Assembly: GCA_046314355.1 (NCBI GenBank) | Contig: JBKBWQ010000001.1 | Span: 352,001-416,000, forward strand | From: Candidatus Altimarinota bacterium | GTDB lineage: Bacteria > Patescibacteriota > Gracilibacteria > 1-14-2-50-48-13 | Direction: 5' to 3' | Length of the DNA stretch: 64,000 nt | Shown here: one piece after another, positions 1-64,000 of the stretch | Layout: each line of letters starts with the position of its first letter | Position numbering within the stretch: position 1 is the first letter of the stretch | Program-made: the position numbers and the translations under genes | Notes under the pieces: generated by a model | What the model was told of the DNA's origin: nothing | The model's input: the letters and a program-made list of their open reading frames with translations, nothing else | The model's database searches: none

Positions 1-483
1 AAAAGAATTGATATTGCGATAGAACTGTTTAATAAAACTGGAAAAAAACTAGTAATACTTGGTGATGGACCTCATAGAGATCAGCTTGAGAGTAGAGCAG
101 CAAAAAATATTGAATTCCTTGGATACAAAAATGATGAGGTAAAATTTGAATACCTGAAAAACGCCCGTGCACTTATCTTATCTACAGAAGAGGATTTTGG
201 TATTGTTCCCATCGAAGCACACGCAGCTGGAAAGCCTGTATTAGCACTAGCAAAAGGCGGAGCACGGGAGTATATAATACCAGGGGTGAACGGAGAGTTT
301 TTCTACGAACAGACACTTGAGAGCATGGAGAAGGGACTTGCACATCTTCTTATGAATGAAGATAAATACAATGCACTTACCATCAGAAGTCATGCAGAGA
401 AATTTTCTACTCAAAACTTTATAAAAAACTTCAAACATATTCTCAAAACAGAACTTGGTATTGAAATAACTCAGAATAAGTAA
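1..483 (+). CDS. Glycosyltransferase family 4 (GT-B), 5'-truncated by window edge
   Basis: Frame 1 is open from base 1: KRIDIAIELF...ILGDGP...EEDFGIVPIEAHAAGKPV...GGARE, the GT4 C-terminal motif; stop at 481-483. Confidence 0.85.
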   Translation, partial: KRIDIAIELFNKTGKKLVILGDGPHRDQLESRAAKNIEFLGYKNDEVKFEYLKNARALILSTEEDFGIVPIEAHAAGKPVLALAKGGAREYIIPGVNGEFFYEQTLESMEKGLAHLLMNEDKYNALTIRSHAEKFSTQNFIKNFKHILKTELGIEITQNK

Positions 484-486
484 TCT

Positions 487-3102
487 ATGTCTTCGGAAAA
501 GCTCACTCCAGCCATGAGTCAGTACTATGAAATAAAGGAACAGTATAAGGACTGTGTCCTTTTCTTCCGCATGGGAGATTTTTATGAAATGTTTGATGAA
601 GATGCGACTACTGCAGGTAGAGTGCTCGGCATTACGGTAACATCCAGAAATAAGAATGCATTGAACCCTACACCCCTTGCAGGCATACCGTATCATGCCT
701 CTGATAAATATTTAGCTGAGCTTACAAAAAGAGGCTATAAAGTAGCGATCGCAGAACAAGTTTCAGACGCTAAGCTGCCAGGTATCATTCGGCGAAAGGT
801 AGTACGCGTAGTGACTCCAGGAACAACCCTTCAAGACGAAGTGCTCAATAAAGGTAATCCAAATTACCTTCTCGCTGTAGTTGAAGACAGTAATAGGTTT
901 ACTATCGCTCTTTGCGACCTCTCAACGGGTGAAGCAAATGTACGGTCAGTGGATGGTCTTGAGAATACGCGTTCAGAACTCTTTCGTCTTCAGCCAAAGG
1001 AGTTGCTTCTTTCAAAACATCTATTTTCTTCAGAGGAGATAGCGCAAATATTGACAGACTTGAATACGGCAAACTATTACTTCTATGCAGTACAGAATGA
1101 TCCCTATGAAGTACTAAAAATCCAGTACGGCGAGCACAGTATTGAGAGCATGGGTATAGAAAAAAATATACAAGCAGCAGAAGCCTGCGCAATGGTCCTT
1201 TCCTACCTCGTAGATACACAAAAAACTTCTCTGAATCACCTCAGACCTTTCAGAGTCATACAGAATACTGAATGCATGAATTTAGATGAAGGCACCATCA
1301 GAAATCTAGAACTACTTTTTACTCAAAGAGAGGGGAAACTTGAAGGAAGTCTGCTGCATCTTCTCAATAAAACCCACACAGGTGCGGGATCCCGGCTCCT
1401 GCGTTCATGGCTTTTAAACCCGCTGCTCTCAAAAGAAAAGATAGTAAACAGACTTCAGCTGGTAGACGAACTCTATAGTAGTACTTCGCTCAGAGAAGAC
1501 ATTAGGACCCACTTGAAGAACATGTATGACATAGAACGCATCCTTGCGAAATTAAGTCTGCAAAGAGCACATGCACGGGATATGGTTGCATTGAAGAATT
1601 CAATCTATGAAATCCAGGAGATACTTTCCCTCTTAGATCTCAACAAGGATAAAAAAATCTCACAAATTTTCAAAGAATGTAACAAAGAAGTACTGCATGA
1701 ACTCTATACGCTTATCGAAAAGGGTATCATAGCTGAGCCTCCGCTGACTCTTCAGGAAGGCGGCATAATACGCGAAGGGTATAGACAGGAGATCGATGAA
1801 TTGAGATCTCTCAAAAACAATGCTACTCAGTGGATCCTTGACTACCAGACACAGGAACAGCAGAAAACAGGTATAGCAACTCTCCGCATCAAATTTACAA
1901 ACGTATTTGGGTATTTTATCGAACTCTCAAAAAGCCAGTCTTCAAAAGCTCCAGAATACTATGTAAGAAGGCAGACAACAGTAAATGGCGAACGATATAC
2001 AACAGAGGAGCTCAAAGTCTATGAAGACAAAATACTACATGCAGATGATGCTCTTTCACAAATGGAATATGAATGTTTTCAGGAAATTCGGGAAAAAATA
2101 TTACAGTCATTATCTGACTTGCAGCAGTACTCAGAGATTATTGCATATCTTGATGTGTTGAGTTCCTTTGCAGAATTGTCTTATACTTATAGATATGTAT
2201 GTCCTCAGTTTGTAGAGAATAGAGATTTTACTATCATAAAAGGACGTCATCCAGTCATAGAAGCTTTAGAGATAAAAGATGGACGAGCTTTTATACCAAA
2301 TAATACCTGCTTTAAAGAAGGCAAGGAAGAGACACTGCTGATCACAGGACCAAATATGGCAGGAAAATCCACGTATCTGAGACAAAATGCTCTCATAGCA
2401 CTTATGGCACAGATTGGATGTTTTGTACCTGCAGAATCCGCTGAGCTTTCTCTAGTGGATAAAATATTTACCCGTGTAGGTGCATCCGATAATGTGAGTA
2501 AAGGTCAGTCTACATTCATGGTAGAGATGCAGGAGACAGCATATATTTTAAATAATGCTACAAAAGAGAGTCTTATCATACTTGATGAGGTGGGAAGAGG
2601 TACTTCAACTTATGATGGTCTTAGTCTTGCATGGGCAATCTTAGAGTATATACATGATACAGTAGGTGCAAAAACTCTTTTTGCTACACATTATCATGAG
2701 CTTATCGATGTGGTAGAAAAGTTAAAGAAAGCAAAGAACTATTCAGTGGCAGTACAGGAAACAAGTACGGGAGTAGTTTTCCTAAGGAAGATAGTACATG
2801 GAGGTGCTCCTGAGAGCTATGGTATTGAAGTGGCAAAACTTGCAGGTCTGCCGAAAAGTATTATTTCAAAGGCTTCTGCATTTTTAAGAGAGCTGGAGAC
2901 TTCAGGTCAAGATACAAAAAAGAAAAAGGGAAATGATAGAAATCAGCTTTCTTTCTTTCTCGAATCTGCTCCTCCCGCGACTCACGTAGTGGAAGTACAG
3001 AAAGCACATCCTCTTATAGAAGAATGGAAAAATCTGGACATTAATACTATGAGTCCTATGGATGCACTTCACTGGCTTTCAGAGAAGCAGAAAGATCTCT
3101 AG
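487..3102 (+). CDS. mutS: DNA mismatch repair protein MutS
   Basis: TPAMSQY, FFRMGDFYEMF, ITGPNMAGKSTYLRQ, STFMVEM, DEVGRGTST, FATHYHEL. Confidence 0.98.
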   Translation: MSSEKLTPAMSQYYEIKEQYKDCVLFFRMGDFYEMFDEDATTAGRVLGITVTSRNKNALNPTPLAGIPYHASDKYLAELTKRGYKVAIAEQVSDAKLPGIIRRKVVRVVTPGTTLQDEVLNKGNPNYLLAVVEDSNRFTIALCDLSTGEANVRSVDGLENTRSELFRLQPKELLLSKHLFSSEEIAQILTDLNTANYYFYAVQNDPYEVLKIQYGEHSIESMGIEKNIQAAEACAMVLSYLVDTQKTSLNHLRPFRVIQNTECMNLDEGTIRNLELLFTQREGKLEGSLLHLLNKTHTGAGSRLLRSWLLNPLLSKEKIVNRLQLVDELYSSTSLREDIRTHLKNMYDIERILAKLSLQRAHARDMVALKNSIYEIQEILSLLDLNKDKKISQIFKECNKEVLHELYTLIEKGIIAEPPLTLQEGGIIREGYRQEIDELRSLKNNATQWILDYQTQEQQKTGIATLRIKFTNVFGYFIELSKSQSSKAPEYYVRRQTTVNGERYTTEELKVYEDKILHADDALSQMEYECFQEIREKILQSLSDLQQYSEIIAYLDVLSSFAELSYTYRYVCPQFVENRDFTIIKGRHPVIEALEIKDGRAFIPNNTCFKEGKEETLLITGPNMAGKSTYLRQNALIALMAQIGCFVPAESAELSLVDKIFTRVGASDNVSKGQSTFMVEMQETAYILNNATKESLIILDEVGRGTSTYDGLSLAWAILEYIHDTVGAKTLFATHYHELIDVVEKLKKAKNYSVAVQETSTGVVFLRKIVHGGAPESYGIEVAKLAGLPKSIISKASAFLRELETSGQDTKKKKGNDRNQLSFFLESAPPATHVVEVQKAHPLIEEWKNLDINTMSPMDALHWLSEKQKDL

Positions 3103-3117
3103 TATTCAAAAGACTGC

Positions 3118-4725
3118 TTATTTTGCTGCTGCACGAATAAAAGCATTGAAGAGGGGATGACCTGTGCATGGACGAGAGGTAAATTCAGGATGAAATTGTA
3201 CTCCAACCATAAAAGGGTGGTCTTTGCGTTCTACTATTTCCACGATCCCTTCATCCAGATATCTTCCTGAAAAAATAATACCGTTTTGTTCCAGAATATC
3301 CTGAAAAGCATTATTGAATTCATATCTATGTCTATGTCTTTCAAGAATAGACTCTTTTCCGTACGCTTCATGGGCTTTTGTCCCTGGAGTAAGATGACAG
3401 ATATATACACCTTTTCTCATAGTTCCTCCCTTTTGTTCCACACTCTTCTGGCTTTCCATAATATCTACGATCGCATAAGGAGTTTTTGCATTAAATTCTG
3501 TAGAGTTTGCATCTTTCATTCCTGCAAGATTCCTAGCAGTTTCAATAGACAGGATCTGGGACCCGAGACATAGCCCGAGGTAGGGAAGCTGATGTTCTCT
3601 TGCCCAAGTACAAGCTTGTATCTTTCCCTCAATACCCCGGCTGCCAAAGCCTCCGGGTACAATAATACCATCTACCATCTCGAACTTTGCCCACTCATCC
3701 TGATCATTTTCTTCTAGTTTTTCACTATTGATCGGTACAAGTACAGGTTTACGGTTATTCATGTAGGATGCAGATTTGATTGCTTCATGCACACTTAAAT
3801 ACGCATCATCTAGATTATGGTACTTTGTCACGATTCCTATTCTAATCGGTTCTAGATCTGGATTCTTTATTTTCTCAATAAGCTGCTCAAACTCCTCAAG
3901 ATTTGGTGATGTTGAAGTATTTAGTCCAAGCTTTCGCTCTAAAATACTATGAAGGGAACTTTCTGCGAATTTTAGCGGAACTTCGTAGATGCTCTCTACT
4001 GTATAAGCAGGAATAACTGCATCTCTTTCCACATTGCAGAATAACGCTATCTTTTGAAAATGCTCTTCCTGGATGGGATAATCAGAGCGGAGAAGCATCA
4101 TATCAGGGAATATACCTGAGGATTGAAGCTCTCTCACTGCCAGCTGTGTCGGCTTTGTTTTGAGCTCCTTTGAAGATGCAAGGTACGGCAAAAGCGTCAG
4201 CATGACAAATAATGCTTGGTTTTTACCAACTTCTCTTTGTATCTGTCTTATTGCCTCTAGACAAGGCTGTCCTTCAATATCCCCAACCGTCCCTCCAATC
4301 TCTACGATGACAATATCTGCCTGAGACTCCTCAGCTGCCTTATATATTTTAGATTTTATAGCTCCTGTTATATGTGGAATGATTTGTATGGTTTTTCCTA
4401 GATATTCTCCCTTCCTTTCATTTTCAAGTACCTCAGAATAAATACGCCCCATCGTGACAGTGGAGTATTTTGAAAGAGGCTGATTGATGAATCTTTCGTA
4501 GTGTCCGAGATCAAGATCAGTCTCTGCAGCATCATCAGTCACAAAAACTTCTCCATGCTGCTCAGGGTTCATGGTACCTGGATCCACGTTCAAATATGGA
4601 TCAACTTTCATAAGAAATACTGAATGCCCAGAACGCTTTAGAAGAGCTCCCATCGAAGCCGCAGCGATACCTTTACCTAAAGATGAACAAACTCCTCCTA
4701 CCACGAAAATGAACTTTGAGGACAT
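3118..4725 (-). CDS. pyrG: CTP synthase
   Basis: GGVCSSLGKG, DPYLNVDPGTM, HGEVFVTDD, GLCLG, RHRHRYE, QFHPEF. Confidence 0.98.
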   Translation of the reverse strand: MSSKFIFVVGGVCSSLGKGIAAASMGALLKRSGHSVFLMKVDPYLNVDPGTMNPEQHGEVFVTDDAAETDLDLGHYERFINQPLSKYSTVTMGRIYSEVLENERKGEYLGKTIQIIPHITGAIKSKIYKAAEESQADIVIVEIGGTVGDIEGQPCLEAIRQIQREVGKNQALFVMLTLLPYLASSKELKTKPTQLAVRELQSSGIFPDMMLLRSDYPIQEEHFQKIALFCNVERDAVIPAYTVESIYEVPLKFAESSLHSILERKLGLNTSTSPNLEEFEQLIEKIKNPDLEPIRIGIVTKYHNLDDAYLSVHEAIKSASYMNNRKPVLVPINSEKLEENDQDEWAKFEMVDGIIVPGGFGSRGIEGKIQACTWAREHQLPYLGLCLGSQILSIETARNLAGMKDANSTEFNAKTPYAIVDIMESQKSVEQKGGTMRKGVYICHLTPGTKAHEAYGKESILERHRHRYEFNNAFQDILEQNGIIFSGRYLDEGIVEIVERKDHPFMVGVQFHPEFTSRPCTGHPLFNAFIRAAAK

Positions 4726-4907
4726 GATGGATATGCGTAAAAAAATCTTCTTGAAGACTAGCGTTTTTTAAAAAAAAGTGAAGATCTTTCCAAAAATATT
4801 ATGTGCCGAAATCCAGATAAAATAATATAAGATACAAGTCAAACATACTTCACCGACAGAATAATACCCCTATGTTATACTGTATATGGTGATTTTTATT
4901 CAAATGC

Positions 4908-5987
4908 ATGTCCACTCCTCTACACAAAAGATGGCTTTCCCGGTTTTTAAAAAAATATAATACCGGTGGTTATTTTCATGAAGGAGATGTAACTCTCAAT
5001 CCTAATAAGGATTTTTATGAATTCCCTAAGACAAAGAAGGAAAGAATTACGGACCTAAAAACACTCATGGACAAATACGAAGTCTATATACCATATATTG
5101 ATCTTGGAAGGGAAAACCGTTTTCGGACTATAGATCATCCATTTGAATTAAGAGATAGTGTTAGAAAAGAACTTTCCCAAATTTTAAGAATGAATGAAAC
5201 AAAAAAGGTAAAAATAAAAGCACCTAGAGAAGGTTCAGGTATTGCACAATTCTTTAAGGAGTCCTTTGCATTCGGTACAACAACCATTGCAATCTTTATG
5301 GTACTCTTGCTTGCAACCAATGTACAAGCCTACAGTCAGGTAGCTACATACTGGTGGGATACCGTCTCAGGTGAAAATGAACATGTGACGCAGAATCTTG
5401 AGAAACTTGCCAAGGTAGATGAAAACGCAAAAGAAACAAAGAATCTGCCTCTTTCTCTCGATGCAACTCATGCAAGTGCAGACAATAAGACGGGTTCAGG
5501 AAGCGGACAAATACTTGATGTCACTATCCCTGTATATCCTCCGGATAACCGTATCGTTATACCAAAGATAGGACAAAATATTCCTATCCAGGAAATAGCT
5601 CCAGATAATCTCATCAGGGAGGATTGGCAGGCGCTTGAGGACGATATCCAGAAAGGCTTACAGAAAGGTGTTGTACACTATCCGGGAACAGCAGTCCCTG
5701 GTCAGATTGGAAATGTATTTATCACAGGTCACAGCTCCTATTATGTCTGGGCACCTGGAGAATATAAGGATACATTTGCACTTTTGCATAATCTTGAGAT
5801 CGGAGATACGATAATTATTTATTATAATGAAAATAAATATACCTACGTCATCGAAGAAAGAAAGGTAGTAAAACCAAACCAGGTAGATGTCTTAAAACAG
5901 AGTGATGACCGTCGTCTTACCTTAATGACATGTACACCAATAGGTACAGCATTAAACAGATTGATACTCGTTGCAAAGCAGATTTAA
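4908..5987 (+). CDS. Sortase with long N-terminal extension and TM helix
   Basis: GVVHYPGTAVPGQIGNVFITGHSS, LTLMTCTPIGTALNRL (His/Cys/Arg triad). Confidence 0.9.
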   Translation: MSTPLHKRWLSRFLKKYNTGGYFHEGDVTLNPNKDFYEFPKTKKERITDLKTLMDKYEVYIPYIDLGRENRFRTIDHPFELRDSVRKELSQILRMNETKKVKIKAPREGSGIAQFFKESFAFGTTTIAIFMVLLLATNVQAYSQVATYWWDTVSGENEHVTQNLEKLAKVDENAKETKNLPLSLDATHASADNKTGSGSGQILDVTIPVYPPDNRIVIPKIGQNIPIQEIAPDNLIREDWQALEDDIQKGLQKGVVHYPGTAVPGQIGNVFITGHSSYYVWAPGEYKDTFALLHNLEIGDTIIIYYNENKYTYVIEERKVVKPNQVDVLKQSDDRRLTLMTCTPIGTALNRLILVAKQI

Positions 5988-5992
5988 GCTTT

Positions 5993-6060
5993 GCCCGCTT
6001 CCTTATACCTTATCCTCACCTTATAGGATAAGGATAATGATGAGGATAAGAATTAGGGGC
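5993..6060. repeat. Hexamer-periodic imperfect hairpin (CCTTAT / GGATAA units) between convergent genes
   Basis: CTTATCCTCA...TGAGGATAAG 10-bp inverted repeat with iterated CCTTAT and GGATAA units. Confidence 0.55.
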
Positions 6061-6072
6061 ATGGACATGCCG

Positions 6073-6807
6073 CTACATATACTGCAGACTCTCAAGGGGA
6101 CGTCCAATGATGTCACTGACAGAACGAACAAGAAGAGAATAGAGCTCTTTTTTGATATCTTCAGGGACTTGCAGACGTAATGCAGTATCAAAAGTATGAT
6201 CAAGATAGAAGGAAAAAGTCTTCAGGGCAGAGAGACTTATCTTTTGTGCAGTATGGGAAGGTCTGCAGTCTGAGCAGTAGAAAGCAAGCTCGAAAGTATG
6301 CACGTAAATCTCAGGTGTATCCTTTAGGGATTTTTCACATTGAATGCAATGCTTCACATCTTCGACATATCCTAAAAGTTTTAAAAGCCTAGTAATAAAG
6401 ACCAATACAGTCTCGATCAATTTATCACTCTCTCTAAAGGACTTGAGTACTTCTTTAAAAAACATATATATCCGTTCATTCTGCTCATGCTTAGGAAGCA
6501 TTCTTGCTAGAATCTCAAACATCAAAAAACGGAGCTGCATATCATCATAATCCTTTGCCTGTGGAAGGGTAGGAGAGATAAGCTCAGCGCCCGTAATAAT
6601 ATATACTCCTTCTGCCGCCTCATATAAATCTACATCTACCTCTTGTCCAGGCTCAAGTTTTGCCGCAAGCTTGCTGCCTATTTTCTGGAGTCCACGTGCT
6701 TTGGCATATACGGCTCCTATTTCTCTTGTAAAAAGGAGTAGGGAAGAGAACTTCTGATCATTTCGATCTCTATGGAGTACAAAGGCCTCTGTTTTGAGGT
6801 ATTTCAT
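6073..6807 (-). CDS. recO: DNA repair protein RecO
   Basis: N-terminal OB fold (TEAFVL..LFTREIG..AKARG), LLKLLGY, Zn finger CIQC...CSDC. Confidence 0.9.
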   Translation of the reverse strand: MKYLKTEAFVLHRDRNDQKFSSLLLFTREIGAVYAKARGLQKIGSKLAAKLEPGQEVDVDLYEAAEGVYIITGAELISPTLPQAKDYDDMQLRFLMFEILARMLPKHEQNERIYMFFKEVLKSFRESDKLIETVLVFITRLLKLLGYVEDVKHCIQCEKSLKDTPEIYVHTFELAFYCSDCRPSHTAQKISLSALKTFSFYLDHTFDTALRLQVPEDIKKELYSLLVRSVSDIIGRPLESLQYM

Positions 6808-7739
6808 TAAAACTTCGGTAGATAATTTTTAAGGGCAAGCTGTGTACTTACAAATGTTACGCCCATAAATATAATAAGCAATTTGAGTATCTCTAGAAGC
6901 CCTCTAGTGAAAAAGAATTCCTTTACGGTAAGAAGCATATTATTTACTACTAATCCCTCAGGAAGTGCTTTATCTGAAGATCCAAAGATAATTGAAATCT
7001 GCCATAAAAGGAATGCAAAGAGAATCACCCCAAGCAGTACCCCGCATGCGCTTAGAAACATACTCTCTCCGAAAAAAGGAAAACGTATAAAATTCTTTTC
7101 TGCTCCCACAAGCTCCATAATTTCAATCTCTTCGCTTCTACTATGTATAAGGAGACGGATAGTATTGAAAATAATCAGGACAGCAACAAGTGTAAAGAGA
7201 ATGTAGAGCACAATAAATAGTGCATTTACAGAATTCTGAGTCTGCGCAAACTGTGTAAGTCTGCCAGTCTGCTCCTGAAGAAATGTACGGTCATCACTGG
7301 ATTTGATAATACTCTTATATTTATCCTGAGAAATAATATTATAGATCTTCTGCGGATCTGATAGATTTACATTTTTGATGACAAGACTTGCAGGAAGAAA
7401 ATCCCTATCTTTTACGAAGGTAATAAGATCATCAGAAAAAAACTTCTCTGCTTCTTTTACTGCCTGCTGCTTTGATACCTGAGAAACAGTGGCAGGGATC
7501 CGTGCGAGTTCTGTACTCAGCTCCTGTACAAGCGGATCCTCTACATTCACAGTCTGAGAAAGAAAGATCGTATAGTCTACATTTTTCTCAACGCTCTCAA
7601 TACTTTTTCCAAGCAGAAATCCCATTCCATCAAGAAGGAGAAGAAAAAAACTTACAAGCATCACTACTGAAATAGCGCCTAAACTGAGAAGTTTATTTCT
7701 GAGGATATTCTGCCATGTAAAAAGGAGGAGTCGTTTCAT
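6807..7739 (-). CDS. ftsX: Cell division permease FtsX
   Basis: IFNTIRLLIHSRSEEIEIMELVGAEKNFIRFPF; 4-TM layout. Confidence 0.9.
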   Translation of the reverse strand: MKRLLLFTWQNILRNKLLSLGAISVVMLVSFFLLLLDGMGFLLGKSIESVEKNVDYTIFLSQTVNVEDPLVQELSTELARIPATVSQVSKQQAVKEAEKFFSDDLITFVKDRDFLPASLVIKNVNLSDPQKIYNIISQDKYKSIIKSSDDRTFLQEQTGRLTQFAQTQNSVNALFIVLYILFTLVAVLIIFNTIRLLIHSRSEEIEIMELVGAEKNFIRFPFFGESMFLSACGVLLGVILFAFLLWQISIIFGSSDKALPEGLVVNNMLLTVKEFFFTRGLLEILKLLIIFMGVTFVSTQLALKNYLPKF

Positions 7740-8617
7740 GAGAGAAATTGTGAATCATAAAGGTATTGCTTGAACTGATCTCTGAGATCATCGCGATCTT
7801 TCAAATATTCTACAGTAGCTTTGAGAAAATTCAATGGATCTCCTGTAGTAATCCACTGACCGTCCTGCACACTTTGAGCAACAACTTTGTGACCGCTTCT
7901 CATAAGCTCATCCACTCCGTCCATGAGCCAAAGCTCATTATCTTTTCCAAGCTTGAGACTCTCAAGTACGCCGAAAATTGCTGGATCAAGCAGGTAGCGT
8001 CCAAATCCTGCAAGGTTGGAAGGTGCTTCTTCTCGTTTCGGTTTTTCAACAATACGCGAGATCTCCATATCGGAAGTCCCGTCTTTCAAAGCATAACAAC
8101 CATATTTATGTATCTCTTCCATCGGTACTTCCTGGGCACCGAGCACGCAAGAGGCTCCCGTTTTCTCGTAAGTCTCAATAAGCTGTTTCGTAAATGACAC
8201 TTTAGATTTCACGAGATCATCTCCAAAGGCATAGATAAAAGGTTCATTACCTATAATATCTTTTACATTAAGACATGGAGTACCATTTCCATATGGTCCC
8301 TTTTGACGAATATACACAAATGATGCCATATTCGGAAGTTTCGCAATCTTCTCAAGACGATCAAGTTTACCTTGCTCTTCAAGATGATGTTCAAGCTCTA
8401 GAGAGTGGTCAAAATGGTCCTCAAGGGCACGTTTATCAGAACTCGTAACAAATATAATCTGCTCAATACCAGCTTCAACCATCTCTTCTACAATATACTG
8501 AACAATAGGAGTATCGATAATCGGAAGCATTTCCTTCGGCATGGATTTTGTAGCAGGGAGGAATCTTGTACCGTGACCGGCAACAGCGATCACACCTTTT
8601 CGTACTTTTTGAGACAT
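7736..8617 (-). CDS. galU: UTP-glucose-1-phosphate uridylyltransferase (start revised to MSQKVRK)
   Basis: VIAVAGHGTRFLPATKSMPKEMLPIIDTP, IVEKP, GRYLL. Confidence 0.92.
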   Translation of the reverse strand: MSQKVRKGVIAVAGHGTRFLPATKSMPKEMLPIIDTPIVQYIVEEMVEAGIEQIIFVTSSDKRALEDHFDHSLELEHHLEEQGKLDRLEKIAKLPNMASFVYIRQKGPYGNGTPCLNVKDIIGNEPFIYAFGDDLVKSKVSFTKQLIETYEKTGASCVLGAQEVPMEEIHKYGCYALKDGTSDMEISRIVEKPKREEAPSNLAGFGRYLLDPAIFGVLESLKLGKDNELWLMDGVDELMRSGHKVVAQSVQDGQWITTGDPLNFLKATVEYLKDRDDLRDQFKQYLYDSQFLS

Positions 8618-8697
8618 ATGAAAAAAGACAGGAACAAAAACACTAGTTATTGTAGTGAAAATAAATGAGGACTCAAGGAATAAAGTAAGAAGTAATT

Positions 8698-8792
8698 GGG
8701 GCTCAGTAATTGGGCACACATAATTAGGCTACAATCATTGAGCTCAATTACTTCATTATGAGTCCAATTATTGCAGCCCTAATTACCGAGCC
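8698..8792. repeat. ~95-bp periodic palindromic element, copy 1
   Basis: GGCTCAGTAATTGGGC...TTGAGCTCAA...GCCCTAATTACCGAGCC; related copies at 53212 and 54608. Confidence 0.8.
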
Positions 8793-8795
8793 ATT

Positions 8796-9296
8796 CTACT
8801 CCATCTCAATCTTCACGATCTGCTCCGTCACATCAATCTTAGGAATAGTCAGTACTAACAATGACTCATGAGTCATTCTGGCGTGTATTCTCTTTATATC
8901 TGCATTCTGCGGAAGGATGATAGGTCTAGTGAATTTACCCCATTCACATTCTTCTGTGTGCAGGTATTTATCATCGATAGAAAGTCCTTCAGGTCTTTTT
9001 CTTTCACCTGATATAGTAAGTACTTCCTCTTTCACAGTTACGGCAATCTCATTGCGGTCAACTCCTGCAGCTTGTGCTACTATCACAATCTGAGAGGGTT
9101 CGTTATATACATCTACTTTTAAATCAATCTCATTATGTTCTGCTGTATGAGATTTGAGAGCAGCTGGTTCTTCAATATCTTGTATGACCTCTTCATTATG
9201 AAGATGATCATCAAAGATAATATTTTTTCTCTTAGCGTCTGAGAGCATCACGAATGGATTACTTCGATCCTGCTGCTGGTTGGAAGAACTGAACAT
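8796..9296 (-). CDS. Hsp20/alpha-crystallin small heat-shock protein
   Basis: VDVY...AGVDRNEIAV...LTISGER...ECEWGKFTRPIILP...LVLTIPK; start revised to MFSSSN. Confidence 0.9.
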   Translation of the reverse strand: MFSSSNQQQDRSNPFVMLSDAKRKNIIFDDHLHNEEVIQDIEEPAALKSHTAEHNEIDLKVDVYNEPSQIVIVAQAAGVDRNEIAVTVKEEVLTISGERKRPEGLSIDDKYLHTEECEWGKFTRPIILPQNADIKRIHARMTHESLLVLTIPKIDVTEQIVKIEME

Positions 9297-9339
9297 AAAA
9301 GCCGAATGAAAAGCAGTAAGTTTGCGGAAATGTAGTCTC

Positions 9340-9415
9340 ACTATACATGGAGAGATGCATTTATCAAGTGACACTTCTTAAATGAGCTTGAATTCAAAGA
9401 AAAATCTTCTATAGT
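9340..9415. promoter_or_regulatory. Divergent sigma70-like promoter pair
   Basis: Minus strand TTGATA-N16-TATAGT (9340-9367); plus strand TTGAAT-N16-TATAGT (9388-9415). Confidence 0.55.
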
Positions 9416-9475
9416 TTATAAGAAATTGGCCCAAAGCAAATTGTTTGTACCTCCTCATTTCAGACCCTATTTCAC

Positions 9476-11494
9476 ATGAAAAATCTCCATTTGCAGTATC
9501 ATGCAATTAACATAAATCACCACAGTGCTGAGGAACTTCATGAAAGCTTCCATATTAATGTGGGCGAAGAAGGAGAACTATTTATTGCTGTTGGATTCAC
9601 AAATATTGTAAATGAAGTGGGATGTAAAAATACTCTCTACACCATAGTACAGACTATTCAGAATACACTTTTTTCTGATACATCTAAGGATCTCTATGAG
9701 AGATTTGAAGAGGGAATAAAGGAGCTGAACATCTATCTTCAAGATAAGGATTTCACTGAAATTGGAAGAACACATATTGCTATTGGTCTGTTGGAGAATG
9801 ACTCCATGTATATCACGAAGACTGGTGGGGCAGAGATCTATCTTCTCCGAAGTGGTATCTGTACTAATGTTACGGCAAACTTTGATAATGTTATGTATAG
9901 CGAAGATGAAGATAACCAGCTCTCTAGCATTGCCAGCGGAGAAGAAGGGTTACCTGAGTATTTCACAAATATTGCCACAGGAGCACTTGAAGAAAAGGAT
10001 ATCATACTTATTTCTTCCACAAGATTTACAAAATTCATAGGTGAGCAAGAGGTACTCGCCTTATTTGGAAAAAATAATATCGAGATCGGATTCATAAATA
10101 TGGAGCATAAGCTCAAGGAAAATCCTTCTGCTGACATTGCAGTACTCGGGTTTATATACACAGGCGGTGATGCAAAAACAATGCATGAGAGCTCTACATC
10201 TACGACATATGCAGAGGATGGAAGTATGTATGTACCGAGCAGGGAAGCTAATAAAATAGATATTAAGAAGATATTTACTTCCATAGCTCAGGGCAAAGTA
10301 AACTGGGATAGTATTAAAACTCGTGCGAAGGATTTCTACGAACAGCAGAAACTCTATGTCATGAATCCAAAGTACAGAGTGAAGCTCATTATATTAGGAA
10401 TAGTACTTCTGCTTATATTATTGGTAGTCAATATCAGTACTGCCATTGGAGGAAAGCAGAATGCAGAACAGACAGCAGCACTCCAGCAGAAATTTGCAGA
10501 AGCTCAGAAGGAGTATCAGCTCGGAGCAACAAGTAATATTAAAGGAGACAGAGAAGCTGCCCGTACTCATTTAGACACTGCAAAGAAGCTCACTCTTGAA
10601 CTCAAAGAAGGAAAAAAATCCACAGCAGATATGAATGCACTTCTTGATAAAATAGAAAAAGAAGAGGACGAAGCAAACAAGCTTACACGAATTGGTGAAG
10701 CAAACAGCTTTATAGATCTGAATGGAAAAGTAGAGAACGATGACCCTAAGGGGCTCGCATACTTTGACGAAAAGGTTTATGCATATTCTTCCACTAGTCT
10801 CTATGGTCCATTTGTAAATAATACTACAAACGCAAACAGCAAATATGCAGTAGAAGATAATAATCTTATCAAAGACGTAGCCTACTTCGGTGACATTCGA
10901 GGACTACTCATTAAGCTTACGCCAGATAAGGTAGCAGAATTTGTAAATAATGATTTCAAATATTCTGATACTACGTCTACAACATGGAAGTCTGGAGATA
11001 CGATAGCTACATTTGGAAATAATCTGTATCTGCTCTCTGAGAATCAAGTCTGGAGATATACAAGAAATAAGAATACTTATCGTGGTCCCTCTCCATGGCT
11101 TCAGAAAACAGACCCAATCTTAAAGGATGCAGTTTCTTTCTCTATTGATGGAAGCATCTACGTGCTACTCAAGACTGGGGAAATCAAAAAATATTTCCAG
11201 GGTAAGCCTGTAACTGATTTTGTTATCCAAGATATGCCAAAAGATCTACTGCAGGGTGTAGATGACAGATCTCAGATCCTCACTACAGCTGATGCAACAC
11301 ATGTGTATGTGCTCAATCATGGTACTGGAAAGATCATCGTACTGACAAAGGTAAAGGGTAATGTATCTCAAGTAGCGTTCGACAAACAATTTGGGTTTGA
11401 TCAAGTTGAAATCATCCACATAGTATTGTCTGCAGACGAAAAAACCCTACTTGCTCTTGGCAATAACAAAAAAATCTATAAGATAGATTTGTAG
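9476..11494 (+). CDS. Membrane protein: PP2C-like N-terminal domain, single TM, C-terminal beta-propeller
   Basis: YITKTGGAEIYLLRSG and GALEEKDIILISS resemble the PP2C fold; TM LIILGIVLLLILLVV; FGNNLYLL and SFSIDGSIYVL resemble propeller blades. Confidence 0.55.
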   Translation: MKNLHLQYHAININHHSAEELHESFHINVGEEGELFIAVGFTNIVNEVGCKNTLYTIVQTIQNTLFSDTSKDLYERFEEGIKELNIYLQDKDFTEIGRTHIAIGLLENDSMYITKTGGAEIYLLRSGICTNVTANFDNVMYSEDEDNQLSSIASGEEGLPEYFTNIATGALEEKDIILISSTRFTKFIGEQEVLALFGKNNIEIGFINMEHKLKENPSADIAVLGFIYTGGDAKTMHESSTSTTYAEDGSMYVPSREANKIDIKKIFTSIAQGKVNWDSIKTRAKDFYEQQKLYVMNPKYRVKLIILGIVLLLILLVVNISTAIGGKQNAEQTAALQQKFAEAQKEYQLGATSNIKGDREAARTHLDTAKKLTLELKEGKKSTADMNALLDKIEKEEDEANKLTRIGEANSFIDLNGKVENDDPKGLAYFDEKVYAYSSTSLYGPFVNNTTNANSKYAVEDNNLIKDVAYFGDIRGLLIKLTPDKVAEFVNNDFKYSDTTSTTWKSGDTIATFGNNLYLLSENQVWRYTRNKNTYRGPSPWLQKTDPILKDAVSFSIDGSIYVLLKTGEIKKYFQGKPVTDFVIQDMPKDLLQGVDDRSQILTTADATHVYVLNHGTGKIIVLTKVKGNVSQVAFDKQFGFDQVEIIHIVLSADEKTLLALGNNKKIYKIDL

Positions 11495-11629
11495 CTTGCA
11501 ACACCCTCAATCATACAGGATCTTCCTCTCACATTTGATCTTTTGTATGTTTACATAACCTCTTCTCTCTTACATCCTCTCTCGGTGCACTTACCGAGAT
11601 GCTGTATTTTATTTTAATGTATATTTGGT

Positions 11630-12700
11630 ATGACTTCACAAAATCAGTCAGACAAGAGAAAAGCGGTAGAAAACGCCCTTGCTCTTATCGACAAACAATT
11701 CGGAAAAGGTACTGTCATGCGCCTTGGAGATTCCCAAAGCATGAATATCGAAACGGTATCTACGTCATCTATTTCTCTCGACCTGGCACTTGGCGGAGGA
11801 GTACCTAGAGGAAGAATTATAGAGGTCTATGGTACCGAGTCTTCAGGTAAGACAACACTCTGTCAGCATATTATTGCAGAGGCTCAGAGAAATGGAGGAA
11901 TGGCAGCACTCATCGATGCGGAGCATGCATTTGATCCAATCTATGCAAAGAAAATAGGTATCAATACTACTGAGCTTCTTATCTCTCAGCCAGACTCAGG
12001 AGAGCAGGCACTTGAGATCGTAGAGACACTTGTACGAAGTGGAGCATTAGATGTGATCGTGATAGACAGTGTGGCTGCACTTACTCCTCGTGCAGAGATC
12101 GAAGGAGATATGGGAGATAGCCATATGGGTCTTCAAGCGAGACTTATGAGTCAGGCTCTTAGAAAACTTACAGGTATTGTAGGTAAGACTAAGACTGTAG
12201 TTATCTTCATCAATCAGCTTCGTATGAAGATCGGAGTGATGTTCGGTAATCCTGAGACTACGACTGGTGGTAATGCATTAAAATTCTACTCCAGTGTACG
12301 AATGGAGATGCGTAAGAAGGCTTCCATCGATCAGGGAGTAGGAGATGATAAGAAATCTCTTGGTATCCGTACTCGAGTGAAGATCGTAAAGAATAAGATT
12401 GCTCCTCCATTCCGTCAGGCTGAATTTGATATTATGTTTAGCGAGGGTATCTCTAAAGAAGGTGATATCCTAGATACAGCAGTTGCTATGGAAGTAATCA
12501 CAAAATCAGGTGCATTCTTCTCCTTCGGAGCTACTAAACTCGGACAGGGAAGAGAAAATGCAAAGAACTTCTTGAGAGAAAATACCAAGGTACGAGATGA
12601 AATCGAAGCGAAAGTTCGACAGCTTGGAAAAGATCCTGAAGCTGTCATGAAAGTAGAGGAGATAGTTGCAGAAAAGGAGACTGAAGCGAATGATGAATAA
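11630..12700 (+). CDS. recA: Recombinase A
   Basis: [47 protein letters not shown]. Confidence 0.99.
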
Positions 12701-13199
12701 AAGACCTTTTAGGAAAAGGCAGAAAGAAACCTCAGTTAGTGTTCCCACACTGACTGAGGTTTTTGAAAAATCTATGCAGATCATTACAGTACGTCAGCAT
12801 AGTAAAAAGGAGCTGATCGAAAAACTTAAAAAGAAATATCCAGAGAATCAAGAGCTCATTGCTCCCACAATAGAAAGACTTCTCGAACTCAAATACCTGG
12901 ATGATGATGTTTATGCTGATGCGCTCACTAGAAACCGTCTCAAAATAAAGAAGAAAGGACTATTCTGGATCAAGAGTGAATTAAAAATGAAGGGAATCAA
13001 AGAGCAAAAAATCCAGGATATTTTGGAAAACTATCAGGAGGAAGAAACTGAAAGCCTTGGCGAAGCCATAAGAAAAAAGCTCTCCACATTAAAAAATGAC
13101 CTTTCTATTCATGAAAAAAAACAAAAACTTGCTGCATATTTACAGCGGAGAGGGTATCCATTGGAAAAAATCCTTCACGCATTAAATAATTCTCTTTAA
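12690..13199 (+). CDS. recX: Regulatory protein RecX
   Basis: [40 protein letters not shown]; directly after recA. Confidence 0.88.
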
Positions 13200-13257
13200 A
13201 AAAAATTTGTTTTTGGCATACTGAGTATATAGTTTTCAGACTTTCTCCATAAATCCC

Positions 13258-13716
13258 GTGAGCACCCGCAACTATTCAAGAAATGTTTCATTCACCTACC
13301 AGATCATCATCATAATGGGGTTTTTTATACTCTTTCTGCAGCTCTACGCTCTTGCATCGAGTATGTACCGCGATAGCCAGCTCAATGAGCAGATAAAGGA
13401 ATTTAGAGCGGATAATGATAAAAAGAAAACAGAGATAAGCAACAAAAAGGTTGAATACATCAGTACACAGCTTGATTCTACACAGATACGCTACGCAAAA
13501 GAATCAGAGGATAAGCTCTATAAGGATGAACAGATGAAGATCATCAATAATAGCGCTGAACTAGCACACAATAATCTCCAGGATATAAGTGATTCACCGA
13601 CCTTTGCAAGTCCGAGCCTACTCACCCTAGAGGATGATCATGTAGAACAGATGAAGGCAATCAAAAAGCAGACAAAGATAGATCAGTGGAAGTATTACTT
13701 TTTTCATATAGAGTAA
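13258..13716 (+). CDS. Septum formation initiator (FtsB/DivIC-like)
   Basis: N-terminal TM then coiled coil, RYAKE...KDEQ motif, C-terminal QWKYYFF; GTG start. Confidence 0.55.
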   Translation: MSTRNYSRNVSFTYQIIIIMGFFILFLQLYALASSMYRDSQLNEQIKEFRADNDKKKTEISNKKVEYISTQLDSTQIRYAKESEDKLYKDEQMKIINNSAELAHNNLQDISDSPTFASPSLLTLEDDHVEQMKAIKKQTKIDQWKYYFFHIE

Positions 13717-13731
13717 CGTAGTACTGATAAT

Positions 13732-14255
13732 ATGTTGTCTGGACCAGAACAAGAACCCCTCTCTCCCTCCTCTCAAAACTCTCTCCAGGATACCTGCCCA
13801 AAGAGATCTTTTTTCAGATGTGCAGATTAAATGTACTTCCTGCCTTTGAGATTATCCCTCTTCGTAGAAAAGAGGGATAGATCGAAGTGTTGCTTATACA
13901 ACGTCCTGAGAACGATCCATTTTGGGCTGGGCAAAGGCCAAGCCTGCTGCCTACAAGTACCCCTAACTCATTTGATGATGTAAAGGAAAGAGTTTTCCAG
14001 GAATTAAATTACTCTGCAGATACAGGCAGTGATGCTATTTATGCAAGTACGGAACTAAAAAGATGGAAACGGGGAATGGTGATCAGTATCTATCATTATT
14101 TAGAATTAGAAGAAACCTCTGGAGTTGGAAAATTCTTCCCTGTGGATGAGCTGCCAGAAAATATAGTGGAGAATCAGGCGGAGATGATAGGGAAGATTGC
14201 GAAGATGTATAAAAGCTCGATGGCTCGGAGTGTGAGTGATAGTGGGAGTATTTAG
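13732..14255 (+). pseudogene. Degraded NUDIX-like gene
   Basis: LLSKLSPGYLPKEIFFQMCRLNVLPAFEIIPLRRKEG*IEVLLIQRPENDPFWAGQ: in-frame TAG at 13878-80 plus a frameshift relative to ATG 13732. Confidence 0.6.
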
Positions 14256-14495
14256 TAGTGAGGGTGATTTTTCTTATGTAGTATATTAAAAAATAGCCCT
14301 ACTAGACTCAAGAGCGTACCGACACACATCTTAACTTTAAGTTTGAGAGTCCCTCTTCGCCATTATAAACAAGGTAACTTACAGTTTAACGTAGGCTACG
14401 AGGGACATTCTTCGCTGTATATTAAAAAAATCTTCGCCTGCGAAGATTCATTCCTTTCTGGCTGTGCCATTCGTAGCTTCGTGAGAAGCGAAGAA
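14215..14495 (-). repeat. tRNA-3'-linked structured element, copy A
   Basis: Begins immediately after the CCA of tRNA-Met; first 105 nt differ at 2 positions from 51188-51292; distal ~50 nt also conserved. Confidence 0.9.
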
Positions 14496-14572
14496 TGGTG
14501 GCTGAATGGAGAGTTGAACTCCAGACCTCGGGGTTATGAATCCCGCGCTCTAACCAACTGAGCTACCCAGCC
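14496..14572 (-). tRNA. tRNA-Met (CAT), probable elongator
   Basis: GGCTGGGTAGCTCAGTTGGTTAGAGC...TTCATAA...TGGAGTTCAACTCTCCA TTCAGCCACCA cloverleaf with encoded CCA. Confidence 0.93.
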
Positions 14573-14591
14573 ACGATGTTAGACGAGTTTT

Positions 14592-14619
14592 ATTATATGT
14601 ATGAGAGGGGGAAAGGCAA
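14592..14619 (-). promoter_or_regulatory. Promoter of tRNA-Met
   Basis: TTGCCT-N16-TATAAT upstream of the tRNA. Confidence 0.6.
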
Positions 14620-14630
14620 GGTGTTTTAGG

Positions 14631-15173
14631 TTATTTATTCTCAACCGTATCTGAACCATCCTTTTGCTCAGTACTTTTTTTCAGAGATTTCGGTTTCACA
14701 AAGTACGGCACATACTGCTTATCAGTGAGGAGCAGATCCCTCACATGAAGAGTATAGTATTTCAGAAGCTCTTGAGTAAACATCTCATAGTTACTATTTC
14801 CATTATTTAGTAGATCGATAGTACCTGAAGGTGTCGTAATTTCTTTTATAGTTCCTCCATTTTCAAGAAGATCGGAGCAATGTGCGATAATCACATCTGA
14901 GTCTACTTTATGCGGTCCATAGCTTATTTCTTCCTTTGATTTTTTTAGATGAAGTTTATTCAGAATACTCTGAATATAGTTATGTGACTGCCAGAAACTA
15001 TCTGGACTCTTGGTACTGGATATGAGATTCACAATTTTTCTTATCTCTTCTTCTATTTCCTCCACTGTATACTGTTCTTCATTGGAAGACTCAACTACCT
15101 GTACATTTAATCTCTTTATATCTTCTTTTACAGCTGCTTCCCATCTTAAGTTCTCTGTGATTCTCGTTGGCAT
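14631..15173 (-). CDS. Hypothetical protein
   Basis: 180-aa ORF filling the gap; no motif recognised. Confidence 0.6.
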   Translation of the reverse strand: MPTRITENLRWEAAVKEDIKRLNVQVVESSNEEQYTVEEIEEEIRKIVNLISSTKSPDSFWQSHNYIQSILNKLHLKKSKEEISYGPHKVDSDVIIAHCSDLLENGGTIKEITTPSGTIDLLNNGNSNYEMFTQELLKYYTLHVRDLLLTDKQYVPYFVKPKSLKKSTEQKDGSDTVENK

Positions 15174-15260
15174 ATTATCGCTAAAGGAACTAAATTTTCA
15201 CGATAATACTCCTGCTTTTCAAAACTGAAAATAGTTTTTTAAATTTTCTCAACTATGCCG

Positions 15261-16457
15261 TTAAGATGCTATTTTCCTTATTATATAGCATTTTAAGTAG
15301 TTTCCTTCAGGGAAGTATGGGTTGAGAGAATGATCAAGGGGCTGAGATTTTTTCTCTAATACCTGTACAAGACATCCTGCTGCTTGAGCTGCCCAGGAAA
15401 GCATTCGGAAGAACTGTTCATCAGATACTACCCCAGAACATGAACACGTCATCAGGATTCCATGATTATCAAGGACCTCTAGAGCACGCTGGTTGAGAGA
15501 AATATATCCCTTCATTCCCCGGTCTATATCTTTTTTGCTTTTTACAAAGGCAGGCGGATCAAGAATAATAACATCATAAGATCCCTGCTTAGCATTCTTG
15601 AGAAACTCAAAGGCATCTTTCGCCTCAGTCCAGTGTTTATCCTTATCAAATCCATTGAGCTCTACATTGTTTATACCTTCTTCTACAGCATGATCAGAAA
15701 TATCGACAGAAGATACATGAGAGGCGCCTCCCTGAAGAGCTGAGACAGAAAATCCTCCTGTATAGCTGCAGATATTAAGTACTTTTCTATCCTTTACATA
15801 TTTCTGCAAAGCAAGACGGTTTTCTCTTTGATCTAGGAAAAATCCTGTTTTCTGTCCATGGAGGAAATCTACACGGAATTTGAGTCCATGTTCAAGAATT
15901 ATTTCCTCTTCCTTCAAAGTTCCATGAAGTACTCCCTCTTTCTTTTCTGGAAGGCCTTCTAATTTTCGTGCAGAAACATCGCTTTTTTCATAGATGCACT
16001 CAGGACTATATACTGCGATAAGGGCTTGGACAAATAGGTCCTTCAAATTCTCAGCTCCAAGTGTATGTATCTGGAGAATAAGCGTATTATTGTATTTATC
16101 CACAATAAATCCAGGAAGAAAATCAGATTCAGCAAAGACCATCCGGCATGCCGTAGTATTCTCATCTAAAACATATTCACGTCTTGTAGCAGCCGCTTGA
16201 GAGATTTTATTCTTAAAAAATTCCACATCAATGACATCAGCTTCATTCCAAGATAATATTCTGACAGCTATCTGAGACTGCTTATTGTAGTATCCGTGAG
16301 CTAGAAATATTCCGTCTAGAAAAATACTCACAAGTCTGCCGTGAAGAGCACTTTTCTCTCCTTCGATGCGTTCGATAGCTCCGCTAAAAATCCATGGATG
16401 CTTATGACCAAGGAAAGTTTTTTTCAATTTCGCTTTAAGATGAATCTTTGGATACAT
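15261..16457 (-). CDS. rlmI: 23S rRNA m5C methyltransferase, RlmI family
   Basis: HPWIFSGAI (PUA), GQKTGFFLDQRENR, YTGGFS, ILDPPAF, TCSCS. Confidence 0.88.
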   Translation of the reverse strand: MYPKIHLKAKLKKTFLGHKHPWIFSGAIERIEGEKSALHGRLVSIFLDGIFLAHGYYNKQSQIAVRILSWNEADVIDVEFFKNKISQAAATRREYVLDENTTACRMVFAESDFLPGFIVDKYNNTLILQIHTLGAENLKDLFVQALIAVYSPECIYEKSDVSARKLEGLPEKKEGVLHGTLKEEEIILEHGLKFRVDFLHGQKTGFFLDQRENRLALQKYVKDRKVLNICSYTGGFSVSALQGGASHVSSVDISDHAVEEGINNVELNGFDKDKHWTEAKDAFEFLKNAKQGSYDVIILDPPAFVKSKKDIDRGMKGYISLNQRALEVLDNHGILMTCSCSGVVSDEQFFRMLSWAAQAAGCLVQVLEKKSQPLDHSLNPYFPEGNYLKCYIIRKIAS

Positions 16458-16560
16458 GTGTGGTTGCTAGTAATATCGAAATATAGTGTAGCAGGTAGTT
16501 AATAAATAAAAAGACAAGATATGAAAATACGTAAAAACAATAATTAAGATTCTAGGATTG

Positions 16561-16588
16561 TTGACAGAAAAAACCGCAGGCCTATAGT
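16561..16588 (+). promoter_or_regulatory. sigma70-like promoter
   Basis: TTGACA-N16-TATAGT, 28 nt before ATG 16617. Confidence 0.65.
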
Positions 16589-16616
16589 GAATATAATTAT
16601 CCTTTACCTTCTGAAT

Positions 16617-16853
16617 ATGCCTCCAAAAGCAGCAGCAAAAGCACCTGTGGAAACTCCAGCTCCAGCACATAAAGATAACTCAATGAATGTGTACAAGCAT
16701 CATCTAGAAATGAAAGGAGAGTATATGAAGCATTCTAAATGGCATACCTGGGAATCTCCCATCGGACTAAGCATTTTTCTGCTTTCACTCTGTCTTTGTC
16801 TTGTAGTGCTCGCATATGCATTTGGACTTCTGCGGACAGTGGGATTATTCTAA
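16617..16853 (+). CDS. Small membrane protein
   Basis: MPPKAAAK... with C-terminal TM (WESPIGLSIFLLSL); has its own promoter and terminator. Confidence 0.65.
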   Translation: MPPKAAAKAPVETPAPAHKDNSMNVYKHHLEMKGEYMKHSKWHTWESPIGLSIFLLSLCLCLVVLAYAFGLLRTVGLF

Positions 16854-16863
16854 TTTGTACTCC

Positions 16864-16898
16864 AAATAAAAGAGCATGGCGTCCTATGCTCTTTTATT
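16864..16898. terminator. Intrinsic terminator
   Basis: AATAAAAGAGCAT...ATGCTCTTTTATT hairpin. Confidence 0.65.
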
Positions 16899-16955
16899 GT
16901 GTATTGACTTTCTAGGCTTCTAAAGACATAGTAGATTCACTTTTTAAAAAACATT

Positions 16956-18206
16956 ATGGGATCACAGCCGCCACTTAAAATCAGACATTTGAATCTTCAG
17001 ACCAATGGTGTCGCCCAAAACGGCGGTGACCATTTTGAAGTCCCATTTACTCTTCAAGGTGAGGTGTGTATCCCGAAGATTGTAGAGAAGAAAGGAAAAA
17101 CTATTTTTGCGCTTCCTGAGAGCATAACAAAGCGGTCTCTTCAGAGAATCCCGCCTGACTGTATGCACTTTACAAGATGTGGGGGATGTCATCTGAGACA
17201 TGTAGAATATGAAGACAGCGTACGAATCAAAGAATCTGTATTTAAGAAAGCCTTGGAAAAATATAATAGTGAGAAAAAGGTACAGGAAGCAATATTTAGT
17301 CTTAATATTGTTGCCGCCCTAAATCCTTTTCATTATAGAAATACTGCCCGCTTTTATATAGAAGACGGAGTACTCAAACAGCATGAGATGCTGACTCATG
17401 AGAACTTTCATATGAAGGAGTGCTATACAGTCTCCCAGAAGACATTTAGAAAAGCAAAAGAAATACTTTCATTGCTCCCAGAAACTATTGTAGAATTAGA
17501 GCTCAAAGAAAACTCCCGGGGAGAGCACATGTGTATAATAAGCGGCACACTTTTAAAGGAACTTCCGAAGATCCCTGCAGAAAGTGTGTATTTATATGAT
17601 AGAGAAAAGAAAGCTTTTGATCATCTTCAAGGTGTAAAAACCATTATGCATTCTCTGCATATAAAAGAGAATACGTTTCAATTTGAGATCGGACCAGATT
17701 CATTTTTTCAGGTAAACACAAAGATGGCAGAGGAGCTTTATACTCATATATCAAAATATGTGTACGGTAGGGGGGTGCTCTACGATCTTTTTGCAGGAAC
17801 AGGTACTATCGGAATAATTATGGCAAAGATCTTTCCTAAATTAGCAGTGAAAAGTGTAGAAAAAAATAGAGAGATGGTGGAAATATCACAAAGGAATGCT
17901 GTCCGAAATCAGGTAAAAAATATAGAGTTTCACCAGAATGATGTATTTAAGATGCAGATCAATGAAAAGTCTGACTCTATCATCATCGATCCGCCGAGAA
18001 AGGGGATGGATAAAAATGCCTTGGAGAATCTCATGTCTCTGCAGAGTTCGCAGATTATTTATGTATCATGCAGTCCTGCTACATTCCTGAGAGATATGGA
18101 GCAGATGCTTCCTCAGTATGAACTTAAAAATGTTACATTGTTTGATATGATCCCTTATACTTCGCATATCGAAGTGGTTGGAATATTTGAAAAACGGGCT
18201 CTATAA
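16956..18206 (+). CDS. rlmD: 23S rRNA m5U methyltransferase, RlmD/TrmA family
   Basis: CMHFTRCGGC Fe-S motif, SFFQVN, DLFAGTGTIG, IDPPRKG, YVSCSPAT, HIE. Confidence 0.9.
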   Translation: MGSQPPLKIRHLNLQTNGVAQNGGDHFEVPFTLQGEVCIPKIVEKKGKTIFALPESITKRSLQRIPPDCMHFTRCGGCHLRHVEYEDSVRIKESVFKKALEKYNSEKKVQEAIFSLNIVAALNPFHYRNTARFYIEDGVLKQHEMLTHENFHMKECYTVSQKTFRKAKEILSLLPETIVELELKENSRGEHMCIISGTLLKELPKIPAESVYLYDREKKAFDHLQGVKTIMHSLHIKENTFQFEIGPDSFFQVNTKMAEELYTHISKYVYGRGVLYDLFAGTGTIGIIMAKIFPKLAVKSVEKNREMVEISQRNAVRNQVKNIEFHQNDVFKMQINEKSDSIIIDPPRKGMDKNALENLMSLQSSQIIYVSCSPATFLRDMEQMLPQYELKNVTLFDMIPYTSHIEVVGIFEKRAL

Positions 18207-18605
18207 CTCGACGATTTCCTTAATAGCTCCAAAGATGTCTTTCCATCCCGCAACTGCATCTTCATATTCTTTGTCTTCGATTGGTTTTTTAAATTCCGCT
18301 TTCCCTGTGAGCAGTGTTATTTCGTCGAATTCTTCGAAAGTATAGGTATTTATAAGCAGCACCTGGTCAGGAGATTCCATATCTACGAGAGTATGTTTGA
18401 GAAAGCAGCTTGGCTCTATCTCAAGAATCTTGCCTTTGGTGTATATTTCTCCTTCTACACTCATCCAGCTGATCTCAGATCCCACTTTCCACTCTGAAAT
18501 ATATTCACCTCCTAACGCCCGGCTAAGTTTTGGATTGGTAAAATACTCCCAGACCTTTGATGCAGGAGCCATGATCTCTATAGATTCTTTAAGATATTTA
18601 TGCAT
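18201..18605 (-). CDS. SRPBCC/AHSA1 domain protein
   Basis: IEIMAPASKVWEYFT...WKVGS...GW C-terminal helix. Confidence 0.8.
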   Translation of the reverse strand: MHKYLKESIEIMAPASKVWEYFTNPKLSRALGGEYISEWKVGSEISWMSVEGEIYTKGKILEIEPSCFLKHTLVDMESPDQVLLINTYTFEEFDEITLLTGKAEFKKPIEDKEYEDAVAGWKDIFGAIKEIVEL

Positions 18606-18609
18606 AAAT

Positions 18610-19434
18610 TTATGTAATGGATTTGGTACGTGAGATTTCCCATGCGATCATAGCAGTTTTTCTTTTCGGATCCCAATGATAATTGCCGAGAATCCCGCTC
18701 GCCTGTATGACTCGGTGACAAGGTATAAGATAAGCCACAGGATTCTGTCCTACAGCTGTACCTACAGCTCTATGTGCCTTTTGATGCCCTATAGCTGACG
18801 CAATATGTCCGTATGTAGTAAGTCTTCCTTCAGGGATGTGAAGTAGTGCTTCCCAAACCTTTAATTGAAAAGGTGTTCCTCTCAAATGCAGTTTAATTTT
18901 TTCTACACTCTCGTGTCTCAACATGCGTAGTACTTGTTCATGCAGTTCATCTTTTCCATGAGTATATACTGCATTCTCAAATCTCTGTTTTATTTGTTCT
19001 AGACCTTCTGGAAGGGAATCTGCATAGGAAATATGACAGATACCTTTTGAAGTACTGCCTATAATTACAAATCCAAAAGGCGTTTCTTCAAAACAATAGG
19101 AGATCTCAAGCCCAGCTCCTCCATTTTTATATTCACCTGGAGTCATGCCTTCAATAGTGACAAAAAGATCATACAGCCTTCCAGTACTGGATAGACCTGT
19201 CTTATGTGCAATGCTTAGAAAGTTATCTTCCAGCAGCATTTTCTTTGCGTAGGAAATATTTAAGAATTTAAGAAATTTCTTGGGACTTACGCCTGCCCAC
19301 TGAGTAAATATTTTTTGAAAATGAAAAGGACTCATGTGTACAGATTCAGCAATACTTTCGAGAGAAGGCTGTTCATGGGCATGATCTTTTATATATTCGA
19401 TGGCCTTTGCTATTTGCTGAAAATAAAGAGACAT
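18610..19434 (-). CDS. AraC-HTH + methylated-DNA-protein-cysteine methyltransferase (Ada/Ogt-like)
   Basis: SPFHFQKIF..WAGVSPKKF HTH; GTPFQLKVW, IPCHRVI active site. Confidence 0.92.
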   Translation of the reverse strand: MSLYFQQIAKAIEYIKDHAHEQPSLESIAESVHMSPFHFQKIFTQWAGVSPKKFLKFLNISYAKKMLLEDNFLSIAHKTGLSSTGRLYDLFVTIEGMTPGEYKNGGAGLEISYCFEETPFGFVIIGSTSKGICHISYADSLPEGLEQIKQRFENAVYTHGKDELHEQVLRMLRHESVEKIKLHLRGTPFQLKVWEALLHIPEGRLTTYGHIASAIGHQKAHRAVGTAVGQNPVAYLIPCHRVIQASGILGNYHWDPKRKTAMIAWEISRTKSIT

Positions 19435-19504
19435 AGAAAGATGAAAATATTCTTACACACAGCCTATCAAGAATACAGATGAAAACAAACCGAATCTTGC
19501 GAAT

Positions 19505-19543
19505 AAAAAAATCCCTTCTCTTTCATGGAAGAGAAGGGATTTC
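19505..19543 (-). terminator. Intrinsic terminator of lipoprotein gene
   Basis: AAATCCCTTCTCTT...AAGAGAAGGGATTT with A-tract. Confidence 0.65.
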
Positions 19544-19550
19544 TTGATAA

Positions 19551-20684
19551 TTATTTAAGCAGAACATCAACAGTACCTGAAACACCGTTTGTTACACTGC
19601 CTGCTTCCTGAAGAGTCGCATCTACAGCTCCGTTCACCGTACCAGAGACAGGAGCCGTCGCGGAAGGAACGTTTACATTTACTCCGCCAGTAGTATTGAG
19701 AGTGTTTGTAGCACCATTCACTGTACCTTTTACATCAACATTTACTCCTGTAGATGGAGAAGTCGGTTTCGCTGGCACAGCAGGTTTAGTGGCTGGTTTA
19801 ACAGCAGGGATCTTTACAGAACCTTTTACATCAAGTGTATTTTCAACTTTTTCTGGAGCAGCTTTCTTTAATACTCCATCTGTAAGATTTGTATTCAAAA
19901 GAAGTTTTGCAGCGGCATCTGCTCCAATACTAGAAGTTACCTTAGCTTTCGCTTCTACTAAGGATTTCTCAAGTGCCTTTAAAGCAAAATGAACATCTCC
20001 GCCTGCTGCAAGAAGAGCATTTGCATTTATGTGAGTACCTTTCTGTGTATTTATAAGATTCTCAGTGATAGAGATACGTGCATGTAATTTGTCTAATGCA
20101 GCTTTTGCATCTAACGAAAGAGCTGCATTTTCTTGTAGAAGGGAAGCTTCTGCATCAAGATCTAAAAGATTTTTTTCTAGAGAGGCTATATTCGTAGCTA
20201 GAGGTGTCTGAACATCTGCAGCAAGAGTAATCACGGTACCAAGATCTTTGCCTGCCTGAGTCATGACATCACTTTGTACCTTTGCTGCGGTATCTAGGAT
20301 TCCATCCAGCACTTTGCTTTCATTTAAGAAATCTTCATAGTTCGGCACATTTTTAAGTAGTTCCAGCTGCTCTAGAGCAAGACGTGGATAGATCTTTGAT
20401 TCATTGAATACCTGCAGTGTCTCAGGTGTAAGTTTTTTATCACCCTGATTCTTACTGACTGCAGTTTGAAGTGCTGTGGAACTATCCTGTAAGTCCTTCA
20501 CTCTTGTTTCAAAGTTTTTCTGCATTCCATTACGAAGTAGCGTACAATCTGTACTTGCTACAGTATTACTGCTTTTACTTATATCAGAAGTAAGTGAGCT
20601 CTCAGCACATCCACTGAGCAGTACCAATGAGAGCACAAGTGCACCAGAGGCAATACCTGTCCGTTTTAGTTTTTGTCTGATCAT
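19551..20684 (-). CDS. Putative lipoprotein, helical body with Pro/Thr/Val-rich tail
   Basis: Signal peptide with lipobox LSGC. Confidence 0.7.
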   Translation of the reverse strand: MIRQKLKRTGIASGALVLSLVLLSGCAESSLTSDISKSSNTVASTDCTLLRNGMQKNFETRVKDLQDSSTALQTAVSKNQGDKKLTPETLQVFNESKIYPRLALEQLELLKNVPNYEDFLNESKVLDGILDTAAKVQSDVMTQAGKDLGTVITLAADVQTPLATNIASLEKNLLDLDAEASLLQENAALSLDAKAALDKLHARISITENLINTQKGTHINANALLAAGGDVHFALKALEKSLVEAKAKVTSSIGADAAAKLLLNTNLTDGVLKKAAPEKVENTLDVKGSVKIPAVKPATKPAVPAKPTSPSTGVNVDVKGTVNGATNTLNTTGGVNVNVPSATAPVSGTVNGAVDATLQEAGSVTNGVSGTVDVLLK

Positions 20685-20751
20685 AATAAAATAGATTGAG
20701 GGTAAAATATCTATTTATTATTATACCATATTTAAAATATTTAGGAAATTT

Positions 20752-21393
20752 CTACAATTGCTCAGGATAGAGAACTCTTCTAAAGGTAAGATTAATGCGG
20801 GGAGAATGTATTTTCTTTGATTTAGGTAAAGAATGCAGCCAGTACTTTTGCGTCTCCCCCTTCATCAAGAGTAAACTGCCATGTTCTAGAATAAGAGATA
20901 GAGTTTCTTTAGTATCTTTATTCTTAAAAGAAAATTTTCTTTCAGCTCCTAAACTCAGAGAGGCAATAATAATATCTTTGCCAAACTCCTTTTCATTATC
21001 ACTATGCCAGCCTAGTCCTTCAGATCCATCACTATAGAGATTCAAGAGACATGAGTTAAATGCAGTACCAGTAATCTTTTCTATAAGTACCTTTAATTCG
21101 AGCAGCTCCTTTGTCCAAATATGTCCTTGTCTTGTAATATGCGAATAGGTATACGTATATGCTTTGTCAGCATACCATGCGACTTTTCTTCCGGTAATTA
21201 TATGTTTTCCATACATCACTACTTCGTCATTTTTCCAGGGAATAGTACTGAGAAAGTTCTCTAAATAAAAATCTGCTTCTACTGAGTCTAATGCTTTTCC
21301 AAAATAAAAAGCTTCACCATCTATCGGGAGAATATTAATGCACTCCTCATCCCTTGATGAAAACAAATCTGTCTGAGAGTAATTGAGCATCAT
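20752..21393 (-). CDS. alkB: AlkB-family 2OG-Fe(II) dioxygenase
   Basis: FNSCLLNLY, GWHSDNE, IASLSLGAERKF, HSLPK, RINLTFR. Confidence 0.9.
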   Translation of the reverse strand: MMLNYSQTDLFSSRDEECINILPIDGEAFYFGKALDSVEADFYLENFLSTIPWKNDEVVMYGKHIITGRKVAWYADKAYTYTYSHITRQGHIWTKELLELKVLIEKITGTAFNSCLLNLYSDGSEGLGWHSDNEKEFGKDIIIASLSLGAERKFSFKNKDTKETLSLILEHGSLLLMKGETQKYWLHSLPKSKKIHSPRINLTFRRVLYPEQL

Positions 21394-21411
21394 TCATTAT
21401 AGTGTGACAAT

Positions 21412-21699
21412 CTAGACTGCATCGAAATATTCCACTTCAATATGAGATAAAAGAGATCTTATCTTTGGGAAATACTCTCTGCCATACTCAGCATCTTGAT
21501 GTTTCTGCCATGAAGCCTGATCTTCGTAGAGCTCTGATACAACATATGCTCCTTTCTTAGTGCGTGATTTAAAAAGGTCATAATAGATATTTCCGATATG
21601 ATCTTCTTTTACTAATCCTTGAAGTTCTGAAAAAAGTCTTTCAAATTCGTTTTCCTGACCTTCTAGTACCTGAATATTTTTTATACCGCCAACTCTCAT
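21412..21699 (-). CDS. Antibiotic biosynthesis monooxygenase (ABM) domain protein
   Basis: EGQENEFE...GNIYYDL...ELYEDQ...H pattern; 95 aa. Confidence 0.75.
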   Translation of the reverse strand: MRVGGIKNIQVLEGQENEFERLFSELQGLVKEDHIGNIYYDLFKSRTKKGAYVVSELYEDQASWQKHQDAEYGREYFPKIRSLLSHIEVEYFDAV

Positions 21700-21763
21700 A
21701 TCGTAAAAAAGTGGATAAAGTCTTCAAGACTACTTTATCCACGATCCGTATCAAATACCAGAA

Positions 21764-22150
21764 CTATTCTGTAGTTTTTCCATCAAAATGCTCTTCCTTC
21801 TCATCAGCTTTCGTCTTATGTACTGTCCTGTCTTTATGCTCCGCGGGAGAGTAAAGAGAATACAAACGAAGTGGAATAGTACCAGTGTTCACAACATTAT
21901 GTTTTGCTCCCTGAGGAATAATCACTGCAAATTCTTTTTTTACCTCATATTCATTCTCATCTATGTACACCTTGCCTTCACCTTCCTCGATACGAAGGAA
22001 CTGATCTACACCATGGATCTCTTCTCCCACCTCATCTCCGGGCTGGATACACATAAGTACCAGCTGACTACTTTTTGCGGTATAGAGTACACGGCGGTAA
22101 TCATTATTATCTAGAGTTTCCTGTTCAATGTTTAAGACATATCCTCTCAT
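21764..22150 (-). CDS. Cupin domain protein
   Basis: GEEIH..DQFLRIEEGEG...IPQGAKHNVVNTG. Confidence 0.88.
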   Translation of the reverse strand: MRGYVLNIEQETLDNNDYRRVLYTAKSSQLVLMCIQPGDEVGEEIHGVDQFLRIEEGEGKVYIDENEYEVKKEFAVIIPQGAKHNVVNTGTIPLRLYSLYSPAEHKDRTVHKTKADEKEEHFDGKTTE

Positions 22151-22227
22151 AGCATTATGGTTAGAATGTTAATATATCATTGTAGGCTTGAAGAAAATAT
22201 TTAGCAAGCAAGAGATAAGATAAATTG

Positions 22228-22572
22228 CTACAAACTCTTTCCGTCTACCTGTGTGACAGGAAGTGCAGGGATATCTATATCCTGAACCGTACGGACATTT
22301 ACAGCAAAAGATTTTGTCCCGTCTTCATTATTCACTGATGCAAAACACTGAACGCCGCATACAGGACAAAACTCATGCATGATCTTATCCTTATTAAAAA
22401 GATATTTTGTGAGCGGTTTTTCTGGTGCATTTATAGAGATTTGATCCTGTGAAACAAAAGCAAGAAGGAAACCTTTTCTACTGCATATAGAACAGTTGCA
22501 TTCCATAACTTCAGTAATAGGAGCATCAACAGTGAACTCTATATTTTTACAGTGACATGATCCGTGGAACAT
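22228..22572 (-). CDS. GFA/CENP-V family Zn protein
   Basis: GSCHC, CNCSIC, FCPVCG, AVNVR. Confidence 0.9.
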   Translation of the reverse strand: MFHGSCHCKNIEFTVDAPITEVMECNCSICSRKGFLLAFVSQDQISINAPEKPLTKYLFNKDKIMHEFCPVCGVQCFASVNNEDGTKSFAVNVRTVQDIDIPALPVTQVDGKSL

Positions 22573-22733
22573 ACTGAGAGAGTTAAGGGTAAGAATAGGG
22601 AATACGTGAACATCCCTTTGCCTCTAGGATACAGAGTAAGAAGCGCAATATCAACAAAAACTTTGTAAGCATACTAAATAGTATTTGATGAGATTCTATC
22701 TAGGAATATAATAAAAATATAACCACCTCTCTT

Positions 22734-23180
22734 ATGGAAAAACCTCAATATATCATTTCAGATTTAGATGGGACTATTGCTCTCATAGGGCATCGTCAGT
22801 ATTTAGTGAAAGGTAAAAACAGAAATTTTGATAAATTTAATGACCTCTGTGATAAAGACACACCAAATCTAGCTGTCATAGAAGTATTGAAAACTCTAAG
22901 ATCCGCAGGATATAAACTCATCATTACCAGCGGACGGGATGACCGGGCAAAAGAAAAAACTGTGAATTGGCTGAAGCAGCATGGTATCGAATATGAAATG
23001 CTGCTGATGCGCAGAAGCGGAGACTATACTCCTGACCAGGAACTGAAAGAGCAGTGGCTCCTTGAAAAACTTCCGCCAAAAGAAAATATCCTCTGTGTGT
23101 TTGATGATAGAAACAGGGTAGTAGATATGTGGAGAAGTCATGGGCTGAGCTGCTTTCAGGTGGCGGAGGGGAATTTTTAA
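22734..23180 (+). CDS. HAD phosphatase, similar to the polynucleotide kinase 3'-phosphatase domain
   Basis: DLDGT, TSGR, MR..GD..PD..LK, FDDRNRVVDMWR, CFQVAEGNF. Confidence 0.85.
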   Translation: MEKPQYIISDLDGTIALIGHRQYLVKGKNRNFDKFNDLCDKDTPNLAVIEVLKTLRSAGYKLIITSGRDDRAKEKTVNWLKQHGIEYEMLLMRRSGDYTPDQELKEQWLLEKLPPKENILCVFDDRNRVVDMWRSHGLSCFQVAEGNF

Positions 23181-23572
23181 TTGTTATCCCCTGATAGGTA
23201 TTGAGTGAGAAGTTCAATATCAACAAAATCCTTTTCACGGCCGAGATCTTTTTTCAATCTGAAAAGATATTCCGGACGAACAACAGGAATACCTTCAAAT
23301 ATCTCAGCGGTATCAATCATCTCATCTATCTCTCCCGTCAAACTTTTCCAATCACGGAAGATATCTATATTCTCAAACTGCAGAGAGGGAGGTGAATCAT
23401 GAAAATTTTCAGGGTATTTTTTAATTAAATCATCCCAAAGCTCTTTTTTCACTGCAATATCCAAATCCTTTGCATCACGAAGACCTCTGACAGCAAGTAC
23501 TGTACTTCCGAATAAAGCATATTGTCCAAAAGGAAGATGAAGACTTTCTAATCCTTTTCTGAAAGGTATCAT
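23177..23572 (-). CDS. Nucleotidyltransferase-like protein
   Basis: FGS...GLR..KDLDI motif; C-terminal GREKD..DI. Confidence 0.65.
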   Translation of the reverse strand: MIPFRKGLESLHLPFGQYALFGSTVLAVRGLRDAKDLDIAVKKELWDDLIKKYPENFHDSPPSLQFENIDIFRDWKSLTGEIDEMIDTAEIFEGIPVVRPEYLFRLKKDLGREKDFVDIELLTQYLSGDNN

Positions 23573-24597
23573 AGGAATCTTGTTAAGAGTTCGGTAATTA
23601 TTTTCTGCTTTTCGATATTACAGCTATTACACCATATATCAGGCATGTCTGTTTTTTCTTTATTATAGTCTTCAAAACTCAACCATCTCATCTCAGCGAT
23701 TTCTTTATCTATGAAATCAAGTAACTCATCTTTGTAAATATAAAGATATCCTTCAAAGAAATGTCTATGAGCCTCATTTTTTCCTTTTTCAATCAGATGA
23801 AAATTATTTTCATCTCCGTTTATACCGGTCTCTTCGGCTAACTCTCTTTGAGCACCTTGCAGAAATGTCTCGCCCGCCTGAACATGTCCGCCGAAGAAAG
23901 TCTGCCATTTACCGAGATTACCTTTTACATTATCTGAGCGCTTTGAGCAAAGCAGTTCACCTTTTGAATTTATTATCCATATATTCGCCACTCCGTGAAA
24001 GTATTTTCGCGGTTCGGCGTAAATCAGTGAACGGGGAAGAGGTTCCGAGGGTTTTCCATCTTTAGTGTACGTTTGTAAGGTTTCATTTTCGGAATTGTGA
24101 GAGAAAGAGGAATCTTTCTTTTTTCTATTTATTATAAACAATACCAACGCCCAAATAATAATCCCTACTTCAAATAATGCAGTCCAGTGTAGAAGGAAGT
24201 TATAGATCCAAAAGCCATATGCATTTGGAACTGTGAATAAGTATAAACTTGTACTGGAAAAAGGTTGTAGCCATTCTATTCTTCCAACCACTGTATCTAG
24301 AAAGAGATGAAGAAAAATATTACTGAAGACAATGATCGCATAAATAAAGTATTCTTTCTTCTTAAGAAAAGAAATACATATAAACGCTGTAAACGCAATT
24401 ATCAGCCAAAAGAATGGAATATGCGTCCAATAGCTATGATGAAGATGAGCTCTATTATCCAGTAGATAAAAATATAGCATATCTAAATCAGGCAGCAAAC
24501 TAGCTATTAACCCTACAGTTAGAAATCTTTGAGTCCTAAGTTTAGACTGTAGAGTTTTTGTAAGTATATATCCCGCTGGAAGATGGGCTATGAACAT
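23569..24597 (-). CDS. YdjM-like membrane metal-dependent hydrolase fused to an IDI-like NUDIX domain
   Basis: AHLPAGY, LPDLD, HH.YWTH, HLFLD; then GGHVQAGE...AQRELAEETGI. Confidence 0.8.
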   Translation of the reverse strand: MFIAHLPAGYILTKTLQSKLRTQRFLTVGLIASLLPDLDMLYFYLLDNRAHLHHSYWTHIPFFWLIIAFTAFICISFLKKKEYFIYAIIVFSNIFLHLFLDTVVGRIEWLQPFSSTSLYLFTVPNAYGFWIYNFLLHWTALFEVGIIIWALVLFIINRKKKDSSFSHNSENETLQTYTKDGKPSEPLPRSLIYAEPRKYFHGVANIWIINSKGELLCSKRSDNVKGNLGKWQTFFGGHVQAGETFLQGAQRELAEETGINGDENNFHLIEKGKNEAHRHFFEGYLYIYKDELLDFIDKEIAEMRWLSFEDYNKEKTDMPDIWCNSCNIEKQKIITELLTRFL

Positions 24598-24606
24598 ATG
24601 ATTTTA

Positions 24607-25017
24607 TTATAATCCTTTAGGCTTCCATCCTGCATTCTTCGCATTTACTATCGGGAGAAACATCGGAGAGGGAAGATTGTTCCACTCAAACCAGTCCCAC
24701 TCAGTACATTCATCAGGTTCAATGATTGCTGCATCACCGTTTTCAATTTCTGTTTCTACAAAAATAGTCACATAATGTTTCTGTTCTTTTTCGAAAATAT
24801 CATTTGATACAAAAGAAAACTCTACACTCTCAATACTTATACCCGTCTCCTCCTCAGTCTCACGGATAGCACACACAGACCAAGCTTCGCCATACTCCAA
24901 TGCTCCTCCAGGAAATCCCCAGGATCCTTCACCGTGGGATCCTTTTCTTTTTCCCAGTAATACTTTACCTTCTTTCTTGATACATACTCCTACACCGACA
25001 TGGGGGATATTGTTCAT
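24607..25017 (-). CDS. NUDIX hydrolase (MutT/NUDT15-like)
   Basis: LLGKRKGSHGEGSWGFPGGALEYGE..CAIRETEEETG; start revised to MNNIPH. Confidence 0.9.
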   Translation of the reverse strand: MNNIPHVGVGVCIKKEGKVLLGKRKGSHGEGSWGFPGGALEYGEAWSVCAIRETEEETGISIESVEFSFVSNDIFEKEQKHYVTIFVETEIENGDAAIIEPDECTEWDWFEWNNLPSPMFLPIVNAKNAGWKPKGL

Positions 25018-25150
25018 GACACGTACAAGGTGATTTTTAATAGACCTAATATACTCTAAACTAAACAAAACTCAAATTCAGAAAAAAGTCCGAATACTCA
25101 GATAACAAAAAGACCCGCTTGAAGTGAGTCTTTTCGTTCTGGCTAAATTT

Positions 25151-25252
25151 TTATCTAAAGAAGATCAGATAAATGATAACTGCCATAAATAGTCCGCCGC
25201 CGAAGAACCATGAGATGCATGAAGCTGTTGCAAAGTCTTTTAATCCTGCCAT
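25151..25252 (-). CDS. 33-aa membrane microprotein (not in ORF track)
   Basis: MAGLKDFATASCISWFFGGGLFMAVIIYLIFFR*, followed by terminator-like hairpin at ~25107-25135. Confidence 0.55.
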   Translation of the reverse strand: MAGLKDFATASCISWFFGGGLFMAVIIYLIFFR

Positions 25253-25337
25253 AGGGAAGAGATTATTATGTAGAATCTAGAAGTATAGCATTAAATTCTA
25301 CAATTGAAAAACTGACTGTAAAAATTTACAGCAAAGT

Positions 25338-25757
25338 CTACGCTTCACCCTCAGCACATTTCTTAAAATTATCTAAGATTGACTGCCATCCACGTTTTTG
25401 TAATTCAAGTGAATTCTCACCTTCGGCTTCGAATTCGACAGTTACTTTTGTATTATTCCCTAGATCCATAAAATGAACTTCTACAGCTCGATCACCGATA
25501 GTATATGCAATAAGCTTATGAAAATTCACTTCAGTATATGTCCCCTTAAAATCAAATCCATGAGTACCGTCCTTTGATTCCATTCTATTATTGAATTTTC
25601 CCCCTGTACGCACATCATTCTCTGAAGAAGGGCAATACCAGTCTTCGGATGCAAAATTCCACTGCATAATATACTCAGGTTTTGTATAAACATCCCATGT
25701 TGTTTCGATAGGTGCTTCTACCATAGTTTCAATAGTGATGACGGGGTTGTTTGCCAT
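25338..25757 (-). CDS. SRPBCC domain protein
   Basis: WNFASEDWYCP, GFDFKGTY, ELQKRGWQSILDNFK; start revised to MANNP. Confidence 0.88.
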   Translation of the reverse strand: MANNPVITIETMVEAPIETTWDVYTKPEYIMQWNFASEDWYCPSSENDVRTGGKFNNRMESKDGTHGFDFKGTYTEVNFHKLIAYTIGDRAVEVHFMDLGNNTKVTVEFEAEGENSLELQKRGWQSILDNFKKCAEGEA

Positions 25758-26159
25758 GATATTTGTAATAATTTGTAGAATATGTGTACTTAAGCTCAGT
25801 TCCAATCGCTATAACTGAGAAGCCTCGACCTTACGAGATTAACGCAAATCTTTCTCCAAAGAGACTAAAGTATAGTTAGAGTATATCAAAATAAAGAAAA
25901 TAAACAAACTAAGTGTGAGAAAGGTCACTTAAGATCACCATCGCTTGAAGGCGTTTTTCCCAAGGTGCAAAAAGATGATCATGATAAAAATCATAAGAGA
26001 GCTGCTATATGCTTTATGAAGAAGCTTTTTAGAAGAAGACACAAAGGCATATGGTTCTTCATCAAGAACGGGTTTCATTGATTAAAGGAGAATAGAGAGA
26101 TTATTTTAAAGGAAGTTCATTAGAATATATTATTTTTGTCTTTTCACCAATACTTTAGA

Positions 26160-26711
26160 CTATCTTTCATCTAATAAAATTTGATAGAACAGCTGAGCAT
26201 TATTTTCTGACATTTGGAATATAATCTCATTTTCAAATTGTCCTTCAAATATTTGAATTTGCTTTAACCAGTCTTCTTCTGACATCTTTAAAAGCTGAGT
26301 ATGTCCTGAGTACCGTATAAAACCTTTGTTTTTTTCATTGAGAGAAATTAACTTTTCTCTTGCTTCCAGTTCTTTAAAATCCCCTTTAAGCCTGATAAGC
26401 TGAAAAGCTACTTGTTGTTCTTTGGCCATCATTTCAAGTTCCTTTATTATTGCTTCATTTTGTAGAGTTCCGACGATACAAACAGAGAGATCTGCTTCAA
26501 TAAAATTCTTTGTCAGTCCTAGAAGATTTTTGTACATACAGGTTCCTCGACCTTTATTTGTTTGTACTGTAAAGTGAAATGATAGATCGTTTGTATCAAT
26601 GAATGCATACTCAATATTTTCTTGAATAAATCTTTCTCTCACAAGTTGCATGAGTGAAGATTTTCCAGAAGAAGATGGTCCTCTTAATATAGTTATTTTT
26701 TTCATTGACAT
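26160..26711 (-). CDS. P-loop kinase-like protein
   Basis: ILRGPSSSGKSS Walker A at the N-terminus. Confidence 0.7.
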   Translation of the reverse strand: MSMKKITILRGPSSSGKSSLMQLVRERFIQENIEYAFIDTNDLSFHFTVQTNKGRGTCMYKNLLGLTKNFIEADLSVCIVGTLQNEAIIKELEMMAKEQQVAFQLIRLKGDFKELEAREKLISLNEKNKGFIRYSGHTQLLKMSEEDWLKQIQIFEGQFENEIIFQMSENNAQLFYQILLDER

Positions 26712-26768
26712 TATTTTTTAATAGTGTATTTTTCTATACTATTCTAAACAAAAAAAGGAGAGAAAGAA

Positions 26769-27716
26769 ATGGTTCTTTCAAAATTAGCTCAGAAACAGGT
26801 TGCAGACTTTGGGTATCCTAACCTCATAAAAGGATGTCACAAATCATACTTTACTACGTCACAGATTGAAAGTTGGAAAGAGTGCATGTCTAGTACGACT
26901 ACCTGCATACCTTTCCCAAAAGGTTTATTGATAGAAAACAAAATAATTACTGAATTATTTCAATTCTTTGGAGGAAAGATATCAGAAAACGATGTACATA
27001 ATACTAAAATAACACAAGATATTTTAGTTGCTATGTTGTATGACCGTTCGGGATTAGTCAGTAATGATACACATCTGATTGATACAGCTGTCTATAATTA
27101 CATTGATAAATATGGAATGTTTCTAGGCGACGGAGCATATTTTAAATTTATGCCGCTTGGAATCCTCTTAGCGATAAGTAAAATTATCTATGATGAGACT
27201 ATTGCAGAGAAGATTCTTAAGCAGCTTTTGAAGATAGATGAAAGTATTATAGAAAGGTATAGAGAAGATGTGATGAATATTCTTTGTCTAAAAAATTCAA
27301 CCGAACTACAGCTAATAAAGGAGTTTGTTGATAAAATTATCTATAAACTTGATGCATTTGATCTTTGTCGTTTCTCAGGTAATGGTCCAAAGCGAGAGCT
27401 TACTGGACATAGATACTTGATGGATGCTGGAGAACTCTATAAATTAAAGAGTAACCCAGATGCTATACTTGAGTTTATTAAAACACCATACTCACCTAAA
27501 TATTTTAAAGAGAGTGTGAATTATGCAACTCTGTACTCTTGGCTGAGTGATCAAGAACTCTCTTTAGAAGAACTTGATACATTCCAAGCAACACGACCAT
27601 ACCAGATAGATACACGTCTTCTCTGGCACGATGGAAGACTTATGAGAGAGTACGAAGTAGATAAAAATTTTAAACAAGTTCTTGTGTATGAAAATCTTAA
27701 TATAAGAAATAAATAA
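26769..27716 (+). CDS. Hypothetical protein
   Basis: 315-aa ORF with AGGAG upstream and hairpin at ~27729-27758 downstream. Confidence 0.7.
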   Translation: MVLSKLAQKQVADFGYPNLIKGCHKSYFTTSQIESWKECMSSTTTCIPFPKGLLIENKIITELFQFFGGKISENDVHNTKITQDILVAMLYDRSGLVSNDTHLIDTAVYNYIDKYGMFLGDGAYFKFMPLGILLAISKIIYDETIAEKILKQLLKIDESIIERYREDVMNILCLKNSTELQLIKEFVDKIIYKLDAFDLCRFSGNGPKRELTGHRYLMDAGELYKLKSNPDAILEFIKTPYSPKYFKESVNYATLYSWLSDQELSLEELDTFQATRPYQIDTRLLWHDGRLMREYEVDKNFKQVLVYENLNIRNK

Positions 27717-27853
27717 TCACAAAAACGTAAGAGACTATAGTAACTATAGTCTCTTTTTATTTTGCCCATTATAAAAATACTATCTAATACTAATAAATGC
27801 ACTCATGTCAGAAGGGAAATGATCATCCGTACAAATATAATATTTGGAATATA

Positions 27854-28624
27854 CTATTCATTAGTATAATTTAAGCTATTTAGTATTCTCGCTATTTCCA
27901 TTTTTACAGTTTCATCATCTTTTACAGCTTTCTGATCTCCAGATTGTACTCCATAATTTCCAAACTGAGCATGATTCATACCTTTAATGACTACATCTTT
28001 TGCACTTAAAGGCAAATTTTTTCTGTTTTCAGAAAGTTTTTCCGGAGTCAGGATTCCATCCAGACTACCATGAATAGAAAGTACATTCAGAGGTGTAGTA
28101 GAAATATCACTTGCACAATAAGCTGCAAATAGCCAAAGTTCACTGATAACATCTGTGCGGTTTTTCACATACTCACAGCTCATGGATCCTCCCATAGAAT
28201 GACCACCAACTATCCATTTTTTTATCTCAGGATGATCGGCTATTACTTTGTCTGCCTGATTGATACTGAATAAAGCAAGGTTGAGAGGAGGTTTTGTAAT
28301 AAATACTTTCATATTTTCCGCCTGACCATTTGATAATCCGGAAAGCATATAAAAGTAAGCTTTTGGATCAACTTTTGCTCCAGGATAATAAATAAGACCA
28401 GTCTGCGGGTTGTTTGATACTAAAGAACCTGAACCGTTTGGCATTATCTCCCAGTAATCTGCCTTCTCAGTCACCGCAACACTACTTGCGGCATTATCTA
28501 AAACCATAGCAAGCTTCTCAGGATCAGCCTTGTAAATATCATTCGCCCAAATGAGAAAGACTATAATTAGGATTGCGAAAACGCTAATCAAGCCTATTCC
28601 TATTCGATATAATACTTTTTTCAT
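27854..28624 (-). CDS. Membrane-anchored alpha/beta hydrolase
   Basis: YPGAKV, GGHSMGG nucleophile elbow, GMNHAQFGNYG. Confidence 0.88.
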   Translation of the reverse strand: MKKVLYRIGIGLISVFAILIIVFLIWANDIYKADPEKLAMVLDNAASSVAVTEKADYWEIMPNGSGSLVSNNPQTGLIYYPGAKVDPKAYFYMLSGLSNGQAENMKVFITKPPLNLALFSINQADKVIADHPEIKKWIVGGHSMGGSMSCEYVKNRTDVISELWLFAAYCASDISTTPLNVLSIHGSLDGILTPEKLSENRKNLPLSAKDVVIKGMNHAQFGNYGVQSGDQKAVKDDETVKMEIARILNSLNYTNE

Positions 28625-28655
28625 AAATGTGTTATTGAAGATAAAAGGTGTTCAT

Positions 28656-30794
28656 TTATTTTACGACAAATAATGTTGCTCCCATGGCTGGAAGGGAGTA
28701 ATTAATCTGATTATTTACTACAGTTATACTCTCAGCTGCTTTTATAGACAGTGAGGCTGATGTAAGCTGATATACATTTACCTGACTCATATTCTGTATA
28801 TTTTTGAACTTTGAACTTATACTCTGCGGACTGGAAGTTTTGTTTATGACTAGAAGATAATATTTATTACTACTATCACTAAATCCATATACTGAAAGAT
28901 CATGAGTATTCGGATTTGTAGCTAAGATAGAAGTAGTCCCTACTCTTGCACCTTTGCCGTCATAATTCAGAAACAGATCAAATGCTCCCTGAATATAACT
29001 ACTCTGATCAATCGTACTGAGCGGCCAATAATTTGCAGCGAATACACCATATTTTCCAAAGATCCCTAATACATCCGCCTGTGCAAGTGCTCCGGAGATG
29101 TGATTGGCTCCTCCATAATTATATTCAGTGAAAGACATTTTTGTTCCTGGGTATTTATTATCAATCTTACTCTTTATATAGGAGAGAAGATTTACAGGTT
29201 TATTCCCTAAATAATCCTTTGAAATCCAGCTGTCTTCCACATAAGTCTGATCCCACAGTGAGCGGGGAGCCTGAAGTCTTGCTTCGATTTCTCCTTTACT
29301 CTGATCAGCACCATTATTTTCAGTAATTCTTCGTCCACCACCTCGAGCTTCAGGATACCAGTGAAGATCCAATACATCCACTAACCTTTTTCCTGCCTGA
29401 TCTTCAGCAGTTTTCATAGCACTTAAAAAGTATTCTACATAGTTGCGTCCGTTCTTATCGGGAGCATCCTGTAGTGTTTCAAATTCATTGAAGCCGTAGG
29501 AAACTGCCCCAAATACTAACGTATCAGGCATGACGTCCTTGATCATCTTTGCAAATCTGATAGATCGTTCAGCAATCTCTTCATAAGTCACTTTCGCTGA
29601 ATGAACAAGAGGATGAGTAGAGGACCACAGTCCAGGCTCATTATCCAAGGAAATGAATATTTTTCTCCCCTGTGCCAACTGATCTTTGAAGGCAGCTTTC
29701 AGCCACTGCAGAAATAAATCCTGTCTCACTCCATTTGGATAAAAGCTATCCGGCTGAGCAAGATTTCTTATCCAGCGCTTATTGCTATCTAAGGCTTTAT
29801 CATAGACTAATCCATTCTTATCAGCAGAAACATAATCAACAATTGGAATTGTAATCAATGCATCAGCAGATTTTGCAAAGAACTTTAAGACTTGTTCTTT
29901 TACAGCCTGTCCTGGAGAAGTACTCTCGCTTAAATACCCGTCACTGGAATTCGGTCCCCAGTCCGTACCTGCATTGGAAGCATTATTGGTCCAGTTGTAG
30001 GCAGTCCAGCGGTTACCGCCAAGTCTAAATAAATTGCCCCCAGTCTCTAAAATATTGCTTCCATAAATATATGGAGAAATCTCTTTTCTGTCTTTAGTAG
30101 GATCCACTTCTATCACTAATCCTCCAGTTGGCACTGGATCGTTCACCACGGGATCAGAAGGTGAAATATTTTTTTGCAACATTATTCGATACATGAGTTC
30201 CGCAAGTTTTCCTCGGGTCATACCTTGAGCAGGGAAGACACGGTTACTTCCATCAGCATCAATGAGCTGATACCTCTTCGCGTACTGAAGATATTTTGCA
30301 AACCATGCGGACTGCTGATTCTGCACATCGGCATACATGTTTGCCTCTACGGCTATGTCATCAGTATTGATATTTGCAGAGATGAGAGCCATCTTTAGAT
30401 TCTCAACTAGAGCTACTGTCTGTGCAGGTTTAAAAGTACCATCATCATATCCTTTTATTATTCCCAGATTTTTTGCAGTGTTTAAGTAATCGCTGTACCA
30501 GGATCCAGCAGGAGTATCGCTGAATAACCAGCTGCCATTTGCATTTTGAATAGTAGTTTTATTTGCGAGTAGAATAATCTTGAGAGCTTCAACTCTATTT
30601 ACTGCATTACTTGGTTTGAAAGTGCCGTCAGAGTAGCCCTGGAGAATTCCTTTTTGTTCCAGGTATTCGATGGCTGTGTAATTTGGATGACTTGGGTAGA
30701 CGTCAGTGAAAGAAGCATTTACTGCGGATATATTTATTCCTGAAAAAATTATCAGAAATACTGCACCAAGTATTAGATTTTTAAAATATTTCAT
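28656..30794 (-). CDS. SLH-domain glycoside hydrolase family 44
   Basis: Signal peptide, three SLH repeats, ISPYIYG, RLGGNRWTAYNW..NASNAG, LDNEPGLW, LDLHWYPE, FTEYNYGG. Confidence 0.88.
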   Translation of the reverse strand: MKYFKNLILGAVFLIIFSGINISAVNASFTDVYPSHPNYTAIEYLEQKGILQGYSDGTFKPSNAVNRVEALKIILLANKTTIQNANGSWLFSDTPAGSWYSDYLNTAKNLGIIKGYDDGTFKPAQTVALVENLKMALISANINTDDIAVEANMYADVQNQQSAWFAKYLQYAKRYQLIDADGSNRVFPAQGMTRGKLAELMYRIMLQKNISPSDPVVNDPVPTGGLVIEVDPTKDRKEISPYIYGSNILETGGNLFRLGGNRWTAYNWTNNASNAGTDWGPNSSDGYLSESTSPGQAVKEQVLKFFAKSADALITIPIVDYVSADKNGLVYDKALDSNKRWIRNLAQPDSFYPNGVRQDLFLQWLKAAFKDQLAQGRKIFISLDNEPGLWSSTHPLVHSAKVTYEEIAERSIRFAKMIKDVMPDTLVFGAVSYGFNEFETLQDAPDKNGRNYVEYFLSAMKTAEDQAGKRLVDVLDLHWYPEARGGGRRITENNGADQSKGEIEARLQAPRSLWDQTYVEDSWISKDYLGNKPVNLLSYIKSKIDNKYPGTKMSFTEYNYGGANHISGALAQADVLGIFGKYGVFAANYWPLSTIDQSSYIQGAFDLFLNYDGKGARVGTTSILATNPNTHDLSVYGFSDSSNKYYLLVINKTSSPQSISSKFKNIQNMSQVNVYQLTSASLSIKAAESITVVNNQINYSLPAMGATLFVVK

Positions 30795-30814
30795 AATTCT
30801 AGGATTTAAGAATA

Positions 30815-33046
30815 CTAAAGATACTCCGCCAAAAACGTTTTCTTACTCTTCACCAACTCTGCCGGCGTCCCCTCAAACATTATATTACCACCCTTATCTC
30901 CACCTTCCGGACCAAGATCAATAATCCAGTCCGCTTGACGAATGATATCTACATTATGTTCAATGGTAATCACAGTATTTCCATCATCCACGAGACGATC
31001 GATAAGCTTATGAAGCCGGGTAATATCTGAAATGTGCAGTCCTGTAGTTGGTTCATCAAGGACATAGATACTTCCTTTTTTATGAAGTTCACTGGCGAGT
31101 TTAATACGCTGGCATTCACCTCCGGAAAGGGTACTGAGCGGCTGTCCAAGACTTAAATACTCAAGTCCCACATCATTGAGTGCCTGAAGTTTTTGTGCAA
31201 TTTCTTTTAAGTCAAAGAACTCATTTGCCTCAGACATAGTCATATCCAGGACTTCTGTAATATTTTTTCCATTATATTTGTAAGCCAGCACTTCATCCTT
31301 GAAACGTTTTCCTCCACAGACATCGCATGGCGTCTTTGCATCATCAAGAAACCCTAAATCCGTAGTCAAGAATCCAGCTCCCTTACAATTATCGCAGGCA
31401 CCTTTAGAATTGAAACTAAAAAGTCCTGCATCCACATTATTTTCCTTGGCAAAAGCCTTACGGATCACATCCATGATACCAATATATGTGGCAGGATTTG
31501 ATCTGCTGGAAGTCCCTACGGAGGACTGATCCACTACAATCGCATCAGGATGCTGCTTGAGAAATACTTTATGAATTAAAGAACTTTTACCTGAACCAGA
31601 GACTCCTGTCACTACAGTAAATACACCAGTAGGAATATCTACAGTTATATTCTGGAGATTATTCACATGAGCGTTTTTTACTGTAAGTTTTCCAGAAGGT
31701 TTCCGAACTTCTTTTTTGATCGGAGTCTGATCTTTTAAATGTTCTCCGGTAAGAGTTTTCGCTTTCAATAACTCAGAATACATACCTTCAAACACTATTT
31801 GACCACCTCCGACACCAGCCTTGGGTCCCACATCTACGATATGATCAGCAGCTTTGATAACGTCTGGATCATGTTCAACTACAATCACTGTATTTCCCAG
31901 ATCTCGAAGCTTCGCGAGGAGATCATTCAAGCGGTGCACATCACGGGGATGGAGTCCGATGCTTGGCTCGTCAAAGATATACATCACATCCACGAGACTT
32001 CCATTAAGATGCTTTACCATCTTCACACGCTGAGATTCACCACCGGAGAGGGTATCCGTCATCCGATCTAAAGTGAGGTATCCAAGGCCTATCTGCACAA
32101 GATTGGATAAACGCTCTATCACAGTTTTAATCAGTGCATGATTTTCCTTAGACTCAAAACCTTTTACTACATCGAGAAGTTTATCCACCTGCATGGAGCT
32201 TAAATCTGCAATATTATATCCATCAATCTTACAGCTAAGTGCCTGCTGACTAATACGTGCTCCATGACACATGTCACACGGTCCCATGGTAATAAAGGGA
32301 GCTACACTTTTCTGCGTACGCTCAGACATGGTCTTCACATCACTCTTGATATATTTACGTACAAATTTATCCACCACTCCTTCAAAATTCATTTTCATTC
32401 CAGCTCCCAGGTCAACTTTCACAGGCTCAGAATGATACAGAGCATCAAGTTCCTTTTGAGTAAAATCCTTCAGTTTTTTATCCTTATCAAAGAGGTCAGC
32501 TCCTTTCACAAGCTTCAGATACCAGCTGTCATTCTGATAATCAGGAAGCTTAATGGCACCGTCGTTAATAGACTGATCCATATCAAAGGCAGCGTCCATA
32601 TCCATACTCAGTTTTTGTCCAATACCGTTACAGTTCTGACACATCCCTGCAGGATCATTGAAAGAGAACATATTGGCAAAACCAACATATGGTTTACCAA
32701 AACGTGAATACATCAATCGTAGGGCAGTGGCAATATCCGTAACCGTCCCGACCGTAGAATGAGAACCACCTCCAAGACGCTTCTGATCCACGATTACCGC
32801 CATACTCAGATTCTTGATCTCGTCCGCCTCAGGCTGAGAGATACGGGGCAGGAAATTACGCACAAACATGCTGAAGTTTTCATTCAGTAGTCTCTGGGCT
32901 TCAGCTGCGATGGTATCAAATACGAGAGATGATTTACCGGAGCCGGAGACGCCGGTGAAGATGATAATTTTGCGTTTTGGGAGTTTGAGAGAGACGTCTT
33001 TTAGATTGTTTTGTCTGGCGCCGCGGATTTCTATGTATTCCTGCAT
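30815..33046 (-). CDS. UvrA-like (class II / DrrC-type) ABC ATPase
   Basis: Two TGVSGSGKSSL and two LSGGE.QR motifs, Zn fingers; 743 aa, shorter than canonical UvrA. Confidence 0.9.
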   Translation of the reverse strand: MQEYIEIRGARQNNLKDVSLKLPKRKIIIFTGVSGSGKSSLVFDTIAAEAQRLLNENFSMFVRNFLPRISQPEADEIKNLSMAVIVDQKRLGGGSHSTVGTVTDIATALRLMYSRFGKPYVGFANMFSFNDPAGMCQNCNGIGQKLSMDMDAAFDMDQSINDGAIKLPDYQNDSWYLKLVKGADLFDKDKKLKDFTQKELDALYHSEPVKVDLGAGMKMNFEGVVDKFVRKYIKSDVKTMSERTQKSVAPFITMGPCDMCHGARISQQALSCKIDGYNIADLSSMQVDKLLDVVKGFESKENHALIKTVIERLSNLVQIGLGYLTLDRMTDTLSGGESQRVKMVKHLNGSLVDVMYIFDEPSIGLHPRDVHRLNDLLAKLRDLGNTVIVVEHDPDVIKAADHIVDVGPKAGVGGGQIVFEGMYSELLKAKTLTGEHLKDQTPIKKEVRKPSGKLTVKNAHVNNLQNITVDIPTGVFTVVTGVSGSGKSSLIHKVFLKQHPDAIVVDQSSVGTSSRSNPATYIGIMDVIRKAFAKENNVDAGLFSFNSKGACDNCKGAGFLTTDLGFLDDAKTPCDVCGGKRFKDEVLAYKYNGKNITEVLDMTMSEANEFFDLKEIAQKLQALNDVGLEYLSLGQPLSTLSGGECQRIKLASELHKKGSIYVLDEPTTGLHISDITRLHKLIDRLVDDGNTVITIEHNVDIIRQADWIIDLGPEGGDKGGNIMFEGTPAELVKSKKTFLAEYL

Positions 33047-33248
33047 GGGGATTTTTAGAAGTTAACAATGTTTTAAGTTTAGCAGAATAAATGAAAGAGC
33101 AAAGGTAGAAAATATCGAAGTTAGGATATTTGATCAGAAATACAATAAGAAAATTTTCTCTAATGCTACTCTATCTTTATCTTAGAAAAGGAGTACGATT
33201 ATCCATACCTCAAGCAAAGGAACAATCTATCCTTATAAAACTCATACT

Positions 33249-34712
33249 ATGAAAAAAAATCATCTATTTACGCTCGTAGGCTTTTTAACACTTATGATTT
33301 GCAGTAATATCACGGTCAAAGCCGCAGCATTTCCTGATGTGCCAGCAGATCACCCTTATAAGGAGGGGATCACCTATGTACAAACAAACAATATCGTATC
33401 AGGATATCCTGATGGTACCTTCAAGCCTGAAGCAACCATCAACCGTGCAGAGTTCACCAAGATACTGGTCAGCGCACAATTCACCTCAAAAACAATTGAT
33501 GAGTGCATCTCTCTGAATGCCCCCAAGGATTCAGGCACCGTTTTCTTTCCTGATATACCGAAAGACACCTGGTATGCAAAGTATATCTGTGTGGCGAATA
33601 TTCACAAAATCATCAGTGGACACCCTGATGGTACCTTCAAGCCCGCGGATGCGATAAATTTCGCTGAAAGTGCAAAGATACTCAGCAATGCCTTTGGTTA
33701 CCCGGTCACTCATGATGCAGTCTGGTACAAACCCTTTGTAAACAACCTCGCGGCAAAGAATGCCATACCCACTACGATCACAGCATTCAATGATCAGGTA
33801 AACCGTGGAGAGATGGCTGAGATGGTCTATCGTTTAAAAGCATCATTGACTACAAAACCGTCCTTGGATTATGAAACACTCAATACTATGATGACGGTCA
33901 AAGTTTCCTTTACAACATCTCAGAACAACACCAATGTCGTTAGCTGCGAAAAAACCGAACAAGTAAGCAGGATTATACCCTATACGAGCATGCCGGCTAC
34001 AGCAGCGCTTGCTCAATTATTTAAAGGACCAACATCAGAGGAACATCTACGTGGGATGCAGGATTTCTGGATCACGCAAGCCACTTCCGACAATCTTAAA
34101 AGTGTCATTATCAAAAACGGTATCGCATATCTGGACTGGAAAGATATACGCGAGGTTATCCCAAATGCGAGTACAAGCTGCGGAAGTGCAAGTTTCTTGG
34201 AACCTATCGAAGCAACACTCAAGCAATTCCCGACGGTTACTAAAGTCATTCATTCTATAAACGGCGATTCAAAAGTATTCTACGACTGGATGCAGATAGG
34301 TTGTACTCCGGAAAATAATAACTGTAATAGCACTCCCTATAAGGTCTCAGAACTTCCGAGTTCATGCGTAGATCAAACAGATGGACTCCCTGTCATTACA
34401 TCCATATCACGTAGTGAGGCAAGAGTGGGCGATACGCTCGATATACATGGCTGTAATTTCTCAGGATTTGAAGGAGATCTCCACGCATGGATAGAAAATA
34501 GCGAAGGCGTAAAAGGTATACTGTACAGCGAAAGCGGATCCACTTCCAAACTCCTGCATGTCAGACTCAATACGCCGCTCTGTCAAACAGATAATTCATA
34601 CAGTGGCCTGCCTTGTGATAAAAAACTTAGTGTAGTGCCGGGAAAGTATGAGCTCTTTGTGACTCCTTGGGGAAGAGTGAGTAATATGGCGGATATTGTG
34701 ATCATGGAATAA
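33249..34712 (+). CDS. SLH-domain surface protein with GerMN-like and IPT-like domains
   Basis: SLH repeats (GYPDGTFKP, INRAEF); ALAQLFKGPT...IEATLKQFPTVTKV; PVITSIS...GCNF. Confidence 0.8.
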   Translation: MKKNHLFTLVGFLTLMICSNITVKAAAFPDVPADHPYKEGITYVQTNNIVSGYPDGTFKPEATINRAEFTKILVSAQFTSKTIDECISLNAPKDSGTVFFPDIPKDTWYAKYICVANIHKIISGHPDGTFKPADAINFAESAKILSNAFGYPVTHDAVWYKPFVNNLAAKNAIPTTITAFNDQVNRGEMAEMVYRLKASLTTKPSLDYETLNTMMTVKVSFTTSQNNTNVVSCEKTEQVSRIIPYTSMPATAALAQLFKGPTSEEHLRGMQDFWITQATSDNLKSVIIKNGIAYLDWKDIREVIPNASTSCGSASFLEPIEATLKQFPTVTKVIHSINGDSKVFYDWMQIGCTPENNNCNSTPYKVSELPSSCVDQTDGLPVITSISRSEARVGDTLDIHGCNFSGFEGDLHAWIENSEGVKGILYSESGSTSKLLHVRLNTPLCQTDNSYSGLPCDKKLSVVPGKYELFVTPWGRVSNMADIVIME

Positions 34713-34781
34713 ACTCATATCCGATGCGGTTTCAAGATCTTTAACTATGATACCCACATTGTCCATGCATTTGATTGCCAT
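34713..34781 (-). pseudogene. N-terminal remnant of a VOC/glyoxalase gene
   Basis: MAIKCMDNVGIIVKDLETA matches a VOC-family N-terminus; similarity ends at the 3' end of the SLH gene. Confidence 0.5.
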
Positions 34782-34971
34782 ATAGCATGTATTATTCAAT
34801 AGAAGTTTACACTCTGGCAGTTTCCTATCTAAAGAGAATATTAAAAGTAATCAATGTCCCAAGTATAATGATATAAAACTCTACCGGGAAATCAAAAAAG
34901 TTCTATCCCAATGAGATAGAACTTTTTGTGGCAATATTTCCTATACTTACAAGCAGATCTAAGATAGAGAA

Positions 34972-35601
34972 TTACTGTCCAAGATCAATTTCTGCACTTT
35001 CTTTATTAAACATTCCAAATCCGCCTACTTTCAAATGTAATTTCTGAGCATCCGCAGCAACATCGAATACAGTCGCATACTTTGTCTTTATATTAGGATT
35101 AAACTTATCAAGAAAATTTGCTTCATCTCCAAGAATTGAGAATTTTTTATCTGATTCACTAAATTTTCTTCCACTTTCATCAATAATCTCCATAGTCCCC
35201 ATATAATCAGCTTCTTTTCCAATATTCTCAACTTCAAAATCTACCCTGATAAACTTACCTTGAGTAGTAATTGCACCACCAAAGGACTGAGGGATTTTCT
35301 GTCCAAGATCAGCTACTTTAAGTACTTTGATCTTTAGTGTATCTACAGTAGTTTCCTCATTAACTCCTGTTATTTTTTTAGCTTCCTTCGCTTCCTTCTG
35401 CGTACCCTGTAACTCTACAGCGCTATCTTTTGTACCTTTTGAAGAGTTACCTGCATTTACTCCAATGACTAATACAATAAATACTAGAATGCCCGTAAGT
35501 ATTTTATGTCGCACAAACCAGTTTCTAAGGTCTGCATTGCAATGTTTACACCGGTTTGCATTGTCTTGGATCTCTTCTTTACATTTAGGACAAAGTTTCA
35601 T
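34972..35601 (-). CDS. Zinc-ribbon, TM and DUF4352-like protein
   Basis: CPKC...CKHC, TM helix, GKFIRVDFEVENIGKE...NPNI...VFDV. Confidence 0.75.
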   Translation of the reverse strand: MKLCPKCKEEIQDNANRCKHCNADLRNWFVRHKILTGILVFIVLVIGVNAGNSSKGTKDSAVELQGTQKEAKEAKKITGVNEETTVDTLKIKVLKVADLGQKIPQSFGGAITTQGKFIRVDFEVENIGKEADYMGTMEIIDESGRKFSESDKKFSILGDEANFLDKFNPNIKTKYATVFDVAADAQKLHLKVGGFGMFNKESAEIDLGQ

Positions 35602-35764
35602 AACAGTAAGCGAAAAAATAAATAGATACTTTATATGCAAAGTGTAAACTTTTTCTAGTAAAGTATTAATTTACATATCTAGCATCAAGGCGTCAAAAAA
35701 CAGTAAAAATATGACTGTACTGCTACAATCATATTGATTAAAAGAGAATATATTTTTCTTATTT

Positions 35765-36667
35765 TTATAAGGATCCAGTTCCTAATCTCACCCCATCACA
35801 AACAAAAAGAGCATCAGCAGTAAAACTTCCATCAGCATTTGGTCCACCAACCAGAGTTACTCTCACTCCTGTTTTCAAACTATTTACAGATGCAATACCC
35901 GCTGATGTATTCACTACCGTCTTATCTGTAAAATTAATAACCTGTTTTCTGCCTTCCTTCATTTCAAGTGTAACAGAGTTACTGCCTATACTAATAATTT
36001 CTCCATTGCCACCAGTACCGCCGCATAGATCAGTATTTTGAGAAGTACCGGCTACTGTATTAGGGCGGTCAGATGTAATTCCACCAGTATCTCTGAAATT
36101 CTGCGTTGGCTGACTCTGATGTAAATCCATAGCAACTAAAAGACCTATTATAAAAGTAACAGCGACCACAATAATACCCGAAGTAACTATATTTTTATAA
36201 TTCCTCGCAGACCACCACTTTAAAAGAAGGGTACTTATCCAATAACCAACCATCACACCAAGACCATTCAATATAACATCATCAATATCGAATATACCTA
36301 CATGCAGTAGTACTTGCATCGACTCAATAATAAGACCAGAGAGAGCTGCAAGAATAAGGGCTTTTTTCCATGTCATCTTCCGGTAAAAAAGAGGAACAAG
36401 AAATCCTATTGGTACAAGCAAAGCGATATTTCCAATCAAATTCAGCCCTCCGATAATCAATCCATTTCCACCAAGTACATAGTGAAGAATAGTCTTAAAT
36501 GGCAAAAAATTCGCAGGACGATCTGCCTGCGTTCCACCAAAGTTCAGCATGATTGAACCTACTTTAATCATTGGAACGTCTTTAAGTACCATTACTTTAA
36601 CGAGCAAGGCACTGTAAGCAAGGGTTAGAAAGGCTGAGATTATTTGGAAAGGGAAGAACTTTTTCAT
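35765..36667 (-). CDS. VanZ-family membrane protein with C-terminal DUF5666-like beta domain
   Basis: NFLPFKTI, GNIALLVPIG, IESMQ, FDIDDVILNGLG. Confidence 0.8.
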   Translation of the reverse strand: MKKFFPFQIISAFLTLAYSALLVKVMVLKDVPMIKVGSIMLNFGGTQADRPANFLPFKTILHYVLGGNGLIIGGLNLIGNIALLVPIGFLVPLFYRKMTWKKALILAALSGLIIESMQVLLHVGIFDIDDVILNGLGVMVGYWISTLLLKWWSARNYKNIVTSGIIVVAVTFIIGLLVAMDLHQSQPTQNFRDTGGITSDRPNTVAGTSQNTDLCGGTGGNGEIISIGSNSVTLEMKEGRKQVINFTDKTVVNTSAGIASVNSLKTGVRVTLVGGPNADGSFTADALFVCDGVRLGTGSL

Positions 36668-36729
36668 GTCTGTAGGTTATTAATTGCTTAAGTTCAGAGA
36701 TATTACAATCGTTCTGTTTTCATTTTTAA

Positions 36730-37371
36730 CTACAAATTTCTTTTCTTACTTTCAATCTCAATGAACTCCGGCAAATAATCGGGAGTACATCCTTTTGATA
36801 CGATTTGCCCCTTATAAAGACCTGTTTTCTCGCCGATTGCAATACAGCGTGCTCGGTATTTTTTATCATAGATTCCGATCCACCCCGCAGTGAAATTCAT
36901 TGCCCATTGCACTTCAGGCTCTTCCTTTTCTATTTGTTTTTCAATGGCAGAGAGTAATTCTTCGGTGTTTGAGGGAGGAGTTTGCCCCATCCAGCGTAAA
37001 CGTGCCTGATAATACCAAAATAGTCTCCTTTGAAGCGTAGAAGTACTGTTTTCCCAAGATTCCATCAGTGCTATAGTTCTCTTATCTTTAGAAAGTTGAT
37101 TTGCCATCAACCAGTCTATGAGTTGATTCCGTTCAAAAAATGTATGCTCCTGCATGTCCACAGTAAGCTTATCAATCACCTCTTGTGAAAGAAGCTTATT
37201 ATCTATAATCAAAATAGCCAATTGTCGGTGAAGAAATTGTCCAGTGGACCATAGCTCAATTGCCAGTTCATGATCTTTTTTGATACCCTTGGCAATTTTC
37301 CTTAGATCGCCGAGCTTGGTTTTATTATTGATCTGATCCAAGATCTTTTCGGCTTTTGAAGAGAGTTTCAT
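36730..37371 (-). CDS. DNA alkylation repair protein (AlkD-like HEAT fold)
   Basis: KLGDLRKIAK.IKKDHELAIELWSTG, VQWAMN, KGCTPDY. Confidence 0.85.
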   Translation of the reverse strand: MKLSSKAEKILDQINNKTKLGDLRKIAKGIKKDHELAIELWSTGQFLHRQLAILIIDNKLLSQEVIDKLTVDMQEHTFFERNQLIDWLMANQLSKDKRTIALMESWENSTSTLQRRLFWYYQARLRWMGQTPPSNTEELLSAIEKQIEKEEPEVQWAMNFTAGWIGIYDKKYRARCIAIGEKTGLYKGQIVSKGCTPDYLPEFIEIESKKRNL

Positions 37372-37612
37372 ATTGAACTTTAGATTGCTTATCAAGATAA
37401 AATAATTATGCCTGATATATCGGAAATTTAAAGTCCCTTTTAAGCTTATCTTAAACTTAATGCATCTAATAAAGAGTAATTACTCTAATTTCCTTCAAAA
37501 ACTATCCATGAGCTATCTCTACTTCTTTCTTAGTTTTCGGCTGCATCATTATTAAAAACAACCACTTAATTACTAAGTACTCTACACTAATTACTCAAAT
37601 TTTGAAAAAATT

Positions 37613-37643
37613 TATGGTGGACCGGAAGAGAATCTACTTGAAC
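37613..37643. repeat. Left attachment junction
   Basis: Core TATGGTGG plus ACTTGAAC (37636-43), which also occurs in the tRNA T-arm (47445-52). Confidence 0.7.
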
Positions 37644-37907
37644 TTCTTTGAAACAAGTCTACTACAAAATGAGCAGCTAAAAAACTTAAATACTGTTCTA
37701 AATTCAATATACACCTCTTCAGAGTATTCGACATCCCCTAAACTGACGAGTATATGCCTATAACTAGGAGTGTATGAACAACTAATTAATTGAGCTCTGT
37801 TTTTTTATAATTAGTACTACAATAGAGAAAATACCATTAACAAAGTTTCCTATTATTGGACAACCTTTCTTCTCTCTTTTTAACCATTAAATGATCTATT
37901 TCTATTA

Positions 37908-39743
37908 TTGTTTTTGCTAAAGTTTTCTCAATATTTACTGTCATCTATCATGTCGATACAATTATCATCAACTGTTACATTTAGATCTATAAACGCATTT
38001 GAAGAGATCACTTTACCTGATTTTGTTGTCATTACAGGAGTAAATGGATCTGGAAAATCACATTTATTGAATGGTATTTCTACTAATAATACTATTCATA
38101 TTTCTTCTAATGGGGCTGAGCTTATCAAAAAAAAGATAGTTAATAGTGCTTCGCTTGCTCCTTCGGGTAACTACCAAGTAACTCAACAGGATATATTATC
38201 GCGTTCACAAAATGTGTTAAATATATATCAAAATTATAAAAAGGAAAAAGAAAGAAATCCTTCTTATACAGTTGAACAAGCGTTTAGTCCTCATAGAAAC
38301 CTTTTCAAAACCGTAACAAGACTTGCTAGTACGGCAGGAAAACATATTGAGGAATTAGAGAGTAATGACTTTTACGATTCGTATCCGCTTGCTGATGGGC
38401 TAGATGAACAAGATATATTTTACCAAAATTTTTCATTTTTATTTAAACATTATCATACAAAGTATCTAGATAACAAATTTGCTCAGTTTATGAATGCTAG
38501 CGAAGGAGGAGCAATAAACTTTCTTACACATGAGCAGTTTGTCGCCAAGTATGGGGAAGCACCATGGAACTTTGTAAATAAGATACTCCAAGAAGCAAAT
38601 CTTGGGTATCACGTTATTTCACCAGAAAAAAATCTAAATCGTGATGCGCCATTTGAGCTAAAACTAATAAGCGACACAAACGGGATACAAATAATGTTTG
38701 ATGATTTATCTTCCGGAGAGAAGGTTTTAATGTCTCTAGCATTATCAATTTATAACTCAACATTAGAAGATATTGATTTCCCTCAAGTTTTATTAATGGA
38801 TGAACCAGATGGACCATTACATCCATCAATGGCAAAACAGTTCCTTGATGTTATACAGAATGTATTTGTAAAAGAGAAAGGGGTTAAAGTTATTATAACA
38901 ACTCACTCTGCTTCAACAGTAGCGCTTGCACCTGAAGAAGCAATTTACATAATGAACAAGACATCTCCACGTCTAGAGAAATCAACAAAAGATAAGGCAT
39001 TAAAAGTATTAACAGCTGGCGTCCCCTCTTTAAGTATTAACTATGAGAATAGAAAACAGGTCTTTGTAGAAAGCAAGTATGATGCCAGTATCTATGATAA
39101 AACATATACAGTAATCAAACAATATCTTGAGCCTGAGATCTCCCTTAGCTTTATTTCTTCAGGAAAAAAAGGAGTTGGTAGTTGTTCACAAGTCGTTGAC
39201 GTCGTAACACAGTTACATAGCTTTGGTAATCATGATATATTTGGAATAATAGATAGAGATAGTAATAATAAAGAAAGTGAAAAGGTTTTTATACTCGGAA
39301 CTGATCAGCGTTATAGTATAGAAAATTACTTATTTGATCCTGTTGTCATAGCTGCATTTTTGCTTAAAGAAAAAATGATATCTAAACATCAAGTTGGTCT
39401 TTCAAATGAAGAGAACTATATTGATATTAGAAATTTTGAAGGTGATAGACTACAAGTTGTAGTAGATAAATTCATTCCTCTTTTAAATGATGCAAGTCTG
39501 ATTACTACTAATACTCGAACCTGCTATTACTTAAATGACAAGTCAGTAGATATCCCTACAGGATTTCTTGAAACAAATGGTCACGAGTTAGAGACAAAAC
39601 TTAAACAAGTGTTTCCTGAGCTGAATAAGTATCATCAAGAAGGTGACTTAAAACTAGCCATTATTGACCATGTATTTGAAGATATGCATGCTATTATTCC
39701 AAAAGATTTTGTATTACTTTTTACAAAGATTCAAAATAATTGA
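37908..39743 (+). CDS. ABC/AAA_21-type ATPase fused to a TOPRIM (DUF4435-like) domain; PARIS/OLD-like defence protein
   Basis: ITGVNGSGKS, LSSGEK, LLMDEPD..LHP, ITTHS; VFVES..D, GIIDRD, YSIENY, GH; true start may be MSIQL. Confidence 0.8.
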   Translation: MFLLKFSQYLLSSIMSIQLSSTVTFRSINAFEEITLPDFVVITGVNGSGKSHLLNGISTNNTIHISSNGAELIKKKIVNSASLAPSGNYQVTQQDILSRSQNVLNIYQNYKKEKERNPSYTVEQAFSPHRNLFKTVTRLASTAGKHIEELESNDFYDSYPLADGLDEQDIFYQNFSFLFKHYHTKYLDNKFAQFMNASEGGAINFLTHEQFVAKYGEAPWNFVNKILQEANLGYHVISPEKNLNRDAPFELKLISDTNGIQIMFDDLSSGEKVLMSLALSIYNSTLEDIDFPQVLLMDEPDGPLHPSMAKQFLDVIQNVFVKEKGVKVIITTHSASTVALAPEEAIYIMNKTSPRLEKSTKDKALKVLTAGVPSLSINYENRKQVFVESKYDASIYDKTYTVIKQYLEPEISLSFISSGKKGVGSCSQVVDVVTQLHSFGNHDIFGIIDRDSNNKESEKVFILGTDQRYSIENYLFDPVVIAAFLLKEKMISKHQVGLSNEENYIDIRNFEGDRLQVVVDKFIPLLNDASLITTNTRTCYYLNDKSVDIPTGFLETNGHELETKLKQVFPELNKYHQEGDLKLAIIDHVFEDMHAIIPKDFVLLFTKIQNN

Positions 39744-39753
39744 ATACAGTTAT

Positions 39754-39825
39754 ATTCGTCAAATAGAACGTAAGGTGAGCTTTGATCAGATCATCAAAAA
39801 TATCTTCTTGAACTCTTTTATATTA
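39754..39825 (+). pseudogene. Relic of a paralogous serine recombinase 3' region
   Basis: IRQIERKVSFDQIIKNIFLN versus IRKIETMESLDKIIGNIFLN in the intact recombinase (47278-47347); shared DNA AAATATCTTCTTGAACT. Confidence 0.75.
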
Positions 39826-39860
39826 GCAATTAATTATTCTCAAACATATAGCTCAATTCT

Positions 39861-42800
39861 GTGAATAACATCATATTAAAAATCAAACTTTTTTACCAAA
39901 AAATATTATACTTTTTTTCTAAAAGAATGGATTACGACTCATGGTCTGCACAGCATCTCTCAAGCATAACAAGTAAGGCAGGTGAACGTTATAGTCCTAG
40001 GCTAAATATTGGTACTTCAACTTCAGAGTTATTTGATGATATGAGCAGATCAAAGATTTTCTATACCAATGTTAGGAAAAAATATGGGAATCTTATTAGA
40101 GAATTTAGACGAATTGATGCTAATCATGAGAGTGAGACACTTCAAGAACATTACAATAATGTTGCTTCTAAATTTAGTACTCTACTAGAAACAATAGGAG
40201 CTATAAAAGAATATAGTACAGCTACTATCCCATGGGATAGTATTGCAGAATGTTCTAAAAAGTTAGTAGAAAGTCTACGTGCCTTTACATATATTCTCCA
40301 AGAAGAAGAGATAAAGGAAAGCAATAAAGTAACAGATTCAAAAGATAATGGAACTGGTTACCGTTATACTCTTTCTGAAAGGTATAAATCAGATCGACAA
40401 CACTGTTATAGAGTAATGGAAATGGTTAACTATTTTTTTAAATATTCAACTAGTAGCGCCGCTGAGTTAACAAATAATCCATTTTTACTTTTAACCGGTT
40501 CCGCCGGTAGTGGAAAAACTCATCTTTTATGTGACCTTATTGAAAACAGAATAAATGGAGCTATTAAGCTACCAACTTTTTTAGTATTTGGTGAGTTATT
40601 CTCAAATAGTGACAATAAAGATTTCTGGTCTCAATTCATTGAACAGTTGAACTTAGAAAATACAACTAATAATAAAGAAGGTTTCTTACATGAAATTAAC
40701 CAATTAGGAAAGGAACGTAATTGTCGTTCTTTAATTATCATTGATGCACTAAACGAAAATATACTGCATTCACCTTTATTTTGGAAAAATAATATTACAA
40801 GTATACTCTCTGACATAAAGAAATATCCCAATATTGGATTCGTCATCAGCATTAGGGGCGGGTTTGAAGAAGATGTTTTAACTGAAGACCAGAAAAAAGA
40901 GTTTACTTTATTTGAACATAAAGGTTTTCTCTTTAAAGAATGGGAAGCCATATATAAGTTTTTTAGTGAATTTTCATTACCCTTACCAGAACTACCTCTA
41001 CTTGTACCTGAGTTTCAGAACCCATTGTTTCTTCTATTATTTTGTAAGGCTTTTAAAAAGAAAAAGAATAAACAGAACAAACAAATCTTTAGAGGCCATG
41101 AAGGTGCTACTTATATTTTTGAAAACTTTGTTGATAGTGTTTCAGAGAAAATTGCAGATACATTTAGTATACCAAACGGGTCTGGTAAAAATATCTGGGA
41201 TTTAGTTATTGAGAAAGTAGCTGAAAGTATGGTTCAGGAGAATAGTGATTTTATATTGGAAGATAAGCTTATAGAAATAATTAGGAATGCATTCCCACAT
41301 ATTGAAGGCATGAAGCTAATTATAGCATTAGAAAATAATATGCTCTTAACAAAGATTCCATATAATAAAACTTTTCGATATAGATTTCCTTTTCAAAAGT
41401 TCAGTGATCATTTAATTGGAAGATTTATTTTCAAAAAATATGAAGCTAAATATGGCAAACAAAATAAAAATATTACTACCGCGATAGAGTTTTTTTCTAA
41501 AGATACAGACTTAGGAACATTCTTATTCAAACATGTAAATATAGGCATCATTCAGGCACTCTCAATTCAATGTCCAGAGCACCTTAAAGGTATAGAATTC
41601 ATAGAAGTCTTACCTTATTTTGATGAAGATCCATACTTTTTAGATATTATGAAAGAAGCATTTGTAGAAAGCATAATATGGAGAAATCCTAAAGCCTTCT
41701 CAAAAGATTTGCTAAATACACTCCGTATCGTTAACGATCATATTATTACATCAACTAGAACTAACGACGCTTTCTTAAATGCCTTACTTACAATATCACA
41801 AGTTCCAACTCATCCTTTCAATGCTCAATTTCTATATAAACATCTGAACGATATGGATATGCCAGACCGTGATGCATGGTGGTCATCATTCTTGCATAGA
41901 GAATTTGAGAATAGAAGTGCAGTAGATAGAATTCTTGGATGGGTCAATACAAGTCAAGCTTCATCAGTAGTAAAAGAAGAAGCCCTCTTTTTAATTTCAG
42001 TCACTTTGTCATGGTTTCTTACATCATCTAATCGCTACATTAGAGATAAAGCAACTAAGGGACTTGTAATAATCTTAAATAAAAATATTGCTGTCTTATA
42101 TAAACTATTAAAAAGGTTTGAAGATACTAATGATTTATATGTTCTAGAGCGATTATGTGCTGTCGCTTATGGATGTGCACTACTTAACAAAGAGGATTCT
42201 TTAAATTTAAAGATACTAGGTGAGTATTTATATTCAACTTTTTTCATAACTAAATCACCGCTTCCACATATACTAATAAGAGATTATGCACGAGGTACTA
42301 TAGAAGCTATTACAGCTAATCAAATCGTATTAGACATCGAAGTAATAAATACAATCCCACCTTATAAAAGTTTATGGCCAAAAGAAATTCCTACAGAAGA
42401 AGAGTTGAAGACAAAATACTATGTAAATAAGGACTATTCGGCAATCTGGTCATCGTTAATGTATAAATATGGAGGATTTCCAGCTGATTTTGGAAATTAC
42501 GTCGTAAGCTCCTCCTTAGGTGCATGGACTAATAAGTCGCTAGAGTCTTTAGAAATAGCTAAAGAAAAGTTACTAGAAAAATTTCTCGCAGATCTAAATG
42601 AACATCAAAAAGAATCATGGAAAAAGATTTCTCCTTTTTATGGTTTAGACTTAGCATCTCTATTTAAAGACTTAGAGATTCAATCTGATAAACTTTCTAA
42701 TAAAGAAGAATTAAAAGAAAATCTACACGCTGAGAAGGATAGAAGAGAAAAGGCTATTACTAACTTTAAAGCGGCATTATCGTCAGCTCAGTGTCTCTAT

Positions 42801-44024
42801 TTTGAAAAGGAATTGCAACCTTATCTCAACGAAAATTTAACTATGAATGATCCAACAGAGTTTTTTGATACAGGTATTGCCCAAAGGTGGATTCTTAATA
42901 GAGTAATAGAACTTGGCTTTGATCCAAGTATACATAATGATTTCGACAATAGTATTAACTACGGAGCGGATCGTACTGATCATAAAGCAGAGCGGATAGG
43001 AAAAAAATATCAATGGATAGCATTTCATGAATTCATTGCATTAGTATCAGATCATTTCGCATTTAGAGGTGAACGGCTTACAAATAACTCTGAACATAAT
43101 TATGAAGGACCGTGGATACCTTATATACGTGACATAGATCCATCGTTTATCATAAAAGATGATACTAATTTAAAAAGATCTATAAATTTATCAGATTGGA
43201 AAAAAAAGTACTTGGATTATTCTGCTTGGCTAGAAGGTAAAACTTATAGCGACTGGCTCACGCAATGTGACGATATGCCAGATATAAAGCATGTAATTAA
43301 TTTATCTGATGATAATAACAATGAGTGGTTCACATTAGAAGGTAACTTTACGTGGGAAGAAGAGGTTCCTCCTGAGCATGAAAAATACACTATTGCAACT
43401 AGAGCTGCTTTTTATCTAGTAAAAAGCTATCTTGTAAAAAAAGAAGATTCCAAAAGATTCTATACCTGGGGAGAAGCACAAGATTTTATGGGAAACTGGA
43501 TGCCACAATCAAATAACTTTTATGAAGTTTTCTTAGGTGAATATCCTAATTCGTTAGCTTTTAATAACATCAGAGATGATTACAATGTCAATAGACCTGT
43601 TGGAGATGAAAATATTCCAGTCATAGTAACAGACGATATCTACTTAAATGAATTTACATTAGATTGTTCATATAACCATAGTATCTCAATACATTTGCCG
43701 TCAAAATGGTTAGTTGAGCAAATGTCATTAAAGCAACAATATACGGATGGAAGATTTTTTGATGAAAGCGGAGAATTAGTTGCTATGCCTTATAATATAT
43801 TTGATGCTGAACGCCCTTCCATGTTATTAATAAATAAAGATAAATTCTCTCGTTTTTTAGATAAAAAAGGTTATAGTATCTTTTGGATTTGCCAAGGTAA
43901 AAAACACATTATAGGTGGAGATAGAACAGCCAAAGAGGGTAGAGTAAAAATGAATGGTATCTTTACACTTAATGATAAAGGTAAAATCATAGGTAAGCTA
44001 GATAGAAAATTTCTTAAAGATTAA
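39861..44024 (+). CDS. Avs2-like STAND NTPase (AVAST type 2), N-terminal effector apparently missing
   Basis: GSAGSGKTHLLCD, IIDALNE, NPLFL, RDAWWS, RDKATK, D.YVLER, RDYARG, DFGNY, ERIGKKYQWIA, RDIDPS. Confidence 0.8.
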   Translation: MNNIILKIKLFYQKILYFFSKRMDYDSWSAQHLSSITSKAGERYSPRLNIGTSTSELFDDMSRSKIFYTNVRKKYGNLIREFRRIDANHESETLQEHYNNVASKFSTLLETIGAIKEYSTATIPWDSIAECSKKLVESLRAFTYILQEEEIKESNKVTDSKDNGTGYRYTLSERYKSDRQHCYRVMEMVNYFFKYSTSSAAELTNNPFLLLTGSAGSGKTHLLCDLIENRINGAIKLPTFLVFGELFSNSDNKDFWSQFIEQLNLENTTNNKEGFLHEINQLGKERNCRSLIIIDALNENILHSPLFWKNNITSILSDIKKYPNIGFVISIRGGFEEDVLTEDQKKEFTLFEHKGFLFKEWEAIYKFFSEFSLPLPELPLLVPEFQNPLFLLLFCKAFKKKKNKQNKQIFRGHEGATYIFENFVDSVSEKIADTFSIPNGSGKNIWDLVIEKVAESMVQENSDFILEDKLIEIIRNAFPHIEGMKLIIALENNMLLTKIPYNKTFRYRFPFQKFSDHLIGRFIFKKYEAKYGKQNKNITTAIEFFSKDTDLGTFLFKHVNIGIIQALSIQCPEHLKGIEFIEVLPYFDEDPYFLDIMKEAFVESIIWRNPKAFSKDLLNTLRIVNDHIITSTRTNDAFLNALLTISQVPTHPFNAQFLYKHLNDMDMPDRDAWWSSFLHREFENRSAVDRILGWVNTSQASSVVKEEALFLISVTLSWFLTSSNRYIRDKATKGLVIILNKNIAVLYKLLKRFEDTNDLYVLERLCAVAYGCALLNKEDSLNLKILGEYLYSTFFITKSPLPHILIRDYARGTIEAITANQIVLDIEVINTIPPYKSLWPKEIPTEEELKTKYYVNKDYSAIWSSLMYKYGGFPADFGNYVVSSSLGAWTNKSLESLEIAKEKLLEKFLADLNEHQKESWKKISPFYGLDLASLFKDLEIQSDKLSNKEELKENLHAEKDRREKAITNFKAALSSAQCLYFEKELQPYLNENLTMNDPTEFFDTGIAQRWILNRVIELGFDPSIHNDFDNSINYGADRTDHKAERIGKKYQWIAFHEFIALVSDHFAFRGERLTNNSEHNYEGPWIPYIRDIDPSFIIKDDTNLKRSINLSDWKKKYLDYSAWLEGKTYSDWLTQCDDMPDIKHVINLSDDNNNEWFTLEGNFTWEEEVPPEHEKYTIATRAAFYLVKSYLVKKEDSKRFYTWGEAQDFMGNWMPQSNNFYEVFLGEYPNSLAFNNIRDDYNVNRPVGDENIPVIVTDDIYLNEFTLDCSYNHSISIHLPSKWLVEQMSLKQQYTDGRFFDESGELVAMPYNIFDAERPSMLLINKDKFSRFLDKKGYSIFWICQGKKHIIGGDRTAKEGRVKMNGIFTLNDKGKIIGKLDRKFLKD

Positions 44025-44054
44025 AAAACATTAATATATTTTATAAATCATTAC

Positions 44055-44207
44055 ATGGCTCAAGAATCAACACCTCCTACAGGCTCTCTGCCTCAGATAA
44101 TCGCAGCATCACAAAACACAAGTAGTCAATTACCACCAAATGTAGTACTTGGCAATAACGGGGAAAGAATTACCTTAACAGGAGCTAGTCATGTACAGCC
44201 TAAGTAG
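44055..44207 (+). CDS. 50-aa microprotein (not in ORF track)
   Basis: MAQESTPPTGSLPQIIAASQNTSSQLPPNVVLGNNGERITLTGASHVQPK*; fills the gap, co-oriented with neighbours. Confidence 0.45.
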   Translation: MAQESTPPTGSLPQIIAASQNTSSQLPPNVVLGNNGERITLTGASHVQPK

Positions 44208-44253
44208 TACTTGAACTAACACTAATAGTAGATATGTATTTAATTACATATAT

Positions 44254-44667
44254 ATGGGGGATCAGAAAATTAAAGTGTATCAAAGAGTAAGATATCTTGT
44301 TTCACTTGGTATTAGTTCACCTACTATAATCTTAGAAGAGATTCCAGAAATAAAGCAGTGGAGAACGGCTAAGAAATACATTGATCAAGCAATAGAAGAA
44401 ATTACTTTACATGAGACTGATACAGCAATAGAACGTAGCCACATGATAGAGTCTTTAAAAGAACTTAGAAGTAATCTAGCTTTAAAGATAAGCAAAACTG
44501 CTCATTTGAATCAATACATAGGAGGAATCAAGCAATTACTTTCTATTAATGCTCAGTTAATAGAACTGAAAGGATTGAAGATTATGAAAGATGAAAAGAA
44601 GCAGTCGTGGGAAGAGTATATTAGAGATGCAGAAGTATCATTAGATCTTCTCCAAGCTTCAGCATAA
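44254..44667 (+). CDS. Helical HTH-like protein, possibly terminase small subunit-like
   Basis: N-terminal HTH-like segment (LGISSPTII...WRTAKKYI), long helices, ELKGL; function tentative. Confidence 0.5.
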   Translation: MGDQKIKVYQRVRYLVSLGISSPTIILEEIPEIKQWRTAKKYIDQAIEEITLHETDTAIERSHMIESLKELRSNLALKISKTAHLNQYIGGIKQLLSINAQLIELKGLKIMKDEKKQSWEEYIRDAEVSLDLLQASA

Positions 44668-44700
44668 AAAAGCCCTAGTAGAAATACTAGAGCTTTTTTT
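44666..44700. terminator. Bidirectional terminator
   Basis: AAAAAAGCCCTAGTA GAAA TACTAGAGCTTTTTTT between convergent genes. Confidence 0.7.
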
Positions 44701-44714
44701 ATATGTTTAAACTC

Positions 44715-45551
44715 TTATTCAATAATTTGTATATTATCACCATCTAGGGTCATTGTAGCCACGATAGTATTCGTTACAATAGCTCCAAAAGCATTTGTGC
44801 CTCTAAATGCTGTAGTTACTCTCATCGTGCTTTCTGCCTCATTTACAGCATAGGTAGTCATCACATGCTCATAGCTTTTAGGATTATTCATACCTGCTTT
44901 AATAAGCTTTGTAAGTTCAATATGTGATCCATCCCATTTACTAAACTGTTTTTCAATTCTTTCAGTCTTTTGTTTAGCTTCGTCTTCTTTCTGTTTAATA
45001 GCCTCAGCTTCTTTCTTCTTTGCTTCCTCCTCTTTTTGAGCTGTGATGTATTCTTCACGCTTATTAATATTCACACTTAATTTTGCTATAAAAATCTTAT
45101 TTAAGTTAGCATTATCTACATACACTTTCTCAAGTTTACCTTCTTTCAAGAGAGTCACTTCATTGTCATTGAGCTGCATTAAAGAGTCTTTCAGGAATGC
45201 TTCAGACTGTACCTTCTTAATCTTCTCTTCTAGAGCAATGGCTGGATTGTCCTTTGAACTATATAGCTCCTTTGATTGATTAACTGATTCTAAGGCTTTA
45301 TCTATCTGTTGTTCGCTCAAATACGTCTCTGCTTGTACTGCTAGTTTCAGTGCATCTTCTTTATTTTTTGCTGCGTTATTTCCTATACTAATGAATACAA
45401 GAATACAAAGAACTGTTATTCCTATTTTTATCCACTTATTCCATGTTGTTTTGGTCCATACTAAGTAGGGAACCAAGACATAAAAAAATACAATCGTGAG
45501 TAGAATACCCCACCATTTAGAATACCAATTCTTCTTCACAGTTGCATCCAT
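44715..45551 (-). CDS. Membrane-anchored hypothetical protein
   Basis: Two N-terminal TMs, coiled coil, C-terminal FSKWDGSH...NPKSYEHV...FRGTNAFG domain. Confidence 0.75.
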   Translation of the reverse strand: MDATVKKNWYSKWWGILLTIVFFYVLVPYLVWTKTTWNKWIKIGITVLCILVFISIGNNAAKNKEDALKLAVQAETYLSEQQIDKALESVNQSKELYSSKDNPAIALEEKIKKVQSEAFLKDSLMQLNDNEVTLLKEGKLEKVYVDNANLNKIFIAKLSVNINKREEYITAQKEEEAKKKEAEAIKQKEDEAKQKTERIEKQFSKWDGSHIELTKLIKAGMNNPKSYEHVMTTYAVNEAESTMRVTTAFRGTNAFGAIVTNTIVATMTLDGDNIQIIE

Positions 45552-45569
45552 AGAAAAAAGTTAACAAAC

Positions 45570-45697
45570 AAAAAAGGACGTACGTGGTTGACCCAATACG
45601 CCTGCCATACGGTAGCCTTATTGGCACGTACGCCCACCTCTGGCAATAAAGCAGGAATGAGCGTGCCACATGGCATGTTTAGGCAAATTGGGTCAAC
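45570..45697 (-). ncRNA. Cloverleaf leader RNA (C4/CI-antisense-like architecture)
   Basis: GC-rich; 11-bp closing stem GTTGACCCAAT/ATTGGGTCAAC enclosing three hairpins; downstream CACGTACGTCC complements internal GGGCGTACGTG, followed by a T-run. Confidence 0.6.
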
Positions 45698-45703
45698 ACT
45701 TGG

Positions 45704-45731
45704 AGTGTAGCAGATATCCAATACATCGCAA
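45704..45731 (-). promoter_or_regulatory. Promoter for the leader RNA
   Basis: TTGCGA-N16-TACACT with extended TG; predicted start coincides with the 5' end of the stem. Confidence 0.55.
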
Positions 45732-45804
45732 TCTTAAGATAAAAAACACTACTAACAAAAAAGTCTTCTGCTAAAATCTACTTATCAATTTCTGTATCTA
45801 TACA

Positions 45805-47466
45805 ATGACAATACAAAGCCCTGAGGAGCTTCTCGAACTCTTTCTTGAGGAACAATCCACGAATTCGGATTATATAGCTCCTGAGAGCTATAAATACGTT
45901 ATTTACGTGCGTAAATCACAGGAAAGCCAAGAAAGGCAAGTACGTTCATTAGGTGATCAAGTTGCGGAGTGCAACGCACTTGCAAAAGGTAAATTTAAGA
46001 TAGTAGATATTATTCAAGAATCTGAGTCAGCAAAGGAACCCGGTATCCGTCCTAAGTTCAACAAAATGCTCGAAGACTTCAGGAAAGGAAAGTATGATGG
46101 GATAATAGCTTGGCATCCCGATCGATTAGCTCGAAACATGAAAGAGGGCGGAGAAATCATTGATATGATTGATAAAGGAATTATTAAAGATTTGAAATTT
46201 GTTAGTTATACATTTACCAATGATACATCTGGAAAAATGCTACTAGGTATGGCATTTGTTTTCTCAAAGCAGTATTCAGATAAACTAAGTGATGATGTCA
46301 CAAGAGGTAATCTAAGAAGTCTAGGAGATGGTAAGTTCTTAAATAAAGGTAAACATGGTTATGTTAAAGATAGAAATTTATTACTCAGAGCAGATGGAGA
46401 AAGCTTTATGCTTTTAAAGAAGGCATGGGATATGCGCCTTGATAGTAAGAACCTAGAACAAATTGCTCAGTTTTTAAATGATAATAACTACACAGTTAAG
46501 TACTCTGATAAACATGAGCGTAAAATATTTACAGTTGATAAAAAGTTTTTATCAAACTTTTTTAAAGATCCTTTGTACTGTGGAGTTCTTCATTATGGAG
46601 ATGAATTCGTAAACTTAAATGAGAAATATGATTTTGTACCTATGGTCAGCGCAGAAACATACTGCAAAGTAAATAAGATTAGTACACGTACTTTCAATGC
46701 CAGAAGAACAGAGAAACAATCTATACGAGCTAACTTACTTAGAGGGCAAGTATTCTGTGGGTATTGTGAAGAACCTTTTGTATCAGGCCTTACAAAGAAG
46801 AAAAATGCTGATTCTATCACTGAGTACTATTACTACAGATGTGATAACGACTCTTGTAGTCAGTTAAATAAATCTGTTAGAGCTCACGTAGTAACAAATT
46901 TTGTATATGACTTCCTAGATACTCATTCAATTGCAACTGAGGAAATATATAAGATTTATAAAGAGCAATCATCCATCCTCATTAAAGATAAGATTGCAGA
47001 ACAGGACAGTAGAGCAAAGTCCTTAAATACGAAACTGAATAGTAATGAAGAATCAATTAAAAACACAAAGAGCCTTCTAACTACTATGATAAATAAAGCA
47101 GACTCAGGCGATCATATTATAATACAGGACCTTGAAGATGACTTGAAAAAGCAATTAGCTCTAAAGCATCAGTTGAAACAAGAGATAGATGACGTTCACG
47201 AAGTAAAAAAACAAATCAAGACCGTTATTTTAGATTTAGCGAAATATCTTGAACTTTCTGCGGAATTGCCCTCTAGGATTCGAAAAATAGAGACTATGGA
47301 GAGCCTTGATAAGATCATTGGAAATATCTTCTTGAACTTTTATATTAAGGACAAGAAAGTGACTTCCTATCAGCTAAAAGAGCCTTTTGCATCTTTATTT
47401 AAGGCTTCAATTTCTAAGAAATCGTCTATGGTGGGCCCAGTTGGACTTGAACCAACGACCAATTGA
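45805..47466 (+). CDS. Large serine recombinase (integrase)
   Basis: YVRKSQES...SLGDQ, ESAK, DRLARN, recombinase domain, Zn ribbon CGYC...YYRCDNDSC, coiled coil; last 12 codons overlap the tRNA. Confidence 0.93.
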   Translation: MTIQSPEELLELFLEEQSTNSDYIAPESYKYVIYVRKSQESQERQVRSLGDQVAECNALAKGKFKIVDIIQESESAKEPGIRPKFNKMLEDFRKGKYDGIIAWHPDRLARNMKEGGEIIDMIDKGIIKDLKFVSYTFTNDTSGKMLLGMAFVFSKQYSDKLSDDVTRGNLRSLGDGKFLNKGKHGYVKDRNLLLRADGESFMLLKKAWDMRLDSKNLEQIAQFLNDNNYTVKYSDKHERKIFTVDKKFLSNFFKDPLYCGVLHYGDEFVNLNEKYDFVPMVSAETYCKVNKISTRTFNARRTEKQSIRANLLRGQVFCGYCEEPFVSGLTKKKNADSITEYYYYRCDNDSCSQLNKSVRAHVVTNFVYDFLDTHSIATEEIYKIYKEQSSILIKDKIAEQDSRAKSLNTKLNSNEESIKNTKSLLTTMINKADSGDHIIIQDLEDDLKKQLALKHQLKQEIDDVHEVKKQIKTVILDLAKYLELSAELPSRIRKIETMESLDKIIGNIFLNFYIKDKKVTSYQLKEPFASLFKASISKKSSMVGPVGLEPTTN

Positions 47467-47505
47467 TTATGAGTCAACTGCTCTAACCAACTGAGCTATG
47501 GGCCC
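47429..47505 (-). tRNA. tRNA with CAT anticodon, probable tRNA-Ile2
   Basis: GGGCCCATAGCTCAGTTGGTTAGAGCAGTTGACTCATAATCAATTGGTCGTTGGTTCAAGTCCAACTGGGCCCACCA; Ile2 identity inferred from acceptor and anticodon-arm style. Confidence 0.9.
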
Positions 47506-47600
47506 GTGAAAACACGTAGGTAATGTAGCAGTGGGGGAGAGAAAAATCAAGGAATTTAGGAAAAAGCATTACATCTATAGATATAATGCTTTTTAGAAGA

Positions 47601-47792
47601 TTATTTTTTTAGAAACAAAGGACCCGTGTGTCTTACTACAGGAGGTTTAAGATCTTTCTGGGACTTTATAATAAATCCCTCAGTTATGGTAGTGGTTTCA
47701 GGATTCTTTTCTTTGAGAATTCCTTTTTTAGTTCTATCAAATACTTGTGATGCATCCTGTCCTGGAACAATATAGCTTTTTCTTTTTGCCAT
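47601..47792 (-). CDS. Small basic hypothetical protein
   Basis: 63 aa, AAAGGA upstream, terminator-like hairpin at ~47560-47594, promoter TTGACC-N16-TATACT at 47922-47949. Confidence 0.55.
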   Translation of the reverse strand: MAKRKSYIVPGQDASQVFDRTKKGILKEKNPETTTITEGFIIKSQKDLKPPVVRHTGPLFLKK

Positions 47793-48115
47793 GTTCTATC
47801 CTTTCTAGATCGACATAGGGTAACTTTACCCTCTAATTATAATAATCTGCCTCTTTTGAAAAACATATCCTCCCTAGCGTCGTTGGTAAGGAGATATGTA
47901 CATCAAAAAGATGACTCGTGGAGTATAATGACTTCTTTTTTTCGGTCAATGGAAAACAATTATTTTTTATTGCAAATACCTAGGATAGTACCTACAGTAC
48001 GATTTTTTCACTAAGTTCATCTAACAGTAGGAAGGGGCTTTAGGTAACGCAATTGCTTGCTCTTAAAAGTAAGAGGGGTATAGTAAAATTTGATTTATAC
48101 CATAACACTTACCCT

Positions 48116-48463
48116 ATGAGATTTCTCGTACATCTTATCGTCAGTGCACTTGCAATCTTTTTGACTGCTTATCTCTTCCCAAATAGTGTAGTAGTCACAG
48201 GATTCGGTACTGCGATTATAGTAGCTATCATACTTGCTGTGCTGAACGCAGTAGTACGACCTATCCTTCTGCTTCTCTCTCTCCCATTGAATGTTCTTAC
48301 CCTTGGACTTTTCACCTTCGTTATCAATGCGATCATTATCCTGCTCGCAAGTGGACTCTCTCTTGGATTCCATGTGGATAACTTCATTACAGCGCTGCTC
48401 TTTAGTATCGTGCTCTCTGTAATCAATGCATTGCTCCTTGGACTTCTCGGAGTAGAAGAGTAA
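48116..48463 (+). CDS. 4-TM membrane protein of the YvlD/DUF360 ('phage holin 4') family
   Basis: LNAVVRPILLLLSLPLNVLTLGLFTFVINA; start revised to MRFLVH. Confidence 0.85.
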   Translation: MRFLVHLIVSALAIFLTAYLFPNSVVVTGFGTAIIVAIILAVLNAVVRPILLLLSLPLNVLTLGLFTFVINAIIILLASGLSLGFHVDNFITALLFSIVLSVINALLLGLLGVEE

Positions 48464-48556
48464 ACCAAATTCATAAAAAACACCAACTGCGTTCGACGCG
48501 GCGGGTGTTTTTTATAAAACCATGCTTTCGCGCATTATTCATATTTATACTGCTAT

Positions 48557-49012
48557 ATGGACAAGACTTCTTTTTCTAGACTCGTACAAGCATTTAGACC
48601 GCATGCAGGGGAAGAGAGCATTGCACACTTTGACAAGCATTTCATTACAATTGTCATTGAGTTGAAAAAGCTAGGATGTGAGAAAACCTTTCTGACTATA
48701 AAGCAGCGTATCGATACTATATGTGCTCCTGGGAAACAGTGTTCTATGGACAGGATGGATAAAGAATTTAAAGATATGGCTCTCCTCAATAATCAGATTC
48801 ACAGCGAAATTCAGAAGATATTAAAGCAGTATGTTCAAGCCTCACGGCTGAATAAAGTACACAAAAAAGATTCAGAGAAATCTCCGGCTGAAAAAATGCA
48901 AGTTCCATCAGTTGCAGTGACTGCGAAGCTTATGGTACAATTACATGAAGCTTATCAATTCATTCTTTCTCTTCCATGCGCGCTCAAGAACTCAAAAGAA
49001 AAATCAAAATAG
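48557..49012 (+). CDS. Hypothetical protein
   Basis: 151-aa ORF overlapping the start of the next gene. Confidence 0.55.
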   Translation: MDKTSFSRLVQAFRPHAGEESIAHFDKHFITIVIELKKLGCEKTFLTIKQRIDTICAPGKQCSMDRMDKEFKDMALLNNQIHSEIQKILKQYVQASRLNKVHKKDSEKSPAEKMQVPSVAVTAKLMVQLHEAYQFILSLPCALKNSKEKSK

Positions 49013-49599
49013 GTGTAATGGGATCTGCTTCAGGTCCTACTCTCGATAAGGCAGGAAATGATGAAAAGTGCAGGGAAGTGGGAAGAGAGATCGCTCGTCA
49101 TGGCTGTATCTTGATCAATGGTGCATGTCCTGGACTGCCGCATTATGCAGCTCAAGGAGCCAAAGAAGAAGGTGGATTTGTGATGGGTGTATCTCCAGCT
49201 TTTTCCGAGGAGGAGCATGTGAAGGAATATCGGTCTCCAAATGACAGCTATGATATCGTACTGTTTAGCGGATTAGGATTCATGGAGCGTGATATCATGA
49301 ACATACGTTCTTCAGATGGGCTCGTCTTCTTAGGGGGTGGTATTGGTACTATCAATGAGCTTACAGTTGCGTATGAGGAAGGAAAGCCTTTGGCTATCCT
49401 TACCAACACTGGTGGAATGTCAGATCATTTTCTAGATATGATCGTAAAGTCTGATAGAACGATCACTCCAAATATCGTCACTGATGATGATCCAAAGAAA
49501 CTGATACAAAAACTGCTGGTAGCCATAGAAAAATATCCTATACCAATACATGAAGACGGCAGAGTACGAGATGTGAAGTTCGGAAGTTTGAGAGGATAG
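48976..49599 (+). CDS. LOG/TIGR00725-family Rossmann-fold protein
   Basis: IGVMGSA, INGACPG, RDIMNIRSSD, GGGIGTINEL..AY..GKP. Confidence 0.85.
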   Translation: MRAQELKRKIKIGVMGSASGPTLDKAGNDEKCREVGREIARHGCILINGACPGLPHYAAQGAKEEGGFVMGVSPAFSEEEHVKEYRSPNDSYDIVLFSGLGFMERDIMNIRSSDGLVFLGGGIGTINELTVAYEEGKPLAILTNTGGMSDHFLDMIVKSDRTITPNIVTDDDPKKLIQKLLVAIEKYPIPIHEDGRVRDVKFGSLRG

Positions 49600-49607
49600 A
49601 AAGTATG

Positions 49608-49638
49608 AAAAAAGGATCTTCACATGAAGATCCTTTTT
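49608..49638. terminator. Bidirectional terminator
   Basis: AAAAAGGATCTTCA CA TGAAGATCCTTTTT. Confidence 0.7.
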
Positions 49639-49650
49639 AGTATCAATAGT

Positions 49651-50946
49651 TTATTGAGGGTATGTCGCCTGTAGAATGATATCTGCCATTTCTCCGCGCG
49701 TTACAATATGTGCAGGATCATCAGGGATAGTAATGAGAAATCTTTTTTCCCGCGCAGCTCTCATGTATTCTTCGTACCATGGTTCTCCTGTTATAGCTTC
49801 CGTCTTAATTGCATATTGTTTCATCACAATTTTTAGTGCTTCAGCGAGATTAATATTATTTGCAGGTCTGAAAGTGCCATCGGGGTTTCCTGAAATAATA
49901 CCTTTGCTCTTTGCTAAACAAACATACGATGTATACCACTCACTTTTTGTAAAATCACTAAAACATTTAGCAGCCGAATCCGTCTGCCAATTTGATAGAT
50001 TCTCTTTCACATTTGCGGCCACAAGAATCTTTGTAAATTCTGCACGATTGATAGGGGAGTCAGGTCTGAAGCTGCCGTCTGCATATCCTTCTACGATACC
50101 TTCACTCTTTATATACAAAATACCAGAATCATGAATATGATTGGATGGCACATCATTAAAATCCAGGCTACGTTTACGGCTTACAGCATTCTTTAATCCA
50201 TCCACATAGCCAATTACAGATACATTCTGCAAAAGTCTAGTGTCCACGTATTCTTCAAAGATTTTCTGATCAGCAGGAAGATCTGCATTTAGCCCTTTTT
50301 CAACAAGAAACTTTCTCCATTCAGACGTACTGTTATACATCCCGAGATCAGAGTATTCAATCACATAATTGAGAAATGCCATCGTACCTTTTTCTTCATC
50401 TTTTGTAATGATCCCATAATTTACTGTACCCGCCGTTCTTCCATCGTCATAAGAAATATAGAAGTATCCAATACCGATTTTGCTATCCCCCTGCATAATA
50501 AATTCCGGATTCACAATCCAGCTAGTATTACGAATCCCAGGTTTCATCAGAGCAACCTGGTCTATCAATACCTCATCAAAGGAAAGTGTACCTGAAATAT
50601 AATCATCATAAGCAGACAATATTGGGTGTATATGTAGCCCCATGGTAGCCGCACTGCGTAACTCTGTAGGTGAATTAATAGCATACCAGTCTATGGAAAA
50701 AGAGCGCGTATTTCTTTTCCCTGTATCAAAGAAAGATGTCTCACCATGTAATACAGCACAGGCATTTGTGAAATAAGATGTATCGCTACCATATATACAA
50801 GGTACTTTTTCCTGATTGTAGAAAGACATATCAAAAAATAGTTCTGTTCCTCGAAAGAAATCACTTGTGACATTTGTGGCAGAAGCCTGGAGTACAGATC
50901 CTGAGAATCCAATAAACAATGCTGCCAGCAATAGTATTTTTTTCAT
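49651..50946 (-). CDS. Secreted protein with C-terminal SLH repeats
   Basis: Signal peptide; GYADGSFRPDSPINRAEF, GNPDGTFRP, TRGEMA. Confidence 0.85.
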   Translation of the reverse strand: MKKILLLAALFIGFSGSVLQASATNVTSDFFRGTELFFDMSFYNQEKVPCIYGSDTSYFTNACAVLHGETSFFDTGKRNTRSFSIDWYAINSPTELRSAATMGLHIHPILSAYDDYISGTLSFDEVLIDQVALMKPGIRNTSWIVNPEFIMQGDSKIGIGYFYISYDDGRTAGTVNYGIITKDEEKGTMAFLNYVIEYSDLGMYNSTSEWRKFLVEKGLNADLPADQKIFEEYVDTRLLQNVSVIGYVDGLKNAVSRKRSLDFNDVPSNHIHDSGILYIKSEGIVEGYADGSFRPDSPINRAEFTKILVAANVKENLSNWQTDSAAKCFSDFTKSEWYTSYVCLAKSKGIISGNPDGTFRPANNINLAEALKIVMKQYAIKTEAITGEPWYEEYMRAAREKRFLITIPDDPAHIVTRGEMADIILQATYPQ

Positions 50947-51111
50947 TTTATGATAAAGAAGTTATATTCATATAACGTATGTATACTCAAAAAAGTTACA
51001 TATATTTAAATAACTCTTAATACTCCCACATAGAAATCACACTTTCCCTTGCAAGAAGATCAAATGTGAGTAACATGAACAATGTTTCCAATCGCGTTTG
51101 ACGCGAAATGT

Positions 51112-51187
51112 CGCGGGGTAGAGCAGTTGGCAGCTCGTCGGGCTCATAACCCGGAGGTCATTGGTTCGAGTCCAATCCCCGCAACCA
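51112..51187 (+). tRNA. Initiator tRNA-fMet (CAT)
   Basis: CGCGGGGTAGAGCAG...CGGGCTCATAACCCG...CCCCGCAACCA; C1:A72 mismatch and three G-C pairs in the anticodon stem. Confidence 0.95.
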
Positions 51188-51466
51188 TTCTTCGCTTCTC
51201 ACGAAGCTACGAATGGCACAGCCAGAATGGAATGAATCTTCGCAGGCGAAGATTTTTTTAATATACAGCGAAGAATGTCCCTCATAGCCTACACCTAACT
51301 ATAAGTTTCTGGTTCTTTGTGGCGTAGAGGGACGCCAAAGCATAAAGCATTGAAGTATTTTGGTACGCCTCTAAGTTTATTGTAATTCTTTTTTATAATA
51401 GAATACAAAAATTTACCCCTCACTACTAACTACTCCCACTATCACTCACACTCCGAGCCCTCGAGC
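51188..51466 (+). repeat. tRNA-3'-linked structured element, copy B
   Basis: Homologous over its full length to the reverse complement of 14215-14495. Confidence 0.9.
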
Positions 51467-51473
51467 CTCCTAC

Positions 51474-51510
51474 AAAAACCGGCACCACTCCTTAGAGTGA
51501 TGCCGGTTTT
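51474..51510. terminator. Strong hairpin / terminator
   Basis: AAAACCGGCACCACTC CTTA GAGTGATGCCGGTTTT. Confidence 0.65.
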
Positions 51511-51633
51511 GCGAGTACTCCAGGTCCTTCCTTACCTGAAATACTTATATTCCAATTACCCCAAACTTCTAGAGATAAATATCCTGAGATATTTGTCTCT
51601 CACTTACTTACACAACTAAGACGTAAAAAAGTT

Positions 51634-52122
51634 TCACTTTTTTCTAATCATTATTATCATTGCGTTCACATCACTAGGATTGCCGGGGATATCCCTTCCT
51701 AATACAGAGACATGCATACCTGAAGTAATGTTTGCGAGGGAGAGTTCACGCCCTCCGTCTCTTACTTTTGTCTCAGGTACGAAGAGGACTCTCTTCACAA
51801 CCCTTCTTCCATCCTGAAGGAGTAGGGAACCACTATTCACAGTCTGTACTATTCCGTTCATGGCAAACTTATGGTCTGGTTCTTTTCCAAATAACCCTAC
51901 TGGTCCTTTTGGAAAATCCTCTCTCTGCTTCATACCTGATCCTGTAGGGGGATGATCCTGATTAGGAATTGGAGGAAAATTTTTATTGATGAAAAATGCT
52001 GCGTTTCTTTGAGACTGATGATATCCGACTACATATCCCACAGAAAAAATACCTGCAGTAATAGTACATGCAACTACAGTGATAGCGAAAGCGATAAGTA
52101 TCCGGTGTGAATTAGGATGCAT
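51634..52122 (-). CDS. Single-TM protein with C-terminal DUF5666-like beta domain
   Basis: TM helix, then GIVQTVN...ETKV...ITSGMHVSVLG; operonic with the ECF sigma gene. Confidence 0.6.
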   Translation of the reverse strand: MHPNSHRILIAFAITVVACTITAGIFSVGYVVGYHQSQRNAAFFINKNFPPIPNQDHPPTGSGMKQREDFPKGPVGLFGKEPDHKFAMNGIVQTVNSGSLLLQDGRRVVKRVLFVPETKVRDGGRELSLANITSGMHVSVLGRDIPGNPSDVNAMIIMIRKK

Positions 52123-52516
52123 AAGGTGTCAGCAAATGTTTATAGATCAAATGTATACTCCTGCGCGAGAGAAACACAAGCACAATTGTTAAAACTACGA
52201 GAAGAGCAATCTCTACTACAGGTATGGCTTCCATCACTGTAGTCTGCCACTCGGCAGTGGTCAAGACATCAGGATTACTTACACCGAGATCCACATATTC
52301 ATACAAGTCCATGGCAAGTATCTCTGATGTAGCGCCCACAAGCACATAGAAGAAAATACCCAAGGTGGTCACTATGCTCAGACAGGTAAAAAGAATTTGC
52401 TTCTGAAAACGCCGTTCTGCGCGGAAGAAGATCTCCTTCATTACCTTTCCTACAAAATCGGAAGAGCCTTGTTTTTTGTACTCCATTGTTTCAATGAGCT
52501 GTTCGAGATGTGTCAT
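52112..52516 (-). CDS. Putative anti-sigma membrane protein
   Basis: DFVGKVMKEI motif plus two TMs, directly after the sigma gene. Confidence 0.6.
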   Translation of the reverse strand: MTHLEQLIETMEYKKQGSSDFVGKVMKEIFFRAERRFQKQILFTCLSIVTTLGIFFYVLVGATSEILAMDLYEYVDLGVSNPDVLTTAEWQTTVMEAIPVVEIALLVVLTIVLVFLSRRSIHLIYKHLLTPYAS

Positions 52517-52522
52517 AGTGTC

Positions 52523-53089
52523 TTAGATAAGTGTACGTAATTTCTTTTCGAGATGCGCTTTTGCACGGTTGATATGAGTCTTTACAGTGCTCAGCGGTAC
52601 CGATAGGAGCTTGGAGATTTCATCATACTGGAGCTGCTCCATGTACCTCAGGGAGAGGATTCTTTGGAATTTTTCCGGCAGACTTTCCATGGAGGTTTTT
52701 ACAAGATTTTTCTGCTCTTCCAGGGCAAGCTGTTCAAACGGATCAGGTTCGCTGCTTCGTATTGTGTCTTCAAAGGGTATACTCTGTTCGTTTTCTTCGG
52801 AATCCATGTCGCTAAAAGATATGGATTTTTTCTTCTTTAGAAAGTTTTTGCAGAGATTGATACAGATCTGAAACAGCCATGGCTTAAAGGGTAGATCTGT
52901 ACGGGAAGAGGGAAGTGCTTCATAGGCTTTTATAAAAGCTGTCTGAGCGATATCCTCCGCATCCTGCACGTTTTTGCAATACGTCCATGCTAAGTGAATA
53001 AGAGCATGCTGGTATTTACTAACGAGATCGGGAAATGCACTCGTATCTCCTTTTAAATGGTTGGTGACCAATTCGGTGTCCGGAAGCAT
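52523..53089 (-). CDS. ECF RNA polymerase sigma factor
   Basis: DAEDIAQTAFIKAY, FKPWLFQI..N, LPEKFQ..L.LRY, EIS..L.VPLSTVKTHINRAK. Confidence 0.92.
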   Translation of the reverse strand: MLPDTELVTNHLKGDTSAFPDLVSKYQHALIHLAWTYCKNVQDAEDIAQTAFIKAYEALPSSRTDLPFKPWLFQICINLCKNFLKKKKSISFSDMDSEENEQSIPFEDTIRSSEPDPFEQLALEEQKNLVKTSMESLPEKFQRILSLRYMEQLQYDEISKLLSVPLSTVKTHINRAKAHLEKKLRTLI

Positions 53090-53211
53090 AGGAACCTTAA
53101 GTGCAAATAAATGTTTGTGTACATACTCTACACAGGTTATGAGAGAGAATGTTTCACTTTTCTTATGCTTAGTATAGTTTCTTTGCAGAAAAAGTGAAGG
53201 AATTGGATGGA

Positions 53212-54531
<1,320 letters not shown>

Positions 54532-54564
54532 AGTGGGATAAAAAGAAAAATAAACTTACGGTTT

Positions 54565-54592
54565 ATTGTAGAGAGAATTCGAACATTGTCAA
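54565..54592 (-). promoter_or_regulatory. sigma70-like promoter of the TMEM43 gene
   Basis: TTGACA-N16-TACAAT. Confidence 0.65.
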
Positions 54593-54607
54593 AAGATGGG
54601 AGAATTA

Positions 54608-54700
54608 GGGCTCGTTGATTGGGCGCACAGTATTGGGCAACAATAATTGAGCTCAATTACTAATTATGTGAGCCCAGTTATTGAGCCAAATTATCGAGCC
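54608..54700. repeat. ~95-bp periodic palindromic element, copy 3 (inverted relative to copy 2)
   Basis: GGGCTCGTTGATTGGGCGCACA...AATTGAGCTCAATT...CCCAGTTATTGAGCC. Confidence 0.8.
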
Positions 54701-54707
54701 TAAATCA

Positions 54708-55655
54708 CTAAGTACTCAACATTCCATTAAGCACCTCAATCGAAACCTTTCCATCTTCCAATGCTGCTCTGCATTCTGCAAACATACGGTGAGTAAGATA
54801 CTGTTTAAGCCCCTCATGGGAGACTTTATCTATGGTTCTATTAATATGATAAAGTCTTAGAAAGGTATCTTTATGAAGATTTAATTCTTCAAATTTCTTG
54901 TCATTAACTTCTAAAACATGCTGATTACTTACTTTTTTCCCTACGAATTTCAGCTTTTCGATAAACTTCATTTTCATACCTTTAAACATTCTTACTCTAG
55001 CAGCACAGTATGAATCATAGGTTTTTTCCTGTTCGTCACCTTGAAAGTATGGAGCTTCCATAAGGTATCTATTCATTTCATCTTCCCATTTGAGTATATT
55101 ACCTAAAACATTTGGCTTCACATTTTTTCCATCTTCCCATTTTCCTATCCAATAAGCATTATCTTTTTCAAAAATTTTATTAATAGACAGCGTGCTTTGC
55201 TTCATATCGGCAGTATATTTTTCTTTTGTCGCAATCTCCGCATAATCTGCAGGTGAATCTAAATAAGTATGAGATAAAGAAGAGTAGGTATTAAATAATC
55301 CTCGCTGCATATTTTCAAAAGCAAGAATACGTTCATCCACACTTTTCTCTTTAAGAGAGTCCTCAAGTATCCCGCTGTTGATACGGTCAAATAGTGCATC
55401 TCTCATATAAGAGATAAGGCTGAAGACATCTTTGATACCATCAAGAATTTTTTCTAGATCCTCATAAGTTTCTGCGGTCATGAGGAGATCTTTTTCTTGC
55501 TCAACTTTTTGCAGCTTTGGAATAATCAGTGTATTTGCCTTACCTAAATCTTCTATGGATTTTCTTATGCATGCAATCTCTCCTTCAAAATCTACGGGCA
55601 GCAGCAGATCATATGACTTTTCATCCTTAACTTTATGGGACGATAGTGTGTTCAT
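54708..55655 (-). CDS. Hypothetical helical protein
   Basis: 315-aa ORF; promoter TTGCTT-N16-TACATT at 55683-55710. Confidence 0.7.
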   Translation of the reverse strand: MNTLSSHKVKDEKSYDLLLPVDFEGEIACIRKSIEDLGKANTLIIPKLQKVEQEKDLLMTAETYEDLEKILDGIKDVFSLISYMRDALFDRINSGILEDSLKEKSVDERILAFENMQRGLFNTYSSLSHTYLDSPADYAEIATKEKYTADMKQSTLSINKIFEKDNAYWIGKWEDGKNVKPNVLGNILKWEDEMNRYLMEAPYFQGDEQEKTYDSYCAARVRMFKGMKMKFIEKLKFVGKKVSNQHVLEVNDKKFEELNLHKDTFLRLYHINRTIDKVSHEGLKQYLTHRMFAECRAALEDGKVSIEVLNGMLST

Positions 55656-55802
55656 GTCTCACTTTAAAAATATAGTATTTGCAATGTACAACTTTTCCGA
55701 GAGAAAGCAATATGCATCTTTAATTCCTATCAGTCAAATAGTAGCTCTTTTAAATAAACGTATGCGCATTATAATCAAGATCACTGTTTTTAATCTATCG
55801 CT

Positions 55803-57005
55803 ATGCCGCAGAATTTTTCCATTTCTCTTGCTGATATTCCTCAGGATATCGCAGGCATCATACCTCTTGATCTTATAAAACTCTGGCAGGAGGGAGAAAA
55901 AACCATAGAGGCTCATCAGGAGCTGCTTGCTCCATATATGGTGGAAGGCACTGTAGTGTGTTCTGATTCAGCAGGTTTAAGTAAACTTAGTCAAAGAGTC
56001 ACGGCTATGGAAGCAATGAAACTTGTAAGTGAACCAAAGGAGATCATATATGCTTACGGCTCTCAAATTGGAAGAAAACCACTAGGTATCTGGGCTGCTG
56101 ATAACACGCAAATGTTTTACGGACAGGATATCATGATCGACGATATCCTAGATCAAATGATCGCTGCTCAAAAAGAAATAGCTGATCTGACAGTCCAGGT
56201 AGGAATGGGTATTCATACAGGAAATTTTATTAAAATAGGAGATTCACTATTTGGTAATGATGCGATATTTATAGAAGAATTTGCGGAGAACTATACTGCA
56301 GGGAAAGAAATAGCAGTGACCGAAGCAGTTTTTTTAAAACTATCAGATGAAAAGAGAAAATTACTCCAACGAAGAAAAGATGGAATGCATGCAAAGACCT
56401 TCACAATAGAATATAAGGATCTCATTTCTAATGCAGAAAAATCCTCTGATACTAAGTATCCGATTCCATTCAGTCCTGATTTTTATGAATATTTGCAGTC
56501 ATATGCCTCTGAAGAACTAGAGACACATGCAGGTGAAATGTCACAGTATAAAAAACAGAAAGTAGTCATTCTTTCTAAGGTAATTCATAAAGAACATTTT
56601 TTTCTCCTAGATACCTTTACAGACTGGACATTCTGCAATGCTGCAATGATACAGGAAGCTAAAAATCATAATATAGAGATCATCAAATCAAATGGTGATC
56701 TAGGAATCTTTGTCTGTGAAGAGGGTAGTCAGGCAGTGGATTTTGCAAAGAGTCTCTGCCAGACACTTTCGGAAAGTGACTTTGAGATAAACTGCGGTAT
56801 ATCGCAGGGAGAAGTACTGATCTTTCCTCTAGAGAAGGGCGGCGTAGACATTGCCGGCGGACCTGTAAATATAGCTTCAAAGATAGCAGAAGATAGTGGA
56901 AAAAGTGGAGTAATGCTCCATGAATGCGTCTCATGTCTTCATAATTCTATAGAGGATTTTTGTGTTACAATCTCAGGTATAGAAATAAAAGGGAAGGTAT
57001 ATTAG
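55803..57005 (+). CDS. Class III adenylate/guanylate cyclase with two cyclase domains
   Basis: SDSAGLS, ADN, GMGIHTG, LFG; second half KSNGD, CGISQG, GGPVNIASKIAED. Confidence 0.75.
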   Translation: MPQNFSISLADIPQDIAGIIPLDLIKLWQEGEKTIEAHQELLAPYMVEGTVVCSDSAGLSKLSQRVTAMEAMKLVSEPKEIIYAYGSQIGRKPLGIWAADNTQMFYGQDIMIDDILDQMIAAQKEIADLTVQVGMGIHTGNFIKIGDSLFGNDAIFIEEFAENYTAGKEIAVTEAVFLKLSDEKRKLLQRRKDGMHAKTFTIEYKDLISNAEKSSDTKYPIPFSPDFYEYLQSYASEELETHAGEMSQYKKQKVVILSKVIHKEHFFLLDTFTDWTFCNAAMIQEAKNHNIEIIKSNGDLGIFVCEEGSQAVDFAKSLCQTLSESDFEINCGISQGEVLIFPLEKGGVDIAGGPVNIASKIAEDSGKSGVMLHECVSCLHNSIEDFCVTISGIEIKGKVY

Positions 57006-57075
57006 CAGTACCAAAAGGCTATTTTCTTAAGGTGAATAATGTTACAATAGTATATCTAATTTTTGATATATCTCT

Positions 57076-57333
57076 ATGGCTTCATGCTCACACCTAGATC
57101 AAATAAAAGAAATCACTCCAAGCGGAGAAGGATGTAGGGAATGTCTCGAAACAGGCGATAGTTGGGTACATTTAAGAGTTTGTCTTTCATGCGGACACAT
57201 AGGATGCTGTGATTCTTCTAAAAATACTCACGCACGAAAACATTTTGAAGAAACAGATCATCCTATTATTCAGTCCTTTGAACCCGGTGAGAACTGGAAA
57301 TGGTGTTATAAAGATGATACATACATCGAATAA
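57076..57333 (+). CDS. UBP-type zinc finger protein
   Basis: CSH, CREC, WVHLRVCLSCGHIGCCDSS, HARKH, EPGENWKWCY. Confidence 0.9.
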   Translation: MASCSHLDQIKEITPSGEGCRECLETGDSWVHLRVCLSCGHIGCCDSSKNTHARKHFEETDHPIIQSFEPGENWKWCYKDDTYIE

Positions 57334-57346
57334 GAAATTCGACAAT

Positions 57347-57781
57347 TTATATACTCTTACCTGCCATCCCTTCTTTGATAATCTTGAAACAGATTACAAA
57401 TATTAATGGTAGATGTATAAACAATATGAGAAGCATAATCTCGAGAAACAACAAATAGTCGTTGATATCTTTATGTAGAATATTCAAAACATATAGTGTG
57501 GTGAAAAGCACCACCACTGTTGCAATAAAAGAAATCAGTGCAGGAAGAATAAGAAACTTCCAGTACTTAATCTTAATGTTCTTTTTACGCATTACTCTTG
57601 TAAGATGGATCAGATACAAGGAACTGGATAGTACTGCAAGAGGAAGACCGATAACAGTGGGAAGCGGAGTATAATCATGAATGTACACAAGATAGAGCTG
57701 CAGCATCTCCACTAAAAAGAAACATCCAATATGGACGAGGTAGAAGGAAAGATAGTAATGCGATTTAGAAGAATTATCCAT
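57347..57781 (-). CDS. Hypothetical membrane protein
   Basis: Four hydrophobic segments; start taken as MDNSSK. Confidence 0.55.
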   Translation of the reverse strand: MDNSSKSHYYLSFYLVHIGCFFLVEMLQLYLVYIHDYTPLPTVIGLPLAVLSSSLYLIHLTRVMRKKNIKIKYWKFLILPALISFIATVVVLFTTLYVLNILHKDINDYLLFLEIMLLILFIHLPLIFVICFKIIKEGMAGKSI

Positions 57782-57846
57782 GAAAATAGTAATTAATACT
57801 GCGTAAGTATATTGAAATTTCTCATACATGCCAGTGCTGTATGTGA

Positions 57847-58461
57847 TTATATCTCTTTTCTAAAGGATTTCTTATACTTTATCTTCGCTTTCTCCTCTTC
57901 ACTGAGTTTTCTCATATAATTCGGTAAGGCTCTGCAATACGACGCAGAAAGACCTATCTCCTTCATAAGATCAGTGGAGTAGATATCTCCCTGATACGTA
58001 GAAAGAAACCAGCGTATGCGTTCTGGAATATCATATGGAATTGGTTCAAACTCCGCACCTCCGATTTGTACTTCATCACCAATTTGAATACTACCTTCAT
58101 TGAGCAATGTACCCAGTACTCCGCGCCGATGCATGATACTTCCGATATTCACCTTATCTTTTATGACGTAACACGGCTCACAGTGAATAGTGAGTCTGAC
58201 TTTTACATCACCAATTTGTAGCACTGTTCCTGAAGGCAAAGAATGAATATCATATCCTTCAATAATTATATTTTCCTTCAGATCACCCGGCTGAAGAGAG
58301 AAGTCATGGATAGTCTCAGAAGGCAGGATCAAGATCTGCCGCAATGTAGAGCATTCGACATTACCAACAATTTGACCATCATCTTTTACATGCAAGGTGT
58401 CAGCATGCATCATTGGCTTGCCGTGAGTTGGTTTTAAAAACAGATGCATGACTTGAATCAT
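57847..58461 (-). CDS. MOSC domain protein
   Basis: RQILI, PGDLKENII, GTVLQIG, CEPC, RRGVLG...GSIQIGD. Confidence 0.85.
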   Translation of the reverse strand: MIQVMHLFLKPTHGKPMMHADTLHVKDDGQIVGNVECSTLRQILILPSETIHDFSLQPGDLKENIIIEGYDIHSLPSGTVLQIGDVKVRLTIHCEPCYVIKDKVNIGSIMHRRGVLGTLLNEGSIQIGDEVQIGGAEFEPIPYDIPERIRWFLSTYQGDIYSTDLMKEIGLSASYCRALPNYMRKLSEEEKAKIKYKKSFRKEI

Positions 58462-58590
58462 AGTTGTATGGTTACTTTATCTAGTGTGGAAGAAAGTGAC
58501 GACATATCATAGAGAATTATTTCCTAGTTATTGACTAATATCAAATAAAAAGTATTTTAACTTTATCAAAATACAAAAAAGGAGGTAGCG

Positions 58591-59214
58591 ATGCTACAAG
58601 AGACAAAACCAGAAACATTTATTCCAATCGAAAGAGTGGAAAATATCGTAGGAGTTCCACTGGAGTGGAAAACATTTAAAACAGATGTTCTTAGGAACAC
58701 TGAACACGAGGAATATAATGTCGCCTTAATGAGGGCGGTGAGTCATTATATTGCACTCGGTATATACTTTCCTCCAAGTGCGTATGGGATCTATTTCGGT
58801 CCTGAGTATGAAGAAATGCTGACTGGTTTTATAAGTCTAGCTGAAAAAACTAATCAGGTAAAGTACCCGAAAGTCCCTTCAGATCAGATATGTTTTGAAG
58901 CACATGCGAATGGAGGGTACCGCATAAGACTCTATCTTGCAGAGACTTGTGAGAACAAAGAAATCTTTCTCACTGACATTTTCCTGGGAACAGCAGAAGG
59001 AAAGGAAAGTCTTGGGAATGGGATCTTTGACACTATACTCAACAACATTGAAGCCTATGCGAAAGAAAATGGGTATACTCAGATAGGTCTCTTGGCTGCA
59101 TATGAGAGAAATATGCATTCATTTTCTAAAAGAGGGTATAGAGTCGACAATACTCCGATGGGTGAAGCTGCAAAAAAAACCAAACAAGGGTATCCGATGA
59201 CAAAGATACTTTAA
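58591..59214 (+). CDS. Protein with C-terminal GNAT-like domain
   Basis: GNGIFDTIL..IEAYAKENGY..IGL, FSKRGY; AGGAGG RBS. Confidence 0.65.
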   Translation: MLQETKPETFIPIERVENIVGVPLEWKTFKTDVLRNTEHEEYNVALMRAVSHYIALGIYFPPSAYGIYFGPEYEEMLTGFISLAEKTNQVKYPKVPSDQICFEAHANGGYRIRLYLAETCENKEIFLTDIFLGTAEGKESLGNGIFDTILNNIEAYAKENGYTQIGLLAAYERNMHSFSKRGYRVDNTPMGEAAKKTKQGYPMTKIL

Positions 59215-59267
59215 CAAAATCCTATAAGCGGTACTTCTATAGTACCGCTTATTTTTGCACAGCGTTT

Positions 59268-59963
59268 CTACTTCATTTGAAAACTCTTCACAACACGGTC
59301 ATCTTCCGCAGAACTCACACTTGAAGACATCATATATATTTTCTGCTTCTTTTCATCAAGGATAAATATATAACTTGCTTCCCAAAGAGTGCCGTCTGCC
59401 TGCAGTGAAAGGGCAGTAGCTTTCTTTGCTTTTAAACCTGCAATCTCTACCTCTTCGACACTCCGTCTCGTATTCTCAAACTGACTTCCGATAGATCTGA
59501 TGAGCTCTTCTATTGTGATACTATTAGCATTATAGCAGGATACAGAAAATCTTATTTCCATCCCAGCTGGTACATTTACAGTACATCCGTCCGCAGACTG
59601 CTCCATCTTGATATCACCCTTATCACTCTGAGGAAAATACAATGAGTAATAATCATTCTCAAAGGACTGCCAAAGCCGAGAACCAAGATTATTCTCATAT
59701 CTATTATTCTGATAAAATTTCAAAAGAACATTTGCAAGCTCCGCACGGTTGACATAGTCACCTGCACGGAAAGTCCCGTCTTTAAACCCAGACATGAGAG
59801 AATGCAGAGTAGCAAAGACAATACCGTCATTGTACCAAGGTGCTTCGTCATTCTCCATACGCTCAGCTTGGAGATTGAGATCTTTGTACGGCTGCTCAAA
59901 ATTAGCCGCCTGGGCAGTGAAGGGAACTAAGAGTAAAAGCGTGAGTAGTAGAAGTTTCTTCAT
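59268..59963 (-). CDS. Secreted SLH protein with PsbP-like C-terminal domain
   Basis: Signal peptide; GFKDGTFR...VNRAELA; YSLYFP...EVEIAGLKA...SFQ. Confidence 0.7.
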   Translation of the reverse strand: MKKLLLLTLLLLVPFTAQAANFEQPYKDLNLQAERMENDEAPWYNDGIVFATLHSLMSGFKDGTFRAGDYVNRAELANVLLKFYQNNRYENNLGSRLWQSFENDYYSLYFPQSDKGDIKMEQSADGCTVNVPAGMEIRFSVSCYNANSITIEELIRSIGSQFENTRRSVEEVEIAGLKAKKATALSLQADGTLWEASYIFILDEKKQKIYMMSSSVSSAEDDRVVKSFQMK

Positions 59964-60098
59964 ATCTTTACAAATATTTTCGATGTTATAAATAGCTAGA
60001 TTATTTATAGCTCAAGTATGGGTATGTTTTCAAGCTAAGCTTTATTTTTCGGAGGCAAGATCAAGAAACGAGATATGAGACGTAATTCTATAGCCTGT

Positions 60099-60629
60099 TT
60101 AAACATTTGAGTCAAATAACATCTCCTCCACAGGAATAGAAAAAAGATGCTCCTCATTATACTCAATTGGCAGATTCTCCAGTTTTCCTGAAAATACAAA
60201 TCCATGCTTAAGGTAAAATCTTTTTGCACTTTCATTATAGGTTGCTACGTCCAAAGCAATCACTTTGCCTTTATAAAGTTCCTTCACTTTCTCAAGTAAA
60301 CCACTTCCAATACCCATACTTATAAATTCTGGGAGTAAATAAATCGCTCCGACTCTATATCTTCCAAACTGATCTTGTCTAGGTGCAACATATCCAATTA
60401 CTTCATGTTGCTTTTCAGCAACCCATACACCTCTCGTCTTTCCATCAGCAGAAGCAATTATCTTTTCCCACTGCAGTTGACGTTTGAGCATATCTGAAAA
60501 GAATATTTCCAATTTTTCCACCGTAATTCCTAAAGCATCATTTCTATATGTATTACTCCAACTTGTTTTTTGGATAGCTGAGATAGCAGGGGCATCTTCA
60601 GTGACCGCTTTTCGGATGTAGTAGTCCAT
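60099..60629 (-). CDS. GNAT acetyltransferase
   Basis: IRKA..EDA, AIYLLPE...GIGS.LL, NESAKRFYLKHGF. Confidence 0.88.
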   Translation of the reverse strand: MDYYIRKAVTEDAPAISAIQKTSWSNTYRNDALGITVEKLEIFFSDMLKRQLQWEKIIASADGKTRGVWVAEKQHEVIGYVAPRQDQFGRYRVGAIYLLPEFISMGIGSGLLEKVKELYKGKVIALDVATYNESAKRFYLKHGFVFSGKLENLPIEYNEEHLFSIPVEEMLFDSNV

Positions 60630-60689
60630 GGGTTTTAGTGAAAAATAATAGTTATAGATTTAAACTGAGTATAATGTTTTGGAAAATAA

Positions 60690-61460
60690 CTAATTCCAGT
60701 AAAACTCTACAAATCCTGTAGATTCAAGTGCTAACGCATACTGCTGTAGAGCAAGAGTAGATCCATGCTCGGTATCATATGCCATATCCACAGTATCGGG
60801 GGAATACTTATAGATCGTTTGCGCCAGCATTTGGGCTTCACTTTTAGTAAGAGAAGTCAAAAATTGTAAATGCAGTGTATCCGGAGAGAGAAAAAGTATT
60901 CTAAAAGATTTATTCTCATACCATTTTTTATATAAAGCAGAGTATTCCTTTATATATTCCTCAGAACCATCAGGGGAAGGACAGATAACTTGAAGTAAAT
61001 CCAGTGGATACTTTGATTTTAAGAAGAGAAGAGCATAACCAGTTTCATTAGGGTAATGTGAGAGATCACAAACGCTTACTGAATAGTCCTGTAATTCGGG
61101 ATCTTTAGAGTAATACTCTGCGATTTTTTGTAATTCTGATTGTATATCAGGATCTCCGGAAACAGTACGTGCAGTTTTGGAAAAACTAAGCATGATACCT
61201 GGCAGTACTTTATCAGGAGAAAGTGAAAAGAATGGGGAAGTGTGTATTTCTTCCACTTTACCTGAGGTTTTATATTTTACTTTCTTTAATACCTCAGTAG
61301 AGAAACCATTATCCTCAGCAATTTTTAGTTCTTCTTTCTTTAGAAAATGTTTCTGTAGTCTCTGCTTATCTTTATGTGCTCCAATATCTAGTAATGTACT
61401 AATGTATTTTAATACTCCCAGTACAAGGACCAGAATAAGTCCGTTTAAAAGCATGTGCAT
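60690..61460 (-). CDS. DUF4253-like protein with N-terminal TM
   Basis: KKWYE...DTLHLQF...A..LA...YSPDTVD...FYWN. Confidence 0.65.
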   Translation of the reverse strand: MHMLLNGLILVLVLGVLKYISTLLDIGAHKDKQRLQKHFLKKEELKIAEDNGFSTEVLKKVKYKTSGKVEEIHTSPFFSLSPDKVLPGIMLSFSKTARTVSGDPDIQSELQKIAEYYSKDPELQDYSVSVCDLSHYPNETGYALLFLKSKYPLDLLQVICPSPDGSEEYIKEYSALYKKWYENKSFRILFLSPDTLHLQFLTSLTKSEAQMLAQTIYKYSPDTVDMAYDTEHGSTLALQQYALALESTGFVEFYWN

Positions 61461-61713
61461 AAAGCAACAAAAATGTAATAAATTTTTATTAAAATATACT
61501 ATTTCTTTTATTTTGCAACGTCTATCTATTCAAAGATTTATTTCAATTTCGCTGAGGTTCACATAACTATATTTCAATACCTTAATTAACAAATTCTAAC
61601 TTTTGAGATTTTTCTAGCATAGCTTTCTCTTTCTCGGAAATATAGAAAATACACATATCATCATATTCTGCTTAATTAAAAAATGCCGGGTTAATACCCG
61701 GCATAACTTTCAA

Positions 61714-64000
61714 CTACATCCCGCTCCCTTGCACCATTCCATCATTACCTCCACCCTTCACACTTGGATTCGCAGCCCGTATCTCTTCAAATATCATTCT
61801 CGCAGTCATCTCAGCAGCATCTGAGAATACAATAAACTGTCCATTCGTATTTGTGAGTACACCCGCATCAGCAATCTTATCTTTACGGAGCAGGGAAGCA
61901 ATATTCTTGATCTCATCCATCGTCGCATCGCCCATATTCTTTTCAATAAACTTCAGCCCATTTTTATCAATAACTTCCTTTGCAAATTCCTGGATACTTC
62001 CAGCAGCAGCCTTCATTTTGAGCTCAGCAGTCAGCACTTCAAAATCTTTGATCACTTGTTTCTGAGTCTTAAGACGCTCAACAACTTCTTCTATTTTACC
62101 AACCTTGAGTTCATTCATAATACCTTTTACATAATTACCCTCCATTATCAGGTAATCATAGACACTTCGTCCACAGATCATCTCCACTCGGCGTATTCCG
62201 GAAGCCACAGAGGATTCTTTGATAATCTTTGCGATACCGATCTCTGAAGTATTGGAGACATGTGTTCCTCCGCAAAGTTCTGTAGAGACACTCTCTCCTA
62301 TAGTAATTACACGTACAGTCTCACCGTACTTTTCAGTAAATAATCCGATAGCTCCTCTTTCCTTTGCTTCATTCATAGAAAGCTCCTCTTTCTTTACAGG
62401 AAGCCATGCATTGATGAGTTCATTTACCCGGAACTCGATACTATTTAACTGCTGCTCTGTAAGCGCTTTTGGATAGTTGAAGTCAAAACGCATGCGGGCA
62501 GCATCCACATATGATCCAGCCTGATCTGCACCATCACCCAAGACTTCGTGAAGTGCTAGATGGAAAAGATGGGCCCCCGTATGATGAGCCATGATTCTTC
62601 GTCTTCTTTCTTCATTGATATACATGGAGATTGATTCGCCCTCCTTTATGCGCACTGTACTTTCATTACAAAAATGTACCCAAACACCGTCGTATTTCTG
62701 TGTATCAGTGACCACAAGTACATCATTAGCCTGCATGGCATCTGGTGTAATTACACCTGTATCTCCCACCTGACCTCCGCCTTCAGCGTAGAATACAGAC
62801 TTATCAGTAATGATTGCCATCTCTTCATTCTCGAGAGGGATTACTTTCAGCACTTTTGCTCCTTCGAGACTCATTCTCTTTGAATCTTCTCCATACCCAA
62901 GAAACTCTGTCTTTGGAAGATCAGTAAGCTCAGTCTGCACTGCTTCGCGACCTCGTGTAAACATTCCTTTTGCTCCTTCACGGCTTCGTTCTTTTTGAGA
63001 CTCCATAGAGAATGTATATTCATCCATATCTACCTCTACATCCTCTTTCTTTGCGATCTCAAGTGTAAGGGAGACAGGGAAGCCAAAGGTATCATACAGT
63101 TTAAACGCTTCAGCACCTGGAATTACTCTAGATTCATTTCTTACTGCGTTCTGGATCAGCTCAGTAAGCATCTTTTGTCCCTTTTCAATAGTCTCTAGAA
63201 ATTTTTCTGTCTCGAGTTCGATGGTATTTTTAATAATAGTCTTTCTACTTCGGAGCTCTGTATAATGCTCGCCAAGTATGCCGTCTACAATATCCACTAG
63301 GGAAGTGAGCTCCACCTTTGTACCTTCAGGAAGAAGGCTCTTCATATTATATATAGCTCTTCTTATAAGTCTTCGGAGAACATATCCGCGTCCTTCATTT
63401 GAAGGAGCCACACCATCGCCGATCATTACAGAAGCAGCACGGATGTGGTCAGCAACTATTCTAATACTCTTCGTAACCGCTCTTTCTTCATCTGTCAGCT
63501 CTTCCTCTTTTTTAGAGAAAGGAGCATATTTCATCCCAGACATTTTCTCTATTGTCTCAATAATAGGTCTAAAGAGATCAGTCTCAAATACTGTAGAATG
63601 ACCATTGAGGACCATAGTGATTCTCTCTAGTCCCATTCCTGTATCAACATTCTGCTTCGCAAGTTTTGTAAAATTTCCTTCGCCGTCGCAGTAAAACTGC
63701 ATAAATACATTATTCCAGATCTCAAGATACTTATCACAGTCACATCCCGGTTTACAGTTATCTCCGTTTTCACACTTCGGTCGTCCCGTATCATAATAGA
63801 TCTCTGTATCAGGTCCGCATGGTCCTTTGGCACCATAAGTGGGCCACCAGTTATCACCAGCAGCAAGAGGGAAGATGCGCTCTCTTGGAATTCCGTTATC
63901 TATCCAATATTGTATAGACTCCTCATCAAGCGGTACCGCATCCTGACCTTCAAATACAGTTACAAAAAGTTTTTCAGGAGCAATATGAAGGTGTTGTGTT
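61714..64000 (-). CDS. alaS: Alanine-tRNA ligase (5' end outside the window)
   Basis: Frame open to the window edge (DNWW, GPCGPDTEIYYD); DTGMGLER, PSNEGRGYVLRR, LYDTFGFP, HHTGAH, ELCGGTHV. Confidence 0.97.
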   Translation of the reverse strand, partial: TQHLHIAPEKLFVTVFEGQDAVPLDEESIQYWIDNGIPRERIFPLAAGDNWWPTYGAKGPCGPDTEIYYDTGRPKCENGDNCKPGCDCDKYLEIWNNVFMQFYCDGEGNFTKLAKQNVDTGMGLERITMVLNGHSTVFETDLFRPIIETIEKMSGMKYAPFSKKEEELTDEERAVTKSIRIVADHIRAASVMIGDGVAPSNEGRGYVLRRLIRRAIYNMKSLLPEGTKVELTSLVDIVDGILGEHYTELRSRKTIIKNTIELETEKFLETIEKGQKMLTELIQNAVRNESRVIPGAEAFKLYDTFGFPVSLTLEIAKKEDVEVDMDEYTFSMESQKERSREGAKGMFTRGREAVQTELTDLPKTEFLGYGEDSKRMSLEGAKVLKVIPLENEEMAIITDKSVFYAEGGGQVGDTGVITPDAMQANDVLVVTDTQKYDGVWVHFCNESTVRIKEGESISMYINEERRRRIMAHHTGAHLFHLALHEVLGDGADQAGSYVDAARMRFDFNYPKALTEQQLNSIEFRVNELINAWLPVKKEELSMNEAKERGAIGLFTEKYGETVRVITIGESVSTELCGGTHVSNTSEIGIAKIIKESSVASGIRRVEMICGRSVYDYLIMEGNYVKGIMNELKVGKIEEVVERLKTQKQVIKDFEVLTAELKMKAAAGSIQEFAKEVIDKNGLKFIEKNMGDATMDEIKNIASLLRKDKIADAGVLTNTNGQFIVFSDAAEMTARMIFEEIRAANPSVKGGGNDGMVQGSGM

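Follow-up and report, generated by a model that had tools for sequence, protein, structure and literature searches.

Elements of the REP/BIME/REPIN type are imperfect palindromes arranged in inverted pairs, which occur in many copies, are transcribed at gene 3' ends and display compensatory changes in their stems. REPs are species-specific, are scattered behind all kinds of genes and are tied to a cognate RAYT (Y1) that is itself flanked by REPs. IS200/IS605 elements integrate downstream of a fixed short sequence and produce no duplication, in a hairpin-dependent and strand-specific manner, and in these elements and their miniature derivatives the hairpins at the two ends point the same way and correspond to those on either side of tnpA. 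At the E. coli tyrT gene, 178-bp repeats with tRNA 3'-end fragments lie downstream of the tRNA; they are confined to a single locus, terminate transcription in a Rho-dependent manner and lack a conserved multi-helix fold. Released tRNA trailers are exemplified by the E. coli leuZ 3'ETS, which is expressed via the tRNA promoter and tRNA processing. The T-box antiterminator recognizes the tRNA 3' end in trans from an mRNA leader, where an element with a specifier loop and the T-box sequence pairs its UGGN with the NCCA end of an uncharged tRNA. Finally, the E. coli proK, proL and proM genes end in terminators that start right after the CCA and are removed in one endonucleolytic step by RNase E (PMC5291269).

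The window analysed here is a stretch of 64,000 nucleotides (C1:352001-416000) from an assembly of 1.69 Mb with 98% completeness. An earlier note, made from the letters alone, had reported that one structured element is fused to the CCA ends of two dissimilar tRNA-Met genes. ARAGORN, Rfam and the sequence itself place two copies, termed A and B, at the positions given in Table 1, each running from the first base after the CCA of a tRNA-Met; the tRNA of copy B we take to be initiator-like from its C1/A72 mismatch and GGG/CCC anticodon stem. A third, unrelated tRNA-Met (47429-47505; ARAGORN, Rfam) is without the element. The course of similarity that had been described, near-identical at the start, diverged in the middle and conserved again at the 3' end, was recovered in full, with 2 mismatches over the first 105 nt after the CCA and identities of 91/92 through segment 3, 20/32 in the variable loop of P3, 31/56 in the stretch after P3 and 65/78 in the 3' part, which includes the conserved end ..CACTCCGAGCC. 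Every hairpin named in the note was found in the copies, and its statements that no enzyme is encoded by the element, that the linkage to the CCA end is strict and that the structure is RNA-like likewise held.

Table 1. Features of element copies A and B in the window. Positions are those of the window; segments 1-3 and hairpins P1-P3 are described in the text.
Feature	Copy	Positions	Strand	Evidence or remark
tRNA-Met (CAT)	A	14496..14572	-	ARAGORN; Rfam RF00005, 60.9 bits
Whole composite element, ~281 nt	A	14215..14495	-	BLASTn, 100% self match, 82% to copy B
Core (CCA to end of hairpin P3)	A	14349..14498	-	R1 72.5 bits, E 2.2e-12, model 1-96 (C1:366349-366498)
Segment 1, CCATTCTTCGC (tRNA CCA + first 8 nt)	A	14488..14498	-	Coordinates, covariation
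P1 inner hairpin GCTTC-TCAC-GAAGC, segment 2 CTACGAATGG, box TGGCACAGCCA (small hairpin P2)	A	14459..14489	-	
Terminator-like hairpin AATCTTCGC-AG-GCGAAGATT + T7	A	14424..14448	-	Compensatory changes among 13 copies
Segment 3, GCGAAGAATG, perfect complement of CATTCTTCGC	A	14406..14415	-	
Hairpin P3, GTCCCTC-GTA-GCC ... GGC-GAA-GAGGGAC	A	14349..14406	-	
3' half	A	14215..14348	-	Genome-specific; common to short 'type 2' trailers
tRNA-Met (CAT)	B	51112..51187	+	ARAGORN; Rfam 62.5 bits
Whole composite element, ~279 nt	B	51188..51466	+	Sequence comparison, BLASTn
Core	B	51185..51333	+	R1 66.9 bits (C1:403185-403333); fold
Segment 1	B	51185-51195	+	
P1, segment 2 and P2	B	51194-51224	+	
Terminator-like hairpin + T-run	B	51235-51259	+	Terminator called at 51234-51255 + T-run
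Segment 3	B	51268-51277	+	
P3	B	51277-51333	+	
G-free periodic tract	B	51417..51459	+	

The repeat is neither a chance occurrence nor confined to two copies. A BLASTn search of the 1.69-Mb genome with the element, excluding the CCA, retrieved 13 copies starting at query base 1, which share one composite architecture at 77-90% identity, together with six matches to the 3' module alone, a module that stands by itself behind five further tRNAs. ARAGORN identifies 39 tRNAs in the genome, 37 of them on contig C1, where the CCA is encoded by 37/37, and about a third of the tRNA genes carry the element. Tabulation of the flanks, which the earlier note had proposed, revealed that 12 of the 13 copies begin at the base after the CCA of an ARAGORN tRNA and on the same strand as the tRNA (Leu-cag, Leu-caa, Leu-taa, Leu-tag, Ser-gga, two Met, Glu-ttc, Arg-cct, Ala-tgc, Tyr and Cys), the thirteenth being separated from its tRNA by an island. 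When the genome was scanned with four sub-motifs, allowing mismatches, the 3' end motif was located in trailers in 12/12 cases, the TGGCAC box region in 13/13 and GTCCCTCGTAGCC in 13/14, the fourteenth being a 1-mismatch match elsewhere; apart from that match, the sub-motifs are confined to tRNA trailers. The genome's own tmRNA (C1:790733-791154) carries no module.

The interval of 6.8 kb that parts the thirteenth copy (C1:958805) from tRNA-Glu(ctc) on its upstream side opens with a 562-aa large serine recombinase (Resolvase + Zn_ribbon_recom). A variant core (C1:1060928-1060990) follows a tRNA 3' fragment at 8.4 kb from tRNA-Thr(ggt), a gene adjoined by a tyrosine integrase whose island duplicated the T-arm/acceptor part of the tRNA, not the module. 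With recombinase and integrase islands located between tRNA and module, the orphan copies are interpreted as trailers displaced by islands. Two integrative islands lying exactly between a tRNA and its module would also be expected of a DNA-level site at tRNA gene ends, either a recombination/attachment site or a palindrome bound by a protein, and the box ATGGC-N2-3-GCCAT is indeed palindromic; against this, what the tyrosine-integrase island duplicated is the usual tRNA att type.

The sequencing runs that hold the locus comprise a single DNA run, probably its source, and no RNA run is listed. In the Logan unitigs of that run, depth is ~20 in the unique flanks and 276-339 over the first ~90 nt of the element, and loose ends at 14498-14501 lead into other tRNA 3' ends. 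Depth and loose ends fit ~13-17 junctions and speak against a chimeric join, a misassembly that the earlier note had reckoned with. The interval 14420-14472 is not spanned by any single Logan contig.

The core comprises element positions 1-147 plus the tRNA CCA and is organized around a 5' strand with two alternative partners. Segment 1 (consensus CCAUUCUUCG(C)) is followed by the P1 inner hairpin, which is variable in sequence, by segment 2 (CU(A/U)CGAAUGG), which continues into the box UGGCAC(N)GCCA(U) that forms the small hairpin P2, by a variable linker and by segment 3 (GCGAAGAAUG). Segment 1 is paired with segment 2 in state A (CCA:UGG) and with segment 3 in state B (CA:UG), the latter pairing being termed helix A. 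Hairpin P3 has the consensus GYCCYNC-G(U/A)A-GC..GC-GAA-GNRGGRC, in which the 3x3 purine-rich loop is conserved in sequence; in copy A this internal loop is accompanied by a 32-nt variable apical loop. P1 (CCATTC-TTC-GC..GC-TAC-GAATGG) and P3 (CCCTTC-GTA-GC..GC-GAA-GAAGGG) are near reverse complements of each other. Additions carried by the copies of this genome are a lineage-specific terminator-like hairpin with U7 in the linker, the ~32-nt apical loop of P3 and a ~130-nt tail.

State B, the terminator hairpin and P3 were obtained both from RNAalifold (13 copies) and from single-sequence folding, and the core RNA folds with -48.9 kcal/mol (z = -4.25), a value attained by 0/200 shuffles. Segment 3 and P3 constitute the best conserved part, with 98% mean identity. 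The 3' half displays no conserved fold (RNAalifold -1.1 kcal/mol); in copy A it holds T-runs, TATAAT-/TAATAT-like boxes and a G-free 7-nt-periodic tract (14222-14264) that ends CACTCCGAGCC. The inserted hairpin of this genome's copies has the G+C-rich stem and the directly following T-run expected of an intrinsic terminator, its stems carry compensatory changes, and in copy B it is the sole such site called in 50950-51650, an interval in which no sigma-70-like promoter was called. Several other assignments were rejected. The G-free tail as a rut site of a Rho-dependent terminator was dropped because no Rho was found, Rho_RNA_bind having no match in this 98%-complete genome. P3 as a general terminator found no support, only 15/65 foreign matches having at least 5 T in the 8 nt after P3. 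A sigma-54 reading of TGGCAC failed on the GG-GC spacing (by eye), a pairing of segment 2 with the 5' strand of P3 failed since the two segments do not covary, and a T-loop mimic in CUUCGAAU is contradicted by half of the copies, which have CUACGAAU instead.

No real match to the whole element was obtained by BLASTn in 40 relatives, indicating that the 280-nt composite is lineage-specific; the tRNA trailers of a relative in the same family (G002) differ, and the tRNAs that the module follows are not shared among family relatives. Scanning genome contigs with a 16-nt pattern returned mostly chance matches, yet it brought up the 5' motif downstream of tRNAs from other phyla. With the gapped pattern CCATTCTTCG-N6-30-CGAATGGCAC, 84 stretches were retrieved, and among 80 of these the hairpin signature was present in 57 matches at 56 loci, the rest looking like chance matches in coding sequence. 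By record title they belong to CPR lineages (Gracilibacteria, Peregrini-/Peribacteria, Falkow-, Komeili-, Uhr- and Kuenenbacteria, Paceibacter and Saccharibacteria), to Opitutaceae and Akkermansiaceae (Verrucomicrobiota), to Hydrogenedentes and to some 'Gammaproteobacteria' MAGs. Copies from records titled as different phyla display ~85% identity.

A covariance model, R1, was built from six foreign sequences only. Each of the 13 copies in this genome is matched by R1 along its entire length, from the CCA to the end of P3, with 59.2-72.5 bits, the 3' CCA of the tRNA-Met of copy A (14496-14498) forming the first 3 nt of the match, and R1 also matches the tRNA-Asp trailer of this genome (32 bits). 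Within the class, matches were obtained in 42/151 sampled genomes (28%) at E<=1e-3 and in 34/132 high-quality genomes, mostly with 1-7 copies per genome; this genome, which is included in the counts, has the highest number, 14. Across the phylum, 29/151 sampled genomes carry a match at E<=1e-4, this genome again included. The R1 set of 141 matches reduces to 108 non-overlapping and 104 unique matches, 64 of which abut an ARAGORN tRNA. Rfam returned only tmRNA and tRNA matches for 20 of the other loci: 13 modules start at the 3' CCA of a tmRNA, three loci gave no match, and in four the module stands behind a tRNA-like 3' end with an intact tRNA 114-219 nt further upstream, an arrangement that indicates displacement. 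Tandem second copies begin after the internal ..GCCA of the first copy (four loci), and short forms in six loci of the class lack P1 and P2 and consist of CCA-UUCUUCGC-loop-GCGAAGAAUG followed by P3. In viral contigs there was no true match among the 80 loci of the matches listed, all being chance matches in coding-like sequence. A synteny search with a neighbouring methyltransferase in metagenome contigs gave 3 loci of 40-55% identity, with no module and no synteny. Rfam 15 identified only the 3 tRNAs in the window and gave 0 matches at E<=1 at the orphan locus, and no description of the module was found in full-text searches of the main text of freely accessible articles. The core belongs to a widespread and apparently undescribed class of folded RNA that begins at the CCA of tRNA and tmRNA genes and pairs with this end.

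Base pairs were counted on 78 model-aligned sequences, in an alignment that is fitted to state A and P3 and contains many related rows; both the gapped pattern and the R1 model include the CCA. For state A with the P1 inner hairpin and P3, 96.2% of cells are paired and double changes occur in 18/20 pairs; for state B with the same two hairpins the values are 94.8% and 16/21. Each set of values was reached in 0/500 shuffles, and slid controls were paired at 25-52%. Helix A alone has double changes in 3/7 pairs. Segments 1, 2 and 3 vary in concert, as in CCAGCC / GGCUGG / ..GCUG (seven loci), and further concerted changes are CACACUCCG / CGGAGUGUG, CAGGCUUCGC / GCGAAGCCUG, CUGCGC / GCGCAG, CUUCAC / GUGAAG and CUACGC / GCGUAG. 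Compensatory change is present in four helices, including the two exclusive partners of one strand. Both alternative helices that use the tRNA CA/CCA are kept by compensatory changes. Among the outcomes that the earlier note had named as speaking against it were two copies only together with stems lacking covariation, and a match to an Rfam family; found instead were 13 copies, covarying stems and no family. The same data bear on the DNA-level site, which would not be expected to show G-U pairs on one strand only, here the tRNA strand, nor conservation of pairing instead of sequence in four helices, and which is regarded as very improbable.

The diversity of these helices is evident in an Opitutaceae genome (G294), of which 30 distinct tRNAs were inspected; 29 end in CCA and 28 were usable. 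Trailers were scored for perfect helices, 8 bp or longer with G-U pairs counted, that begin at C75 or A76 and close within 110 nt. Such a CA-anchored helix stands behind 13/28 of the tRNAs, as against 16/300 random CCA sites in the same loci. The helices differ between tRNAs (CAUGCAUCGC, CACGCAUCGC, CACGUUUCCG, CAUUUUUUCGC and CAGCCUUCGC) and mostly precede a P3-like hairpin; further tRNAs (e.g. Pro-tgg, Gly-tcc and Lys-ttt) fit with one mismatch, by eye. In the genome of the window the test was passed by 18/38, namely the 12 long copies, Gln-ttg and five 'type 2' trailers that are unrelated in sequence, and in G002 by 4/30. R1 is biased towards the UUCUUCGC variant, and these counts, which include unrelated sequences, indicate that it undercounts the architecture.

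The sense orientation of the copies, the CA/CCA anchoring and the compensatory changes are signs of selection acting on an RNA that is produced jointly with the tRNA, and the occurrence behind tmRNA and the diverse helices of G294 point in the same direction. Foremost among the rival explanations is a repeat of REPIN/MITE-like type, selfish and non-autonomous, that homes to a tRNA-like CCA, or survives only after it, and is moved in trans by a putative enzyme, the hairpins serving ssDNA or RNA mobility. Such a repeat would account for the burst of 13 similar copies with one composite architecture, for the patchy distribution without orthologous placement in relatives and for the finding that every copy in this genome stands at a tRNA-like 3' end. 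The high cross-phylum identity, the resemblance of P3 to an inverted P1 and the copies whose start follows an internal GCCA of the element itself fit the selfish repeat as well and count against the structured trailer. No longer, gene-carrying copy was found, and there is no target duplication. The IS200-type Y1_Tnp genes of this genome, one intact and one frameshifted, have their own CCCCGGAG hairpins, unrelated to the module, and no TnpB (Cas12f1-like_TNB) domain was found in the genome; in another genome (G016) an IS200-like copy merely adjoins a core copy, and its tnpA hairpins differ. Y1_Tnp was detected in 22/42 motif-bearing vs 44/109 motif-free genomes of the class, counts among which kin are not independent, and a link with a Y1/HUH transposase is not supported. 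The lack of a true match among the listed viral loci also tells against mobility, as do the helices of G294, which vary from tRNA to tRNA with the CA anchor kept, unlike recent copies of one element. On balance, the selfish repeat is possible but somewhat unlikely. The leads to mobility given in the earlier note came to nothing, with no longer nuclease-carrying copy found and with unrelated IS200-type ends; of its two proposals, a mobile element or a cis RNA module, both still stand and the evidence leans to the cis RNA module.

We propose that the element is a co-transcribed structured trailer that clasps the CCA end of the tRNA and directs 3'-end formation, a proposal that we consider to have an even chance of being correct. 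The trailer would be transcribed together with the tRNA, as its position and sense orientation suggest, and its core would grip the tRNA's own 3' end. In helix A, the CA of the CCA and the first 8-9 trailer nucleotides would pair with the downstream segment over 10-12 bp, and P3, with its purine-rich 3x3 internal loop, would stand directly after this helix. In the long form, the inserted P1 would engage the same 5' segment, now with the whole CCA against UGG, giving two exclusive states. Such a fold may mark and present the CCA|N junction for endonucleolytic 3'-end formation and may also protect the CCA end where the usual 3' pathways are missing. In the present genome, one variant extended by the terminator hairpin and the G-free tail would have spread to a third of the tRNA genes by copying. 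Most likely the module defines or protects the 3' end where lineages lack the textbook 3' pathways. The structured trailer and the selfish repeat are not mutually exclusive.

The nuclease complement of this genome is of interest in this respect. No RNase_E_G was found, the best RNase Z match reaches 17.8 bits (cut-off 293) and lies within the RNase J ORF, and the two RNase_PH domains belong to one 732-aa PNPase-like ORF, with no separate RNase PH in the genome. RNase III (a 237-aa ORF), RNase Y, RNase J and a PolyA_pol (CCA-adding) family ORF are present. RNase III needs duplex RNA and leaves a 3'-OH, and because of these properties it would be the best candidate for the processing enzyme. Class-wide, RNase Z-like matches were obtained in 9/151 genomes, none above the cut-off, and 3 of those 9 carry the motif, so that the anticorrelation of motif and RNase Z that had been considered is not seen; this rarity without anticorrelation counts against the trailer.

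A bolder version holds that the module is a self-contained 3'-end-forming device, in which helix A and P3 would serve as a ruler, RNase III or the RNA itself would cut exactly after A76 and leave CCA-OH in a single step, the RNase Z/E/PH routes would be replaced in Patescibacteria and some Verrucomicrobiota, and the switch between P1 and helix A would time the cut to transcription; this version is speculative and unlikely. A further alternative is that the released trailer acts in trans as an abundant small RNA (a sponge, an antitoxin or a protein-binding RNA) produced via the tRNA promoter and processing. Its compact fold, the conserved purine-rich internal loop, typical of protein/RNA docking sites, and the many copies behind strongly transcribed genes agree with such a role. 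The sole invariant partner, however, is the tRNA's own CA/CCA, the helix sequences of G294 vary freely, no conserved single-stranded seed was seen and no nearby partner gene is conserved; a trans-acting RNA is regarded as improbable.

Two features of the copies count against the structured trailer. In this genome segment 3 and P3 are preceded by the terminator hairpin with T7, and efficient termination there would leave the most conserved part out of the RNA. The module is also dispensable and patchy, as its frequency in the sampled class genomes illustrates.

These observations bear on the formation of the 3' ends of tRNAs with a gene-encoded CCA in bacteria that have no RNase E/G, RNase Z or RNase PH. 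Much of bacterial diversity belongs to lineages of this kind. A portable module, present in several phyla and clasping the CCA, would provide a concrete substrate for the 3'-end step of tRNA and tmRNA maturation. It also adds an RNA family of considerable size to those awaiting annotation: between about a fifth and a quarter of the Patescibacteria sampled carry it, in 1-14 copies each, and a model less bound to sequence would probably raise these figures. Should the selfish repeat prove true, its exclusive tRNA/tmRNA 3'-end site would be, to our knowledge, the first of its kind in bacteria.

Compared with the systems described at the outset, the module shares with REP/REPIN-RAYT elements an inverted pair of imperfect palindromes, P1 and P3. 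Unlike these, it is tied to tRNA and tmRNA CCA ends, is shared across phyla and is not linked to Y1_Tnp; membership was rejected, all copies being at tRNA-like 3' ends and Y1_Tnp being flanked by unrelated hairpins. IS200/IS605 elements resemble it in having a fixed short sequence 5' of the element, hairpins and no duplication. A miniature derivative of this group was discarded on account of the different hairpins of the tnpA copies seen (G000, G016) and of the missing Cas12f1-like_TNB domain, and a DDE-type MITE was discarded because ..NCCA invariably stands on the left, with no relationship among the right flanks and no direct repeat. No Rfam 15 family reached the gathering threshold for the element in the window, at the orphan locus or at the 20 foreign loci, and these loci gave no Rfam match to a ribozyme cleaving at its own 5' end (HDV-like, hatchet). 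As in the tyrT repeats of E. coli, a repeated unit stands directly downstream of a tRNA gene, in contrast to tyrT in a genome in which no Rho domain was found. With the T-box the module has in common a UGG in a bistable RNA element that pairs with the tRNA CCA end. The pairing here, unlike that of the T-box, is in cis, within the tRNA's own trailer; this location, and the lack of an Rfam T-box match in the window and at the orphan locus, exclude it from the T-box riboswitches.

The E. coli proK, proL and proM terminators (PMC5291269) share with the module a structured trailer placed directly after the encoded CCA, and the mechanism proposed here would likewise consist of one endonucleolytic cut without exonuclease trimming. 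In contrast to these ordinary gene-specific terminators, the present module also follows tmRNA, occurs in a genome without RNase E/G, and is a multi-helix, cross-phylum structure that pairs with the CA/CCA of the tRNA in two alternative states.

The studied Candidatus Altimarinota genome (main contig, C1) contains a second kind of tRNA trailer, termed type 2, which is unrelated in sequence to the long element, the ~280-nt composite trailer that starts directly after the tRNA CCA. In type 2 trailers the CCA is followed by 1-2 nt and a hairpin, then by the 7-nt-periodic GAGTAGTTAGTAATTAGTAC, a T-run and a G-free tail, the last being common to both trailer kinds. A domain of ~90 nt is closed by a long-range helix of 10-12 bp anchored at A76. 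Complete type 2 trailers are listed in the table, and partial ones accompany tRNA Phe, Ile, Arg-tcg and Val-tac on C1.

G-free, 7-nt-periodic tracts (AATTACTN..TGAGCCC) also occur on C1 at the 5' side of tRNA genes (Arg-tcg, Lys-ctt, Lys-ttt, Thr-tgt, Ile and Leu-caa), just upstream of promoters resembling CTTGC(A)-N16-17-TAGAAT. No Rho was found in this genome. The family relative G002 has its own repeat, GGATTCGAAACCAGTG..CCTTCGGGGCTCCGCCGCAGATGAG; at least five of its tRNAs (loci L038, L046, L047, L049 and L054) are followed by this repeat at a distance of 60-90 nt.

The long-element core, extending from the CCA through hairpin P3, is represented on C1 by further subfamilies and variants that differ in their helix sequences. 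The CCAUGAACCAC../GUGGUUCAUG subfamily occupies the tRNA-Gln(ttg) trailer, as two tandem units, the tRNA-His trailer and one orphan site; CCAGUC/GACUGG core variants are also present, and a lone hairpin resembling P1, the inner hairpin of the core, lies upstream of tRNA-Gln(ctg). Copies A and B, the long elements behind two tRNA-Met genes, form inverted repeats separated by 37 kb, and the two tRNAs lie within the interval that the copies bound; recombination between the copies could invert this segment. Convergent with copy A is a putative ORF of 122 aa, which has no Pfam match and whose 3' end overlaps the conserved 3' end of the copy by ~40 nt.

Locations of trailers, core variants (the six rows include the lone P1-like hairpin) and associated genes (C1, main contig; W, window)
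Feature	Location	Strand	Size
Type 2, Leu-gag	C1:527955		
Type 2, Ser-gct	C1:586823		
Type 2, Asn	C1:721743		
Type 2, Lys-ctt	C1:1009005		
Type 2, Lys-ttt	C1:1085917		
Copy A	W:14215-14495	-	
Copy B	W:51188-51466	+	
Putative ORF	W:13887-14255	+	122 aa
Core variant	C1:923021-923190	-	
Core variant	C1:1591400-1591460	-	
Core variant	C1:1406715-1406746	-	
Core variant	C1:1415391-1415560	+	
Core variant	C1:464704-464766	+	
Core variant	C1:1260979-1261046	+	
IS200-like tnpA	C1:772701-773060	-	
tnpA, frameshifted copy	C1:827760-828114	+	
Serine recombinase island (L027)	C1:951992-958804		6.8 kb
Integrase island (L498)	C1:1060990-1069446		8.4 kb

The genome also carries an IS200-like tnpA, with end hairpins CCCCGGAG..CTCCGGGG, and a second, frameshifted copy. 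Among sampled genomes of the class, open frames of 950-1800 aa containing Y1_Tnp-like stretches were observed in G131, G027, G018, G033, G075, G055, G105 and G040. Several class genomes display in-frame TGA within conserved genes, the pattern expected for a recoded stop.

Two integrative islands separate tRNA from trailer. Insertion of the L027 island, which encodes a large serine recombinase of 562 aa, has split tRNA-Glu(ctc) from its trailer, and TCACCA is the sole sequence common to the island junctions. The L498 island, whose genes include a DUF2326 protein and two Phage_integrase ORFs, is flanked by tRNA-Thr(ggt) on one side and by a displaced tRNA 3' fragment with a variant core on the other.
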